Assembly: GCA_963804995.1 (NCBI GenBank)
Contig: CAWDSK010000003.1
Location: 1-64,000, forward strand
Length of the DNA stretch: 64,000 bases
Direction: 5' to 3'
DNA from: an uncultured Acidobacteriota bacterium
GTDB taxonomy: Bacteria; Acidobacteriota; Terriglobia; UBA7540
Shown: positions 1 to 64,000 of the stretch, piece by piece
Layout: each line of letters opens with the position of its first letter
Position numbering within the stretch: position 1 is the stretch's first letter
The notes under the pieces: model-generated
Databases searched by the model: none
Told to the model about the DNA's origin: nothing
What the model saw: only the letters and a program-made list of their open reading frames with translations
Made by a program: the position numbers and the translations under genes

Positions 1-69
1 CTGTGTCAATATAACTGAGACACCTCCCCTATGGTAAATTAGAGTAGAGGGCGGGGAGGAGAAATCATT

Positions 70-573
70 ATGATAGCAGCAAAGATCAAAGCAACCCAAG
101 GATACGAAGGAGCTCGTAGGGCGACTGAGGTTCCCTGGGGCGGAGCCCCGCAAGAAGTCAATCCCTCTCAAGGTGCGCCTTCGATCCTGCCAGACTCCGA
201 GGTTCCGGCTAAAGCCGCTCGGCGACGTTTTACGGCTGAATACAAGCTTCGCGTCCTTACGCTTGCCGATGCCTGCAACACACCTGGATGCCTTGGCAAG
301 CTCCTGCGCCACGAGGGACTCTATGCATCAAATCTCGACACCTGGCGTCGTCAGCGCGACCGCGGCGTACTATCCGCCCTCGCGCCTAAGAAGCGGGGTC
401 GCAAGGAATCAGTCCGCAATCCTCTTGCAGCAGAGAACGAGAGGCTCCGCAAGGAGAATGAGCGGCTTACCAATCGCCTCAGAAAGGCAGAAATCATCAA
501 CGACGTTCAAAAAAAAATATCACAGCTTCTGGGGATCCCGATTGCGACCGACGAGAATGGAGAGAACGAGTGA
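70..573 (+). CDS. IS3-family transposase OrfA (HTH)
   Basis: RRRFTAEYKLRVL...LLRHEGLYASNLDTWRRQ, coiled coil, and an A-run at DVQKK near the 3' end. Confidence 0.85.
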   Translation: MIAAKIKATQGYEGARRATEVPWGGAPQEVNPSQGAPSILPDSEVPAKAARRRFTAEYKLRVLTLADACNTPGCLGKLLRHEGLYASNLDTWRRQRDRGVLSALAPKKRGRKESVRNPLAAENERLRKENERLTNRLRKAEIINDVQKKISQLLGIPIATDENGENE

Positions 574-1563
574 TGGAAGCCGCTCTTACCTTTCCTCTGA
601 TGTCGGGATCAAATCAGCATGTGAATCGCTTGATATCCCTCGTTGGGGCTCTACCGGACGCAGGCGCGGAAAAATGCGCCTCTCATGGAGCCGCTGAAAC
701 GTCCGAGCCCTCCGCGTGCTCTGTCTTCAGACAACGGCAAGGAGTGCTTGACGTCCTCCATTCTGATCGGTTCGTGGACAAGGCGCCTCAGGAGATTACG
801 CAACCCTATTGGATGAAGGCTCATATCAATGCTCTATCAGCACCATGTACCGCATCCTTGAAGAAAACCAGGAGGTCAAGGAACGCAGGAACCAGCTCAC
901 CCATCCTGTGTATCAGAAGCCGGAGCTTTTGGCCATGGCACCGAACCAAGTCTGGTCCTGGGATATTACCAAGCTTTTAGGCCCGGCAAAGTGGACCTAT
1001 TTTTATCTCTATGTGATCCTGGACATCTTCAGCCGCTACGTCGTCGGCTGGATGATCGCCCCTGCGGAATCGGCTGCATTGGCGGAAAGACTCATCAAGG
1101 AAACCTGTGCAAAGCAGAACATCGAAAAAGGACAACTCACTATTCACGCAGACCGTGGCTCGTCCATGAGGTCCAGGCCGGTTGCCTTGCTCCTGGCCGA
1201 TCTGGGCATCACTAAGACCCACAGCAGACCGTATACGAGTGATGATAATCCATTTTCCTGGTCTCAGTTCAAGACGCTCAAGTATATGCCGGACTTCCCC
1301 GACCGATTCGGCTGCATCGAGGATAGCCGAAGTTTCGGTCAGATCTTCTTTCCCTGGTATAACACAAGCATCATCACTCCGGCATCGGACTGCACACGCC
1401 GGAGTCCGTCCACTACGGATTTGCGAAGGATGTGCAAAAAGCCAGAGGCGAGGTGCTTCTCACCACGTATGAGGCACATCCTGAACGGTTTGTGAAGAAA
1501 GCGCCTGTTCCTCCTTCATTACCGGCTGCAGTTTGGATTAACAACCGAAACCGGTCCCTCTGA
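573..1563 (+). pseudogene. IS3-family transposase OrfB (DDE integrase), several frameshifts
   Basis: PNQVWSWDITKL, ILDIFSRYVVGW, IHADRGSSM, SRPYTSDDNPFS; the tail HHHSGIGLHTP...HPERF is in another frame. Confidence 0.85.
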
Positions 1564-1705
1564 GCGAGGAAAAAGTACACTAAATTCGGACGAGGGGTGT
1601 CTCAAAGTCATTGACAAATTCCGGAAGTGATGCAGGAAATCCTCGAACTGAAAAAGAAGCAGGCTAAAGGTAAGTAAGTAGCTACCGTCATGAAAGGATA
1701 ATCCC

Positions 1706-1945
1706 ATGAAAATAATTGCATTGAATGGAAGTCCAAGGAAGAAATGGAACACAGCAATCCTTCTGCAAAAGGCTCTCGAAGGTGCTGCCTTCACAGGGCG
1801 CTAAAGCGGAACTGATTCATCTCTATGACCTCAACTATAAAGGGTGCATAAGTTGCTTTGCCTGTAAAACCCTTGGTGGGAAAAGTTATGGTAAATGCAT
1901 TGTTCAGGATGACTTGGCTCCTCTGTTCAGCAGGATTGAACAGGC
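1706..1945 (+). pseudogene. Truncated flavodoxin-like iron-sulfur flavoprotein / NADPH-dependent FMN reductase, N-terminal part only
   Basis: MKIIALNGSPRKKWNT, then after a frameshift LYDLNYKGCISCFAC...C; similarity ends abruptly near 1945. Confidence 0.75.
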
Positions 1946-2121
1946 CGGACTCCCGCAGGCGGCCGATCGGCGGCTGAGTGGGCAGGAAGGCAAGGATGTC
2001 GGCCTGGCGCTTTTCCACGCTTTGCAGGAAGCGCTGGCAGGCGTGGCCGAGTTCCTCGGGACCCTTGGCGTGGTCATTGCCTTCTGGTTCGCACGGTGTT
2101 TGGTTCATGGTGGCGTTTTGG

Positions 2122-2997
2122 TTATAGCCCGTTCAGTTGATCCAGGGCAGACCCGGTGACGAAATCGTTGGAGGGTTCCTGCGGATCGGGAAGCGGAGGC
2201 TCGATCTTGTTGAGCCAGTTGATAAAAAGCGAAGAGTTGGGCTTCCTTCGGTTCGCTCGGCACCAGTTCGCCGCCTTCCATGTTCCCGGTCCACGTTGAT
2301 GCCCGCGTAGGTGGGATCGGCCTTCAGTCTGGCAAGCTCGGCTTGAATATCGCCCTTCAGACGGCGCCGGCCCCCCGGGGCGTACATCTCCCTTTTTTGC
2401 ATTCTTGCATTCTTCGCCTTCTTCCAATTCTTGTACCTTCTTTAATTCTTTGTTAGTCGTTGGCTGCTCGTTGGCTGCTCGTTGACTGTTCGTTAGCGGT
2501 TCGTTGGCCGTTTGTTGGCTGCTCGTGGCTGGGGTGTCAGGCTGTTCGTTGCCTGAGCCGATGTTTGATGTTTGAAAACCCTTGTGTTTGAAGAGTGTTC
2601 CAATAGTTCCTTTTGTTCGTTGCCCTCATTTCCGAAAAAATTCATAGGATTCGAACCCGCTTGGCGGTTCGATATTCTTGCTGGCTCATCCCATAGGCGG
2701 CCCGTCGCAAGAAATGCCTCGCCCGCCTTCAATCCGTGCCGATTGAGCCCGGTGCCCCGCCAAGCCCGAAGCGCGATGAAAACGAGCAACACCAGGGCAT
2801 TTGGGTTCATGGCCCCCAACTCCTACCGACCTAGGATCCGGTGCCATCTTTAATCCACCCCCATTCCCCTCTTTCCGTAGGAAGAGGATCGGCCCTGGGA
2901 TTCCCGTAGGGCAATCAGAAGGGGCATCCCTCATCGTTGGCTGGCTGGGCGGCAGGTTCAGATTCGGAAGCTCCGGGTTCGCTGGCTCGGCGTTCAT
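2122..2997 (-). pseudogene. Decayed phage-type replication initiator region (fragments)
   Basis: Downstream of a dnaB-like gene; contains an 11-bp iteron-like array and a C-terminal FINWLNK motif of the kind seen in phage replication proteins. Confidence 0.45.
2459..2524. repeat. Six tandem 11-bp repeats (consensus GTTGGCTGCTC), iteron-like
   Basis: GTTGGCTGCTC GTTGGCTGCTC GTTGACTGTTC GTTAGCGGTTC GTTGGCCGTTT GTTGGCTGCTC. Confidence 0.85.
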
Positions 2998-3063
2998 GGG
3001 GAATGTCCTTCGGCTCGATGGAATGCGCCGCCAACTCGAACCGGGTGAAGCCCCGATGGAAGA

Positions 3064-3862
3064 TCAGGGGGATGTCCCGCACCGGGCCGTTGCGTTGTTT
3101 GGCAATAAAGAGATTGATCTGCGTAGCGGTCCTGTTTTCATCCGGTGCCGCCTTGGGTTTATGAGGACACCCACCAGATCGGCGTCTTGCTTGAAGTGCT
3201 GCCCGCTCTCCCGTAAATCGGAGAGACGGGGGCGACGGTTCTCTTTGTCAGCCTCCGGTTGCAACTGGCTCAGGAGGACGATGGGGACCTTCAACTCCTT
3301 CGCCAGATTCTTGACCCCCAAAGAAATGTCGGCGATTTCCTGCTGGCGATTGTCGGCGCGCCGGTTGGTGGAATGAATCAAGCCGAGGTAGTCAATCACA
3401 AAAATCTCTATCTGGTGCTGCTGGTGCATGCGCCGGGCCTTGGACCGCAGTTGCAGGATGGACAGGCCGCCCTGGTCGTTGATATGGAGCCTCGAATGGG
3501 CAATTTTCGCCGCGGCCGTGGTCAATCCTTTCATGTCATCCCCGGTGAACTGGCCGCGCTCGCTGATGGCGGCGAGGTCGCCCGCGCGGGAGCACAGCAT
3601 CCGCATGACGAGTTGGTCGGCCGGCATCTCCAGGGAGAACACCCCCACAGGCGCGCCCTTCATCCACGGCCAGGTGTTCGGCAATCTGCATCGACAGGCT
3701 TGATTTCCCCAGACTCGGCCGGCCGGCAATGATCCACATTTGCCCCGGCTGCATTCCCCCGCTCAATGTAGAAAGTCTTCGCGGTACCTGAGATTTCCGG
3801 CGCGACAGACAAGTCTGCGATTGTCGACACATCGGACGCCAAAACTTCTGGCGCCTGGACAC
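3064..3862 (-). pseudogene. dnaB: DnaB-like replicative helicase C-terminal fragment, frameshifted
   Basis: IIAGRPSLGKS Walker A, FSLEMPADQL, IDYLGLI, LKNLAKEL-like motif, RPRLSDLRESG spread over different frames; N-terminal domain missing. Confidence 0.85.
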
Positions 3863-4074
3863 GGCCGATCTGAATCAGATCATTTCCCATGGAGCGGCAC
3901 TGAGCCTTGAAATCCAGTATAGCGTGAAACTTTCACTTTGAGTAGCAAGCGCGGGCAGGCGGTCAACGATAAATAATCAAGCTACGGCTTAACGCAGTGG
4001 TGAGCAGCTCGCAGGTTGCCTTCCTTCGATCGAGAAGCGTGCTCATAAACAGAGGCAGCGGCGCAAGTGGACCC

Positions 4075-5782
4075 TTACCCCGTCGCCTGACGCAGCATGG
4101 CGGCGGCGTGCTTCAGAACCGCGTCGGTGATGCGGCTGCCCGAGAGCATCCTCGCCAACTCTTCGGCGCGTTCCTTGACGCTCTCCAACGGTTTTATGGT
4201 GGTCACCGTGCGGCCCCCACGTTCAGCCTTTTCAACGTAGTAATGGTGATCGGCAAAACAGGCGATTTGGGCAAGATGCGTAACGCATAGGACCTGCGTG
4301 TCGCGCGCCAGCCGCTTCAGGCGCTGCCCCACCGACTCCGCCACCCGACCACCAATTCCGGTGTCGATTTCGTCAAAAATGAACGTTGGGGTGTCCCACT
4401 TGTTGCTCTTAGCGGGGCATAGCGGCCCTTGTCCCACCACAGTCTTCAGGGCCAGCATCAAACGTGAAATTTCACCCCCCGACGCAATTTTCTCCATCAC
4501 GCGCAATTCTTCTCCAGGATTGGGCGAAATGCGGAACTCAATCCTATCGATTCCACTCGGTCCACCCTGTCCCTCGGGTGCGCTCTCAAAATGCACTTCG
4601 ATGCGCGTCTTTTCCATCCCGAGTTGAGCCAATTCTTCGCGCACCAGCTTCACCAATTTTCGCGCGGCATCGCGCCGTTTCTCAGAAAGCGCGTCGGCGG
4701 TTTTTCGATATTCCCTTGCCGCCTGGGCAAGTTCCTTCCGAACGACTTCGCGCCGCTCATCCGCATGTTCCATACTCGCTAGCCGCTGGCGCGTTTCGGC
4801 GGCATAAGCGAGGATGGCCTCAACGCTCGCGCCATATTTCCGTTTCAGGCGGTCGATTAACGCCAGGCGATCTTCAATTTCTTCCAGACGCTGAGGATTA
4901 GCTTCCAGTTTTTCCAGATAATCGCGCAGGAACACCGCGATATCTTCTAACGAGGCCCGCGCTGCGGCGAGCGGCTCGAGATGAGGCTCAATCGCCGTGT
5001 CGTACCGCCGTAGTTCTTCTAGTTGCCGCGCGGCAGCGGCGAGGCGCGACACGGCAGCGCCCTCGTCCTCATAGAGCTCCGCGTAGGCGCTCGAACGCGG
5101 CGGCGCGGATTTTTTCCAAGTTGGAGAGAATCCGGCGCTCTTCTTCCCAACGCGCGTCCTCGCCAGGATCCAGTTGGGCTTGATCGAGTTCGTGCACCTG
5201 GAAACTCAGCAGGTCGATGGTTCGCAGCCGTTCCTGCTCGTTATGACTCAGGTCGTCAAGCTCCTGCTCAAGCCCACGGCGTCGCGTATGGAGCGCACGC
5301 ACGTTTTCGAGTTCCGCTTCCACTCCCGCAAACTGGTCAAGAAGGTCAAGCTGTGCTTCACGCGCGAAGAGTGCGACGTGTTCGTTCTGGCCGTGCATTT
5401 CCACCAAGCCCCGAGCCAATACTCGTGTTGCCCCCAAAGTCACCGGCTGGTCGTTCACCAGCAATCGGCTCTTGCCGCCCGCTTGCACCTCGCGACGCAG
5501 GATCAGCTCACCTTCTTCGCCAGGAGGCACGCCGTGCTCTTCAAGCCAGTCAGACCACGGAGCTTTACCTGTGACGGAGAAAACGGCGGTCACGAGAGCC
5601 CGCTCCTGTCCGGTGCGAATGATATCCGCAGAAGCACGGCCACCCAGTGCCAAGCCCAAGGCGTCCACCAGGATCGACTTGCCGGAGCCCGTTTCCCCCG
5701 AAAGCAGGTTCAAGCCGGGACCAAATTCCACCGCCAGGTTATCGATGACGGCGTAATTCTGAATGTGAATTTCGCGTAACAT
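4075..5782 (-). CDS. recN: DNA repair protein RecN (one apparent frameshift near 5093)
   Basis: MLREIHIQNYAVID...GETGSGKS; ASGGEISRLMLALK, FDEIDTGIGG, CVTHLAQIA. Confidence 0.95.
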
Positions 5783-5964
5783 GGTGTTATGCGCCAGAGT
5801 CTATCATATTGAGGCATCGAAGATGCAGCCGGTGGGTGGGAACCCCCTCGTCACCGTTATAAACTCGACCCGTCGGGGCGTTCCTTCGTTGACTGCCTCC
5901 GGTCACTGTGCTAGGTTGAATTACGGGGTCGGTCGCACAGGTTCAGTTGTCAAAAGGAGGATAA

Positions 5965-6684
5965 TTGACTGCTGCTTTGCTGCTTTTCTACCAAGGTTTC
6001 TATCAGGATTTCTATCGCGGTGAGGTCTGGCAGCTCTTGTCGAGCACGGGGATGGTGGCCAGAATCGTTCTGTTCCTCCTGCTGGCGTTTTCGATCCTCT
6101 CCTGGGCGATCATTTTCCAAAAGGCCCGTCGCTTCCGGGGCGCGCGCCGCGAATCAGAGGAGTTCCTGAGAGTCTTCCGGCAAAGCAAAAAGCTGTCGGA
6201 AATTCGCGCCTTCAGCCGCAGTTTGAAGGAGAGCCCCCTGCCCGAGGTCTTTCAGGCGGGATACCGCGAGATTGAAAGCCAGGCTGTCGTGACCGAAAAC
6301 CCCGGCAAGCCCCGGATTCGCAGCCTGGAGTCGGTGCGTCGAGCATTACAGATAGGCGCCTCCACGGAACTGAGCCGTTTGGAAGAATGGCTGGAGTGGC
6401 TCGCCACTACAGGAGCGGTAACTCCCTTCGTGGGATTGTTCGGAACCGTCTGGGGGATTATCGATGCGTTCCATGGTATGGGCGCCGCCGGCACGGCTTC
6501 GTTGCGCAGCGTCGCTCCGGGCATTTCTGAAGCGCTGATCACCACCGCGGCAGGCTTGTTTACTGCAATCCCGGCGGTCATTGCTTACAATATCTTTCTC
6601 CATCGCATTAGAGAATTTGGAACGGAAATGGATGACTTCGCGATGGAATTCCTGAATATGACAGAACGCTATTTTATGGACTAA
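5965..6684 (+). CDS. tolQ: TolQ (MotA/TolQ/ExbB family)
   Basis: TPFVGLFGTVWGI, VAPGISEALITTAAGL; first gene of the tol-pal cluster. Confidence 0.92.
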   Translation: MTAALLLFYQGFYQDFYRGEVWQLLSSTGMVARIVLFLLLAFSILSWAIIFQKARRFRGARRESEEFLRVFRQSKKLSEIRAFSRSLKESPLPEVFQAGYREIESQAVVTENPGKPRIRSLESVRRALQIGASTELSRLEEWLEWLATTGAVTPFVGLFGTVWGIIDAFHGMGAAGTASLRSVAPGISEALITTAAGLFTAIPAVIAYNIFLHRIREFGTEMDDFAMEFLNMTERYFMD

Positions 6685-6766
6685 GGATTCTGGACTCTGG
6701 CTAGGCGCCTCCGCACCTCCGCGTTTCGTTCAGGGCGGCGCAGCGAGTCCCGCAAGGATGTGAACG

Positions 6767-7192
6767 ATGGCCTTCACCACTTCCCGAGGTAAAACCCAGA
6801 CTTCCCTTTCGGAAATCAACATCACGCCATTCGTGGACGTCGTCCTGGTTCTGCTCATTATCTTCATGCTCACGGCGCCCATCCTGGAATCTGGAATCGA
6901 GGTGGACCTGCCCAAGACCAAGACGGTGAAAGTGGTCTCGGACGAAAAGGTTGTCATCACCATCGATAAGAAACAGAACATCTACGTCGGTAATGATGCG
7001 GTCAATATCCACAAGCTCGGAGTTGCCGTCCTCGATCAACTCAGGGGCGCCGGCAACCAGCCGGTGTTTATCCGTTGCGACCAGAATGTGTCCTTTGGAG
7101 CGTTTGCGCAGGTCGTGGATGCGTTGAAGCAAGCTAGTCTCACCAACTTGAATATCGTTACCGAGCCCTTGGAGACCAAGCCGGGATCGTAG
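6767..7192 (+). CDS. tolR: TolR/ExbD
   Basis: SEINITPFVDVVLVLLIIFM motif. Confidence 0.92.
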   Translation: MAFTTSRGKTQTSLSEINITPFVDVVLVLLIIFMLTAPILESGIEVDLPKTKTVKVVSDEKVVITIDKKQNIYVGNDAVNIHKLGVAVLDQLRGAGNQPVFIRCDQNVSFGAFAQVVDALKQASLTNLNIVTEPLETKPGS

Positions 7193-7297
7193 TGAAGGTA
7201 GTAAGCAGTAGGCAGAAGGCAGTATGCAGAAGAACGGAGATTAGGAGACGGGCGCTTATCCCTGCTACCTAACCCCTAGCACCTGGCATCTGACGAT

Positions 7298-8098
7298 ATG
7301 AGCACGCAAACTCTTGCGCTATACGACGAGCGCCGTGACACCCTGCGGGGCACTCTGCTGCTTTCCCTGAGCCTGCACTTCCTGCTGTTTGTGACGGTCG
7401 TCGCTTACACAACCTTCGGTTTTCGGTTCGGAAACGGTTGGGGACAGCGTTGGGGCACCGGCGATGCGACCCACATTGGCGCCGTTGCATCTTTGCCCGG
7501 GATTCCCTTGCCCACACCCATGCTGACCACCCCCAGCACTCTGGCGACCCAGAACACCGGGCTTTACAAAACCGAACCTCAACCCAAGGTTGAAGCCCCC
7601 CCGGAAGCGGCACAGATTCCCAAGTTTAAGGATGCGGTGAAACCCGAGAAAGCGGAACGGGTCAATAAACGGATCCAGAAGGCCGAGATTATACCGCCGC
7701 CCAATGCCATCCCGTATGGTCAGAGCGGCGCCCCAACCATGAACTATACCCAAATGGTGACGGCCGCAGGATCAGGCAGTATCAGCATGGGCGAGGGCGG
7801 GAACTTCGGCCAGCGTTACGGTTGGTATGTGTCGGCGCTGCGCAATCGTATCAGCGCCAACTGGCTGCTTTCCACTGTTAGCCCTAATATCACTTCGGCT
7901 CCGCGCGTCTATCTTACCTTTCAAATTATGCGCGATGGGACAATCACAGGCCTCCAGATGACACAACCCAGCGGCGTTCCCGAGGTCGATCGCTCCGCCC
8001 TGCGAGCCGTCTTGGCCTCCAGCCCGCTGGCGCCATTGCCGCCTGACTACTCAGGAGGAAGCGTCACAGTGGAGTTTTATTTTGATTTTCATCGCTAG
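7298..8098 (+). CDS. tolA: TolA/TonB-family energy transducer
   Basis: N-terminal TM helix with SxxxH, Pro-rich linker, TonB_C-like end (SGVPEVDRSALRAV); position in tolQR-A-B. Confidence 0.8.
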   Translation: MSTQTLALYDERRDTLRGTLLLSLSLHFLLFVTVVAYTTFGFRFGNGWGQRWGTGDATHIGAVASLPGIPLPTPMLTTPSTLATQNTGLYKTEPQPKVEAPPEAAQIPKFKDAVKPEKAERVNKRIQKAEIIPPPNAIPYGQSGAPTMNYTQMVTAAGSGSISMGEGGNFGQRYGWYVSALRNRISANWLLSTVSPNITSAPRVYLTFQIMRDGTITGLQMTQPSGVPEVDRSALRAVLASSPLAPLPPDYSGGSVTVEFYFDFHR

Positions 8099-8185
8099 GG
8101 AAAATCTTGCCCGCCGGTCCGCGAAAGGATATATCACATTACGAGAGGGTGCACGCCTGGGAAATGAAATTCTGGGAAAGTGGGG

Positions 8186-8224
8186 TTGAGATAAGTTCTC
8201 TCTTACGGCTATAATAGCCGTAAG
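8186..8224 (+). promoter_or_regulatory. IS-internal sigma70-type promoter with overlapping palindrome
   Basis: TTGAGA-18 bp-TATAAT; inverted repeat CTTACGGCTAT-A-ATAGCCGTAAG overlaps the -10 box and the start of the RBS. Confidence 0.6.
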
Positions 8225-8232
8225 GAGGAACC

Positions 8233-8634
8233 ATGGCTCAGTCTTTTGAAGTTCCTGGTCCGGTCCGTGAGCTTGCCGCTCGGTTGGGTCAGTCCCAGCC
8301 CATGCGGCGCGGCTCCCTATCGGAGCGTTATGTGAAATGCGGCAAGCCGGGTTGTGGTTGCGCGGAGGATGCCAAGGCGCGGCACGGCCCTTATTACAGT
8401 CTGACGCGGGCGGTGGGAGGGCAGACCCGCTCCCGCTTCTTGAACCCCGAGGAAGCGCAGCGGGCGCGAGAGCAGATCGAGACGGGCCAGCAGTTTCGGC
8501 GTCAGGTGGAGGCTTACTGGGCTGCCTGTGAGCAATGGGCGGATGCCCAGCTGGAAGCCCGGGAGGAAGAAGGGCAAGCCGAGGTTAAAAAAAACCGCAC
8601 TCGGCGAGGCTCTGGCGCACGACCTCACCGCTGA
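8233..8634 (+). CDS. DUF6788-like accessory protein of ISKra4 element
   Basis: MRRGSLSERYVKCGKPGCGC...HGPYY motif. Confidence 0.8.
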   Translation: MAQSFEVPGPVRELAARLGQSQPMRRGSLSERYVKCGKPGCGCAEDAKARHGPYYSLTRAVGGQTRSRFLNPEEAQRAREQIETGQQFRRQVEAYWAACEQWADAQLEAREEEGQAEVKKNRTRRGSGARPHR

Positions 8635-9940
8635 GATTGAGCGCCTGGTGGGTCGGGAAGCCACGGCGGCTCTGGACTTCGAGGCGGTGGAAACGGCCGT
8701 ACGCCGTCAGGCTTTGCGCTTCGCCGCGCGGGTGGTGGAGCAGCGGCTGAATGCCGACCACTCCGACTTTACCGGAGCCCGTCGGCCGTGTTCCTGCGGT
8801 CAGCCCGCGCGCTATGTAGACCGGCGGGCCAAGCCTTTCCAGACCGTGCTGGGCGAATTACGGCTGGAGCGCGCCTACTATTATTGTGCTGCCTGCCAGC
8901 GCGGGTTCTGTCCTCGTGACCAGCAGTGGGGAATGGAGGACACTTCTCTGTCCCCGGCGGTGACACGCATGGTGGGCACGGTGGGAACCTTGGTGAGCTT
9001 TCAAGAAGGGCGTGAACTCCTCGGGGAATTGGCGGGCGTGGAAGTAAGTGCCAAGCAGGTGGAGCGTACGGCGGAGGCGCTGGGAGCGGAAGTCGCCGAG
9101 GATGAACGCCAACCGGTGGAGGCGGTGAGGGAAGGACCCTTGCCGCCCACCCTCTATCTCGGCCTGGATGGTACCGGCATTCCCATGCGCAAGGAGGAAC
9201 TCACGGGGCGAGCGGGCAAGCAGCCGGATGGCTCCGCCCAAACCCGCGAGGTCAAGGTCTGCGCCATCTGGAGCGCGGAAGCGCGCGATGCCGAAGGCCG
9301 GCCCCGGCGTGATGCTGGCTCGGTCAGCTACTCGGCGGCCATCGAGACGGCGGCCTGCCGCGACACCGACTCCCAGATCGCAGCATTTACCCAGCGCGTC
9401 GAGCGTGAGGCGAAGCGTCGAGACTTCGGGCAAGCCTCTCGCCAAGTGGTGATCGGCGACGGGGCTCCCTGGATCTGGAACATCGCCGCGGAGGTGTTCC
9501 CGCAAGCCCTGCAAATCGTGGATCGTTACCACGTGAAGGAGCATTTGAGCCAAGTGGCCAAGGCCCTCTATGGGCAAGCGGAGGCATCCCATCGCTGGGC
9601 GCAACGTCGGCACCAAGAATTGGATGGCGGGCGTTGGCGGAGTCTGACAACGGCGCTGGCCCGCCATGCGGCCCGCTCACCGGAAGCCCGCAACTGCCTT
9701 CAGTACTTGCAGCGCAACCGGCACCGCATGCGCTACGCGGAATTTCATGCCCAGCACCTGTGTACTTCCTCAGGGGTTCTGGAGGCGGGTTGCAGGGTCG
9801 TCGTGGGGTCGCGCCTAAAACGTTCGGGCATGCATTGGACCGTGCGCGGCTCCAATGCCATCATCGCTCTGCGGTGTTACAAACTCAGCGGTCGCTTCGA
9901 AGACTTCTGGGAACGCCGGGCGCACAGGGTGGGGGCGTGA
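8528..9940 (+). CDS. ISKra4-family transposase (true start uncertain)
   Basis: RAYYYCAAC, LDGTGIPMR, IGDGAPWIW, VDRYHVKEHL, SGVLEAGCRVVVGSRLKRSGMHW. Confidence 0.9.
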   Translation: MSNGRMPSWKPGRKKGKPRLKKTALGEALAHDLTAEIERLVGREATAALDFEAVETAVRRQALRFAARVVEQRLNADHSDFTGARRPCSCGQPARYVDRRAKPFQTVLGELRLERAYYYCAACQRGFCPRDQQWGMEDTSLSPAVTRMVGTVGTLVSFQEGRELLGELAGVEVSAKQVERTAEALGAEVAEDERQPVEAVREGPLPPTLYLGLDGTGIPMRKEELTGRAGKQPDGSAQTREVKVCAIWSAEARDAEGRPRRDAGSVSYSAAIETAACRDTDSQIAAFTQRVEREAKRRDFGQASRQVVIGDGAPWIWNIAAEVFPQALQIVDRYHVKEHLSQVAKALYGQAEASHRWAQRRHQELDGGRWRSLTTALARHAARSPEARNCLQYLQRNRHRMRYAEFHAQHLCTSSGVLEAGCRVVVGSRLKRSGMHWTVRGSNAIIALRCYKLSGRFEDFWERRAHRVGA

Positions 9941-10030
9941 GCCCGCTCACTCCTTCGTCGTGCACCCATTACGAGACATCTGCTTGCAAAGTCGAGCGCA
10001 TCTTAGTATATTGGGAGCCCACTACGAACT

Positions 10031-11389
10031 ATGAGTATGCAGAAAATCACCCTCTCGTTCCTCTTGTTCCTGGGCGCTGTAACTCTACTTCTTAACACCT
10101 CGCGTTCTGCGCAAGGTCAGGACTGGTTGAGCACCGGTATCAACCTTGGCGCGCCGAGGGTCAAACTGGCCGTCCCCGAGTTTCCTCCCAAATCGGTTGA
10201 CCAATCGCTGGTTAGCTTGACACAGGAGTTCAACCAAGTCCTTTGGAGCGACCTCGAAGACGCCGGAATCTTTGACATGGTCAGCAAGAGTTACTACCCC
10301 GTGAAAGTCCCGGAGGAGCCACTGGACGTGGACTTCAACGCCTGGACCAGCCCCCCGGCGTCTGCTCAGATGCTGGTGTTTGGCAAGACTGAGATTATCA
10401 ATTCCCAACTGGTGATTACGGGCCGCGTCTTTGACCTCGGAAATCAAGCCAACCCCGGCGTGCTGGCCAAACGCTACGTCTCCACCATGAATGAAGTCTC
10501 CACCCGCGAGGCAGCGCACCGTTTTGCCAATGAGATCATCCAGACGTTGGGTGGCGGAGTTCCTGGAATCAACCAGACACGCATCGCCTTCGTGAGCAGC
10601 CGCACACACCACTCGGAAATCTGGGTGATGGACTACGACGGATTTAATCAACATCCCCTCACGAGCTATGGCTCAATTTCCACCACGCCGCGCTGGTCAC
10701 CTGACAATGCCCGCTTGGCTTTCACCAGCTACACGTTGGGCAAATCAGTTGGCAATCCCGAGATTTACCTCTTCTCGTTCGAAATCAACCGGCGCATTCC
10801 GTTCCCGGCTTACCCTGGCCTGAATGCGACTCCGGCTTGGTCGCCCGACGGGAAGAAAATCGCTTTTTGTTCCAGCATGAGCGGCGACCCGGAGATTTAC
10901 ATTTCCGACCCGAATGGGATGAACCTACAGCGCCTCACCTTCTCAAAGGGCGTGGATATTTCTCCAGCCTGGAATCCCAAAACCGGGAACGAGATTGCAT
11001 TTGTCTCAGATCGGAGTGGTGCGCCGCAGATTTACATCATGTCTGCGGATGGCACCAACCTGCGCCGCATGACAACCGCCAAAGAGGGTGGCGACGCCAG
11101 CGGCCCCTCCTGGTCCCCCAATGGGCTTTTCATGGCCTTTCATTGGCGGGTCACCGAAACCGGAACCTATGACATTTATGTTATGGAGATTGCCAGCGGC
11201 CACATTATTCAGTTGACGCATGATGCGGGTCGTAATGAGCATCCCACTTGGTCGCCGGATGGCCGCCACCTGGCATTTGAATCCACACGGTCGGGGTCTC
11301 GCCAGATCTGGACGATGCTCGCCAATGGCCAGGATCCCAAGCAACTGACCAAGGATGGGGAGAACTGGAACGCCAATTGGTCGAATTGA
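10031..11389 (+). CDS. tolB: TolB beta-propeller protein
   Basis: Signal peptide, AHRFANEII, repeated PxWSPDG blades. Confidence 0.95.
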   Translation: MSMQKITLSFLLFLGAVTLLLNTSRSAQGQDWLSTGINLGAPRVKLAVPEFPPKSVDQSLVSLTQEFNQVLWSDLEDAGIFDMVSKSYYPVKVPEEPLDVDFNAWTSPPASAQMLVFGKTEIINSQLVITGRVFDLGNQANPGVLAKRYVSTMNEVSTREAAHRFANEIIQTLGGGVPGINQTRIAFVSSRTHHSEIWVMDYDGFNQHPLTSYGSISTTPRWSPDNARLAFTSYTLGKSVGNPEIYLFSFEINRRIPFPAYPGLNATPAWSPDGKKIAFCSSMSGDPEIYISDPNGMNLQRLTFSKGVDISPAWNPKTGNEIAFVSDRSGAPQIYIMSADGTNLRRMTTAKEGGDASGPSWSPNGLFMAFHWRVTETGTYDIYVMEIASGHIIQLTHDAGRNEHPTWSPDGRHLAFESTRSGSRQIWTMLANGQDPKQLTKDGENWNANWSN

Positions 11390-11723
11390 GTTTCTGACAA
11401 GTCCGCGGGAGGGATCGCGGAAAGGCTGCAAAGGCAAAGGAGAAAGCCGATCACGGGTTGCAAGTTTTCCGGGGTGTGGCTGCTGCAAGAAGCAGCAAAA
11501 CTGTCGTGACGACAATTCGTCGTGATGCAAGATATTTTGCAAAGCAAATCGTTGTGTTTTATTTTGTATTGATGTTAGTATCTGAAACCTTAAAACGTCT
11601 TTTTCTCACCTGGTGCTGGGAGGCTGTGTCATTTAGAACCCATCACCAGGAAGGGTAATTCCAAGTAGCTTCATGCACCCACGGGATTACGAGAATTTCT
11701 AGCTGATCAAGGAGGATTAAGAA

Positions 11724-12491
11724 ATGCCAACGAAGAAACGCAGTCTTGCGGTTCTTGCCGGAATCCTGGGAGTTGTTCTGCTGGTGGCCGCATGCCACAA
11801 GAAAACGGTGGCTCCACCGCCACCGCCGCCGCCCCCACCGCCACCGCCAGCCCCCACGGTTACGCTGACCGCAGAACCGAGTACAGTTGAGAAAGGCCAG
11901 TCCGTCACTTTGAGCTGGTCCTCTCAGAACGCCACGGAACTGGACTTGCAACCGGGGGTGGGTAAGGTCCAGGCCACAGGTTCCTCGTCTGTCACTCCGC
12001 AGGACTCGACCACCTACACCCTGACGGCCACCGGTCCGGGTGGCACGCAGAGCGCCACGGCGCGCGTCACGGTGACGGTACCTCCGCCACCTCCACCGCC
12101 TCCACCGCCGGTGCATGAGGTCAGTGAGGACACACTGTTTGATCAGAACGTCAAAGATGCATATTTTGATTACGACAAGGCCGACATTCGTTCCGACGCC
12201 GTGACAACCCTGACATCCGATGGAAACTTCCTGAAAGACCATCAGAGCATCAAGTTCACCATCGAGGGCAAGTGCGACGAGCGCGGGAGCGAGGAGTACA
12301 ACCTTGGTCTCGGTGACCGCCGCGCCACTGCTGCCAAGAACTTCCTAGTAACCGCGGGGGTAGGCGCAGACCGGATTTCGACGATCTCCTACGGCAAGAG
12401 CCGTCCGGTTAGTACTTGCAATCAGGCGGACCACACGGAAGATTGCTGGCAACAAAACCGCGTGGATCACTTCCACTACGGCGCCGAATAG
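11724..12491 (+). CDS. pal: Peptidoglycan-associated lipoprotein Pal with extra Ig-like domain
   Basis: Lipobox VAAC, two poly-Pro linkers, OmpA-like C-terminus YFDYDK...CDERGSEEYNLGLGDRRA. Confidence 0.92.
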   Translation: MPTKKRSLAVLAGILGVVLLVAACHKKTVAPPPPPPPPPPPPAPTVTLTAEPSTVEKGQSVTLSWSSQNATELDLQPGVGKVQATGSSSVTPQDSTTYTLTATGPGGTQSATARVTVTVPPPPPPPPPPVHEVSEDTLFDQNVKDAYFDYDKADIRSDAVTTLTSDGNFLKDHQSIKFTIEGKCDERGSEEYNLGLGDRRATAAKNFLVTAGVGADRISTISYGKSRPVSTCNQADHTEDCWQQNRVDHFHYGAE

Positions 12492-12502
12492 GTAGGCAGC
12501 GC

Positions 12503-12534
12503 GCAACCGGGAGTCTCGGAAGGCTCCCGGTTGC
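12503..12534 (+). terminator. GC-rich hairpin after pal (no clear U-tract)
   Basis: GCAACCGGGAG...CTCCCGGTTGC, 11-bp stem. Confidence 0.5.
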
Positions 12535-12555
12535 CTGCCTCACACAGTTCACTTT

Positions 12556-12948
12556 CCAGGCGACGCTCGCCGAGTCGAATTACAGGCCTCGGGCGAGGAC
12601 GATCGAAGCTTGGCGCGGATTCACGGCCCCAACAGTGTTCACGGGATCGCCCTAGGGGAGTGTTTTCTCCAGGGTGTTGATTCGGATTAGGTAGTCCTCT
12701 GTAGAGCGCCGGATTGGAGGTGGGATTACCTCTGTTCCGGCGCGTCGCGGCACACGGCGCCTAATCCAACCTGCCGTGCCCGGGGTGCTCGATGGCCTAT
12801 CCCCCTCATAACGTGGAAAAATAGGGCCTTCACGATAGGTGCGCTGCGCAGGAGGGTGCTGTTCTTAAACCTCCGGACTCTGCGGCGACAAGGCTCCTGG
12901 GGACTTGATTTCAGCATCTCCCCCGCAGAGGCCGACTGTTTTGCCTGG
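12556..12948 (+). ncRNA. Candidate large structured non-coding RNA, family not recognised
   Basis: Terminal stem plus at least six nested helices found by eye; G-U wobbles favour the + strand; no credible ORF. Confidence 0.45.
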
Positions 12949-13040
12949 TCACTACCCCTGCCCTGCCGGTTGACCCGCATGGCAGCAAAAGGTTAGACTG
13001 CGCAGATGGGCTTAAATTGCGATAGCGAGGGAAAAACATC

Positions 13041-13906
13041 TTGAGAAAGCAATCGATAGTGGTACTGATGGTGGGCTTGCTGCTCGCGGGGGACAGACTG
13101 CCTACGGCGTGAGTAGGGAAACTGTCCAAATGATGCAGCAACTTGACGAGTTGAAGCAGGCCATGGCTAACCTGCAAAAGACCGTCGATACGCAAACCGC
13201 AGTGCTGAAGACTTTGATCGAGCAGGCCAATGACAACGTCAACACCATGAAGGTCACGATCAACGATTTGCGTGGCACGATGCAGCAGAACCTGGCCTCA
13301 ACCAACGCGCATTTCGACACTATGACCAGTCAAATGCAAGCGCTGAGCGAGAGTCTGGAAGAAGCCAAGGCGAAGCTTTCCAAGCTGACCGACCAAATGG
13401 CCCAAACGCAAAACATTCTCCAGACGCTTCCCCCTGGGGGCGTGCAGCCAGCCGTGCCAAATCCTGCCAACCCCACCGGCGCGGTAACGCCTCCTAACCC
13501 CATGCCGGACGCCGATTCGCTTTACAACGCGGGGCTGAGTTATTACAACGGAGGCCAATATCCGCTGGCCATTCAGTCATTTCAGGATTATTTGAAGTAC
13601 TATGGCGAAAGTGATCGCGCTTCCAATGCCCAGTTCTATATCGGCGACTGCTATTACAGCCAGAAGAACTACGACCAGGCCGTCGAGGAGTACAATAAGT
13701 GCATCGAGCGCTATCCCACCGGGAACAAGCTTGCGGCTGCCCAACTTAAGAAGGGCTATGCCCTGCTGGCCCTCGAACAAAAATCTGCGGGCATTAAGGA
13801 ACTGCGCTCCTTGGTCCAGCGTTTTCCGGATACGCATGAAGCCGAGTTAGCCCGCCAGCGACTGAAGCAACTCAATATCGTCGTGCCGGCGCATAAGAAG
13901 GCCTAG
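13041..13906 (+). CDS. cpoB: CpoB/YbgF tol-pal TPR protein (signal peptide out of frame at a G-run near 13090)
   Basis: Coiled coil then TPRs (AQFYIGDCYY, YPTGNKLAAAQLKKG, LVQRFPDT); follows pal. Confidence 0.88.
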
Positions 13907-13980
13907 TCGTCCCGGGAGTGGCCCAGACCGGGCACCCTGTTAGGCACTAATCTTCGCACCCCTCCAGGGAGGAGATCCTC

Positions 13981-14454
13981 ATGTCGGGCACCATCAACAA
14001 GGTCATCCTGATTGGCCGTCTGGGTAAAGACCCGGAGGTCAAATACTTACCGAGTGGCGCACCGGTTGCTAAGTTCACCCTCGCCACCGACGAGTCCTTT
14101 AAAGATCGCACGGGCGAACAGCAAAAGCACACCGAGTGGCACAACATTGTGGCCTGGAATAAGCTGGCGGAAATCTGCGGCGAGTACCTGACCAAGGGCA
14201 AACTGATTTATATCGAAGGCTCCATCCGCAGCCGGCAGTGGGAAGACCAGGCCGGCAACAAGCGGACCTCCTATGAGATCATAGCCCGCAACATGCAAAT
14301 GCTAGGGTCGAAGGCCGAGTCCGAGCGCATGGGTTCAGCGGGCATGGAACGTGCCGCGCCTGAGCGCCATGCGCCTGCCCCGTCGCCTCAACCCCCTGCA
14401 GAACCCTCGGCTCCCCCCGAGCCCGAAATCAGCGACGAGGATATTCCATTCTAA
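13981..14454 (+). CDS. ssb: Single-stranded DNA-binding protein
   Basis: NKVILIGRLGKDPE, TEWHNIV, C-terminal DEDIPF. Confidence 0.97.
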   Translation: MSGTINKVILIGRLGKDPEVKYLPSGAPVAKFTLATDESFKDRTGEQQKHTEWHNIVAWNKLAEICGEYLTKGKLIYIEGSIRSRQWEDQAGNKRTSYEIIARNMQMLGSKAESERMGSAGMERAAPERHAPAPSPQPPAEPSAPPEPEISDEDIPF

Positions 14455-14649
14455 GAGGGGTCCTCAGTCCACACGTTGCGTCGTCGCTCCGGGCGGGTCA
14501 TTTCGCGGATCCACAGCGAGCGTGAATCAGCGTACTGAAATTCCTTGGCTGGTGGAAGGTATTCCTGTTTAAATCTGCTGCCGTTCGGACGCGACCCACC
14601 GTCTGGCTAAGGCAGAAAAGCACGGTTCAGCCCTGTGTGAGTGGGGGGG

Positions 14650-15039
14650 TCACTGCGCGGGGGGTGGCGAGGCTTGGCGGCGCCTGCGCCGTTCATCGAT
14701 CTGCCGGACCAGTTCATCAAACTTCTTCACTTGGTCAGGATTCAGGACCTGTCGAATCCGATTGCGATTCTCCTGGTGGATGGCCTGCACCTGCGGGTCT
14801 GTCTGGTTCTGGATTTCCCTTATCTTTTGGGAACCCTCGTCAAATATCTGGCCAATCTGCTGAACCTGGGACTCAGAAAGGTTCAGCTCCTTTTTCAGGT
14901 GTGCCAAGGTACGCTCTTTGTTGAAGCCGCGGCGGGCAATGCGGCCCGACGACCATAGAAAGTAATATACGCCCAGCCCTCCGAGGGCAACTCCCAGGAC
15001 AAATGTTACCGTAAAGTAAATGTAAACGCGGCGTGTCAT
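14650..15039 (-). CDS. Periplasmic helical protein (Spy/CpxP-like) in ECF operon
   Basis: TM segment, LKKELNLSESQ and VLNPDQ (LTxxQ-like) motifs. Confidence 0.65.
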   Translation of the reverse strand: MTRRVYIYFTVTFVLGVALGGLGVYYFLWSSGRIARRGFNKERTLAHLKKELNLSESQVQQIGQIFDEGSQKIREIQNQTDPQVQAIHQENRNRIRQVLNPDQVKKFDELVRQIDERRRRRQASPPPAQ

Positions 15040-15045
15040 TTCATC

Positions 15046-15522
15046 TCATTTCGTGGTCGAGGGCGCAATCGTTTCCCCTTCCATTGCATCCGGAACATCC
15101 AGCAAGAGGTTATCGCCGATGGGATCTGCACGCGCCAGGGTTGCTTCCTGGGCAGGCATGAGCTGGTCAGGCGTGGCCTGCCCGCGAATCGGTCCCGTCG
15201 ACGGCAACGTCAAGGCCAACAGCGTCAGGAATGTCAACGCGAGCGTCGCATACACAAAGCGCCGGCCGATCTGCTCGAAGAACTCAACCACACTGGGTGG
15301 GCTGGTCAATTCCCCTAATTGGCGAACCAAGCGTTCTGCAAAACCCAGAGAAGGCTCGGGCACCGGCTCCCGCTTCAGCACCTGGAACCCTGCCCGTACC
15401 AAGCCGAGATCCCGAATGTACTGCGCGCACGCCGCACATTGAGCCAGGTGCTGACGGACTTCAGGGGTCTCTTTTCCGTTCCATAGGCCGTCCAGGCGTT
15501 CTCGAACATCGTCACAACGCAT
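15046..15522 (-). CDS. Zinc-finger (HxxxCxxC) anti-sigma factor
   Basis: HLAQCAAC plus TM helix, directly after a sigma factor. Confidence 0.85.
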   Translation of the reverse strand: MRCDDVRERLDGLWNGKETPEVRQHLAQCAACAQYIRDLGLVRAGFQVLKREPVPEPSLGFAERLVRQLGELTSPPSVVEFFEQIGRRFVYATLALTFLTLLALTLPSTGPIRGQATPDQLMPAQEATLARADPIGDNLLLDVPDAMEGETIAPSTTK

Positions 15523-15525
15523 GGC

Positions 15526-16143
15526 TTATTTCTCCTCCCGCCACTGCTTTAAATCCTCAAGCATCCGCTTCCGGGCACGGTGCAGCCGAACCTTAACCGT
15601 CGTGGGCTTCAATTTCAGGATCTCCGCAATCTCTTCCACAGAATAATCCTGTAACTCTTTCAAGACCAGAATTTGTCGGTCATTTTCCGGGGCGCGATCC
15701 AGGAGTTTACCCACCAGGTCGCGGAGGACGGTCTTTTCTTCGTGATCCAGCGCATCCTCCGGCAGACTTTCAACGTTACTCTCCAATTCGCGCTGACTGT
15801 CTTCCCCCATCTGCCAATAGAAGCTGACCCGCGATGCACGTTCGTGCCGCAAGTAGTCGTAGCAGTGATTGGTTGCAATGCGACTGAGCCATGTGGCGAA
15901 AGATGATTGGAAGTTGTAACTGCGAATCGCCCGGAAGGCTTTGATAAAAATCTCCTGGGCAAGATCCTCCACCTCATCGCGCCTGCGGACCAGATGGTAT
16001 ACCAAGGCGAAGACACGCTGCTGATGTTTTTGAACCAGCGGTCCGAAAGCCTCGGAGTCGCCTTGCTGCGCCCGCTTAATCGCCTCAATCTCTTGGGCCA
16101 GCTCGGCCGGGGAGTTTGGCATCGCACTTCCATCTACTGCCAT
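15526..16143 (-). CDS. ECF RNA polymerase sigma factor
   Basis: EDLAQEIFIKAFR, FATWLSRIATN, TVKVRLHRAR. Confidence 0.93.
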   Translation of the reverse strand: MAVDGSAMPNSPAELAQEIEAIKRAQQGDSEAFGPLVQKHQQRVFALVYHLVRRRDEVEDLAQEIFIKAFRAIRSYNFQSSFATWLSRIATNHCYDYLRHERASRVSFYWQMGEDSQRELESNVESLPEDALDHEEKTVLRDLVGKLLDRAPENDRQILVLKELQDYSVEEIAEILKLKPTTVKVRLHRARKRMLEDLKQWREEK

Positions 16144-16265
16144 CCCTCATTGATTCCGACGAGGGAGACCCTTCCGGGGTTACAGTGACAAGATGACTGA
16201 TTTCTAATCAAATTCTAATCGAAATTCTAGTTGACCAGTTAATCACTTTGTGAAAGAATGCGCAC

Positions 16266-16638
16266 ATGATTATTGGGTCACGTCTAAAGAAATTAAGAGA
16301 AGAACGGAACCTTTCACAGGGTGACATCGAAAAACGCACCGGGCTATTGCGGTGCTATATCTCGCGAGTAGAGAACGGACACACCGTTCCTTCCCTAGGA
16401 CCCTCAGAGGTTGGCGGCGGCTTTGGAACTCCCACTTTACCAATTGTTCTCCGAAGGGGAAGAGCCGCCTCCGTTGCCAAATCTGAGCAAACGGCAGACA
16501 ACTGAAGAGTTGGTTCTCGACGCCGAGCAGGAAAAGGAACTGCGTTTCTTCAAGAAAGTCAAACGGCTTCTCACTAGGATTGATGAGAAGGACCGCCAAC
16601 TCTTGTTGTACATGGCTCAGAAACTGGCGAGCCGCTAA
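16266..16638 (+). CDS. XRE-family HTH regulator (apparent frameshift near 16400)
   Basis: LSQGDIEKRTGLLRCYISRVENGHTVPS continues in another frame as LAAALELPLYQLF. Confidence 0.8.
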
Positions 16639-16699
16639 GGCTACTCGTTTCAGTCACTAGGTGACGTGTCTCTGCGCGACGGCAGAGGCCAAGGGTGGA

Positions 16700-18238
16700 T
16701 TATTCCCACTCAATGGTCCCAGGTGGCTTCGAGGTAATATCGAAGACCACACGGTTCACACCCTTCACCTCGTTGACTATACGAGTTGCCATCGCTTGGA
16801 GGAGTGTCGGCGGCAGTTGCGCCCAGTCCGCTGTCATCCCATCTTCGGATTCGACCGCCCGGATGCCTATGGTGGACGCATAGGTTCGGGCGTCCCCCAT
16901 CACTCCCACACTTGAAACGGGCAAGAGAACGGCAAACGACTGCCACAGCCGGTTGTAAAGTCCTGCAGCGCGCACCTCTTGTTGGACTATGGAATCAGCC
17001 TCTCGTACCATCCGTAGCCTTTCGACGGTGACTTCCCCGACAATCCTGACGGCCAATCCCGGTCCCGGAAAAGGCTGCCGGCTCACCAGCAATTCATCCA
17101 AGCCAAGTTGGCGCCCCACGGCACGAACTTCGTCCTTAAAGAGTTCGCGCAACGGCTCAATCAGCTTGAACTTCAAATCGGAAGGCAACCCACCCACATT
17201 GTGGTGGCTTTTGATTGAAGCCGAGGGACCCTTGACGGAAACTGATTCGATGACGTCCGGGTAGAGGGTTCCCTGCACCAGGAATTCAACGTTGCCGAGG
17301 GCCCGGGCTTCAGCCTCGAACACGCGGATAAACTCTTCCCCAATAATTTTCCGCTTCCGCTCGGGATCGGTGACACCCGCCAAACGTGTCAGGAAACGCT
17401 CTGAGGCGTCAACGGCCTTTACGTTCAGATGCGCCTGCTCCCGCAGCTTGGTGCTTACTTGTTGGAACTCATCCTGGCGCAGCAGGCCGTTGTCCACAAA
17501 GACGCAAGTCAGCCGATCGCCCAAGGCCCGCCCCACGAGCGTCGCCGCCACCGCCGAATCAACGCCTCCGGAAAGCGCGCAGAGTGCTTTCTTGTCCCCG
17601 ACTAGCTCACCCACCTGCTGCACGGTCTGGTCGATGAACGACCCCGGAAACCAATTCGGCTTGATGCCGGCGACGTTTGAAACGAATCGTTGCAGGATGT
17701 CGCGGCCGCGCGTGGTGTGGTGGACCTCGGGGTGGAACTCCACCGCGTACATGCGCGCCTGGGGATTCTCGATGACGGAGATGGCATTCAGGGTCCGACC
17801 CGTGATGCGGAAGCCAGGTGGGACCTCCACCACGTGGTCGCCGTGGCTATTCCAAACCTTGAGGGGCGAGGGGAAGCCAGTCAACAGTTGCGAGGACGGG
17901 AGGATATCAAGCTCCGCAAACCCGTATTCGCGCCGCCCCGCGGGCTCGACTTTGCCCCCCAGCTTGTATGACATCCATTGGAAGCCATAGCAAATACCGA
18001 GCACAGGCAGGTTGAGCTTTAGCACCCGTTCGTCGCAGACCGGCGAGGAGGGGTCATAAACCGACGAGGGTCCGCCCGACAGAATCAGCGCCTGGGGGTT
18101 CATGCGCACCAGATCCTCAAAGGGCAGGTTGCACGGCGCGATAACCGCATAGACCTGAAGCTCGCGAATCCGCCGTGCAATCAGTTGCGTGTACTGCGAA
18201 CCGAAGTTGAGAACCAGGACGGGTTGGGGGGTGTGCAT
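16700..18238 (-). CDS. guaA: GMP synthase (glutamine-hydrolysing)
   Basis: SGGPSSV, LGICYG, SGGVDS, IKSHHNVGGLP, TSKPPGTIEWE. Confidence 0.97.
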   Translation of the reverse strand: MHTPQPVLVLNFGSQYTQLIARRIRELQVYAVIAPCNLPFEDLVRMNPQALILSGGPSSVYDPSSPVCDERVLKLNLPVLGICYGFQWMSYKLGGKVEPAGRREYGFAELDILPSSQLLTGFPSPLKVWNSHGDHVVEVPPGFRITGRTLNAISVIENPQARMYAVEFHPEVHHTTRGRDILQRFVSNVAGIKPNWFPGSFIDQTVQQVGELVGDKKALCALSGGVDSAVAATLVGRALGDRLTCVFVDNGLLRQDEFQQVSTKLREQAHLNVKAVDASERFLTRLAGVTDPERKRKIIGEEFIRVFEAEARALGNVEFLVQGTLYPDVIESVSVKGPSASIKSHHNVGGLPSDLKFKLIEPLRELFKDEVRAVGRQLGLDELLVSRQPFPGPGLAVRIVGEVTVERLRMVREADSIVQQEVRAAGLYNRLWQSFAVLLPVSSVGVMGDARTYASTIGIRAVESEDGMTADWAQLPPTLLQAMATRIVNEVKGVNRVVFDITSKPPGTIEWE

Positions 18239-18259
18239 TTTATGGTCCAGAACAAGAAT

Positions 18260-18405
18260 AAGCTTTCAGCGCTCAGCGGTCAGCCATCAGCTCAGAAGAA
18301 AACACGCTTGCTGGTGCTGCGCATTGAGATTGAGATGACCGTTGCCGGCGTGTAGTAATGACCCACCTCAGAGCTGAGCGCTGAAAGCTGAACGCTGACA
18401 GCTTC
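18260..18405. repeat. Inverted clusters of degenerate 7-bp repeats (TCAGCNN / NNGCTGA)
   Basis: ttcagcg ctcagcg gtcagcc atcagct ... agctgag cgctgaa agctgaa cgctgac between leuS and guaA. Confidence 0.7.
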
Positions 18406-18413
18406 TTTCAATC

Positions 18414-20922
18414 CTACTTCGCCACAATACTTACCAGCTTCTGCGGAACGACAATCATCTTCACGACACGCAGTCCTGCCAGATGCTGGATGACTTTCTC
18501 CTCTGCCAGGGCGCGAGTGCGAATCTCTTCTTCCGTGGCGCTCATCGCCACTCGAATCCGCGCCCGCAGTTTGCCATTCACCTGTACGGGCAATTCCAGC
18601 TGGTCTTCCGCTGCCAGGTCAGGATCGAAGGCGGGCCAAGGGACCTTGAGCATGGGTTCCCCGTGGCCGAGCCCTTCCCAGAGTTCGTCTCCCACGTGCG
18701 GGGCGAAGAGCGAAAGGATCACCACCAGGAACTCCAACGCCGTCTTGTAGACGGCGGGGCGAATCGTCCCCGCCTCGACTGCCACATCGAGATCGGTCAG
18801 TTCATTGACCAGCTCCATGGCCATAGCGATGTCAGTGTTGAAGTGCCAGCGCTCTTCCATATCCTCGGTAACATGCCGCAGCGTCTGGTGGGCCTTGCGA
18901 AGCAGCCGGCGCTCCTCGGCGGTCAGGGAAGTCTTTTCCTCGGCGTCCAAGTTCCCTGCCCTCGCGTCCCTTAGCTTGTCGGAGTGCTTCGCCACCAGCC
19001 TGTAGACGCGGCCCACAAACCGCGAGGCGCCTTCAATGCCGGCGTCGCTCCAATCCAAATCTTTTTCGGGAGGCGCTGCGAACAACATGTAAATGCGCGT
19101 AGTGTCGGCGCCGTACTTTGCGAACATCGCCGTCGGGTCTACCACGTTGCCTTTCGACTTTGACATCTTCGACCCATGCATGATCACCATGCCCTGCGTG
19201 AACAAGCGCGCCACGGGTTCCGAAAAATCCACCAGGCCGATGTCCCGCATGACCTTGGTGAAGAAGCGCATGTAGATGAGATGCAGGATGGCGTGCTCGA
19301 TGCCGCCAATGTATTGGTCCACGGGGAACCAGTACTTCACCACATCTTTGTTGATGGGCGCCGTCGCGATCTTCGGGTCCGTATAGCGGTAGAAATACCA
19401 GGAGGAATCGACGAACGTATCCATGGTATCGGTCTCACGCCGAGCAGGCTTCCCGCACTTGGGGCACGTGGTATTTACAAACTCCGGCACGTCCGCGAGC
19501 GGCGAGTGCCCGCGCCCCGTCAGCTTGATGTTCTGCGGCAGAATCACGGGCAAGTCTTTTTCCGGTACCGGGACAATGCCACACCCATCGCAATAGACCA
19601 TGGGAATAGGCGTACCCCAGTATCGTTGCCGGGAGATGCCCCAGTCCTTGATGCGATATTGAATGGTGCCTTGGCCAAAGCCCTGGGTTTCCGCGTCGCG
19701 AGTCATGCGCTCAATGGCAGATTCTGAACTCAAACCCGAATAAACTCCCGATGCCACCAGGCGGCCGTATTCGGTCTCTGCCCGCAGGGGCGGGTCGATC
19801 CAAACATCGGACTTGGCCGACGAGGGCACAATCACGGTGCGGATGGGCAGCCCATAGGTGGTGCAAAACTCAAAATCGCGTTCGTCGTGTGCCGGAACTG
19901 CCATGACCGCGCCGGTGCCGTACTCCATCAATACAAAGTTGGCAAGCCAGATGGGGACGGCTTCTCCGTTATACGGATTGCGCGCCCGGAAGCCTGTGTC
20001 AGCGCCCAGCTTGGCCAGGTTCACATCCACACGCGCCGGCACGGCAGAGGACTTGATGCGCTCGACATCTTGACGAAGTTTCTCGGGCGTCCGCGAGCGC
20101 TCGACGAGTTCCGCCACCAGGGGATGTTCGGGGGCAAGGAATACGGCCGTGCAGCCAAAGATCGTATCCACGCGCGTGGTGAAGATGCGCAACGGCTTCC
20201 CCAGACCTTCCACCGTGAAATCCACGAATGTCCCGATCGACTTCGCAATCCAGTTCTGCTGCATGGTCAGGACACGTTCGGGCCAGCGGACCAATTGCTT
20301 CATGTCGGCGAGCAACTGCTCCGCATACGCAGTGATCTTCAAGAACCACTGCTTCGAGCTCGCGTTCGATGACCGGCGTCTCCTCGTGCCGCCAGCAGCA
20401 GCCGTCGACGACCTGCTCGTTGGCAAGCACGGTTTCGCACTGCGGGCACCAGTTCACACGACTCTTCTTGCGATAGGCCAGGCCGCGCTCATACATTTTC
20501 AAGAAGAACCATTGGTTCCAACGGTAGTATTCCGGAACGCAGGACGCGATTTCGCGCCGCCAGTCGTAACTCACACCCAGGCGCTGGAGTTGGCCGCGCA
20601 TGCGGTCGATGTAAGTAAAGGTGAATTCCGAAGGGTGGCGCTGGTGCTTGATGGCGGCGTTTTCCGCCGGCAGCCCGAAGGCGTCCCACCCGATGGGATG
20701 CAGGATATTGTAACCTTTCATCCACATGTAACGCGCCAGCGCGTCGCCGATGGAGTAGTTGCGCACGTGGCCCATGTGAATGTCGCCCGAGGGGTAAGGC
20801 AGCATCTCCAAAACATAGTATTTCTTCCGGCCGGGCTCAGCCTCAGTCTCAAACAGCTTTTCATCAGCCCAGCGCTTCTGCCACTTCGTTTCTATTTGTT
20901 GAGGATCGTAGTTAGGGTCCAT
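18414..20922 (-). CDS. leuS: Leucine--tRNA ligase (apparent frameshift near 20354)
   Basis: [11 protein letters not shown] (HIGH), [29 protein letters not shown]. Confidence 0.97.
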
Positions 20923-20978
20923 GTTCTAAATTCTGAATTCAGAATTCTTCCCTTTCACTCACCACCTGCTGTCAGCCA

Positions 20979-21344
20979 TCATTCCTTGCCCGGAAATTGC
21001 CTTACCGCTTCCATGCCTCGCTGGGTCGGATAAAACCAGAGGCCACTCACTTTGCCCGGATCAAAATCCACCGCGCAAGCTTCTGTACCCTCAAACACGC
21101 AGGCCTGCGCGTACCCTTCCCGGGTCAACTCCCGCAAGGCCCTGATGACCTCGGGACGAGAAACCGGGGCCGCACTCCTGGCCACCCAAGACTCCGGACG
21201 GCTGCCGGCATCCCACTCATTGATCGTCTTGAGGATAATCTCAACCGTCACGTGATCATCCGACATGGCGTCAAGAACCAGCTCAAGAATCGCCTGAAAC
21301 CGGTCTCGTACCAGGCCATCCCACCAACTATCGGCGTTTACCAC
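20979..21344 (-). CDS. Hypothetical protein, possible winged helix
   Basis: Fills the nfo-leuS gap on the same strand; EVIRALRELTREGY...TQRG pattern. Confidence 0.45.
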   Translation of the reverse strand: MVNADSWWDGLVRDRFQAILELVLDAMSDDHVTVEIILKTINEWDAGSRPESWVARSAAPVSRPEVIRALRELTREGYAQACVFEGTEACAVDFDPGKVSGLWFYPTQRGMEAVRQFPGKE

Positions 21345-22194
21345 TTGCCTCTACCCCTGCCAACCTCCGCATCATTCGCAGATTCCGCTTGTCGTCGCCC
21401 GGCTTATCCACGGGCGTCTCGCAGATGAAGGGAATGTTTTTCAGCTTCGGGTGTCGGACGATGCGGCGAAAACCCTCCGCCCCGATTTGCCCTTTGCCGA
21501 TGTGCTCATGCCGGTCGGCGTGCGAACCGAAGGCCGTCTTGGAATCGTTCGAGTGAATCACGCGTACTTTCTCTAAGCCGATCGTGGCTTCGAGTTGTTT
21601 CACGGCATCCCGCAGGCCTTCGGCAGTGTGAATGGCATAACCTGCTTCGAAACTGTGCGCGGTATCGATGCAGGCGCCCACTGGCAAGTCATTTTCCGCT
21701 CCCGTGATGATCTCCGCCACTTCCTCGAAAGTCCGCCCGATGACCGAGCCCTGCCCGGCAGTGTTCTCAATGAGGATGGTCAAGCCGTTGAGTTTCAGGC
21801 CTTTCGCCGCCAGATGGAGCGATTCGATGCACGTGCAGATTCCCGCCGCGGCGCTCGTGCCCTTGGCGCTGCCGGGATGCGTGACCAGATAATCCGCGCC
21901 CAAGGCCACCGCCCGCTTGAGTTCGCGCCGGAAAGCCGCGATCGAACGCTCCCGGATAAAAGCGTCGGCTGATGCCAGGTTAATCAGATAGTTATCGTGA
22001 ATGACCAGAGGGGAAAGCTTGTATCCCTCACGAGCCGCGCGAAAGCGCGCGCAATCGTCGGGCGTGGGATCAAGCGTGCGCCATCCCCGGGGGTTCGCGG
22101 AAAACATCTGGAAGGTGTCACAGCCAATCTTCTGTGCATGGTGCGCCGCATTCTCGATGGCTCCGGCGATCGATGTGTGTACACCCACCTTCAT
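21328..22194 (-). CDS. nfo: Endonuclease IV
   Basis: GVHTSIAG, YLINLAS, IENTAGQG, CIDTAH, HSNDSK, DRHEHIG, ETP. Confidence 0.95.
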   Translation of the reverse strand: MKVGVHTSIAGAIENAAHHAQKIGCDTFQMFSANPRGWRTLDPTPDDCARFRAAREGYKLSPLVIHDNYLINLASADAFIRERSIAAFRRELKRAVALGADYLVTHPGSAKGTSAAAGICTCIESLHLAAKGLKLNGLTILIENTAGQGSVIGRTFEEVAEIITGAENDLPVGACIDTAHSFEAGYAIHTAEGLRDAVKQLEATIGLEKVRVIHSNDSKTAFGSHADRHEHIGKGQIGAEGFRRIVRHPKLKNIPFICETPVDKPGDDKRNLRMMRRLAGVEASGKRR

Positions 22195-22261
22195 AGAAAT
22201 TTCCCCGAAGGGATAATCGTAACAGACCCGTTCGAAAGGCGTCAACGGAGGCAGGGCTGTG

Positions 22262-22350
22262 GGTAGTGGGTCAATTTGAGGTTGTAGCTGCGAGTTGACC
22301 TCGCAAAATGGCGGCGTAAAGCCGCCTCTACCTCAAATTGACGCACTACG
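22262..22350. mobile_element. MITE-like element with GGTAGTG-N6-TTTG termini and REP-like core (copy 1)
   Basis: GTAGTGGGTCAATTTGAGGT / ACCTCAAATTGACGCACTAC (19/20 IR); no target duplication visible. Confidence 0.7.
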
Positions 22351-22486
22351 CAAGATTTTCAAGGCTTGCGGATGCCGAGGAATTATACAAGAATGCTCCC
22401 GTCGTAAAACGACAGGGATTGTGGCTCGACCCAAAATGCAGTCAACTTTGAGCTGCCGAAATTTCTATCAAACTTGAGGAACCTAA

Positions 22487-24199
22487 ATGCGAACTGACGT
22501 GAAAACCTGCTGCCTTAAAGCTCGCTTGGCTTGCCCTCTGTTGCTGGTGTTTATCGTGGGAATAGGAGTCGCAAGGTTAGGAGTGGCGGCGGACAACTCC
22601 GGCCCGAAGTTTGAGGTGTCATTCCCTGCCTCCGTGCACGCGCAACCCATCACGGGGCGCATTCTAGTACTGATCGGGCGCGATCCTGGCAAGGAGCCGC
22701 GTCTCCAACTCGGGTGGCCGGGTGATGCCCCCGCCGTCTTCGGGATCGACGTCGACCAACTCAAACCGGGCGCTCAGGCGATGGTTGATGGGCGCAGTTC
22801 CAGTTCTCCCTTTGCCAGTCTGAACGATCTGCCTGCGGGTGACTACTACGTTCAGGCGCTGCTGAACGTTTACACGGAGTTCCGCCGCTCTGACGGCCAT
22901 GTCGTTTGGGCCCACATGGATCAGTGGGAGGGCCAGCAGGTCAATCGCTCACCCGGCAACTTGTACAGCCCGCCACAGAAGCTTCACGTCGACCCGCACG
23001 CAGGATTTGATTACAAGCTGGAGATGACCCAGGTTATTCCGCCCGTCCAGGTTCCGCCCGACACTGCGTGGGTAAAGCGCCTTAAGATCCAGAGCAAGCT
23101 GCTGACCGAATTCTGGGGACACCCTATTTACCTGGGGGCGACCATTCTTCTTCCCAGGGGATACGCCGATCATCCCGATGTGTATTATCCTGTTATCTAT
23201 ATTCAAAACCACTTTAACCTGACCCCTCCTTTCGGCTTTCGCAGCGCGCCGCCCGGCTCCGAGGGTCACGGACCGTCCGATCGCAGCGGCTATGGTTTCT
23301 ACGAAGCCTGGAATTCTCCGGATTTTCCCCGCTTCATTGCAGTGACCTTTCAGCATCCCACGCCGTTTTACGATGATTCCTATGCCGTCAACTCCGCCAA
23401 TAACGGTCCGTACGGGGATGCCCTGCTGACGGAGCTGATCCCCTATATCGAGGAGCACTTCCGCATCATCCGCAAGCCTTATGCGCGGGTTCTGACCGGC
23501 GGATCGACTGGCGGCTGGGAATCCCTGGCCTTGCAGGTTTATCACCCGGATTTCTTTGGCGGCACCTGGACCTTTTACCCTGACCCGGTGGATTTTCGGC
23601 GTTACGGCTTGAACAACATTTACGAGGATGAGAACGCCTTCGTCGAGCCGGGACATTCCTGGATCCCGCCCAAGCGCTATCTCGATCGCAGGCCTTACGG
23701 CCAGCCCGTAATTACCACGGAAGACTTCAGCCACTACGAGGCCGTCTTGGGCAGTCATGACAGGTCACAGGACCAGTTGGCGGCGTGGGAAGCAGCCTAT
23801 GGTCCCGTTGCCGAGGACGGCTATCCCAAGCCGGTTTGGGACAAAACCACAGGCGTGATCGACCATTCCGTGGCGCTCTATATGCGCGATCACGGATACG
23901 ATTTGAGGTATTACCTGGAGACGAATTGGGCGAAGCTTGGCCCTCAACTGGTGGGAAAGCTTCACCTCTACTGCGGCGACATGGATAGCTTCTACCTCAA
24001 CCTCGCGGTTTACCTGCTGGAGGACTTCCTTAAGGACACCAAGGATCCGTTCTACGCAGGCTCTTTCGAATACGGGCGCCCCATGAAAGGTCATGGGTGG
24101 ATGCCCATGAACGCCCGGGACCTGGTACTTATGATGGAAGGCTCCATCACCCGCAATGCACCGCCTGGTGAGGATACACAAGCTTGGCATTACCACTAA
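22487..24199 (+). CDS. Secreted putative esterase (alpha/beta hydrolase)
   Basis: Signal peptide, GGSTGGW nucleophile elbow, NSANNGPYGDAL. Confidence 0.85.
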   Translation: MRTDVKTCCLKARLACPLLLVFIVGIGVARLGVAADNSGPKFEVSFPASVHAQPITGRILVLIGRDPGKEPRLQLGWPGDAPAVFGIDVDQLKPGAQAMVDGRSSSSPFASLNDLPAGDYYVQALLNVYTEFRRSDGHVVWAHMDQWEGQQVNRSPGNLYSPPQKLHVDPHAGFDYKLEMTQVIPPVQVPPDTAWVKRLKIQSKLLTEFWGHPIYLGATILLPRGYADHPDVYYPVIYIQNHFNLTPPFGFRSAPPGSEGHGPSDRSGYGFYEAWNSPDFPRFIAVTFQHPTPFYDDSYAVNSANNGPYGDALLTELIPYIEEHFRIIRKPYARVLTGGSTGGWESLALQVYHPDFFGGTWTFYPDPVDFRRYGLNNIYEDENAFVEPGHSWIPPKRYLDRRPYGQPVITTEDFSHYEAVLGSHDRSQDQLAAWEAAYGPVAEDGYPKPVWDKTTGVIDHSVALYMRDHGYDLRYYLETNWAKLGPQLVGKLHLYCGDMDSFYLNLAVYLLEDFLKDTKDPFYAGSFEYGRPMKGHGWMPMNARDLVLMMEGSITRNAPPGEDTQAWHYH

Positions 24200-24215
24200 A
24201 TCCTGTGAGGTCATC

Positions 24216-25577
24216 ATGGAACCTTTTCGTTATCACGTTTTTATTTGTGACCAGAAAAAGCCGGAGGGAGTTCTCTGCTGCGCGGCACGGGGGTCGGCGG
24301 CAACCATCGACGCATTGCGCAAGGAAGTGGCGGCGCGGGGACTGATGGACGCGGTTCAAATCACCCTGTGCGGATCGTTGGGTGTGTGCGAGCGCGGTCC
24401 CAACCTGGTGGTCTACCCGGAAGGCGTCTGGTACTCCGGGGTGCGAGCTGAGGACGTACCGGAACTCGTTGAGCAGCACTTCGTTCAGGGTCGCGTCGTG
24501 GAGCGCTTGGTGAATCGCGATGCGGACGCCCTGCGCGCGGAAATCCAATTGAACCGGGGGAAGATGCTGGCAGCGCAACGTGCCAAAGACGCTGCGGGAG
24601 TGCTTCCCGACGACCTCAATATGACGATCCGCGGGTATCAGGAAAGCCGCGTGATGCTGACGGCGCTCGAACTCAACGTTTTCACGGCCGTGGGCGGAGG
24701 CGGTACCGCCGGAGAGGTTGCGCAGAAGGTCTCGACTGACCCGCGCTCCACTGAAATGTTGCTGAACGCGCTGGTGGCGATGGGATTGCTCACCAAGCAG
24801 CAGGATGTTTATCGCAACACGCCTGCCGCCGCTCGATATTTTGCGGAAGGGTCGAAGGACAACGCCCGCCCCGGACTGATCCACGTCGCGAATATCTGGC
24901 ACCGCTGGTCGACGCTCACGGACGCGGTCCGCGCTGGTACCGCCGTCCGTCACCAGGAGATGGGTGAGCGCGGTGACGACTGGACACGGCCCTTTATCGC
25001 AGCCATGCATCGCAACGCTGCGGAACGCGCGCCGCTGGTCGTCGAGACCGTCGGTACCAGCGGAGTCGAGCGCTTGCTCGATGTGGGCGGCGGATCGGCG
25101 GCCTACTCCATCGCCTTCGCCAAAGCCAACGAGCGGCTGCACGCAACAGTATTCGACCTGCCCGCCGTTCTCCCTATAGCGCAGGGCCACATCGATGAAG
25201 CCGGCCTCACTGCCCGCGTGGAAACGCGTGCCGGGGATCTGCGCCGCGACCAATTCGGCAAGGACTTCAACCTGGTTCTGGTTTCCGCCATCTGCCATAT
25301 GCTCGGCCCCGTTGAGAATCAAGACCTGCTGCGGCGATGTTTCGAAGCGCTCGCGCCCCAGGGCCGCCTGGTGATTCAGGACTTCATTCTGGAATCCGAC
25401 AAGACTGCGCCCAAACAAGCTGCGCTCTTTGCCCTGAACATGCTGGTCGGGACGCCCGCGGGCAGCACTTACAGCGCGGAGGAGTACACCGCCTGGCTTC
25501 AGACAGCAGGATTCCAGGAGGTGCGGCACACCCGCTTGCCCGGACCCTCCAGCCTGATGGTGGGCACACGTGCTTAA
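24216..25577 (+). CDS. Thioredoxin-like [2Fe-2S] ferredoxin fused to a SAM-dependent O-methyltransferase-type domain
   Basis: HVFIC...CC...SLGVCERGPNLVVYPEGVWY, then dimerisation helix-turn-helix and LLDVGGGSA motif I. Confidence 0.85.
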   Translation: MEPFRYHVFICDQKKPEGVLCCAARGSAATIDALRKEVAARGLMDAVQITLCGSLGVCERGPNLVVYPEGVWYSGVRAEDVPELVEQHFVQGRVVERLVNRDADALRAEIQLNRGKMLAAQRAKDAAGVLPDDLNMTIRGYQESRVMLTALELNVFTAVGGGGTAGEVAQKVSTDPRSTEMLLNALVAMGLLTKQQDVYRNTPAAARYFAEGSKDNARPGLIHVANIWHRWSTLTDAVRAGTAVRHQEMGERGDDWTRPFIAAMHRNAAERAPLVVETVGTSGVERLLDVGGGSAAYSIAFAKANERLHATVFDLPAVLPIAQGHIDEAGLTARVETRAGDLRRDQFGKDFNLVLVSAICHMLGPVENQDLLRRCFEALAPQGRLVIQDFILESDKTAPKQAALFALNMLVGTPAGSTYSAEEYTAWLQTAGFQEVRHTRLPGPSSLMVGTRA

Positions 25578-25843
25578 ACTCCTCGCGTCTGAAGGGTCGC
25601 CCGCGCCGCCTTCTCGATCGCCGACAGCAGTGCCTCCCGCACTTTCCTGGTGGGAGCGGGCGCCTTGCGCACTCGATACTGTCGACACGCTTCCACTGTA
25701 GTCTTCAGGCTTTCGAGATAAGCGATGCAGGGCGTGCAGCCCTTCAGGTGGCGCTCCAGCTCGCGGCAATTCTTCACCGTCAGTTCGGCATCCAAGTATT
25801 CGCTGAGCATCGCGAAGATATGCTTGCAACGGCGGTCAGGCAT
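25574..25843 (-). CDS. Soluble zinc-finger anti-sigma factor
   Basis: LSEYLDAEL...HLKGCTPC. Confidence 0.85.
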   Translation of the reverse strand: MPDRRCKHIFAMLSEYLDAELTVKNCRELERHLKGCTPCIAYLESLKTTVEACRQYRVRKAPAPTRKVREALLSAIEKAARATLQTRGV

Positions 25844-25877
25844 GAAGTTTCTTTGCTCCTATTTTGGGACGTCGAAC

Positions 25878-26447
25878 CTAACCCGCCACAGCATTCCGCA
25901 CGAAGACGCGTGCCCGGTGCAGGCGCATCTTTGCGGTTTCTGCAGAGATACCCATGACCTCAGCAACCTCCCGAGTGTCAAGTTGTTCCATATCGCGGAG
26001 GATTAACACCAACCGGTAATGCTTGGGGAGGGCAAGGATGGCATCCTCCAACCTCCCACGCAATTCCTGGTTCAGGAGAATCTCTTCCGGAGTAATCTCC
26101 CAGGATTTCGACACCGGGTGTGAGGAACTGGAGGACTTCGGCATCAGGGCCTCCAGCGTAAGCATTTGGGCGGGGGCGAACTTGCTCTTGCGGCGGCCCA
26201 TCAGGCACTGGGTCTTGGCCACTTTGTAAAGCCAAACGGCCAGCGCTCGCGCGTCGGGGAACTCTCGAAGTTGCCTGGCCAGGCGCAAGAGCGTTTCCTG
26301 GGCCGTGTCCTGTGCATCCTCGTGGCTTCCACAGACCTTCATTCCAAATCCGTAAACGACCCCTTGTAAGGTTTCGAGCGCGCGTTCCAGGTCCGGACCA
26401 TTCCCGGACTTCAGTATCTCCAGCGCTTCTTCAATTTGAGCATTCAT
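25878..26447 (-). CDS. ECF RNA polymerase sigma factor
   Basis: DAQDTAQETLL, WLYKVAK, AKMRLHRAR. Confidence 0.9.
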   Translation of the reverse strand: MNAQIEEALEILKSGNGPDLERALETLQGVVYGFGMKVCGSHEDAQDTAQETLLRLARQLREFPDARALAVWLYKVAKTQCLMGRRKSKFAPAQMLTLEALMPKSSSSSHPVSKSWEITPEEILLNQELRGRLEDAILALPKHYRLVLILRDMEQLDTREVAEVMGISAETAKMRLHRARVFVRNAVAG

Positions 26448-26907
26448 GGCGACCCAGTCTCACCAGTTCCGAGCTTTGGAGAAAAGCCCCAGAGTTTTAA
26501 GCTGACTGCCCCAGCCTACAGCGGAAGGCTTTGCGCCGCGAGCGTTTTGTGCGTACTCCGAGGGAGTTGGGGTAGATACTGTGCCTGTCCGAGGCGGAGT
26601 TCGGGGCTCGGAATCCGGGACACAGTAACAGGTGACGCGTCCTGAGTGATCAGGCCATTGAGTCGTTGAGCGATTTCGCGGTCTAGCGAATGAGTGACGG
26701 TCACGCCTCAATTGTTTCCCTGGCTCATGCTCTGTCGCCAACCCGCCGATAACCGATGTGGCGAAGTGTGTCACGGGCGCGCGGCACTCGGTCGAAGGTG
26801 TTGGTTGCTGGCACGGGCAGGGGGGGAAGCTGTCCCGGACTGCTCCAGGTTCGACCGGTTGAGAATTCCCGTCCATCTCCCGCCTTTTCATTTGCCTTGG
26901 CCCCAAA

Positions 26908-27876
26908 TTACCGCGCAATCGGTGCATTTTCTTGCAAAAACACTGCTAAATTGCCTGACATTTTGTCATCCTCCCCTTTGTTTTCATACACATCGCCGGG
27001 TCGACCTTCATTTTTAACATCTCTATGGGTCAGGGCCCCGTTGCGGACCTTAAAAAGCACGTTGGTAAGCCGCCACAATTGCCGCAGGTTGGAATCTTCC
27101 ATTCTTTGCATGAGCAGCGATTTTTCGTCCTGGGGAGCCATCAGCGCCGCGAGATTCTCCGGTGATTTCAGTTCGTCGAGCCGCTCCGCCATCCGCACGC
27201 AGGACCGGCTGTAGCTTTCCATCAGTTGCTCCAGTTGCAGGCGGGCCTGGCGGCGCGCCGCCCTCCATTTCCGCGCCCCCGCCTCCGGCTTCCCGGACCC
27301 GGAACTTTCCGTCGCCTGCCCCGGCTCCTCCTCCGACGGCTTTCCCAGGGACCGGAGAAGCACGAAGAATTCCTGCATCTCCGGATCAGGGTCATCGCCA
27401 AAGCTTTTCATAAAGGTCCGGATTTCCGCGCGCGTAGGGCCGTTGCGGCGGGCCAAGGCGGCGGCCAGGTCCTCGTAGCGTTGCAGGTTCTCATAAGCCT
27501 TAATGCGCTGGGGCCGGCCCAGGAGTTCTTGGATTTCCAGCGCGCTTTGGATACGCTTGGCGGCGAGGCCATCCTGCATGCGTTCGGCGCGCTTCATCCG
27601 CCACAGGGCGTGCCCGATGCGCTGCACCAACTCGCTCTCCAAGCCCTCGGCCAAATTATTCTCCAGGGAATCCAGGAGCTCGGCATACGCTTGCGGGTCC
27701 TCCCCCAGGGCGGTCAACGCCCCGTTCGGCGCCTTCGAATAGAACCCGTGGCGCAGATTCGCCGCAGCGGAGTTAGCCTTGCCTTCGAGCGTCACCGGAC
27801 CCCGCGTCTTCTTGCCATTGGCACGATGCGCTGCCAAGTTCTTTTCGGTCATTTCCGGTTTTTTAATCAGTGACAT
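26908..27876 (-). CDS. Hypothetical protein with N-terminal RANGKKTRGPVTLEGK...LRHG (HGGxSTG-related) motif
   Basis: 322-aa ORF with GGAGG RBS; motif recognised as a recurrent uncharacterised family. Confidence 0.7.
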   Translation of the reverse strand: MSLIKKPEMTEKNLAAHRANGKKTRGPVTLEGKANSAAANLRHGFYSKAPNGALTALGEDPQAYAELLDSLENNLAEGLESELVQRIGHALWRMKRAERMQDGLAAKRIQSALEIQELLGRPQRIKAYENLQRYEDLAAALARRNGPTRAEIRTFMKSFGDDPDPEMQEFFVLLRSLGKPSEEEPGQATESSGSGKPEAGARKWRAARRQARLQLEQLMESYSRSCVRMAERLDELKSPENLAALMAPQDEKSLLMQRMEDSNLRQLWRLTNVLFKVRNGALTHRDVKNEGRPGDVYENKGEDDKMSGNLAVFLQENAPIAR

Positions 27877-28201
27877 TGAAAACCTCCAAAGGACGGGACA
27901 CGGGATACGGGACTAGGTTCTAGGGACTGGGGGCTGGGTTCCGGGGTTCTTCCCTAGTCCCTAGCCCCAAGCACCTGGCACTCAGCGGCGAGTGCTTCAC
28001 CTTAATATTAACATTGAGTGTAGGTTTAATTGCAAGTGAAAGATGTAAGTTTGGACTACCGGTAGCCAAAATCGTACAGGAGGGGCGACTGATTGTCCCA
28101 AATCGTTCCTGCGCGCCAGCCCGGCCATTCTCATTGTTGTATTGACAGGTTGATAAAAAACGATATGATACACATCAAATCCAGGGACTGGGGTTCTTTG
28201 T

Positions 28202-28846
28202 ATGGATTGGACGCACCTGCGAAAATACCCGCGAGTATCGGTCGACCTCCCGGCCGTTTACACCCTCAACGACCGCATAATACCTACTCGCATTTTGTCT
28301 CTCGGCGGTGACGGGCTTTTCCTGGCGATTCCCGAGCCCATAGCCGTGGGCGCCAGGCTTTCGATTCGTTTCCGGCCTGCGAAACACTTTCCCCGCTTGG
28401 AGGTAATTGCAGAAGTTCGCACACTGATTCCCGGCAAAGGCATGGAGGTAGAATTCATCGAGATCGATCCCGATTATCGTCAGAAATTGATGACGCTTAT
28501 ACTTCACCGGATCGGAGATGCCCGGCAATTCCCTCGGGCCCCGCTTGTCGCACAAGTCGAGCACGAGGCAGGGATGCAAATCGGCTTTTCAAGAGATATC
28601 AGCGTGGGCGGCATGTTCATTGAGACGAAAGAGCCGGTCGCCACGGGCACGCATCTCAAAATGCGCTTTAATCTTGATGACGGTGGGCCGATCATCATCG
28701 TTGCCGGGGAGGTCTGCTACGCTGCCAGGAAAATAGGCATGGGCGTGCGTTTCCTTGACCTTCCACCTGCGGACCAGAACCGCATCCAGGTTTACCTTAC
28801 CAAGGGAGACGCCAGCGCCGGACATCGGCCGGAGACTCCCGCATAA
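28202..28846 (+). CDS. Tandem PilZ-domain protein
   Basis: RKYPR...SLGGDG and RQFPR...DISVGG motifs. Confidence 0.88.
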   Translation: MDWTHLRKYPRVSVDLPAVYTLNDRIIPTRILSLGGDGLFLAIPEPIAVGARLSIRFRPAKHFPRLEVIAEVRTLIPGKGMEVEFIEIDPDYRQKLMTLILHRIGDARQFPRAPLVAQVEHEAGMQIGFSRDISVGGMFIETKEPVATGTHLKMRFNLDDGGPIIIVAGEVCYAARKIGMGVRFLDLPPADQNRIQVYLTKGDASAGHRPETPA

Positions 28847-28943
28847 CGATTTCTCGCTCAGACAGGATAGGGCGAGCACCGGGACTTGCAATACCTATGA
28901 CGACAACATGCTCGGTGGGCAAAATGACCTAGAAGAGATCATC

Positions 28944-29126
28944 ATGCCGTACCAGACCAATATTGAACTCGCCAAAGAAAAAATGCTGCAAGCGGAGAGT
29001 GCCCTAGAGGATTACTTGCGAAGTACCGCGTACGATCCTGAACAGGCAAGACAACTCATAGATGCGGTGACAGTCGCTAGGGATGAATACATCAGCGAGG
29101 TGGCCCGCCTGTATCCAATCAGATAG
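28944..29126 (+). CDS. Small helical hypothetical protein
   Basis: 60-aa ORF between two PilZ genes on the same strand. Confidence 0.45.
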   Translation: MPYQTNIELAKEKMLQAESALEDYLRSTAYDPEQARQLIDAVTVARDEYISEVARLYPIR

Positions 29127-29157
29127 ATGCTCTGCTAAGGCGAGCCCGAGAGAAAAT

Positions 29158-29853
29158 GTGAAAATCAAAGTCATGGCGGTCGATGACGAACCCGAGGCCT
29201 TGAATTTGTTGAAGTCCCTGCTCGAAGCCAAGGGATGCGAAGTTCAAGTGATTGCGGACAGCCGCATAGCCGCAGACCGGTTGCAAAAAGAAAAAGTGGA
29301 TGGGCTGTTCTTGGATGTCTGCATGCCTCACCTGGACGGCTTTGAGCTGACTCATCTGACGCGGGCGACGAAGCTGAACCGCACAGTCCCCATTGTGATG
29401 CTCGCAGCCCTGAACGACGCACAGACCATGCGGAAAGGCTTTGACGTGGGGATCAACTTCTTCCTGGGGAAGCCCATAACGCGTGAACGTGCTTACAATC
29501 TGTTGGGAGCCACTCTAGGCCTCATGCTCAGGGAGAGGCAGCGCTATATCCGGCTTCCCTACCGGACGACGGTCGAGTGCACTTGGGGACCCCACGGGCA
29601 GGGGCACTTCAAATCCAGCAGCATGGATATCAGCCAGGAAGGAATGTCACTGAGCCCTTCCGGTGGCCTCGAAGTGGGCCAGGACGCGACGCTGCGCTTT
29701 TCCCTTCCCAACACCGCCGACCCATTGAATGTGAAGGCTCAAGTGGTTCGCGTTGTGCCACCCAACAGCATTGGGATGACGTTCTTGACGCTGGCGGCGG
29801 GCGACAAGGAAGCCATTCTGCGGTACATCGCTGCGCGTACCGAGGAAGGTTGA
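29158..29853 (+). CDS. Response-regulator receiver + PilZ domain protein
   Basis: VDDEP, FLDVCMPHLDGFEL, LGKP; RQRYIR...DISQEG. Confidence 0.88.
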   Translation: MKIKVMAVDDEPEALNLLKSLLEAKGCEVQVIADSRIAADRLQKEKVDGLFLDVCMPHLDGFELTHLTRATKLNRTVPIVMLAALNDAQTMRKGFDVGINFFLGKPITRERAYNLLGATLGLMLRERQRYIRLPYRTTVECTWGPHGQGHFKSSSMDISQEGMSLSPSGGLEVGQDATLRFSLPNTADPLNVKAQVVRVVPPNSIGMTFLTLAAGDKEAILRYIAARTEEG

Positions 29854-30029
29854 CTTGCGTGCCCATAGGCTCACCGCGCAGGGGATTCACGCCGCCAGCC
29901 GCGCATTTCCCAGGCCGGTCGCCAAATCTACCGAATCATCGCCTCCGGCGGGGAGCCACATCTGCCTTTGATTGACCGTGGGTTCGTCTGGTACAGAAGT
30001 GCCCACGGACAGAAAGGCGCTGTCCGTGG

Positions 30030-30878
30030 CTACCCGCTCACCCTCTAATTCGTCCAAAAACCTCTTGCGCTGGATGCGCTTCGTCTTTTCTTTGGGAAGG
30101 TACAGCCGTCCTTCTGCATCCATCTGCTCCATGCGTTCGCGAGACACCGCCCAGCCCTTGGCAGGCGGCTTATATCCTTTGTACTCGTAAATAAGATTAG
30201 GCCGGTACGACGGGCTGGTTATGTTGTCCAGGCGGTAGCACCGACCATTGGAATCCACGTGAGTGAATTTTGATTCGAGGTACTCGGCTTTATTCTTGCG
30301 GTACTGCCGTTGCAATCTTGCGTCGGGACTACGAGCATAGAAGAGGAGTGTATCCGTTGTTACCCCGAATCGGATCGCAGCAACGTTGGTTTCCCCGCGG
30401 CAGCCTTTCTCTTCCAAACGATCTCGGTTCGAAGGTTTTCGGGCCCAAACGTTGCGTCCATCAACAACCTAAGATAATGGCTGGCTTTCTGGTCGCAGTG
30501 TAAATAAATACTGCCAGTGGGTTTGAGGACGCGGTGAAGCTCAACGAGCCGAATCGCCATCATGACGAGATACGCCATCATGTCGTTGCGGCCCAGGAAC
30601 GCGAGCAGCGCCTGCATTAGGTCAGCGAGCTTCCGAGGTCCGCTGGTGACGATTTCCTTGTAGATGGCTTCCGGCTCCAATCCCCATTGCCACGTGTCCT
30701 CAAAAGCTGTGATCTGCGCAGCGGACTCTTCGCCGCTCTTTTCCTTGAAGAGGACGTTGTAGTTGGCGTTGGAGTTGAAAGGCGGGTCGAGGTAAATAAG
30801 GTCAACAGTTGAGTCCGCGACGTGGTCGCGGAGAATTTTCAAGTTGTTGCCAAAGTAGAGCTTGTTCTTGCCGTCCAT
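30030..30878 (-). pseudogene. Site-specific DNA adenine methyltransferase (beta class, Mod-like), frameshifted and 3'-truncated
   Basis: DLIYLDPPFNS, VLKPTGSIYLHCD, EIVWKR; stops after FLDELEG and lacks the FxGSGT SAM motif. Confidence 0.85.
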
Positions 30879-30949
30879 TTCCGCAGAGCATACCACAACC
30901 TTCGCGCCTGGCGCATCCAGACGTGCGCCCGGCAACCGCTGCTCACAGG

Positions 30950-30991
30950 CGGGCGCTGCGCGCCCCTAGGCCGAACGCCGTTCGGCCCTAC
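30950..30991. repeat. REP-like palindromes ending in CCCTAC/CCCTAG
   Basis: GGGCGCTGCGCGCCCCTAG and GGCCGAACGCCGTTCGGCCCTAC. Confidence 0.6.
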
Positions 30992-31215
30992 GATTACCCG
31001 ACCACCCTCCGGCCCCTTCCTGAACCCAGAGGGGAATACCCCCCGAGTCGGAACGCAGTTCGGGCATACACCGGCCCCCGAATCCCGAGCCCCCAATCCA
31101 AAATCCAAAATCGCGAATCGAAAATCTGCCAGCCCCTAGCCCGGCCCCCACGGGTCTACCCTCAAGCGCCTCGTGCCAGCCTTCACCCTTCAACTTTTGG
31201 CTTCCCAGGTGTCTG

Positions 31216-31929
31216 TCAGGCGGGCCGTTCTTCCGGATCGAGGCCGGTGATTATGGCCTGGCGAGTCAAATCAATCAACTTCTGTCGATCGCTGACCTCA
31301 AGACCGGTGGTGGGGATGGGATCGTGGATGGTGATGCGGACGCGGCCGGGGTAGATGGCGAACTCACCTTTGGGCATGACCTTCCGGGCTCCGGAAGCAG
31401 ATACCGGAACGACGGACGCGCCGGCTTTGATGGCCATGACGAACAGGCCCTTCTTGAAAGTTTGCAGGCGGCCGTCGGGGCTGCGCGTACCTTCCGGGAA
31501 GCCCAGAAAGGAATGGCCCGCTTTCAGAGCCTCCACAGCCTTTTCGACGGCGGCCATGGCACGCTCGCGGTTTTTGCGGTCGATGGGAATAAAGCCCCGG
31601 CGGCGCATGGCGGTTCCCAAGACCGGCACGCGGAAAAACTCCTGCTTGGCCAGAACCAGCACGGGAGGAAGGATGCTGATGACCGCCGGAGGATCGCAAT
31701 TGCTCTGATGATTGGGCATGAAGATCAGGGCGCGATTCGGCGGGATCTTTTCAAGCCCCTGGACGTCCAAATGCACGCCGGATAGCCACAACGCCAGCTT
31801 GGCGCCATTGACGCCCACCCGGTAAATGTGGTCGGTGTTTCCCGTCAACAAGGCATGGATGAGGAAAGGTGTGCCGACAGTCAGGATATAGAGAAAAGTC
31901 AGGAGCGAAACAATAATGGCACGAATCAT
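31216..31929 (-). CDS. plsC: 1-acyl-sn-glycerol-3-phosphate acyltransferase
   Basis: NHQSNCD, FPEGTRS, FKKG. Confidence 0.92.
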   Translation of the reverse strand: MIRAIIVSLLTFLYILTVGTPFLIHALLTGNTDHIYRVGVNGAKLALWLSGVHLDVQGLEKIPPNRALIFMPNHQSNCDPPAVISILPPVLVLAKQEFFRVPVLGTAMRRRGFIPIDRKNRERAMAAVEKAVEALKAGHSFLGFPEGTRSPDGRLQTFKKGLFVMAIKAGASVVPVSASGARKVMPKGEFAIYPGRVRITIHDPIPTTGLEVSDRQKLIDLTRQAIITGLDPEERPA

Positions 31930-33860
31930 GGTTTATTGAGGGTGGCGGGGGGAGTTGTCCCACCCTTCAGCCACCCGGCTCGCAATCGCAATTGGTCGGG
32001 TGAGGCCTTGGAGTCTTCCTCGACTCGAAAGGAAACTTCCTGGCTCACTCCGACTCGGAAGCCGATGACCGGGGTTTGTCCCTCGCGCGCCACCTGGAGC
32101 TCGACTGCTTGCCCAGGTCGCCAGGCCGGCATGCTGACTCCAGTAACCACCGGCAACGGTTCACCATCCGCTTCCAGCACCACATCGCCCGCCTGCAGTC
32201 CGGCGCGCTGCGCGTCGCTCCCCGGTTCGACGGATTCGACTTGCAACAATCCGTCTGGCCTTCGCACCACAGCAAAACCCGGCGCGGGCAAGTCTGTGAC
32301 TTTGGAAATCAAACGCATTCCTGCATAGCCCAGGAAGTGCGCATAATCAAGCTCTTCAGTCCCTTGAATATAGTCGGCGACAAAGCGATCCATGGCAAAC
32401 GAGGGCGCGAGTTCTTGGACGATGGCTTGAAGGTCCGCCAGAGTATAGAAGCGTCCCCTTTGAGCAAAGTCCAGGTTCAGGCGGCGCATTACGTCGTCGA
32501 GGCCTGCGCCATTGTGGGTCGAGTTCCGGATTCCCAGGTCCAATAGAAAGCCGAGCAATTCGCCTTTGTTGTAATAAGAGATACTTCTGTCCGGCCGGTT
32601 GTAATCCCCGTACTTTTCGAGCCAGGCATCGAGACCTGAAACCTCCACGCTCTGAGCGCTGTGCGCGGGGCGAGTTTGGAGGGTTTCGATGGCTCCGGCC
32701 ACGCGGGCGTAAAAAGTATCATGACTAATTAGTTCTGCGCGCAGCAGGACCAACTCCGCGTAGGTGCTCGTGACCCCTTCACAGAACCACAAATCCCGCG
32801 TGTCATTCCCGTGGATGTAATCGATCGGTTCCAAGGCTTGGGGGCGAACCCGCTTGACGTTCCAGGCGTGGAAGAATTCGTGGGCGGCCACATCCTCAAG
32901 CTGGGTCTGCTGGGGCCGCAGCAGAGAGGCGGGAAGCGTGATCGCCGTCCCATCCCGATGCTCCATGCCGCCGGTCGATTGCGCCTCGCGAGGGAAATGC
33001 AGAATGAAGGTGTAGCGCTCAAACGGAAGATCCTGCATCAGGGCGGTCTCCGTGGCGGTGATCCGCCGGAGGGCGTCAAGCAGGCGATCCTCCGCATAAG
33101 CGCCGGGGTCGGCATGGACGACGACGTGGAAGGTCGCCTGCTTCACCGGTGACCCGGACGCCGCGTCAGACGTGCGTAATTCCTGCGTGTAGGTGTACTC
33201 AGTAAAATGGCCTGCCTCCAGGGGACTGTCGACCAGGGCGTCGTAATTGGGCGCCTGGAACTCATCTCCGTGAGCCTCCAGCAGCGTGGCCACCTTCCAT
33301 CCCTGGGGATGAAGAACCTTGACCTGCACCGAGCGGCTGCGTTCCGCGGGCAGATAGAAGAGCACCATGGCGAAGTTCAGGAAGGCATGCTTGGGACTGA
33401 GCACGCTTGAGAAGGGACCCTCCTCCCTCGCATACACGGCGTAGTGAATCTCCAGATCGCCACAGGAACGGTTCGGCCCGCGCCAGGTGTTCACATCCAC
33501 CCGGCTTAATGCGGCGCGCTGACCGTCGCAAGCGGCTTCGACGCCTTGGACGTTGCGCACGAAGTCACGAATCTGGTAAAGGCAGTTCCAGGTGGGAAAC
33601 TGAATTTCGGTGGCGGGAGGCGCGGCGGGAACGCTCAGGGTGACGCGTACCAGGTGCGTATCAGGCTCCTGCAAATCCACCAGATAATGAATGGGCGGAG
33701 CGCCTTCGGCTGCGCAACGCAGCACGGCCAGCAAAACAAACAGGACCAGTCTCCCACCCGCGCAAGAAAAGTGGTGGAGCGGCTGGATTTGAAGGTAGCG
33801 GCCCTGCTCCGGCGGCTTCAAGAGACGGGCCAAAACGGTGATCGGCAAGTTACGATTCAA
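31926..33860 (-). CDS. M61 glycyl aminopeptidase with PDZ domain (start uncertain)
   Basis: GGMEH, AHEFFHAWNVKRVRP, LWFCEGVTS, SYYNKG. Confidence 0.92.
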   Translation of the reverse strand: MNRNLPITVLARLLKPPEQGRYLQIQPLHHFSCAGGRLVLFVLLAVLRCAAEGAPPIHYLVDLQEPDTHLVRVTLSVPAAPPATEIQFPTWNCLYQIRDFVRNVQGVEAACDGQRAALSRVDVNTWRGPNRSCGDLEIHYAVYAREEGPFSSVLSPKHAFLNFAMVLFYLPAERSRSVQVKVLHPQGWKVATLLEAHGDEFQAPNYDALVDSPLEAGHFTEYTYTQELRTSDAASGSPVKQATFHVVVHADPGAYAEDRLLDALRRITATETALMQDLPFERYTFILHFPREAQSTGGMEHRDGTAITLPASLLRPQQTQLEDVAAHEFFHAWNVKRVRPQALEPIDYIHGNDTRDLWFCEGVTSTYAELVLLRAELISHDTFYARVAGAIETLQTRPAHSAQSVEVSGLDAWLEKYGDYNRPDRSISYYNKGELLGFLLDLGIRNSTHNGAGLDDVMRRLNLDFAQRGRFYTLADLQAIVQELAPSFAMDRFVADYIQGTEELDYAHFLGYAGMRLISKVTDLPAPGFAVVRRPDGLLQVESVEPGSDAQRAGLQAGDVVLEADGEPLPVVTGVSMPAWRPGQAVELQVAREGQTPVIGFRVGVSQEVSFRVEEDSKASPDQLRLRAGWLKGGTTPPATLNKP

Positions 33861-33960
33861 GGTCAGGTATCGGCAATATCCGCAAAAAGCTTAAGTCGAA
33901 AACTGCGGTGATCTATGACTTCCTTTACGCCGGATGCCTCCCTACTATAGCACCTTTTCT

Positions 33961-35430
33961 TTATGCCTCAGCGCGGGAGCCTGACCGGAACTTCCAGAAA
34001 TACAGCCCAGCGCCCAACAGAATGGTCAGCAGCCCGAGACCCGATTCTTTGGGCCGTAGGGCCGCGGTATAGCAGAGCATCCAGGCGCTTGTGGATATAA
34101 AGACGAAAGGAATCAGCGGATAGCCCCAACTGGTGACGGCGAGTTTTTTCCATCCGGGGCGGCGGCGCAGCCGGATCATACCTACCACGGCCATCGCTGC
34201 AAAGAAAATCAGCGCGAACCCGATATAGTAGATCAGGCTCTCAAACGTTCCGGTCAGAATCATGACCCCGGCAGCCAGTGACTGATAGAGGATGGCGTGC
34301 ACTGGTGTCCCGTACCGCGGGTGGATGATCGCTGCGCTGCGGAAGAAGCAGCCATCCACCGCCATGGCAAAATAAACGCGCGGCCCGATGATCACCATCG
34401 CGCTCACGCAGGAAAGCAGTCCCACCGACATGACGGCGCTGAAGATGTTTCCGCCCAGCGTCCCGAAGAGCGCCCCGGCGGAGGCATCACCAATGGCGAC
34501 CACGCCCTTCATCGCTTCCAGGGGCAGGGCGAAAATGAACGCCGCATTCAACGCCACATAAAATGCCGCGACCACCAGGGTGCCCGTCACCAGCGTGGCC
34601 GGCAGGGTGCGCTCCGGCGTTTTCATTTCCGCCGCCACGTAGGTAGCGGCGTTCCATCCGCTATACGCGAACATCACAAAGATCAACGACACCGCAAACT
34701 GCGCCGGCAGGCTGTGCGTTGAGGTTCGAATCGCGGCCTGCGAAAAATGGGCGGCGCTGCCGTGGCCAATCGTGAAGGCCAGGCACAGGAAAAGCAGCAG
34801 GACGCTGAGCTTGAGCCCCGTGAGAACGTTTTGGACCTTGGCCGCGAGCCGCAACCCGAACACATTAATCACGCCGAAGGCTGCGACAATGCCCACCGCG
34901 AGCCATTGCCCGGGACCAGCATGCAGCCACGGGAGCGCCGCGCCAAAAGTTCCTGGAGCCCCGCTGACCCGAAAAACGGGAAAGAAGTGGGCGAAATACT
35001 CAGAGAAGGCCAGAGCCCCGGCGGCGATGGGCGCGGAGAAGCCGGCGAAGAAGGAAATCCATCCGCTCAAAAAGCCCCACGCCGGCCCCCAGGCCTCGCG
35101 CAGAAAAACATAATCGCCGCCGGACTCAGGAAGATTGACCCCCAACTCCGAATAGCAGAGGCAGCCCGCCGTCGCAATGATGGCCCCCACCACCCACACG
35201 GCCAACACCAGCGAGGGCCGGCCCAAATCCCCGGCCAAAAACCCCGTGGTGGTGAAGATTCCGGTGCCGATCATGTTCGCAATCACGATGGCAGTCGTGT
35301 GCGTGAATTCCAGTTCCCGCTTCAATAAGGGTTGGATCAAGGGATGGGTTCTCCGACCTTCCCGGTGGAGACGGCTCCTCCACCGCATGCTGTATTCACG
35401 CCGAAATCCGTGTGACAAGGCGAATGTCAC
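33961..35430 (-). CDS. APC-family amino acid permease (start probably nearer 35390)
   Basis: NMIGTGIF, SGGDYVFL, FAYSGWN; about 12 TM segments. Confidence 0.9.
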   Translation of the reverse strand: MTFALSHGFRREYSMRWRSRLHREGRRTHPLIQPLLKRELEFTHTTAIVIANMIGTGIFTTTGFLAGDLGRPSLVLAVWVVGAIIATAGCLCYSELGVNLPESGGDYVFLREAWGPAWGFLSGWISFFAGFSAPIAAGALAFSEYFAHFFPVFRVSGAPGTFGAALPWLHAGPGQWLAVGIVAAFGVINVFGLRLAAKVQNVLTGLKLSVLLLFLCLAFTIGHGSAAHFSQAAIRTSTHSLPAQFAVSLIFVMFAYSGWNAATYVAAEMKTPERTLPATLVTGTLVVAAFYVALNAAFIFALPLEAMKGVVAIGDASAGALFGTLGGNIFSAVMSVGLLSCVSAMVIIGPRVYFAMAVDGCFFRSAAIIHPRYGTPVHAILYQSLAAGVMILTGTFESLIYYIGFALIFFAAMAVVGMIRLRRRPGWKKLAVTSWGYPLIPFVFISTSAWMLCYTAALRPKESGLGLLTILLGAGLYFWKFRSGSRAEA

Positions 35431-35510
35431 AGCCTAGGGTGGAAACGCCCAGAACGCAAGAGGCTTTAGTCCGCTCGACAGCAATCGTGCGGGCCAGTAT
35501 AATTCTTTAC

Positions 35511-36128
35511 ATGAATAAGATGCCTTTTGTAGCCCTTGTTAACCGCTGCTCCGGGGGACTTTTCATACTGACAGCAGCTTTTCTCCTGATGTTGTCGAGT
35601 TCGGTTAGTCTTGCCAAAGGGCCCTCGCCCCTTCCCCAAAAACCTCTCGCAAGTTCGCTCGAGCACAGTGCTCCGTATGTGGCGACCCCGCAGGACATAG
35701 TCGATAAGATGCTCGAGTTAGCTAAAGTCGGTCCCGACGATGTGGTTTACGATATGGGATCGGGGGACGGCCGTATTGTAATTACCGCGGCTCAAAAATT
35801 CGGAGCGCACGCTGTGGGCATAGAATTGCGCCCCGACCTCTACGAACAATCGCGCGACCGCATTAAACAACTGGGATTGGAAGACCGCGCGCAGATTATT
35901 CACGAAGATATGTTCAGTGTGAGTATTCGCAAGGCGACGGTGGTGACGCTTTACCTCTTGACCTCCGTCAATGCGATGATGCGCCCCATGCTCGAGAAGC
36001 AACTGCGCTCGGGAGCGCGAATCGTTTCCCACGACTTCCAGGTGCCCGGCTGGGACCCGGATAAAGTTATCGAGGTGATGTCAAAGAACGGGGTCGCTTC
36101 GAAGCTTTACCTGTATGTACGACCCTAG
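35511..36128 (+). CDS. Class I SAM-dependent methyltransferase with signal-like N-terminus
   Basis: APYVATP, YDMGSGDGRIVI, VVTLYLL, RIVSHDF. Confidence 0.88.
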   Translation: MNKMPFVALVNRCSGGLFILTAAFLLMLSSSVSLAKGPSPLPQKPLASSLEHSAPYVATPQDIVDKMLELAKVGPDDVVYDMGSGDGRIVITAAQKFGAHAVGIELRPDLYEQSRDRIKQLGLEDRAQIIHEDMFSVSIRKATVVTLYLLTSVNAMMRPMLEKQLRSGARIVSHDFQVPGWDPDKVIEVMSKNGVASKLYLYVRP

Positions 36129-36162
36129 CTGCAGTGGCGTGCCTGCGAGCACGCGCCCGGGC

Positions 36163-37029
36163 TCATCGCGGTTTGCGGTAGCAATACCTCCCTTCCATCA
36201 CTTTTTCGACAGGCCCCGTCAGCCAGACCTCTCCACCCTCTGGCCAAGCCACTTCCAGGTAGCCCGCCTGCGTGCTGACCTGAACCCGCCGATCCGTGAG
36301 ACCATTGAGAATCGCTGCGACGGTAGCGCCGCACGATCCCGTCCCTGAAGACATCGTGTGTCCAACCCCGCGCTCCCAGAACCGGACCTCGATTTCGTTC
36401 CGTGAAACGAGGCGTACAAATTCCACATTGGTGCGATTGGGGAAGTGCTCATTGACCTCGATTTCCTCGCCCAGCCGGAGCCAATCAACCTTGTCGAAAT
36501 CCGCCACAAAAATACTGCAATGGGGATTTCCCATAGAGGTTACCGTGACCGGAAGATCACCACGATGCGTTTTGAGGCGGTAGCGGAGCACAGGAGCGGG
36601 AACGTTGCTGGGTGCAAAGGGGATCAGGGCCGGTTCCAGAATCGGGGTCCCCATGCGCACGCGGAAAGCCCACTTCCCTTCCGGTGCCTTCTTCTGTTCC
36701 AGCACTTTCAGTCCTGCCATCGCTTCAATTTGTAGGACCCGCTTCTGGTGCTTGCGCTCCGTCAGGAATGCGCCGGCGCAACGAATGCCGTTGCCCGACA
36801 TTTCCGCCTCGCTTCCGTCCAAATTGAAAAAGCGAACCCGGGCATCATGCGCGCGCACCCGGGGCGGCATGACCACGATAAAGCCATCGGCGCCTACGCC
36901 GGTGCGGCGGTCGAGAATGCTACGCACAAAATCCGGAAGGCCGGCGGGAACGTTGCGCTTGAGAGCGACAAGCCAGTCGTTTCCCTGCCCATGATATTTT
37001 ACCAATGGAATCTCGTAGGTTTTGCTCAT
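36163..37029 (-). CDS. dapF: Diaminopimelate epimerase
   Basis: KYHGQGND, GVGADG, EMSGNGIRC, SMGNPH, NVEFV, ERGVG. Confidence 0.93.
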   Translation of the reverse strand: MSKTYEIPLVKYHGQGNDWLVALKRNVPAGLPDFVRSILDRRTGVGADGFIVVMPPRVRAHDARVRFFNLDGSEAEMSGNGIRCAGAFLTERKHQKRVLQIEAMAGLKVLEQKKAPEGKWAFRVRMGTPILEPALIPFAPSNVPAPVLRYRLKTHRGDLPVTVTSMGNPHCSIFVADFDKVDWLRLGEEIEVNEHFPNRTNVEFVRLVSRNEIEVRFWERGVGHTMSSGTGSCGATVAAILNGLTDRRVQVSTQAGYLEVAWPEGGEVWLTGPVEKVMEGRYCYRKPR

Positions 37030-37088
37030 GATGTTGATGGATTCCTGGATGCCCTGTTTGGATATTACTTGCACACACACCGGCGTCG

Positions 37089-38684
37089 TTACAATCGCCG
37101 GAGTCGATACATTCGCAGGACCCCTTCGCCGAGGAAATCTCCCTGCTCCACAACTTCAAAATCCTTGAACGCCTGGGGGTAGGTCTGCATGAGGTGATCA
37201 ACTGCATCGCCTTCGCCGCGAATAATCCACTCCACCCAGTTCTCCGGTTCGGTGCGCATCCGGATCCAGTATTCGCGATTCATGTCGGTAATCGTCTTCG
37301 CGAAAGGGATTCCCACCGAGGGCATTACGCAGGGCCACTTCCCCGCCGCAATCAGCACCCGTTTCCCGTCATAGCGACCCCGGAGGAATTGGATGATAGC
37401 TTGCTGCCGCGCCGATCGGCAAGGCGTATTCAACATGCCCTCTTGAACTACGGCCAGTTGCTTCGGCCCAGCCGACAGCATAATTGAGAACTGGTGGGCA
37501 AGCAGCGCCAGGAACATCACGAGCAGCCCGGCGCGAAGCCCTCTGCCCAAGCGCCTCGATAAAACGAAGGAGGGAAACAGCGCGGCGGCGGGGAGCATGG
37601 CTATGCCGTAACGTAAATTATAATAGGTATGCGGGAAGAGGGTCGGTACATAGAGTGGGACCGCCGAATAGGCCATGGCCTGGATGTAGAACGGCAAAGG
37701 AACGAGAAACATCAGCGCCACGGCGGTCCGCCGAAATTCGCTATAGGCCACGCACCATGCCACCAAGCCCAGCACGGCCATCTCCAGCGGCCATGCGCCG
37801 ATCACGAGCTTAAGGTCTTCAAGGTAATAATGTGCCGACAAGAATAAACTACCGTCGGTTGGATATGCGAAGGCCGTCGTCGCTAGTTGGTGGGCATAGA
37901 TCGCTTTCGCCGAAAAGGGACCGTTATAAAACTCCAAAGGGTTCTTGAAGCGATAGGCATTATGTATTGCCCACAACAAAGGGCCTGCGCCCGCCACGGT
38001 AACGAATAGCGCGGTGCGCTGAACGCGTGCTTTCCACGGCTCCCGGCAAATGAACAATACGAAAAGGGTGGCAAAGGGAAGAACGTACCACATTTCGTAG
38101 CGCGTGATCGTTCCAAGAAAAGCCGCGATAGCAGCTCCCCAGAGAGACCTCCAGGAACCTGACTGAGAAAAACGAAACAGCGCGTACACAGCTAGCACTG
38201 TCCATAAAAGCGCCAGAGGCTCGGTGAGTGGCGTCGTTGCGAGGTACAAGAAGCTCGGGCACAGCAAGGCGCCGGCCAGAGCCACCAACCCCGCCGCCAC
38301 GTTGCGATTGATTTCTGCCCCTAGTCGGAACAGGAAATAGCAAGTCCCCGCAAACGCTGCGGAAGAAACCAAGCTGCCGGCCAAGCCAGTGCGCCAAAGG
38401 AAGTCATTGACGGCGAGAGGCGCGCAAAGCAGATGGTAGAGGGGCAACCAGACGCTACCGATTTCCTCATAGCCGGGAGTCAGGGAATCAAAGATGCGGC
38501 GCGCGCCCTCCATGTGCGCAAGCCCGTCGCCGTAAAGATTGGTCAGGCCATGGGAGTAGAAGAAAGCAAGGCTGGCGCAGGTCATCCCAAGAATCAGGCT
38601 GGCAACTGCACCTTCAACTCCAGCGGGGATTCGCCAGAGCTCCAGGCGGGATTCTCTTTGCTCAGGTGCAGCATCAGGCATCAA
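37089..38684 (-). CDS. Membrane glycosyltransferase (GT-C / ArnT-PMT-like)
   Basis: Multiple TM helices, YGDGLAH, VWLPL, TEPL, TRYE. Confidence 0.75.
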   Translation of the reverse strand: MMPDAAPEQRESRLELWRIPAGVEGAVASLILGMTCASLAFFYSHGLTNLYGDGLAHMEGARRIFDSLTPGYEEIGSVWLPLYHLLCAPLAVNDFLWRTGLAGSLVSSAAFAGTCYFLFRLGAEINRNVAAGLVALAGALLCPSFLYLATTPLTEPLALLWTVLAVYALFRFSQSGSWRSLWGAAIAAFLGTITRYEMWYVLPFATLFVLFICREPWKARVQRTALFVTVAGAGPLLWAIHNAYRFKNPLEFYNGPFSAKAIYAHQLATTAFAYPTDGSLFLSAHYYLEDLKLVIGAWPLEMAVLGLVAWCVAYSEFRRTAVALMFLVPLPFYIQAMAYSAVPLYVPTLFPHTYYNLRYGIAMLPAAALFPSFVLSRRLGRGLRAGLLVMFLALLAHQFSIMLSAGPKQLAVVQEGMLNTPCRSARQQAIIQFLRGRYDGKRVLIAAGKWPCVMPSVGIPFAKTITDMNREYWIRMRTEPENWVEWIIRGEGDAVDHLMQTYPQAFKDFEVVEQGDFLGEGVLRMYRLRRL

Positions 38685-39579
38685 AATGTGTCAGGTTCTT
38701 GATTTCGCGATAGCGTACTTCGATTTCAGCGGGCGTCAAGCGTAGAAGACGGTCCACACCGAATTCTTCCACTGCGAAACTCCCCATCACTGATCCATAC
38801 ACTACAGCGCGGCGCAGGTTAGCATCCGACAGGTCACCGGTGCGCGCCAGGTGGCCCATGAAGCCCCCCGCAAATGTGTCGCCGGCGCCGGTCGGGTCAT
38901 GCACCTGGTCGAGCGGATAAGCCGGCGCGGTGAAAACGGAGCCCGGGCTGAAAAGCGTCGCGCCGTGCTCTCCGCGTTTGATCACCAAAAATCGCGGGCC
39001 CATCTTCTGAATGTGCGCGGCTGCTTTCTTCAAGTTGTTTAGCCCGGAAAGCATCCGGGCTTCGCCTTCGTTGATGAGCAAAATGTCGACGGTAGCCAGC
39101 GCCTTTGCCAAATCTTCAGGCATGCCGGTGATCCAGTAATTCATGGTGTCGAGCGCGCTCGCGCGCAGTTTGGAAAAGGCACGGCGAACATTGAGCTGCA
39201 ACACCGGAACAATGTTGCCAAGAAAAAGGTATTCCGTATCGAGATACGACGCGGGAATCTTGGGGACGAAACTTTCAAAGACGTTGAGCTGGGTATCAAG
39301 AGTGTGCGCCTGGTTCATGTCACCCAGGTATTCGCCCTTCCAGCGAAACGTCCGTCCCGGAACCTGCTCTACTCCCAGCGTATCAATGGAACGCTCACGA
39401 AATACACGGAAGTGTTCTGCGTGGAAGTCTTCACCCACCACCGCCACCACGCGCACCGGCGTGAACCAGCTTGCCGTGACGGAGAAGAACGTTGCCGAGC
39501 CCCCCAGAATTTCTTCCACCTCGCCGTGGGGAGTTCGAATCGAATCGAAGGCTATGGAACCTACCGCCAAAAGAGACAT
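38674..39579 (-). CDS. PfkB-family sugar/nucleoside kinase
   Basis: LGGSATF, KRGEHGA, DPTGAGDTFAGG. Confidence 0.92.
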   Translation of the reverse strand: MSLLAVGSIAFDSIRTPHGEVEEILGGSATFFSVTASWFTPVRVVAVVGEDFHAEHFRVFRERSIDTLGVEQVPGRTFRWKGEYLGDMNQAHTLDTQLNVFESFVPKIPASYLDTEYLFLGNIVPVLQLNVRRAFSKLRASALDTMNYWITGMPEDLAKALATVDILLINEGEARMLSGLNNLKKAAAHIQKMGPRFLVIKRGEHGATLFSPGSVFTAPAYPLDQVHDPTGAGDTFAGGFMGHLARTGDLSDANLRRAVVYGSVMGSFAVEEFGVDRLLRLTPAEIEVRYREIKNLTHFDA

Positions 39580-39619
39580 AGGATAAAGTCAACCTCGAGA
39601 GGTAAAGAGTAGTAGGCGC

Positions 39620-40483
39620 CTATTTCAGGTACTTCCCTACCAAGAGCGCCAGTTTCTTCTTACTCGCCGCGGAAATCTTTTTGCGATCAGTAATGATCGC
39701 GTGGGCCAAGGCGGATGCGCACTTGCAATTTCGCTCGGCAGGGAGAGCACGGAGAGCCTGACATAAAATCTTCTGTGAGTTCTCCACGTTCCGCGAAAGG
39801 TAATCGAGAATCTGCTTGACGGTAACGGCAGCGTGGTCGGGGTGCCAGCAGTCGTAGTCGGTCACCATCGCCAGTACGCCGTAACAAATTTCCGCTTCGC
39901 GTGCCAGCTTGGCTTCCTGCAGGCTGGTCATTCCGATGATGTCCATCCCCCACGCGCGGTACAGGTTCGATTCCGCTACGGTGGAAAACGCTGGACCCTC
40001 CATGCAAACATACGTGCCGCCCTTGTGACAGGTAAGGGCGAGGTCGGCACACGCCTGATCCAAGGCTTCCACAACCGTCGGGCACACCGGCGTGTCAAAC
40101 CCGATATGCGCCACCAGGCCGCCTCCGAAAAACGTGGAGATCCGCTGCCGCGTGCGGTCAAAGAACTGAGTGGGCAGGACCATGTCCATGGGGTGACGGT
40201 CCTCGCGCAGTGAGCCTACGGCGCTAACCGAGATAATGCGCTCTACACCCAGCGCTTTGAACCCATAAATGTTGGCGCGGAAATTGATTTCCGAGGGACT
40301 GATGACGTGACCCCTCCCATGGCGGGAGAGAAACGCCACCTTCCGCCCCTCCAGCGTGCCGAGGATATAAGCATCCGAAGGCTTACCGAAGGGCGTGGAT
40401 AGACGCACCTCACGAACCCGTTCAATGCCCGGCATGTTGTAGAGTCCACTTCCACCGATGACCCCGATATCAGCTTTGGCCAA
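39620..40483 (-). CDS. mtnP: S-methyl-5'-thioadenosine phosphorylase
   Basis: IGGSGLY, SRHGRGH, EGPAFST, MVTDYDCW; TTG start after GGAGG. Confidence 0.93.
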   Translation of the reverse strand: MAKADIGVIGGSGLYNMPGIERVREVRLSTPFGKPSDAYILGTLEGRKVAFLSRHGRGHVISPSEINFRANIYGFKALGVERIISVSAVGSLREDRHPMDMVLPTQFFDRTRQRISTFFGGGLVAHIGFDTPVCPTVVEALDQACADLALTCHKGGTYVCMEGPAFSTVAESNLYRAWGMDIIGMTSLQEAKLAREAEICYGVLAMVTDYDCWHPDHAAVTVKQILDYLSRNVENSQKILCQALRALPAERNCKCASALAHAIITDRKKISAASKKKLALLVGKYLK

Positions 40484-40521
40484 ACTTCCTCCTCTCCATT
40501 CGCGCGTCGAGTTCACCGCGA

Positions 40522-41350
40522 CTACTCGACAGGTTGTGCCACGATCTTGCCGTCAACTTCTATCAAGCGAACCCACGGAACGCAAGGGTCATGGGGAAAG
40601 ATCAGTAACCCCTTTGCCGCCGCCAATTCCGGCAGCAGGCGTTTTTTGTTTTCGAGTGTCTCCATGGGATAAAGGTCGAAGCTGGTCATCCACGGGTAGG
40701 CAATGTGGGCCGTGGTGGGAACCAAGTCCGACGGGAAGAGAGCCATGCTCCCTTCTGATTCCACGCGCACGCACTGCATGTTCTTGGTGTGGCCGGAGGC
40801 AACCTCCACACGGACTCCGGGAACAATCTCCGCATCTCCGTTCGAGGAATTCGGTCTGTCCCTCCGCTGCCGCAAAACATTCCCGCACGTAGCTGGCGCG
40901 GTCGCGCTCCGTGGGGCACTGCGCATGTTCCCATTCACGACGCTGCACGAAATAACGCGCCCGCGGAAACGTGGGCGCCAGCTTTCCGTCTTGCTGGCGA
41001 ACGTTCCACCCGGTGTGGTCAAAGTGCAGGTGCGTATTAATGATAATATCAATATCCTCGAATCCCAGATGGAGCTTTGCGAGTTCCCCGGGTAGGGTCG
41101 AGGAATGATTCACCCCGTATATCTCTTTGAATTTCGCGTCGAATTTATCTCCGATGCCGGTTTCAACCAGGATGTTCTTCTGCCCCGTTTTAATGACCAG
41201 ACAAGTCAGGCTCAAGCGTACCCGGTTGCGCGCGTCTGCGGAGACCCGCTTCTCCCACAAAGGCTTGGGAACGACGCTGAACATCTGCCCACCGTTGAGC
41301 ATGAAGCTCCCATCGGTGATAGCGTGGACTTCAAATTTGCCCAGTTTCAT
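40522..41350 (-). CDS. MBL-fold metallo-hydrolase, YtnP-like (apparent frameshift near 40843)
   Basis: THLHFDHTG, GHT, SDLVPT, FPHDP across two frames. Confidence 0.88.
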
Positions 41351-41742
41351 GATTCCTCAATCAACTCGATGAGTACCCCTGCGGTGCCCGAGGGGTGCAG
41401 GAATGCGATCCGTTCGTTGCCGGCGCCAACGCGGGGTTCACGGTCGATCAGCTTCAGCCCATCACTCTCCAGCTTCTGCAAAGCTTCAGGCAAATTGGGA
41501 ACCGTAAGCGTAAGGTGGTGGATTCCCTGGCCGCACTTGGAAATAAAGCGCGTAATCGGGGAATCGGCCGAAGTGCCCTCGAGCAATTCCAGGCTGCTTT
41601 CGCCCAAACGAAAAATCGCTACTCGCACCTTCTGCTCAGCCACGTTCTCTTCCGATTGCGGAGCCTTCCCGAGCAACTTTTGGAAGACTGGCACAGTGCT
41701 GGCGAGCGATTCCACCGCGATGCCCACATGATGAATCTTCAT
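41347..41742 (-). CDS. mce: Methylmalonyl-CoA epimerase
   Basis: IHHVGIAV, GIHHLT, AFLHP...GVLIEL; next to meaB. Confidence 0.9.
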   Translation of the reverse strand: MKIHHVGIAVESLASTVPVFQKLLGKAPQSEENVAEQKVRVAIFRLGESSLELLEGTSADSPITRFISKCGQGIHHLTLTVPNLPEALQKLESDGLKLIDREPRVGAGNERIAFLHPSGTAGVLIELIEES

Positions 41743-41763
41743 GGCACCTCTCATCAAAACATT

Positions 41764-42768
41764 TCAGGATCGCCCGCCGCCACCTCGGGCCATGAACCCC
41801 GCGATGATCTCTTCGACCACGGAATACGGATCCCGTTGGTGTGAAAGCACAGCATCAAGCTGGCGGTCGAGTGACCCATCCCGAAGTGGTTCCTCTGCCG
41901 CGCGCTCGAATAACCCCTGGCGCAACAGTTCCAGCAGCCGCGCCCGCCAATGCTCCTTGCGCCGCTTGGCTCTGACTTTTGCGCTCTCAGTGAATGCCTG
42001 AAACTGCCCAATAGCACTGTGCAGATCATCAACTCCCTCCCCGGTCGTGGCCACGGTCCTGATGATGGGTGGGCGCCATCCATCCGAGCGCACATTCAGG
42101 TAGAGCATCGCGTTCACTTCCTGCTCAACGGCATCCGCCCCCGCCCGGTCTGCTTTGTTCACAACGTACAGGTCGGCAATCTCCATGACTCCGGCCTTAA
42201 AGGTTTGAATATCATCACCCATACCAGGTACCAACAAGAGAACTGTGATGTCTGCAAGGCGCGCGACTTCCACTTCATCCTGGCCCACGCCGACAGTTTC
42301 AATCAGGACCACCTCGTACCCCGCAGCGTCGAGGATGGTGACAACGTCGTGCGTGGTGGGTGCCAACCCGCCGAGCTGGCCGCGCGTGGCCATGCTGCGG
42401 ATGTAGACGCCCGCGTCACTCGCGTGGCTTTGCATTCGGACGCGGTCACCCAGGATAGCACCGCCGGAGAACGGACTCGTGGGATCCACAGCAATGACGC
42501 CGACACGCAGCCCCCCACGTCGATACTGCACGGTCAGTTTCTCAACGAGGGTACTCTTCCCTGCTCCGGGCGACCCCGTAATGCCTACCACCAGCGCGCG
42601 CCCCTCCCGCGGGAAGATTTCTTTGAGCAGTGGAACAGCCAGCGGGTCGCGGTCTTCAACGCTGGAAATTGCCCGTGCGATGGCGCGCCGGTCTCCCGCC
42701 AGGACTCCATCCACCAAGTCGTGTATTACTTCTGGCATAGTAAGGTCTGACCGTAAAATTCCGCTCAT
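41764..42768 (-). CDS. meaB: Methylmalonyl-CoA mutase-associated GTPase MeaB
   Basis: GITGSPGAGKST, AVDPTSPFSGGAILGDRVRM, ETVGVGQ, NKAD. Confidence 0.95.
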   Translation of the reverse strand: MSGILRSDLTMPEVIHDLVDGVLAGDRRAIARAISSVEDRDPLAVPLLKEIFPREGRALVVGITGSPGAGKSTLVEKLTVQYRRGGLRVGVIAVDPTSPFSGGAILGDRVRMQSHASDAGVYIRSMATRGQLGGLAPTTHDVVTILDAAGYEVVLIETVGVGQDEVEVARLADITVLLLVPGMGDDIQTFKAGVMEIADLYVVNKADRAGADAVEQEVNAMLYLNVRSDGWRPPIIRTVATTGEGVDDLHSAIGQFQAFTESAKVRAKRRKEHWRARLLELLRQGLFERAAEEPLRDGSLDRQLDAVLSHQRDPYSVVEEIIAGFMARGGGGRS

Positions 42769-42826
42769 CCGACCGAATTGAAAGGCTATAACACAACCCG
42801 GAGGCCGTCAAGAAAGCGGCGTGTTT

Positions 42827-42936
42827 GGTAGTGTCTCAGTTTGCTTGTTTTGTGGCGGCGGTCTCTGACCACCGGCTTTTGATTCAATGAATTCCGGCGG
42901 TCAGAGACCGCCGCTACAGCAAACTGAGACACCACT
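42827..42936. mobile_element. MITE (copy 2) carrying a REP doublet, 8-bp target duplication
   Basis: TIR GGTAGTGTCTCAGTTTGCT / AGCAAACTGAGACACCACT (17/19); GCGTGTTT at 42819-42826 and 42937-42944. Confidence 0.85.
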
Positions 42937-43056
42937 GCGTGTTTAGACTTCCAGAGGCGAACCCGTGCTAAGCTAAGATGCCAAAACTGGCAAGGTCAAG
43001 GAGATGCGACGGGGCCGAACGACTCCCGGCAGGGCGCTTCTCCGGAAAGGAGGCAC

Positions 43057-43800
43057 GTGCAACTTTTACGGGACATACCCAAAAGTTTGATTTTGGGTGT
43101 TGTATTCACCGGGACTCTTATAGGCGCCGCCTCGAAGGAGCGTCCACCCCAAACCGCGCAGGTAACCATTCAGGCCGCCGCCGCTTGCACGGTGGAATTG
43201 GATGACAAGGCGGCAGGCGCGACGGACGCCAAGGGATTTCTCCTCATCACAGATGTCGACCCCGGAGATCACTACCTGCATATTGGCTGTCCCGGGAAGA
43301 CTGAGGCGGCGTTTTTCATCTCGCCTCATCCCAATGAAAACCTCTTGCTTCCGATCTCGAAGGCGCCTGCGCCCGTCGAGCCGGCCGCCGGGGATCCCAC
43401 CAGCGTTGAGGACCGCCAGGTTGAGCTGCGCCGCCTGGTCCAGCAGGCCGTGCAATTTCGCGGCCAAGGACACCTCAACGAAGCGGTGGCCTCTTTGCGC
43501 GAAGCCTTTAAGCTCAACCCGGAGAATTCCGACCTCCACCGCGAGCTGGGTATTACCTTTCTGCTGAATAAGGATTGGAAGCGCGCCCGGGTGGAAATGA
43601 TTGAGGCGATCCGGCATGATCAGGCCGACGCAGACGCCCACAACGGCCTGGGATACGCGCTGGAAAAGCTCGGAGACCTCGACGGCGCCATCAAGGAATA
43701 TCGCATTGCCACCCACCTTGACCCCGACAACTCAACCTACCGCACGCACTATCTCGACGCCCTCGTAAAAGGGACCGCACGCCAGCAAGCCAAAAAGTAG
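43057..43800 (+). CDS. Exported TPR protein with PEGA-like N-terminal domain
   Basis: Signal-like N-terminus; TPRs (AHNGLGYALEKLGDLDGAIKEY). Confidence 0.8.
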   Translation: MQLLRDIPKSLILGVVFTGTLIGAASKERPPQTAQVTIQAAAACTVELDDKAAGATDAKGFLLITDVDPGDHYLHIGCPGKTEAAFFISPHPNENLLLPISKAPAPVEPAAGDPTSVEDRQVELRRLVQQAVQFRGQGHLNEAVASLREAFKLNPENSDLHRELGITFLLNKDWKRARVEMIEAIRHDQADADAHNGLGYALEKLGDLDGAIKEYRIATHLDPDNSTYRTHYLDALVKGTARQQAKK

Positions 43801-43807
43801 ACTGCCA

Positions 43808-44869
43808 TCAAGACGCCACGGCCCGGCGCGGCACGCCGACCACTTCGCTCAGAACCTGAAGTGCGCGCTCGCAGCCGGCGCGATCCACATCCAGGTGAGT
43901 GACCATGCGCATCCTTTGTGGGCTCTGGCCATTGGCGAGCACGCCCTGCGCTTTCAGGCGCTTGGAAATTTCGGTCGATGTTAGCCCCGTGCCCGTGACA
44001 TCGAAGAACAGGATGTTAGTGACGACCTTGGAGGGATCGATTTTGATCCCGGGAATTTCCGCCAGCCCCTCGGCGAGGAACTTGGCGTTGGCGTGGTCGA
44101 TGTGCAGGCGCTTGGGACCTTCTTCGAGCGCGATGAGCCCCGCGGCCGCCAAGACTCCCACTTGCCGCATCCCGCCGCCCAGCATCTTGCGCACGACGCG
44201 CGCTTCCTCGATGAATTCTTTGCTACCCACCAGCATGGAGCCGACCGGTGCGCCCAGTCCTTTGGAAAGACAGAACATCACGGAGTCAAACCCCTTCGAC
44301 AATTCCGCCACGGACCGTCCCAGCGTCACGCCGGCGTTAAAGATTCGCGCCCCATCCAGATGCACAGGCAAGCCCGCGGCGTGTCCGCGCGTGACAATGT
44401 TACTGGAAACTTCGAACGGATAGACGGTGCCGCCCGCGTGGTTCGAAGTGTTTTCAATCTCAATCAACCCGGTGCGGGCGCGGTGGTCGTTCCGCCCGCG
44501 AATGTGGGGAGCGATCATATCCCACGTCAGGATCCCGCCTTCCACCTGAATGGTACGCGGCAAGACCCCGGAGAACGCCGCCACCGTCGCCATTTCATAC
44601 TCGTAAATGTGGCAGCGTGCTTCACAAATCACTTCCTGCCCATGACGCGTATGAACCTTGATAGCCGTCTGGTTTCCCATCGTCCCTGACGCCACGTAGA
44701 GGCCTGCCTCCCGCCCGAAGATTTCAGCCGCACGCTCCTGCAGGCGGTTGACGGTGGGATCATCGCGGTAGACATCGTCGCCCACTTCCGCTTCGTACAT
44801 GGCCTTGCGCATCGCGAGCGAAGGTTTTGTAACCGTGTCGCTCCGTAAATCCACAATCGGTGTTGGCAT
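43808..44869 (-). CDS. ltaE: Low-specificity L-threonine aldolase
   Basis: DLRSDTVT, SGTMGNQ, HLDGARIFNA, CLSKGLGAPVGS. Confidence 0.95.
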   Translation of the reverse strand: MPTPIVDLRSDTVTKPSLAMRKAMYEAEVGDDVYRDDPTVNRLQERAAEIFGREAGLYVASGTMGNQTAIKVHTRHGQEVICEARCHIYEYEMATVAAFSGVLPRTIQVEGGILTWDMIAPHIRGRNDHRARTGLIEIENTSNHAGGTVYPFEVSSNIVTRGHAAGLPVHLDGARIFNAGVTLGRSVAELSKGFDSVMFCLSKGLGAPVGSMLVGSKEFIEEARVVRKMLGGGMRQVGVLAAAGLIALEEGPKRLHIDHANAKFLAEGLAEIPGIKIDPSKVVTNILFFDVTGTGLTSTEISKRLKAQGVLANGQSPQRMRMVTHLDVDRAGCERALQVLSEVVGVPRRAVAS

Positions 44870-45031
44870 ATTTTTTCACTCCAGTAAGCATGAAATCCGA
44901 CCCATTATACCGGGTGCCGGGTGGTGATTCAATTTGCGCCGGTCTTACGCCACTTTTTGGCGAAATAATCTCAGGGCGGTCAAAACTAGCGAGCGATCCC
45001 AGTGTTTGATGGGCTTCGCCCCACCGCTGTG

Positions 45032-45116
45032 CGGAAGGGCTCGGCCCTTCCGGGGCCGAACCCAGATTTTCTCCTTCCTTCGCGCCGCCTGGAAGGGTAT
45101 CCCTTCCAGGCGGCGC
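45032..45116. repeat. Two related palindromes with GGAAGGG/CCCTTCC core
   Basis: CGGAAGGGC-TCG-GCCCTTCCG and perfect 16-bp arms GCGCCGCCTGGAAGGG-TAT-CCCTTCCAGGCGGCGC. Confidence 0.8.
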
Positions 45117-45177
45117 AGATGAGGTTTATGGTTTACCTCAGCAACGAAAAGGCGCAGAAGCTGTGAAAATATCCCGT

Positions 45178-46003
45178 TGTAGCGGCGGTCTCCGACGGCC
45201 GGCTTTGAGAATCAGCCAATTCGGCGGTCATAGACCGCCGCTAGTGTGCCTGAGAGCGCACACGACCGGAGAGGTGAAAGTCCTCTCCAAGTAGACGTAA
45301 CTTGTAACCAACTGCAACTGCGTCGTGGTGACAGGGGGTGGGGAGCAGCAGGAGGTGAACGGCCAGTCCGTACGATAAGAAACTCGATTCGGCCGGTGAG
45401 GCGTGGCGAGCCTGCTAGCGAATGGCGAAGCCCCGAGTTCCCATAGGGAAGCAATCTTGGTTCGATCCGCCGACAGGTAACGTGCCTTGGCGAGACGGAG
45501 CGCACGCAGGTGGTTGGAGACGGAATGGTCGGAAGGTCGGGTGCGTGAATCAGGGAGACCTGTTCGCGTGGAGCCGAAGGGGTGGCCGCTGGGAAGAGCC
45601 CGAGCACTGCCAGGACGGCGCGAGCAGGAGTCAGAGCGTCCATAAGAGCGACGAAGGGCCGTAATGGGTCTGGAGCGAAGGGACGCAGGAAGGTGGATGA
45701 GGAACTTCGGAGGAACGGGGATACCCCCACGGCCAAGTGCCTTCGGGCTAAACCGCACGTGGGCTCGACTCGCCATCGCTGGAGCCGAGCACCTGAACCT
45801 TGGGAGTTCATCATAGTGGTGGCCCTCTGCGGAGGGCGCGGCTTCTCGCCGATCCTCCGGTGCCTTCTCCTGGGCCTCGGTTGGACCGACATCACTCCTC
45901 TTCGAGGTAAAACCACCGACTGGAGAGCCGGATGCGGGAGATCCGCCTGTCCGGTTCGGAGGGAGGGGGGACCGAACTCAATCGGTTCTCCCTACCCCTA
46001 TCA
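45178..46003. repeat. REP doublet (TGTAGCGGCGGTCT...AGACCGCCGCTA|CA) split by a group II intron
   Basis: Removing 45244-46001 restores AGACCGCCGCTACA, identical to the right arm of the REP at 42851-42918. Confidence 0.85.
45244..46001 (+). ncRNA. Group II intron without an intact RT ORF (758 nt)
   Basis: 5' GTGTG; domain V GAGCCGGATGCGGGAGATCCGCCTGTCCGGTTC (45925-45957, AGC triad); domain VI hairpin with bulged A; 3' end CCCTAT. Confidence 0.92.
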
Positions 46004-46010
46004 ACACCAA

Positions 46011-47192
46011 TCAAACTGTAACAAACTCTTGAAATATCTCGTTTGAAACCAGGCACGAGTGAGGGCATAGGCGCACGCGGTCGCCTTCCCACGCCAGCCA
46101 TCCCGCCTGTGTCAGAGATTGTATCTTGTCTTCCCATGGTTTGATGCGGCGACCTCCCCAGCGTTCACGCGCCCACGACAGGTCGACGCCTTCGAGCTGT
46201 CGCAACCCCAGGAAGAAGAACTCTTCCACCTGTTCCTCAGGCGCAAGAGTGTGGCAATCCTCGATTGGCGAGTGCGCTCCACCCAAGATGGTCATATAGC
46301 TGCGGGCGTCAACATGATTCGCCCAGCGGCGCGCGCCGTCGAAAGAATGAGCGCCAGCCCCGAAACCGACATAGGGGGCGAGCCGCCAGTATTTTCGATT
46401 ATGGCGGGACTCATAACTGGGCAGTGCGAAGTTTGAAATCTCGTACTGGATGTAGCCCTCCGCGGCGAGGAATTCACGTCCGGACTCATAGGCGTCCACC
46501 ATGAACTGTTCGTCCGGTACTGCCTCGGCGTCATAACGATTTCCCTGGTGGACGACTTCCCTGCCCAGCCGGCTCTTCTCATCGATCTCAAAAAGGTAAA
46601 GCGAAATATGTTCAGGCCGAAGCCGGGCTGCCGCCTCCAGAGTGCGGTGAAAGGAGGTCGCCGACTGGTGAGGCAGCCCGGCAATCACATCCAGGCTGAG
46701 GTTGGTGATCCCTGCTTCCCGGGCGCGACCCACCAGCTCCACGCTGTCCGCGGCCGAGTGCAACCGTCCGACCGCGCGCAGTTCGCGGTCATCGAACGTC
46801 TGCGCGCCGATGCTCAAGCGGTTCACGCCCAAGCGTCGCAGCGACTGAAGCAGACCCGCCTCCGCCGACCCGGGAGTGGTTTCGAGAGTGAACTCGATGT
46901 CACTACTGAATTCGAGTTGCGCACGCAAGGTCCCCACAACCTGCACCAGACGCTCGGCGCCCAGCAGCGTTGGTGTGCCCCCGCCGAAATAAACCGAGTC
47001 CACAGAAAGTTTCAGGGTTTCGTGTGAAATGGCGCGTTCGGCATAGAAGCCCGCCAAACCTGTGATTTCAGCCTGGAGACTGCGGGTGTACTGATCGAAG
47101 ATGCTACTCCGTTCCACACCTGAGCTGAAATTGCAGAAACTGCACTTCGAGGCACAGAATGGAATCTGGATGTAAACGCCGAGGGTTGCCAT
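46011..47192 (-). CDS. hemW: Radical SAM heme chaperone HemW
   Basis: IPFCASKCSFCNF, YFGGGTP, YEISNFA, HNRKYW. Confidence 0.92.
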   Translation of the reverse strand: MATLGVYIQIPFCASKCSFCNFSSGVERSSIFDQYTRSLQAEITGLAGFYAERAISHETLKLSVDSVYFGGGTPTLLGAERLVQVVGTLRAQLEFSSDIEFTLETTPGSAEAGLLQSLRRLGVNRLSIGAQTFDDRELRAVGRLHSAADSVELVGRAREAGITNLSLDVIAGLPHQSATSFHRTLEAAARLRPEHISLYLFEIDEKSRLGREVVHQGNRYDAEAVPDEQFMVDAYESGREFLAAEGYIQYEISNFALPSYESRHNRKYWRLAPYVGFGAGAHSFDGARRWANHVDARSYMTILGGAHSPIEDCHTLAPEEQVEEFFFLGLRQLEGVDLSWARERWGGRRIKPWEDKIQSLTQAGWLAWEGDRVRLCPHSCLVSNEIFQEFVTV

Positions 47193-47262
47193 TTGCCTGA
47201 TTGGATAGGCCCGGTTTTACAAAATGTTGTTCTCAGGTCGCGGCGGGCGGCGCCCTACCGCT

Positions 47263-47709
47263 TCAGTCGGCGACGACTTTGATGCGTATCTCGCGCCGGC
47301 GCGGACCATCAAACTCGCACAGAAACACACCCTGCCATCGCCCGAGGATGAGCCGCCCGTTTTCAACCAGTAATGACTTGGAGTTTCCGATCACCGCCGC
47401 CTTCAAGTGGGCATCACAATTTCCATCGTTGTGGTGGTATTCACGGTCACGCGGGGCCAACTGCTTCAGGAAATTGTCGAGATCTTTTTGCAGGGCAGGA
47501 TCGTCATTCTCGTTGATCAGGATGGCGGAGGTAGTATGCGGCACAAAAAGGAAACAAGTGCCGCTTTGCACTCCGGACTCCGTCACCACCTTCTGAACCA
47601 GGTCCGTGATGTCCTTGAACTCCACCCGCGCGCGGGTCTCAATTTGCGCAGTATGGAGCCGCGCCGGGGTTCGCCCGGCGGGAATCACTCTGCCGACTTC
47701 AGATGACAT
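47263..47709 (-). CDS. yjbQ: YjbQ/UPF0047 family protein
   Basis: VPHTTSAILINEN, NCDAHLKA, LGRWQGVFLCEFDGPR. Confidence 0.9.
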   Translation of the reverse strand: MSSEVGRVIPAGRTPARLHTAQIETRARVEFKDITDLVQKVVTESGVQSGTCFLFVPHTTSAILINENDDPALQKDLDNFLKQLAPRDREYHHNDGNCDAHLKAAVIGNSKSLLVENGRLILGRWQGVFLCEFDGPRRREIRIKVVAD

Positions 47710-47783
47710 GGGTCTTCACCTATGCACGTGGCGTCGCATAACCCCAGCTTTGGACAATTGGCCAGCGGCTTGCCACCTTGGTC

Positions 47784-47862
47784 GTAGGGGTACGGCTTGC
47801 CGTACCCTCTTCACTTTTATCGCGCACCCGAACCAAGCGGGTACGTAAAGCCGTACCCCTAC
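47784..47862. repeat. REP doublet (REPIN-like) with GTAG...CTAC ends
   Basis: GTAGGGGTACGGCTTGCCGTACCC ... GGGTACGTAAAGCCGTACCCCTAC. Confidence 0.85.
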
Positions 47863-47880
47863 AACTCCGCGCCGCCCTCA

Positions 47881-49303
47881 CTAGGCGGCTTTGGCCTTTT
47901 GGAGCGCCTCCGTCAACGCCGGGGGCATGGGCGGAATCACCGCCACTGGGGTCACGGTTTTCTTCACCAGCTCCGCGGTACGTTTGATGTTCAGCTTCTC
48001 AAACAGGAAACCAAACTTACTCTCCAAATCGCTCCCAATCCTCTTCCGCACGTCCGCCGGCAGCTCCCAGAACTTTCGCTTAAAGGGACCGAACGCCTTC
48101 TTTCGGGTCTTGTAAATGAATTGCTCGTCAGTATCGCTTGCCTTCTTTTCATCCGCACAAGTCTTGCGCAGGTACTTGTATACTTCTTCCTTAAGGTTGG
48201 CTGGGAAAGCGGGATTCTCATAGATCAGGTTTTGAAATTCTGTTGCCAGATGGACTTCCGCGGTGTCACACTCCGCAAATCGATGGAAGGCGTCTGACGG
48301 CAGAGTGGAAGCGCCATGTTGCACGGCTCCGGCCATTCCATAGCGGTCACGGGCCAGCGCCGAAAGTGTACGCAGGGTTTCGAAATCGATAGCCACTTGG
48401 GCGATGCTGCCATCCGGCATGACAACGCCCCCGTGAGTTGTCCCCGATTGCACGCTGATCTTGGACAGTCCCTTCTTCTTCCCCGCGAGCTTCGAAGAGG
48501 GCGGCCTGGAAACCGTCCATGTAGGCGCTCAGTTCCTCCACTGTGGAATTCTGTTTGCCGACTTCGCCAATTTCGCCGCCCAGGGAAATCGTAACTCCCT
48601 GAGGCTCGATCGAACGCACGAAGGTCGCGAGCTTGGCGCTGTTCTCAAAATTCGCGCGCTGCTGCTCATGCACTCCGGGTTTGCTGAGGTCGACCAGCGT
48701 GGAGGTGTCGATGTCGATGTTGTAGTACCCCGCCGCCACCGATTCCTGGCAGAAGTCGCGGATTCCCTGACGCTCACCCTCCGGATCCTTGGCATACTTG
48801 TTGGCGTTGGCCTGGTAGTGGTCACCCTGAATGAAGAGCGGGCCTGCGTACCCTTCCCGCAGGGCCGCAGCCACCACAACGCCGGCAAATTCCGCGGGCT
48901 TCTGTCCCGTGTATTTACTCTCCGAACGCGCCAGCTCAAAAACGAAGGCTCCGGCTTTTAGGTTCATGGCAGCCCGCAAGACGGCGCGGGCAACGTCGTA
49001 GCTGAGGCCACGAATGTTAATCGCGGGTACCGTAAAACCCGAGAATTCTTTTCTTCCCCGGGCTTCATAAAGGCCCTGAATGGAGGAAGGGATAACGCCC
49101 AGCTCCAGGGCGGCGCGGCGGATGATCCAGCAGGCCGCGGAGCGTACCTCCTCAGTCTCTCCGAAGACCAGGTTCCAAACCAGTAGATCCAAAGTTTGTG
49201 AAGTAAACTTGTGGGGATTCTTTAAAACGATACCACCGGTTTCAGAAATATCATATACGCCACGGTCGCGAAGCAGCAAATCGAGCGGGGAACGCGCATT
49301 CAT
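47881..49303 (-). CDS. Class II fructose-bisphosphate aldolase, long form (apparent frameshift near 48490)
   Basis: TVPAINIR, IQGDH, GEIGEVG, GTTHGG, VQHGAST, HLAT. Confidence 0.88.
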
Positions 49304-49416
49304 GATGACCTCTCCTCATTTGTATGACGCTCGAAACATAATTCTGCATTATAGCAGACCATCCGAGGGAGGGTTTTGTTAATGGCACAAATCCAGGGGG
49401 TGGATCGAGAAAGGTC

Positions 49417-51042
49417 TCAGTATTTTAGGGTTTGATGATCCGAGCAACGCGTTTGGATATGGGCCAGAAGAGAATCCAAAAGCCCATAGCCAGCGCGCCC
49501 GAGAAAATAAACTCCACCTACGCGGCGTTCCTGAAGGTCCTTGTGCGGCATGAGGAATCGTTGCAAAGCCTGCTGGTGGCGAGCCAGGAGATCTGACCGA
49601 CCCAGTGCGGCGCGAGTCAGCTTACCGCGCAGCCGGTCCATTTGGTATTTCATCTTTTCCTTCGTGTTCGCAAGCGTATCCAATAGGGTGGGATCCAGCC
49701 TCTCGATGTCCGCGTGCAGACGATTCAGCAGTTGATCAAGATCGCGCTCGCCTTGATCGAAACGTTCCGACCAACCTTCGGCCAGACCCCCGGCGGCAAT
49801 TTTGCGACTCAGGTGTTCCTCACCCTGCCAAACGTCCACCGGGCTCAGCTTGTACTTGTCCATCAAGCGGTCCGTGCGAGAGTCCACCAGCGTAAAAGCC
49901 GCCCGGGGAAACACCACAGGTTGCGGCCGGCCGAAAGTATGGTAAAGCGCCTGCGCCTGCCCCAGATAGGCCAACTCCGACGGGCCAGCAACGTACGAGA
50001 GCGTCGGCAGGAGCGTATCCTGAATCACGGGTCGCAGCAACACGTTGGGTGAGAAGTCGAGTGGCTGCGCCCCCAGCCAGGATTGGAGTTTGGCGAGCGA
50101 TACTTCTGCGTTGCCGTCGAGGAATAACCTGCCTTCCCGCTGGTGAAGCGGCACGCGATCTCCCTGCTGGGTCACAAAAACCAGCGTTGAGTCATCAGCC
50201 ACGTGCACTTGGGCATGATAACCTCGCTGGACCAGAGCGTGCGAGCGCTCCTGCACCTGGGCGCGGATTTCAGCAGCCCTATCTATCGCTTGCGCGTACA
50301 CGCCTCTGCTGAGTTTGTGCACAGATTCGTCCAAAGGGTCCAGCAGAATAACGCCCCAGCGGCCGAAGAGGCAGGTCATGAACTTCGCAAAGCTGTGGCC
50401 CCACGTGATACCCGACTGAAAACATTCCCGCAGGTCTTCCAATAAACGCGTGCGCGCCTCACCCTCCGGCAGCGTCGACTCCAGTTGCTGGATCGCCGCA
50501 CCGACCTCGGCAGTATGTCGCACTTGGCCCACTGGAGATCGTGGTGAAGGCCGCTCCCCAGAGTCGCGCAACGGAATCAATTCATATTCGTCGCTGAAGG
50601 TGGTTGTTTCCTGAACCTCGGCCAAGTCGTGGTCTTCTGTGGCTAGCCAGAAAACCGGGACGCACGGGAGACCCTGGTCAGAAAGCGACTGCGCCAGGCG
50701 GACCGTGGTGAGAGCTTTGTACAGAGTGAATGCCGGTCCGGAAAACAGTCCTACTTGTTGCCCTGTCACGATGGCGAAAGTTCCAGGGGTCCGGAGGCGC
50801 TGGAGGTTTGCCAGCGTGGGTTCCCCGCAACCAAATGTGCGGTTCTGAGCCGTGAGAATATCCACGATTTCGCCACGCTCGCCCTCGAACCCGCGGAGTT
50901 GCGCCGCTACCTCATGATAGCTTTCCGGATTGTAAGGAGAGCCATTGTAGAACTGGCTGACGCGATCGTAGTGGTAGAGGTAATCAATCAGTAGAGCGCT
51001 GGAGTGCGGGACTTGCGTGTAAGGGATGCATGTCGCTGTCAT
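49417..51042 (-). CDS. bshC: Bacillithiol biosynthesis cysteine-adding enzyme BshC
   Basis: IVTGQQVGLFSGP, PVFWLATEDHD, FSPNVLLRP, YVAGPSELAY, LQERR. Confidence 0.92.
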   Translation of the reverse strand: MTATCIPYTQVPHSSALLIDYLYHYDRVSQFYNGSPYNPESYHEVAAQLRGFEGERGEIVDILTAQNRTFGCGEPTLANLQRLRTPGTFAIVTGQQVGLFSGPAFTLYKALTTVRLAQSLSDQGLPCVPVFWLATEDHDLAEVQETTTFSDEYELIPLRDSGERPSPRSPVGQVRHTAEVGAAIQQLESTLPEGEARTRLLEDLRECFQSGITWGHSFAKFMTCLFGRWGVILLDPLDESVHKLSRGVYAQAIDRAAEIRAQVQERSHALVQRGYHAQVHVADDSTLVFVTQQGDRVPLHQREGRLFLDGNAEVSLAKLQSWLGAQPLDFSPNVLLRPVIQDTLLPTLSYVAGPSELAYLGQAQALYHTFGRPQPVVFPRAAFTLVDSRTDRLMDKYKLSPVDVWQGEEHLSRKIAAGGLAEGWSERFDQGERDLDQLLNRLHADIERLDPTLLDTLANTKEKMKYQMDRLRGKLTRAALGRSDLLARHQQALQRFLMPHKDLQERRVGGVYFLGRAGYGLLDSLLAHIQTRCSDHQTLKY

Positions 51043-51293
51043 GAGAATCTCATATGCTACACGGTCTGACGTTTGGCGGCAATACCCCAAAAACTGATTG
51101 AGCCAGCGGGCGGCGCAAGAAACCAGATAGCATTCTGCGTCAAAGATTAGATGTGCAGGGATACAACGGGTTACAAGATGAAAAGCAATCAGGAGATAAG
51201 TCGCAGTGTTTGGCCAAGGTTCGGGGGGTTCCTACTTTTGGACCTCCCCTCCTCCCATCGAAGGAGGGGAGCTAGTGATTCTCTTGTTACACC

Positions 51294-51998
51294 TCAGACC
51301 CCAGCGACGCGCGCCTCCAGGGGATCCCCAGTGACCGAAAGATGGACCTTGCTTCCGCCGTTAGCGGGCTGGCGGGATTCAACCTGCCATTGTCCTTGCG
51401 AGTTCCTCAGAATGTAGTGTTGACGAATGGCGAGTTCCTTCACTTGGGAGCTACGAAACTTCACGTAGGCTTCTGCTGTGCCCTCATGGAATTTTACTTC
51501 CTCAACTTCCAAATCCATGTTGCTAAAAGGACCTTGTGGTAGGTTGCGAACATGATGCGCAATGGCCGCGGGAATCTCCAAGGTTGCAGCAAGGTTGTGT
51601 GCCGATAAGGTAATGTCCTGAAAGGAGGGCTGGTTCGGCTTAACCGCCTCAAAGGTTGCCAAGGGCCGCGCGATTTCTGGTGGGGAAGGTTTCGTGGCCA
51701 TTTGAGTTTTGGGCGCAGGAGTCTTTGGTGGAATCCGGCCTTCGCCCCGCGGAGTCTTCAGGAAGGTATCTAACTCCCGCTCGATTTGAGCGATGCCTTT
51801 CTCATGATGTTCCCGAGCTTTGCGCAGGCGCCAGTCTACGATGGGCTGTGCTAAGTAGCCGCCCACCACGAGGAACGGTTTCCACGGCAGAAGGATGAAG
51901 AACACTACTGCTGCGCATCCCCAAAAGCCATAGAGCGCCAATGCACAGACCAATACCGCCTGCAAGGCAACTCGAATTTCCGACTCATTCGTAATCAT
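51294..51998 (-). CDS. Hypothetical membrane protein
   Basis: Hydrophobic N-terminus, Pro-rich linker, globular C-terminus; GAGG RBS before ATG. Confidence 0.55.
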   Translation of the reverse strand: MITNESEIRVALQAVLVCALALYGFWGCAAVVFFILLPWKPFLVVGGYLAQPIVDWRLRKAREHHEKGIAQIERELDTFLKTPRGEGRIPPKTPAPKTQMATKPSPPEIARPLATFEAVKPNQPSFQDITLSAHNLAATLEIPAAIAHHVRNLPQGPFSNMDLEVEEVKFHEGTAEAYVKFRSSQVKELAIRQHYILRNSQGQWQVESRQPANGGSKVHLSVTGDPLEARVAGV

Positions 51999-52239
51999 TT
52001 TCCTCTCACCTCTCGCGCGCGACTCCATGTAACTGGAGCGCGTTTCTGGATTCTCGGCTGCCGCGTTTGCCGTTTTCAATCCCTACATCATCCTCTGCCC
52101 GCCGCGTCAAACCATAATCTTGGTGGCGGCACATTCTTCGATTTCCGACCGCCCAGGGCATGTTTGTTCCCTCTCTGGGCAAATCTTGCCGAGCTCTGAC
52201 CTCTATCTATTGGCTCTGCAAGCATGCACCAGCCATTGG

Positions 52240-52256
52240 AGCAAGACGCATGCCAA
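52240..52256 (-). promoter_or_regulatory. Candidate sigma-54 (-24/-12) promoter
   Basis: Minus strand TTGGCATGCGTCTTGCT has GG-N10-GC spacing, in a ~480-bp intergenic region, facing the 51294-51998 gene. Confidence 0.5.
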
Positions 52257-52480
52257 TCCCTTGCCTGGATTTTTCACCACGCTTGGACACTTTTTCGAGA
52301 CAGCGGGAAGCGCACCACACCCGAGCCGGAAACGAAAGGTCAAAACGCAGGAAGGTAAAAATATGGTGGGACAACGCCCGCTACGGCCCTCGGAGAGCAA
52401 CATCTGGGACAGCCCCACGTGGACAAAACGTCGCAGGCCTGGGCAAGCAGAGTAGGAGATCCGGGCGGGGTGGGCCCGTC

Positions 52481-53395
52481 CTAAATGTCCAATCCCGCAC
52501 GGGCCTCGCGGAGGGCAGCAGCAATTTCTTTTTTGGCTTGGCGGGAAACTGGCAGCAAGGGAAGCCGCGGGGTTCCTCCGTGGGAACCAGTTAAATCGAC
52601 AGCGGCTTTGATGCCGGCCACGCTGTAAGGAATGGCGATTTTCTGTGCCAGGGGCAGGAATCTTTCCTGCAGTTCGCGCGCTTCCTTGGCTCGCTTGTGC
52701 AGGATTGCTTCGTAGAGCGCCACGCAGAGGGTGGGAACAAAATTAGCCTGGCTCAGTACGCCTCCCGTCCCGCCCGCCAGCAAGCCGTCATACAATATTG
52801 AGACGGAGCCGATCAGCACACGGAAACCAGGTCGGACCTTGTGCAGAACAGCGCGCACAAAATCCAGTTTCCCGGAGCTTTCTTTCAGTCCGACAACGTT
52901 CGGCAATCGCGAGAGCTTGCCAATCGTCTCCGGGTCAACAAAGAGGCCGGTGAACTGCGGAATGGAGTAAACCAACACCGGGCGTGAGACCCCTGCCCCC
53001 ACGGCGCGATAATGGGCCACCAGCGCCGCGGCATCCATGCGCGGCTTATAGTAATTAGGAGTGACGACCAGCAACGCATCCGCGCCGCGCGCCACGACTT
53101 CGCGGCTGAGGCGCACGGTGGCGGCAGTGCTCTCCAAGCCTGTCCCCACCAGCAGGAGTTCCGGAGCCTTCACCACTTGCCGCGCCACTTCGACCAGGCG
53201 CAGCCGTTCGCTTTCGGTAAGGTACGGCGCCTCCCCGGTCGAACCCGCCACCAGGATTCCGGAAAGCCCGCACCCGGAAAGGCGGCTGAGGTTCTCACGA
53301 AAGAACCCTTCGTCGACGTCACCCCGCCGATTAAACGGTGTTACGACGGGCGCAAATACGCCCTTCAAGTTTTTGATGATTTGATCACGGGTCAT
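52481..53395 (-). CDS. DapA/NanA-family aldolase
   Basis: APVVTPF, AGSTGEA, VTPNYY, VGLKESSG. Confidence 0.9.
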   Translation of the reverse strand: MTRDQIIKNLKGVFAPVVTPFNRRGDVDEGFFRENLSRLSGCGLSGILVAGSTGEAPYLTESERLRLVEVARQVVKAPELLLVGTGLESTAATVRLSREVVARGADALLVVTPNYYKPRMDAAALVAHYRAVGAGVSRPVLVYSIPQFTGLFVDPETIGKLSRLPNVVGLKESSGKLDFVRAVLHKVRPGFRVLIGSVSILYDGLLAGGTGGVLSQANFVPTLCVALYEAILHKRAKEARELQERFLPLAQKIAIPYSVAGIKAAVDLTGSHGGTPRLPLLPVSRQAKKEIAAALREARAGLDI

Positions 53396-53408
53396 CGGCT
53401 TGTCCCTC

Positions 53409-56400
53409 TTAATGGTCCCTCCGCGCCGCGGTCGCCATCTTTTCTGCGGCGAAGGAGGCGTGCAGTTTCTGCAAGCTAGCCACCTGGATTGCACCTTCCT
53501 GGCAGGCGCGAATTCCGCGGATTGCCGCCTCGGCGGCGGAGAGCGTGGTGATGCAGGTGACGCCGTGTTGAATCGCAGCGCGCCGGATGGCTCTGTCATC
53601 GCTGCGCGAGTTGCGTCCCAGGGGCGTGTTGATAATCAGGTCGAGTTCGGCGCTCTTGATACGGTCCACCACATTGGGGCGGCCCTCGTTCACTTTGTGA
53701 ACTTTCTCAACCTTCACCCCTGCGGCGCGCAGGGCGGCCGTGGTGCCGCGCGTCGCAACCAGCTTGAATCCCAGGCTCTCCAGGTCGCGGGCAATGGGGA
53801 TAATCCCCGGTTTGTCGTGGTCGTTCACCGAGAGGAAAACGCGCCCCTTAAGCGGAATTCGCTGCCGCGCGCCTAACTGCGCCTTGAAGAAGGCGAGGCC
53901 AAAGTTATCCGCCACGCCCATCACTTCGCCCGTGGATTTCATTTCTGGGCCTAGAATCGTGTCCACGCCGGGAAGTTTCTGGAACGGGAAGACGGGGGAT
54001 TTGACGAAATAGTGGCTGACCGGCAGTTCGTCCGCGAGGCCGAATTCAGCCAACTTGCGCCCGATCATCAGGCGCGACGCAATCTTGGCCAACGGGACCC
54101 CGGTCGCCTTGCTGACGTAGGGCACCGTGCGTGAGGCGCGCGGGTTCACTTCCAGCACATAGACCTTGCCATTCTGAATGGCGTATTGCACGTTCATCAG
54201 GCCCACCACCTGGAGCGCCCGCGCCAGTCGAACCGTGTACTCGCGCAGCAACCGAAGCTGATCTTCAGGAATGCTTACCGAAGGCAGCACGCAGGAACTA
54301 TCGCCGGAGTGAATTCCCGCCTCCTCGATGTGCTGCATGATGCCAGCCACCACCACGTCCTTACCATCGGCGAGCGCATCCACGTCAACCTCGGTGGCGT
54401 TCTCAAGGAAACGGTCCACCAAAATCGGGAAGGCGCGGTGCAAGTCTTCGGCGCGGCGCACGTAATCGCTGAGCGTGGCCTCATCGTAAGCAATCACCAT
54501 GGCCCGGCCGCCCAGCACATAAGAGGGCCGCACCAGCACCGGATAGCCAATGCGCGCCGCAATCTCAAGCGCTTCTTGCACGTTCATCGCGGCGCCATTC
54601 TCCGGTTGCGGAATCCCCAGATCGGCGAGCAGCTTTCCGAAATGCTTGCGATCCTCCGCCAAGTCAATCGATTCCGGAGTAGTGCCGATGATGGGCACAC
54701 CGGCCGCCTTGAGCGACCGCGCCAGGTTGAGCGGCGTCTGCCCGCCGAATTGCACGATGACGCCTGTGGGCTTTTCCTTTTCCACAATCGCCATCACGTC
54801 CTCGAAAGTCAACGGCTCGAAGTAGAGGCGATCGGAGGTGTCGTAGTCGGTCGAGACGGTCTCCGGGTTGCAATTCACCATGATGGTCTCGAAGCCTTCT
54901 TCCTTGAGCGCATAGGAGGCGTGGACGCAACAGTAATCAAACTCAATGCCCTGCCCGATGCGGTTCGGGCCGCTGCCCAGGATCATGATTTTCTTGCGGT
55001 CCGTGGGCTCCGCCTCATCCTCTTCCTCATAGGTCGAATAAAGATAGGGCGTGAAGGATTCAAATTCCGCCGCGCAGGTATCGACACGCTTGAAGACCGG
55101 TCGCACATGGAGCGCATGGCGCTGCTGCCGCACCTCCTCAGCGCTCGTTCCCCAAAGTTCGGCGAGCGAGAGGTCCGAGAATCCGTATTGCTTGGCAAGA
55201 TGCAGCACGCTAGCGGGAACCGTGCCGAGCGTAAAGCGCTTCAGTTCACCTTTGAGCTCGATGATCTGCTGCAACTGGTTGAGAAACCAGGGGTCGATGC
55301 GCGTGATCTCATACAGCACATCGGCGCTGTAACCAATCTCAAAGGCGTGCAAGACGTCCCAAATGCGGTCCGGGTGCGGATTCCCCAGCCGGCGCTCGAG
55401 TTCTGCCGGATCCGCCGGTGAGGTAGGCGTCTTGCGTCCGCTTTCGAGCGACCTCAGACCTTTCATCAAGGCTTCCTTGAAAGTGCGCCCGATGGCCATG
55501 ACCTCGCCCACCGACTTCATTTGCGGCCCCAGCGTATGGTCGGAGTCCGGAAACTTCTCCTGCGCCCACTTGGGGATTTTGGCCACCACGTAATCGATGG
55601 TGGGCTCGAAACAGGAGGGCGTCTTCTTGGTGATGTCGTTGGGAATTTCGTTGAGGCTATAGCCCACCGCCAGGCGCGCGGCGATTTTGGCGATGGGGAA
55701 GCCCGTGGCCTTGGAGGCCAACGCCGAGCTGCGGGAGACGCGCGGATTCATTTCAATGACCACCATGCGGCCCGTCTCCGGGCTGACGGCGAACTGAATA
55801 TTCGAGCCGCCCGTCTCCACCCCCACGGCGCGAATCACCTTGAAGGCCGCATCGCGCATCAACTGGTATTCCTTGTCGGTCAGCGTTTGCGCGGGCGCCA
55901 CGGTGATGGAGTCGCCCGTGTGTACGCCCATGGGATCGAAGTTTTCAATCGAGCAGACCACCACGGCGTTGTCCATGTGATCGCGCATGACTTCCAACTC
56001 AAATTCTTTCCAGCCGACCACGGACTCTTCAATCAACACCTCGTGCACGGGGCTCAATTCAACCCCGTTGCGAACCTTCTCCTCCAGTTCTTCGATGTTG
56101 TAGGCCATGCCCGCGCCGGTGCCGCCCAGAGTGAACGAGGGCCGGATAATCAGCGGGAATCCCACCTGTTCTGAGAATCGCTGCGCGGCCTCCACCGCCT
56201 CGCGGATGGCCAAACGGTTGTTGCCGCGGCGCTGCGCCGTAACCAGGACGCTCTTGGGCACTTCCAGGCCCACTTGCAGCATGGCGTCTTTGAACCAGAG
56301 CCGGTCCTCAGCCATTTTGATGGCATTGAGGGATGCGCCGATCAGCTTGACGTTGTGCTTATCGAGGATTCCTTTTTCTGCGAGTTCGACGGATAGGTTT

Positions 56401-56687
56401 AGCGCCGTCTGTCCGCCCACGGTGGGCAGTAGGGCGTCAGGCTTCTCGAGCGCGATGATCGCTTCCAGGTAATCGACCGTGAGCGGCTCAACATAAGTGG
56501 AGTCGGCGAATTCCGGGTCCGTCATGATCGTGGCGGGGTTGGAATTCACCAGCACCACTTCGTAGCCCTCGGCCTTCAGCGCCTTGCAGGCCTGCGTGCC
56601 GGAATAATCAAACTCGCACGCTTGGCCAATGATGATAGGCCCGGAACCGATGATCAGGATTTTGTGAAGGTCAGTGCGTTTGGGCAT
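53409..56687 (-). CDS. carB: Carbamoyl-phosphate synthase large subunit
   Basis: [30 protein letters not shown]; duplicated ATP-grasp; MGS domain. Confidence 0.98.
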
Positions 56688-56786
56688 GGAGACAATTCTG
56701 AATTATGAATTCTGAATTCTGAAAGAGAAAATGAGCCGCGGGCCGAATGGTTTTTGAATTCCTGGAATTCACAGACGCTCACGTGA

Positions 56787-56921
56787 CCCCTCACTCGTCC
56801 CGCCCCGGCTGATGAAGACGCCGGCAGCGGTCCACCCTCTCCCCTTGGAGAGGGCTAGGCATCCTATATCCCCACCTTCTCCCTGGGGAGAAGGTGGCCG
56901 ACGTAGGAGGCCGGATGAGGG
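56787..56921. repeat. CCCTCA...CTCTCCC/GGGAGA...TGAGGG palindromic intergenic repeat
   Basis: CCCTCTCC-CCTT-GGAGAGGG and CCACCTTCTCCC-TG-GGGAGAAGGTGG hairpins between carA and carB. Confidence 0.7.
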
Positions 56922-56966
56922 TTACTTACACTCGCGAGGCGTCGGATCAATTTACAACCCATGAGT

Positions 56967-57191
56967 TCAAGAAGCATAAGGCCCGTCCTTCCGCCCCTGA
57001 ACCTCTCCGGGTTCGTCATGTGATTCGCCGCAAACGCACTTCGGCGGCGCCTGTTCATGATCCGAGCCCAAGGACAGCAGCCAAGTCTTCATTACTTCAT
57101 GCGGAATATAGTGCCCCGCTTCGATTTCTGCGATCCCACGGCGGATCGATTCGAGTTGCTTAAGCTGTCCCGATGTATCCATATCCATCAT
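56967..57191 (-). CDS. Small antitoxin-like protein (C-terminal part of CopG/ParD-type)
   Basis: IRRGIAEIEAGHYIPHEVMKTWLLSLG resembles that family; no RHH N-terminus, no toxin gene. Confidence 0.55.
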   Translation of the reverse strand: MMDMDTSGQLKQLESIRRGIAEIEAGHYIPHEVMKTWLLSLGSDHEQAPPKCVCGESHDEPGEVQGRKDGPYAS

Positions 57192-57236
57192 TTGCGCAAA
57201 CGTGGCATTCGCTAAACAACCTTTACCCTTTAGCCT

Positions 57237-58361
57237 TTACCCTTTGAAATCCGCCATCATGGTAACAAACCGGTCGAACAGATACGCGGAGTCGTGGGGA
57301 CCGGGCGAAGCCTCGGGGTGATACTGCACACTGAACAGCGGCATCGTTCTGTGCCGCAGTCCTTCGAGCGTATCGTCGTTCAGGTTCTTATGGGTCAGAA
57401 TCACCTCACTCGCTTTTAGTGAATCCGGATCCACCGCGAAGCCATGGTTTTGTGCCGTGATCTCCACCTTTTGGGTTTCCAGATTCAGGATGGGATGATT
57501 GCCGCCGTGGTGGCCGAATCTCAGCTTGTACGTCTTCCCTCCCAAGGCGAGGCCGATAATCTGGTGGCCCAGGCAAATGCCGAAGATGGGCACGCGGCCC
57601 ATCATGTCGCGCACCGCCTGCGCGGCGTAATCGACGGGCTCCGGATCGCCCGGACCGTTGGAAAGGAACACCCCGTCCGGTTTGAGCTCCATAACCTCCG
57701 CCGCGGTGGTCGTGGCGGGCACCACGGTGACGTTACAACCCACATCCACCAGCCTACGCAGGATGTTTTGCTTGATACCGAAATCATAGGCGACCACGTG
57801 GAAGCGGTTTGGCGCCGGCTGATGGTTCTCATCCGCGATGATGGGGTGGGAAGGCTCACCCCACTGATAGCGCGAGATCGTGGTAACGCGCCTCGCGAGG
57901 TCGAGGCCCACCATGCTGGGCGAGGCTTGGGCTTGGGCGACCAAGCTCTTCTCGTCCCCGCTGGTTGTGGAAAGGACGCCGCGCATAGCGCCATGCGTGC
58001 GCAGGTGGCGAACCAGGGCACGCGTATCGATATTCGAGATGACTGGAATCCCGTACCCGGCAAGGTAGTCGGAAATTTCTTCTTCCGAGCGCCAATTACT
58101 GGCCAGTTCCGCGAGTTCGCGCACCACCAAACCTTCTGCGTAAGGCCGGGCTGCCTCGCAATCCAGGCTATTGGTTCCGTAGTTTCCGATGTGAGGGTAA
58201 GTGAGGATGACGATCTGGCCGGCGTAGGAAGGGTCCGTAAGAATTTCCTGGTAGCCGGAAAGAGAAGTATTAAAAACGACCTCGCCCGAACGCTCGCTGG
58301 AGGCGCCGAAGCCACGCCCCCGAAAGATTCTTCCGTCTTCTAAGGCGAGAATCGCGTCCAT
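57237..58361 (-). CDS. carA: Carbamoyl-phosphate synthase small subunit
   Basis: [33 protein letters not shown]. Confidence 0.98.
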
Positions 58362-58508
58362 TCACTCTCCAAGATCCTGAATTTGGCGTGGTCAAACATC
58401 AAGAAACCATCCGTCATGCGGTCCCGCCTGTGCCCAATCAGATCTTAGATTCTGGTTGGATAACCACGCCTGCCCGCTCTTTTTCAATCCAAAAGCGAAA
58501 ATCCAAAA

Positions 58509-59066
58509 TTACCTCACCCACCCCATTTGGCTAAAAGGCCAGTATACAAAAACTGCTTTGCCATAAATGAATTTACGCTCGACAGTGCCCCACACGCGGC
58601 TGTCGTTCGAGGAGTCACGGTGGTCACCCAGCACGAAGTAATGATCGGGCTCGACCCGCACCGGAGGGTAGCTCTGGCGGTCGAGATAACCCGGCGGGAT
58701 ATAGGGTTCGGCCAGACGCTTGCCATCCACCAGCACACGGCCGTCCTCAATCGTTACGGTCTCCCCCGGCAACCCGATCACGCGCTTGATGTAGGACTTC
58801 GAGGTGTCAAGCGGATACCAGAATACCACCACATCACCGCGCTCGATGGGTTCAAACCGGTAAACAAACTTGTTGATGAAGATCCGCTCGTGGTTCTCGA
58901 GCCGGGGCATCATGCTGGTGCCCTCGACCTGCACAGGCTGGTAAAGAAAAACGATAACGATGAAGGCCAATAGAACCGAAAGGATCAGGTCGCGCAGCCA
59001 ATAGCGCGTCTCGAAGAACCACTTATGTGCAGTACTTGCCCCTTTACTTTCGTCAGCCGCTGCCAA
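58509..59066 (-). CDS. lepB: Signal peptidase I
   Basis: VEGTSMMP, YIKRVIGLPG, VLGDHRDSSNDSR. Confidence 0.95.
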   Translation of the reverse strand: MAAADESKGASTAHKWFFETRYWLRDLILSVLLAFIVIVFLYQPVQVEGTSMMPRLENHERIFINKFVYRFEPIERGDVVVFWYPLDTSKSYIKRVIGLPGETVTIEDGRVLVDGKRLAEPYIPPGYLDRQSYPPVRVEPDHYFVLGDHRDSSNDSRVWGTVERKFIYGKAVFVYWPFSQMGWVR

Positions 59067-59165
59067 TTTGTTTTGCTCCCGGCCCCGCTGAAGCTCTCAG
59101 AATAATTTTATACCACAGATACCCACGGCGCACCAGACGGGAGGCAGGTGGTGTCGCAGTTCGAG

Positions 59166-59192
59166 GTGCCACGGGCGTCCCGCCCGTGGCAC
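59166..59192. repeat. Free-standing REP-like palindrome
   Basis: GTGCCACGGGCG-TCC-CGCCCGTGGCAC; same GTGCCACGG type as the cargo of the MITE at 63539. Confidence 0.75.
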
Positions 59193-59298
59193 ATCGGCCC
59201 CACCTTTTCCGCTGTCCTTTCCCAAGCAGGCGTGTATAGAATGGCCGCAGATCGTATTAAATAGGGAGATCCCATCCCCAGTTTGCCGGGAGACTATC

Positions 59299-59975
59299 AT
59301 GCGACTTGGCCGGGCCGCACCTGCCAACATCCTACTCTTGTATATTATCGGCTTGGGCTGGGCAGGGTTATCTGCGCCGCTGCTCAAGGCTCAGGACGCC
59401 ACTCGGATGGCGCCGGCTCCCACCGCGGTCGGCGCGCCGCTTCCCTACTGGGCAAATAACGGGCACTGGAACTTCGGCGCCCAGGTGGGATATTCGATGG
59501 AGTACGGTCTCAACCAACACGAGGTCTCCCACATCCAGATGCTCATTGCGCAGCCGCAGGTGGGCCTCATTGTGCGCGATTTCCGCAACCCCCTCGTACA
59601 GCGCTTTGAGATTATCACGGAGGGAATCCTGGGTGGGGCCGTCCATCCCAGTGCCAGCCTGCTGGGAGTCGCGGAGCTCTTTCGCTTCGATGGCAAGGGC
59701 CGCGGCCGCTGGGTTCCCTTCCTCGACGCGGGCGCGGGGGTGCAGCGAACTTCCTTGAGCGATCATGTGCCGGAGGTCAACGGGCACACCCAGTTCTCAC
59801 CGCAAGGCGGATTCGGGGTGCAATACTTTATCCGGCCGCAGCGCGCCTGGTCTTCGAGTTCCGCACCCTGCATATGTCGAACGCCAATCTTGTTCCTCCC
59901 AATATGGGATTCAATAGTGGCATGATTACCATAGGCTTCCGCTGGCTGCGCCGCCCGGTCGAAGCCGCCCGATAG
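59299..59975 (+). CDS. PagL-like acyloxyacyl hydrolase / outer-membrane beta-barrel (apparent frameshift near 59847)
   Basis: VPFLDAGAG, QFSPQGGFG; the shifted frame gives EFRTLHMSNANL...NMGFN (HxSNA motif). Confidence 0.8.
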
Positions 59976-59983
59976 CACGCTGA

Positions 59984-61111
59984 TTATCCAAAAATGTCTT
60001 TGACTTTTTCCGCGGCGCGACGTTCGAGGGGGGTATTGTTGACGCGCACGAAGGGGGAAAGTATTTCCAGCCAGCGCCGGTGCTCGCGGGAGAGGCGGGT
60101 AGGGGTGACGACAAAGACCGCCACATAGAGGTCACCGTGGCCGCGTCCCTCCAGGGTGGGCATGCCCAGTCCGCGCAGCCGAAAGACCGAGCCGCTCTGG
60201 GTTCCCTCGGGAATGCGCAGACGTTCCTCGCCGCGCAGGGTTGGCACCTGGATCTCTGCGCCCAGCGCGGCCTGCGAGACAGAAATCGGGATGGTGTAGT
60301 AGAGGTCGTTGCCGCGGCGCTCAAAGAAAGCGTGCTCGCGAACCTTGAGGATTACGTAAAGGTCGCCCGGGGCGCTGCCGCGGGTGGCCACGCCGCCTTC
60401 CCCGGCCACCCGCAAGCGCGTGCCATCGTCAACGCCGGCGGGGATTTTCAGGCCCAGAACGCGTTCGTTATTTACGCGGCCTTCGCCTTTGCAACTGCTG
60501 CAATGGTCGCGAATCACTTGCCCCATGCCCTGGCATTGCGGGCAGGTTCGGGTGACGGTGAAGAAGCCCTGCTGGTGACGGAGTTGGCCGCGGCCGCCAC
60601 AGGTGGGGCAATGGATGGCCTTGCTTCCCCGGCGGGCGCCTGACCCGTCGCAATCCGGGCAAGGCTCCCAGCGCGGAAGCTTGATTTTTGTCTCCAGGCC
60701 CGCCGCCGCTTCCTCCAGGCTGATTTCCATGTCGTAGCGCAGGTCGATGCCGCCCGTTCAGCGGGCGCGCTGGCGGCCCGTGCGGCCAAAGACGTTGCCG
60801 AAACCGAACAGGTCTCCAAAAATATCTTCGAAGTCGGAGAAGATTGAGGAACTAAAGTCCGGCGCCCCACCCCCGGCGCCACTGACGGCGGAATGGCCGA
60901 AACGGTCGTAAGCCGCGCGCTTCTGTACGTCAGCCAGCACGCTATAGGCCTCGGTGATTTCCTTAAACTTCTCCTCAGCCTCTTCTTTGCTGTTGGGATT
61001 GCGGTCAGGGTGATGCTGCATGGCGAGGCGGCGATAGGCGCTCTTGATCTGCTGATCAGAGGCTTCGCGTTCGATTCCCAAGACCTCGTAGTAGTCACGC
61101 TTATGGTTCAA
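59984..61111 (-). CDS. dnaJ: Chaperone DnaJ (in-frame TGA at 60758-60760, likely error)
   Basis: DYYEVLG...HPD J-domain, G/F region, four CxxCxGxG repeats. Confidence 0.95.
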
Positions 61112-61170
61112 TCGTCGACCTCGTACGTTGGCGCCCTGCTTCACCCGGCAGGCCTGCAACAGCGGTCCCG

Positions 61171-61741
61171 CTATTTATCGTGCCCGGAGTCACCCTTGGC
61201 CCCGGCCCCCACGGCTACTTTAACAATCGCAGGCCGCAGTAACCGGTGCCGCAGCTTATAGCCGCGCTGCAACTCACCCACAATCTCATGTTCACGACGC
61301 CCGGGGTCCTCGACGGTCTCCACCGCTTGGTGCAGGTGCGGATCGAAGAGCTTTCCCGAGGTCTCAATTGGCGCCAACCCCGCACGGCCCAGCACCTCAC
61401 GCATTTCACGGTAAATCAACTCCATTCCCTGGTAGTAGGCCTCCGGGATGCCAGGGTCGCGTTGCCGGAGAGCCCGCTCAAAACCATCCAGCGTGGGCAG
61501 CAGCGAGCGGATCAAATCCTCCGTTGCGCGCTGGCGGAATTCCTCCATCTCCTTCTGGGTCCGCTTGCGGTAATTGTTCGAGCTCCGCCTGCTTGCGCAG
61601 GAGACGATCGTAGAGATCCTTCTTCTCCGCCAGCAACTTTTCATATTCCTCGGCGGAAACCGGCGGCGTTGCGGAGGCGGCGGCCGCGGAGGGGTTATCG
61701 GCCTCAGGGGCGGTAGGGTTATTTTCGACTTCGTTATTCAT
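61171..61741 (-). CDS. grpE: Nucleotide exchange factor GrpE (apparent frameshift near 61578)
   Basis: LLRKQAE / [30 protein letters not shown]...LLRPAIVKV. Confidence 0.93.
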
Positions 61742-61818
61742 AGGTTAGATTTTTTGCGGGTAGGCACCGTGGCAGACTCTTCACACCAGGTCCGCCCACG
61801 CCCCGCGTTCACCCTCTT

Positions 61819-62874
61819 TCAATTGGAACTGAGAAGCCGGCTACACAGATGGGCCACGTAATCGACCGTGCTGATGGCACGATCGTATTCCATGCGCGTG
61901 GGCCCCACAACACCCAGCGCCCCCACCGCGCGGTTGCGATAGTGTAGCGGCGCGACCACCAGCGTGCAATGCTGCATCTGGGTTTCGGAGTTCTCGCGTC
62001 CGATCAAGATACGCACACCCGATTCCGGGGTTTGCAGGCAGGCGGCCAGAATCCGCGCCAGATTGGTTTTTTCCTCCAGGGTCTTCACTAGCTGCTTGAT
62101 CCTCTGCACATCCTCAAATTCCCGGCGCTCCAGGATCTTGGCCGTACCGTCCACGAATAGCTGTCCGGCCTCTTCTTCGGAAAGGGCGCCCCACATGAAG
62201 AGCGTGGCAACATTTTTGAGCAGGCGGTCGCAGAGCATTTTGTCGGCCTCAATACGGTTGAAAACTTCGAGGCGAATGGTGCCGAGGGACCATCCACGGA
62301 ACTCCGCATTGAGGAAATTCGCGGCCTGGTCAAGCTCCTCCTGGGTGAACTCGTCCTCTAGGCGCACCACGCGGTTCTCAACGATATCGGGTTTTGAGAC
62401 AATCACCACCAGCACGCGGCGGTCGGGGAGGTTGACGAACTTGATGTGCTCAAGCAGCTTCTCTTCCAGTGCCGGCGCCAGGACGAGCCCGACGTTGCTG
62501 GAAATCTCAGAAAGGGTCCGGGAGGCGGTCACCATCAGCCGCTCCAGCCGGTCCGCGTCGGGTGTGAGGGCCTGGTCGATGTACCTTTCAGTGTCCGGGG
62601 CCAGGCGCGCGCCCGCCACCACGCGGTCGACATAAAAACGATAGGCTCTTTCCGTGGGAATACGCCCGGCGGAAACGTGCGGCTGCTCGAGAAAACCGCT
62701 CTCTTCCAACATCGCCAGAACATTGCGGATGGTCGCCGAACTGAGGGGCTCCGGCAACGTCGCCGCCAGAGCCTTGGAGCCTACAGGCAGACCACTCCCG
62801 ATAAACTGGCGAATCAAGGCCACCAGGATTTCGCGGTCCCGCTTGGGGAGATCATTCTGGCTCGGCATTTCCAT
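61819..62874 (-). CDS. hrcA: Heat-inducible transcription repressor HrcA
   Basis: PVGSKAL, SSATIRN, QPHVSAGRIPT, GVVGPTRMEY. Confidence 0.96.
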   Translation of the reverse strand: MEMPSQNDLPKRDREILVALIRQFIGSGLPVGSKALAATLPEPLSSATIRNVLAMLEESGFLEQPHVSAGRIPTERAYRFYVDRVVAGARLAPDTERYIDQALTPDADRLERLMVTASRTLSEISSNVGLVLAPALEEKLLEHIKFVNLPDRRVLVVIVSKPDIVENRVVRLEDEFTQEELDQAANFLNAEFRGWSLGTIRLEVFNRIEADKMLCDRLLKNVATLFMWGALSEEEAGQLFVDGTAKILERREFEDVQRIKQLVKTLEEKTNLARILAACLQTPESGVRILIGRENSETQMQHCTLVVAPLHYRNRAVGALGVVGPTRMEYDRAISTVDYVAHLCSRLLSSN

Positions 62875-63469
62875 CCTAACCGACAAGAGTGCAGAGAGCG
62901 TGAGGTTACAACACCTCAACCTATTCTAACGAGGCATGTAGAGGGTGTCAAGATTGGACAGGGATAGGTAGTGGTCATTTTGTGTCGCGAGCGGCGATTT
63001 TACCTCAATATATTCAGTGCGAATTTTGGCTTTTTCCTGATGGGGAGGGCGGAAATTTGCTTTACAACCCTAACTAAAGGGCTCAAGCCCGTAAAAGGGC
63101 ACACACCCCAGGTAATGCCGGGAAACGCCAAAATGTCAGGTTTGGCCGCGCTAATAAGTTTGTTTTGTTTCGCATAGAAAGAACCCTCATGGCAGGAATT
63201 CCTTGACAACCAATTTACTTTCTGTAACATCCACATTCTGATGGATGAATATTGCGGGCGGAGGGTAGCGCGGAGCTCATGAAGCGCGTGGGACGTCCTT
63301 GCCGGGGATGATGGACAATTTGGCGTGTAAGTGGTCTCTCAGCAATTTCTGATGTCCCCCTTACCCTTTCTGGCCTTTTGTTGTTCATGCGTCGGCGGAT
63401 AGCAGACCGCAAGGTCTACGGGTCAATCAACCATCAAATAGGAGGCAGGAAACCGGCTTCAAGGAATTC

Positions 63470-64000
63470 CGTGCCAACGGGTTCATGGTGAATGGCGGCA
63501 ACGTCCAGGAAGATGTTCAGATGGGCACGGCGATCATCGGTAGTGGTGTCATTTGGAAGTGCCACGGCCAAGACCCCGATGGATCGGGGCAGGTCGGCCG
63601 TGCCACACCAAATGACACCACTACCCGATCATCCCCAACCTTGACTCCATTGCGGAATTCCGCATCCTGACCAACAATGCGGATGCCGAATACGGGAATT
63701 TCGCGGGAGGGCTGGTGAACGCCATCACCAAATCGGGCACCAACCAATTCCACGGCGATGTCTTCGAGTTCCTGCGGAATTCGGACCTGGATGCTCGAAA
63801 CTTCTTCTCCCCCTCGCGCCGCAATACCAAGGTGTCCCCAGCACCGGTTTCAACAGCTTCAACATTGGGATTCCTGGATATTTTGCCACGCAAACCAACA
63901 ACACCTATCAGGGGTTAGACAATTTCTCCCTGGTGAGGGGAACACACACCCTGAAATTCGGCGGCCAAATACACTATGACCTGGTGACCTACCACCAGGA
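63470..64000 (+). pseudogene. TonB-dependent receptor (Oar/acidobacterial type) fragment, MITE-interrupted and internally deleted
   Basis: NGFMVNGGNVQEDVQMGTAII | PNLDSIAEFRILTNNADAEYG...ITKSGTNQFHGDVFEFLRN; later DNFSLVRGTHTLKFGG in another frame; N-terminus missing. Confidence 0.85.
63539..63625. mobile_element. MITE (copy 3), perfect 18-bp TIR, 8-bp target duplication
   Basis: GGTAGTGGTGTCATTTGG / CCAAATGACACCACTACC; CGATCATC at 63531-63538 and 63626-63633. Confidence 0.92.

Follow-up and report, generated by a model that had tools for sequence, protein, structure and literature searches.

The group II intron at positions 45244-46001 of the window, i.e. the whole 64,000-nucleotide stretch of DNA that we analysed, is probably a non-autonomous member of an endonuclease-less group II lineage whose DNA target is chosen by shape together with a short guide. 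As our data indicate, what the lineage reads is 5+1 bases and a hairpin lying at a fixed distance from them, and not a REP family. This intron lineage is widespread and still unnamed. From the sequences compared we infer that its members would recognize their hairpins, splice and be mobile.

The preliminary description had placed a 758-nt group II intron here, and its boundaries are right. The ORF-less intron lies on the + strand, begins with GTGTG at 45244 and ends with AT at 46001; its 3' end (45923-46001) matches the Rfam Intron_gpII model with 52.6 bits, and a second copy in the genome ends identically, aligning to precisely intron positions 1-758 with the sequences diverging beyond both ends. 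All the features by which group II introns are recognized were found, i.e. a GUGYG start, an AY end, the six-domain fold, a catalytic domain V and a bulged A in domain VI. Domain I (45244-45554) was drawn from a consensus fold of 39 relatives with compensatory pairs. In this fold the d3 stem-loop comes directly after the Id stem, and the 5' side is without the EBS2-bearing subdomain. Domains II and III (45559-45686) follow from the same kind of fold, and the gamma base of J2/3 is an A at 45633 opposite the last base T, as in 53 of 54 checked family members. Domain IV (about 45690-45920) is a degenerate RT ORF region that keeps the first ~130 nt and the last ~110 nt, the middle being deleted. 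The sequence and the Rfam match give a domain V of 33 nt (45925-45957, AGC triad at 45926-45928) and domain VI (45960-45999), whose bulged A at 45994, eight bases before the intron end, is the presumed branch point.

The guide EBS1, UAGCG at 45416-45420, lies in the d3 loop (45405-45432) and was identified by covariation with the target. The conserved C45415 directly 5' of it holds the delta position, a label given by analogy. G45427 is our candidate for EBS3, also placed by analogy; it is invariant, and hence covariation with the +1 exon base cannot appear. The conserved Ic pair 45325/45334 is broken in the window copy and intact in the second genomic copy, and the window copy is probably dormant. 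A sequence scan found no promoter-like site on the + strand upstream of the intron. When expression and splicing were looked for, every run covered less than half of the stretch (best share 0.22), and four runs gave only contigs of relatives, none of them crossing the joint 45243-46002.

The insertion point lies inside the tag of a GTAG-type REP doublet, between CTA and C. The left REP unit (45179-45201, + strand), recognized by its sequence and by its family genome-wide, has the GTAG tag, an 8-bp stem with one mismatch and a 3-nt loop, and is followed by a 20-nt spacer (45202-45221) that recurs at G000:C2:235097-235162 (G000 being the window's genome). The right unit, the target hairpin (45222-45240, + strand; 8-bp stem, 3-nt loop), stops 3 nt short of the intron and is followed by CTA|C, the complement of the GTAG tag. 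The IBS1, CGCTA at 45239-45243 (+ strand), shares two bases with the stem end and supplies CTA of the tag; the 3' exon starts with CAAC (46002-46005, + strand), i.e. the last C of the tag and the end of the inverted repeat. Excising the intron in silico restores a perfect 16-bp inverted repeat (45176-45191 versus 45232-45243 plus 46002-46005), which bears out the earlier claim that the right arm of the doublet is interrupted. The sister doublet at 42850-42918, which had been offered as nearly the same in arms and spacer, is real and intron-free, but it is 83% identical to the empty site over 70 nt and its spacer is no more than similar. With 94% identity, the doublet at G000:C2:235097-235162 on another contig is the closest sister.

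These repeats are a real class, since the genome has 1135 GTAG hairpins versus 158 for GTAC, a control tag of similar frequency; 36 of the 1135 are perfect-stem units of this doublet's REP type. The features given for GTAG-type REPs in PMC3733652 (a GTAG tag, a short palindrome, multiple copies, intergenic location, dimers) are all seen here. A 1.8-kb DDE-transposase element (L240, G000:C2:235080-236980) has 10 copies in the genome, several of which interrupt the REP family described here, including the closest sister doublet.

Both neighbouring genes are on the - strand, and the intron is antisense to both. The stop of hemW (radical SAM heme chaperone, 46011-47192) is 9 nt from the intron end, and a PLP-dependent threonine-aldolase-like gene (43808-44869) is on the other flank. 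The latter has a sigma-70-like promoter at 44904-44932 on the - strand (10/12 matches, 0.1 expected in shuffles). Outside the intron there are also a perfect 16-bp stem with a 3-nt loop at 45082-45116, 60 nt before the REP doublet, and more palindromes at about 45016-45062.

The insertion has a counterpart in the second ORF-less copy, which is 764 nt long and 98.7% identical (four substitutions and a 6-nt indel) and interrupts another GTAG REP, again between CTA and C and likewise antisense to both adjoining genes. Overall, two of the 875 sites with matching sequence and hairpin geometry in the genome are occupied. We found two RT-bearing relatives in the genome, both damaged: one has an ORF with an internal deletion, and the other has lost both intron ends and carries the catalytic motif YADN. 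No intact cognate RT was found in the assembly, which is 92% complete.

The same genome encodes a second, unrelated intron (e.g. G000:C2:245871-247783) of 1913 nt, class E-like and with an intact RT. Of its 39 copies 38 are full-length, and the remaining one is truncated where a contig ends. This intron is always inserted at the same position within another REP hairpin, the hairpin pattern being seen in 34 of 35 copies checked, and 31 of the 39 copies lie on the G-rich strand. With this intron also in REP hairpins, two intron lineages have adopted REPs in one genome. Three further introns were observed: a class F g3-like family (G000:C1:97423-99342; 1920 nt, 3 copies) outside REPs, a g2-like family (G000:C4:160300-162400) comprising one fragment and 6 full copies, two of which form a tandem, and a class C intron at G000:C6:668586 that seems to lack an ORF.

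The intron had earlier been suggested to move along with the REP; in the model considered here it would be a passenger of a REP doublet mobilised by a RAYT transposase. The genome does have 14 Y1 transposase matches, and 7 of them have other GTAG hairpins nearby; yet none of the 14 in this 92% complete assembly adjoins a unit of this doublet's REP type. The two genomic copies of the intron occupy REPs that differ from each other, the GTAG tag, which an E. coli RAYT cleaves (PMC3733652), is broken up by the insertion, no identical REP-plus-intron units were seen at different loci, and among 35 copies of the class E-like intron 0 pairs share both flanks. Joint movement is thus not supported, and we give the passenger model hardly any credence.

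Among 101 related genomes, 40 gave a match to the intron DNA, in many cases at domain V only; this tally takes in an unpublished genome that none of our claims depends on. Four other genomes of the genus contain full-length ORF-less copies (759-779 nt), and seven contain RT-bearing copies of 1.9 kb. The ORF-less copies belong to several species, with 76-80% identity, and are multicopy at distinct sites with different guides. In four genomes their domain IV still shows colinear traces of the two ORF ends. This points to a single old deletion followed by mobility in trans; the RNA tree does not place the ORF-less copies as one clade, and a single origin is unproven. An intact RT from one relative in the genus has the RT and maturase domains and no endonuclease. 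The closest solved structures to the RT of this clade are IIC proteins, with 208.7 and 206.2 bits versus about 143 for IIA/IIB. A structure predicted for the RT from a single sequence had a mean pLDDT of 45 and was left unused.

We collected 132 loci (52 + 80), the 80 being the best of 428 matching stretches in a search with the intact RT. These best 80 of 428 include members of Acidobacteriota, Planctomycetota, Pseudomonadota, Actinomycetota, Nitrospirota, Verrucomicrobiota, Thermodesulfobacteriota and others. Loci were kept if the GUGYG start could be mapped and 60 nt of exon were available, giving 101 sites, 97 of them distinct; left out were loci without a mapped 5' end, L074 and L075 (altered 5' ends), L087 (short), L063 (doubtful membership) and L058 (unpublished). 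The intron starts were set by a profile or BLAST match plus GUGYG, and those of L045 and L073 were shifted two bases by hand. Since the loci were gathered by RT or intron similarity and the starts were set in this way, the target had no role in the sampling. The 97 sites are not independent, as they fall into 41 intron clusters at 90%. One clade member, L080, is 4.6 kb long and probably contains a nested element. The betaproteobacterial members L171, L213 and L239 start with GTACG rather than GUGYG.

The five-base guide is strongly supported by covariation. EBS1 pairs with exon positions -1 to -5 in 89, 83, 88, 83 and 84 of the 91 aligned sites, respectively, and position -6 pairs in 5 of the 91, a sample in which the partial rows L088 and L089 are counted although they are misaligned. 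EBS1 occurs in 39 variants, and the 51 distinct EBS1-target combinations form 184 of 204 pairs versus 93+-7 in 10000 permutations. Pairing is poor at L042, L078 and L163. Among L045, L073 and L077, the guides and targets of two introns appear to be swapped at -2 (AGUGC on GCAGT, ACUGC on GCACT), each with one mismatch.

We scanned 330 intron columns against 30 exon positions over the 41 clusters and found that only the five EBS1 pairs exceed z 5, the next being 3.1. The scan thus gave no EBS2, i.e. no covarying pair past -5. Two candidate contacts were rejected. A stretch at intron positions about 151-162 scored 4.14 with its own exon and 4.17 with others, and is a stem strand (z 8.0). For exon position -12, A is found in 19 of 20 CGCTA sites but in 44 of 97 across the clade, and the best intron column reached z 3.0.

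These data bear on ordinary IIB-type retrohoming, in which the REP sequence would be read by EBS1 and an overlooked EBS2 with the hairpin being incidental. The 3' end and domain V do resemble those of classes E and F, which show an apparent EBS2 (PMC3753933), and the 20 CGCTA sites show a base bias at positions -7, -8 and -12. However, there is no covariation past -5, the sole EBS2 candidate is the stem strand with no preference for its own exon, and one intron uses stems of unlike sequence (L092-L096, L112). We consider this explanation very unlikely.

The hairpin itself is short and GC-rich and sits at a fixed distance from the insertion point. At 83 of the 97 distinct sites 2-7 nt separate the stem end from the intron, and at 96 sites 0-8 nt do so, whereas a stem end at 2-7 nt is found at 164 of 1673 upstream control positions and in 217 of 1940 shuffles (about 10%). 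Between the end of the loop and the insertion point lie 10-12 nt at 88 of 97 sites, and the strict geometry is kept at 92 sites and missed at 5. The stem is 5-9 bp long at most sites and abuts or overlaps IBS1 with no spacer. The +1 exon base is C or T at 71 of 74 sites. TTT near the junction was found in just 4 of 97 sites, hence these targets are not U-tract terminators.

REP-type hairpins stand at both genomic copies and at all 20 family sites sharing this IBS1, with 14 different stem sequences among the 20. As a background, 497 of 2177 intergenic CGCTA(C/T) in the genome have such a hairpin, i.e. 23% versus 8% in coding DNA, by crude gene calls in one genome. A looser process could be imagined, i.e. 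insertion at any 5+1 match in single-stranded DNA with selection leaving the harmless intergenic copies, in regions where many matches come from REPs. Just six bases pair, REPs are abundant, and the enrichment of hairpins in intergenic matches would favour such a process. But 77% of the intergenic matches, on this crude one-genome background, have no hairpin, as compared with a hairpin at 20/20 matching sites and 92/97 overall, and the fixed loop distance is not expected from selection alone. We regard loose insertion as unlikely.

Sites elsewhere in the clade suggest that shape counts more than REP identity. Two basal members appear from their flanking sequences to sit on other hairpins: L132 (Marinimicrobium; L132:500-580) would lie behind a hairpin inside an attC-like site that belongs to a cassette array, and L171 at the end of a predicted three-recombinase element. 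L151 appears to lie inside domain VI of a class C intron. The ligated junction contains CTAC at 27 of 73 sites, so tags other than CTAC are also used. In three other hosts we counted 229, 43 and, as exact copies, only 2 empty target repeats, the target being multicopy in two of the three. The part of the preliminary description that stands is therefore the use of dispersed REP-type hairpins as landing sites, with the refinement that hairpin and bases are read and not the REP family as such. REPs may be safe and renewable landing sites. As side observations, L132 would be a non-IIC intron at an attC-like site, and on pBN3 introns of the L171, L213 and L239 type lie at either side of the three-recombinase element, inverted with respect to each other.

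We propose that the target hairpin would fold in single-stranded DNA, by analogy with IIC introns (PMC10190682), and that the intron-RT complex would bind it as a substitute for the EBS2-IBS2 helix. Reverse splicing of the lariat would then take place between CTA and C, and the inserted intron would be copied by an RT acting in trans. EBS1 may have been retuned many times to local tags, with REPs as the most frequent target, since no other short hairpins that have a conserved tag beside the stem are as common. The window copy may have been placed by a cognate RT that has since decayed or is missing from the assembly. For endonuclease-less introns a replication-fork route is expected (PMC4424553). 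Both ORF-less copies in the window's genome are on the C-rich strand, 15 of 20 copies in four other genomes are on the G-rich strand, and no strict sense-after-gene orientation is seen among the copies; the strand evidence for this route is weak.

The RTs of the clade are monophyletic, with support of 100 in FastTree (51 rows) and 100/100 in IQ-TREE (16 rows), and are separate from class C, class E, g1, g2 and g3 in trees that hold no confirmed rows of class A, D, g4, g5 or g6. The class E rows are those that we take to be class E by their motifs, the class C rows were labelled by a CGC-type domain V, and the g1-g3 labels come from Table S2 of PMC3552965. A check for classes A, D and g6 gave no blastn match in the E. 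coli genome collection, and the best-ranked E. coli plasmid RT stood at 38.6%. Class C introns have a short domain V with the CGC triad, as also seen in the class C loci here, and the domain V across our clade is 33 nt with AGC or rarely a variant. It had been argued that AGC by itself excludes IIC. The result is right and the argument is weak: L209, a Marinomonas plasmid intron that appears to be g6-like, has a short IIC-like domain V with the AGC triad and groups with class C, so the triad alone does not decide the class; it is the RT tree that separates the clade.

Class C forms its own clade (100/100), and a sister relation between it and our clade is neither shown nor rejected (p-AU 0.435). 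It is possible, though we hold it only tentatively, that the lineage is a separate class independent of IIC, in which positions -6 to -11, the place expected for IBS2, pair in cis with the other REP arm and thus replace EBS2-IBS2, with a host-tuned five-base guide across phyla and long-lived ORF-less riders. If true, nature would have solved shape-based DNA targeting a second time, and the lineage would represent a living intermediate between the recognition modes of IIC and IIB.

In the literature covered, with most subscription papers outside its scope, we found no non-IIC lineage that targets REPs or short hairpins with a covarying EBS1. The available parts of 10.64898/2026.09.22.753630, PMC12584367 and PMC8632793 contain nothing on such a lineage, and that of PMC3733652 on GTAG-type REPs never mentions introns. 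A DNA stem-loop target has been described as exclusive to IIC introns, and EBS2 was suggested to have evolved by imitating the stem-loop (PMC10190682); only three target specificities, i.e. homing sites, terminators and attC, are listed in PMC4424553. The imitation idea becomes directly testable with a clade that spans many phyla, has an AGC-type ribozyme, lacks EBS2 and targets a hairpin in the place of IBS2. REPs join the recurrent targets of retroelements, and a small ribozyme is on offer whose 5-nt guide has been naturally reprogrammed in at least 39 ways.

Under the reading that we prefer, i.e. an endonuclease-less lineage directed by hairpin shape and a short guide, the element works like a IIC intron, with a tighter geometry, no U-tract and an AGC triad. 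The clade shares with class C the absence of an endonuclease and of EBS2, a short EBS1 plus one 3' exon base, and an upstream DNA hairpin. It differs in its separate RT clade, its AGC triad, its 33-nt domain V and its EBS1 of 5 nt, as compared with 4 in IIC. In the IIC substrate, as described with the E. rectale IIC structure (PMC10190682), a stem of 12 bp is separated by 4 nt from an IBS1 of 4 nt, whereas here a short stem abuts or overlaps IBS1. IIC introns insert after intrinsic terminators or into attC (PMC10190682; PMC4424553); in contrast, our clade rarely has TTT at the junction, has one attC-like site (L132) and lacks strict sense-after-gene orientation. The nearest precedent is the 'Unclassified' types of PMC8919778, the table of which lists the intron at NZ_CP022993 24897..24969 (our L171) as such. 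That paper places the U1, U2 and g6 types near class C and often directly after predicted terminators; the hairpins are read there as terminators, and its available part has no analysis of EBS1, EBS2, geometry or REPs.

Classes E and F (PMC3753933; PMC3552965) resemble the clade in being endonuclease-less, about 1.9 kb long and with an AGC triad and a small ribozyme, but their RTs (for class F, those of g2 and g3) form separate clades and they show apparent EBS2-IBS2 pairing (PMC3753933), of which this clade has none. Hairpins upstream of a few integron IIB introns may aid targeting, as speculated in PMC7923331. The IS elements that target REPs (PMC1525189) likewise use them as recurrent insertion sites, but they are DNA transposases, whereas the element here is an RNA-guided retroelement. 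In the same paper 2 of 9 P. putida group II introns are REP-associated, a low number that its available text leaves unexplained. Finally, as in the ORF-less introns served in trans (PMC4424553), domain IV retains only the ends of the ORF and RT-bearing kin exist in the genus; in contrast to those introns, the ORF-less copies described here are multicopy, at distinct sites, in several species and with differing guides.
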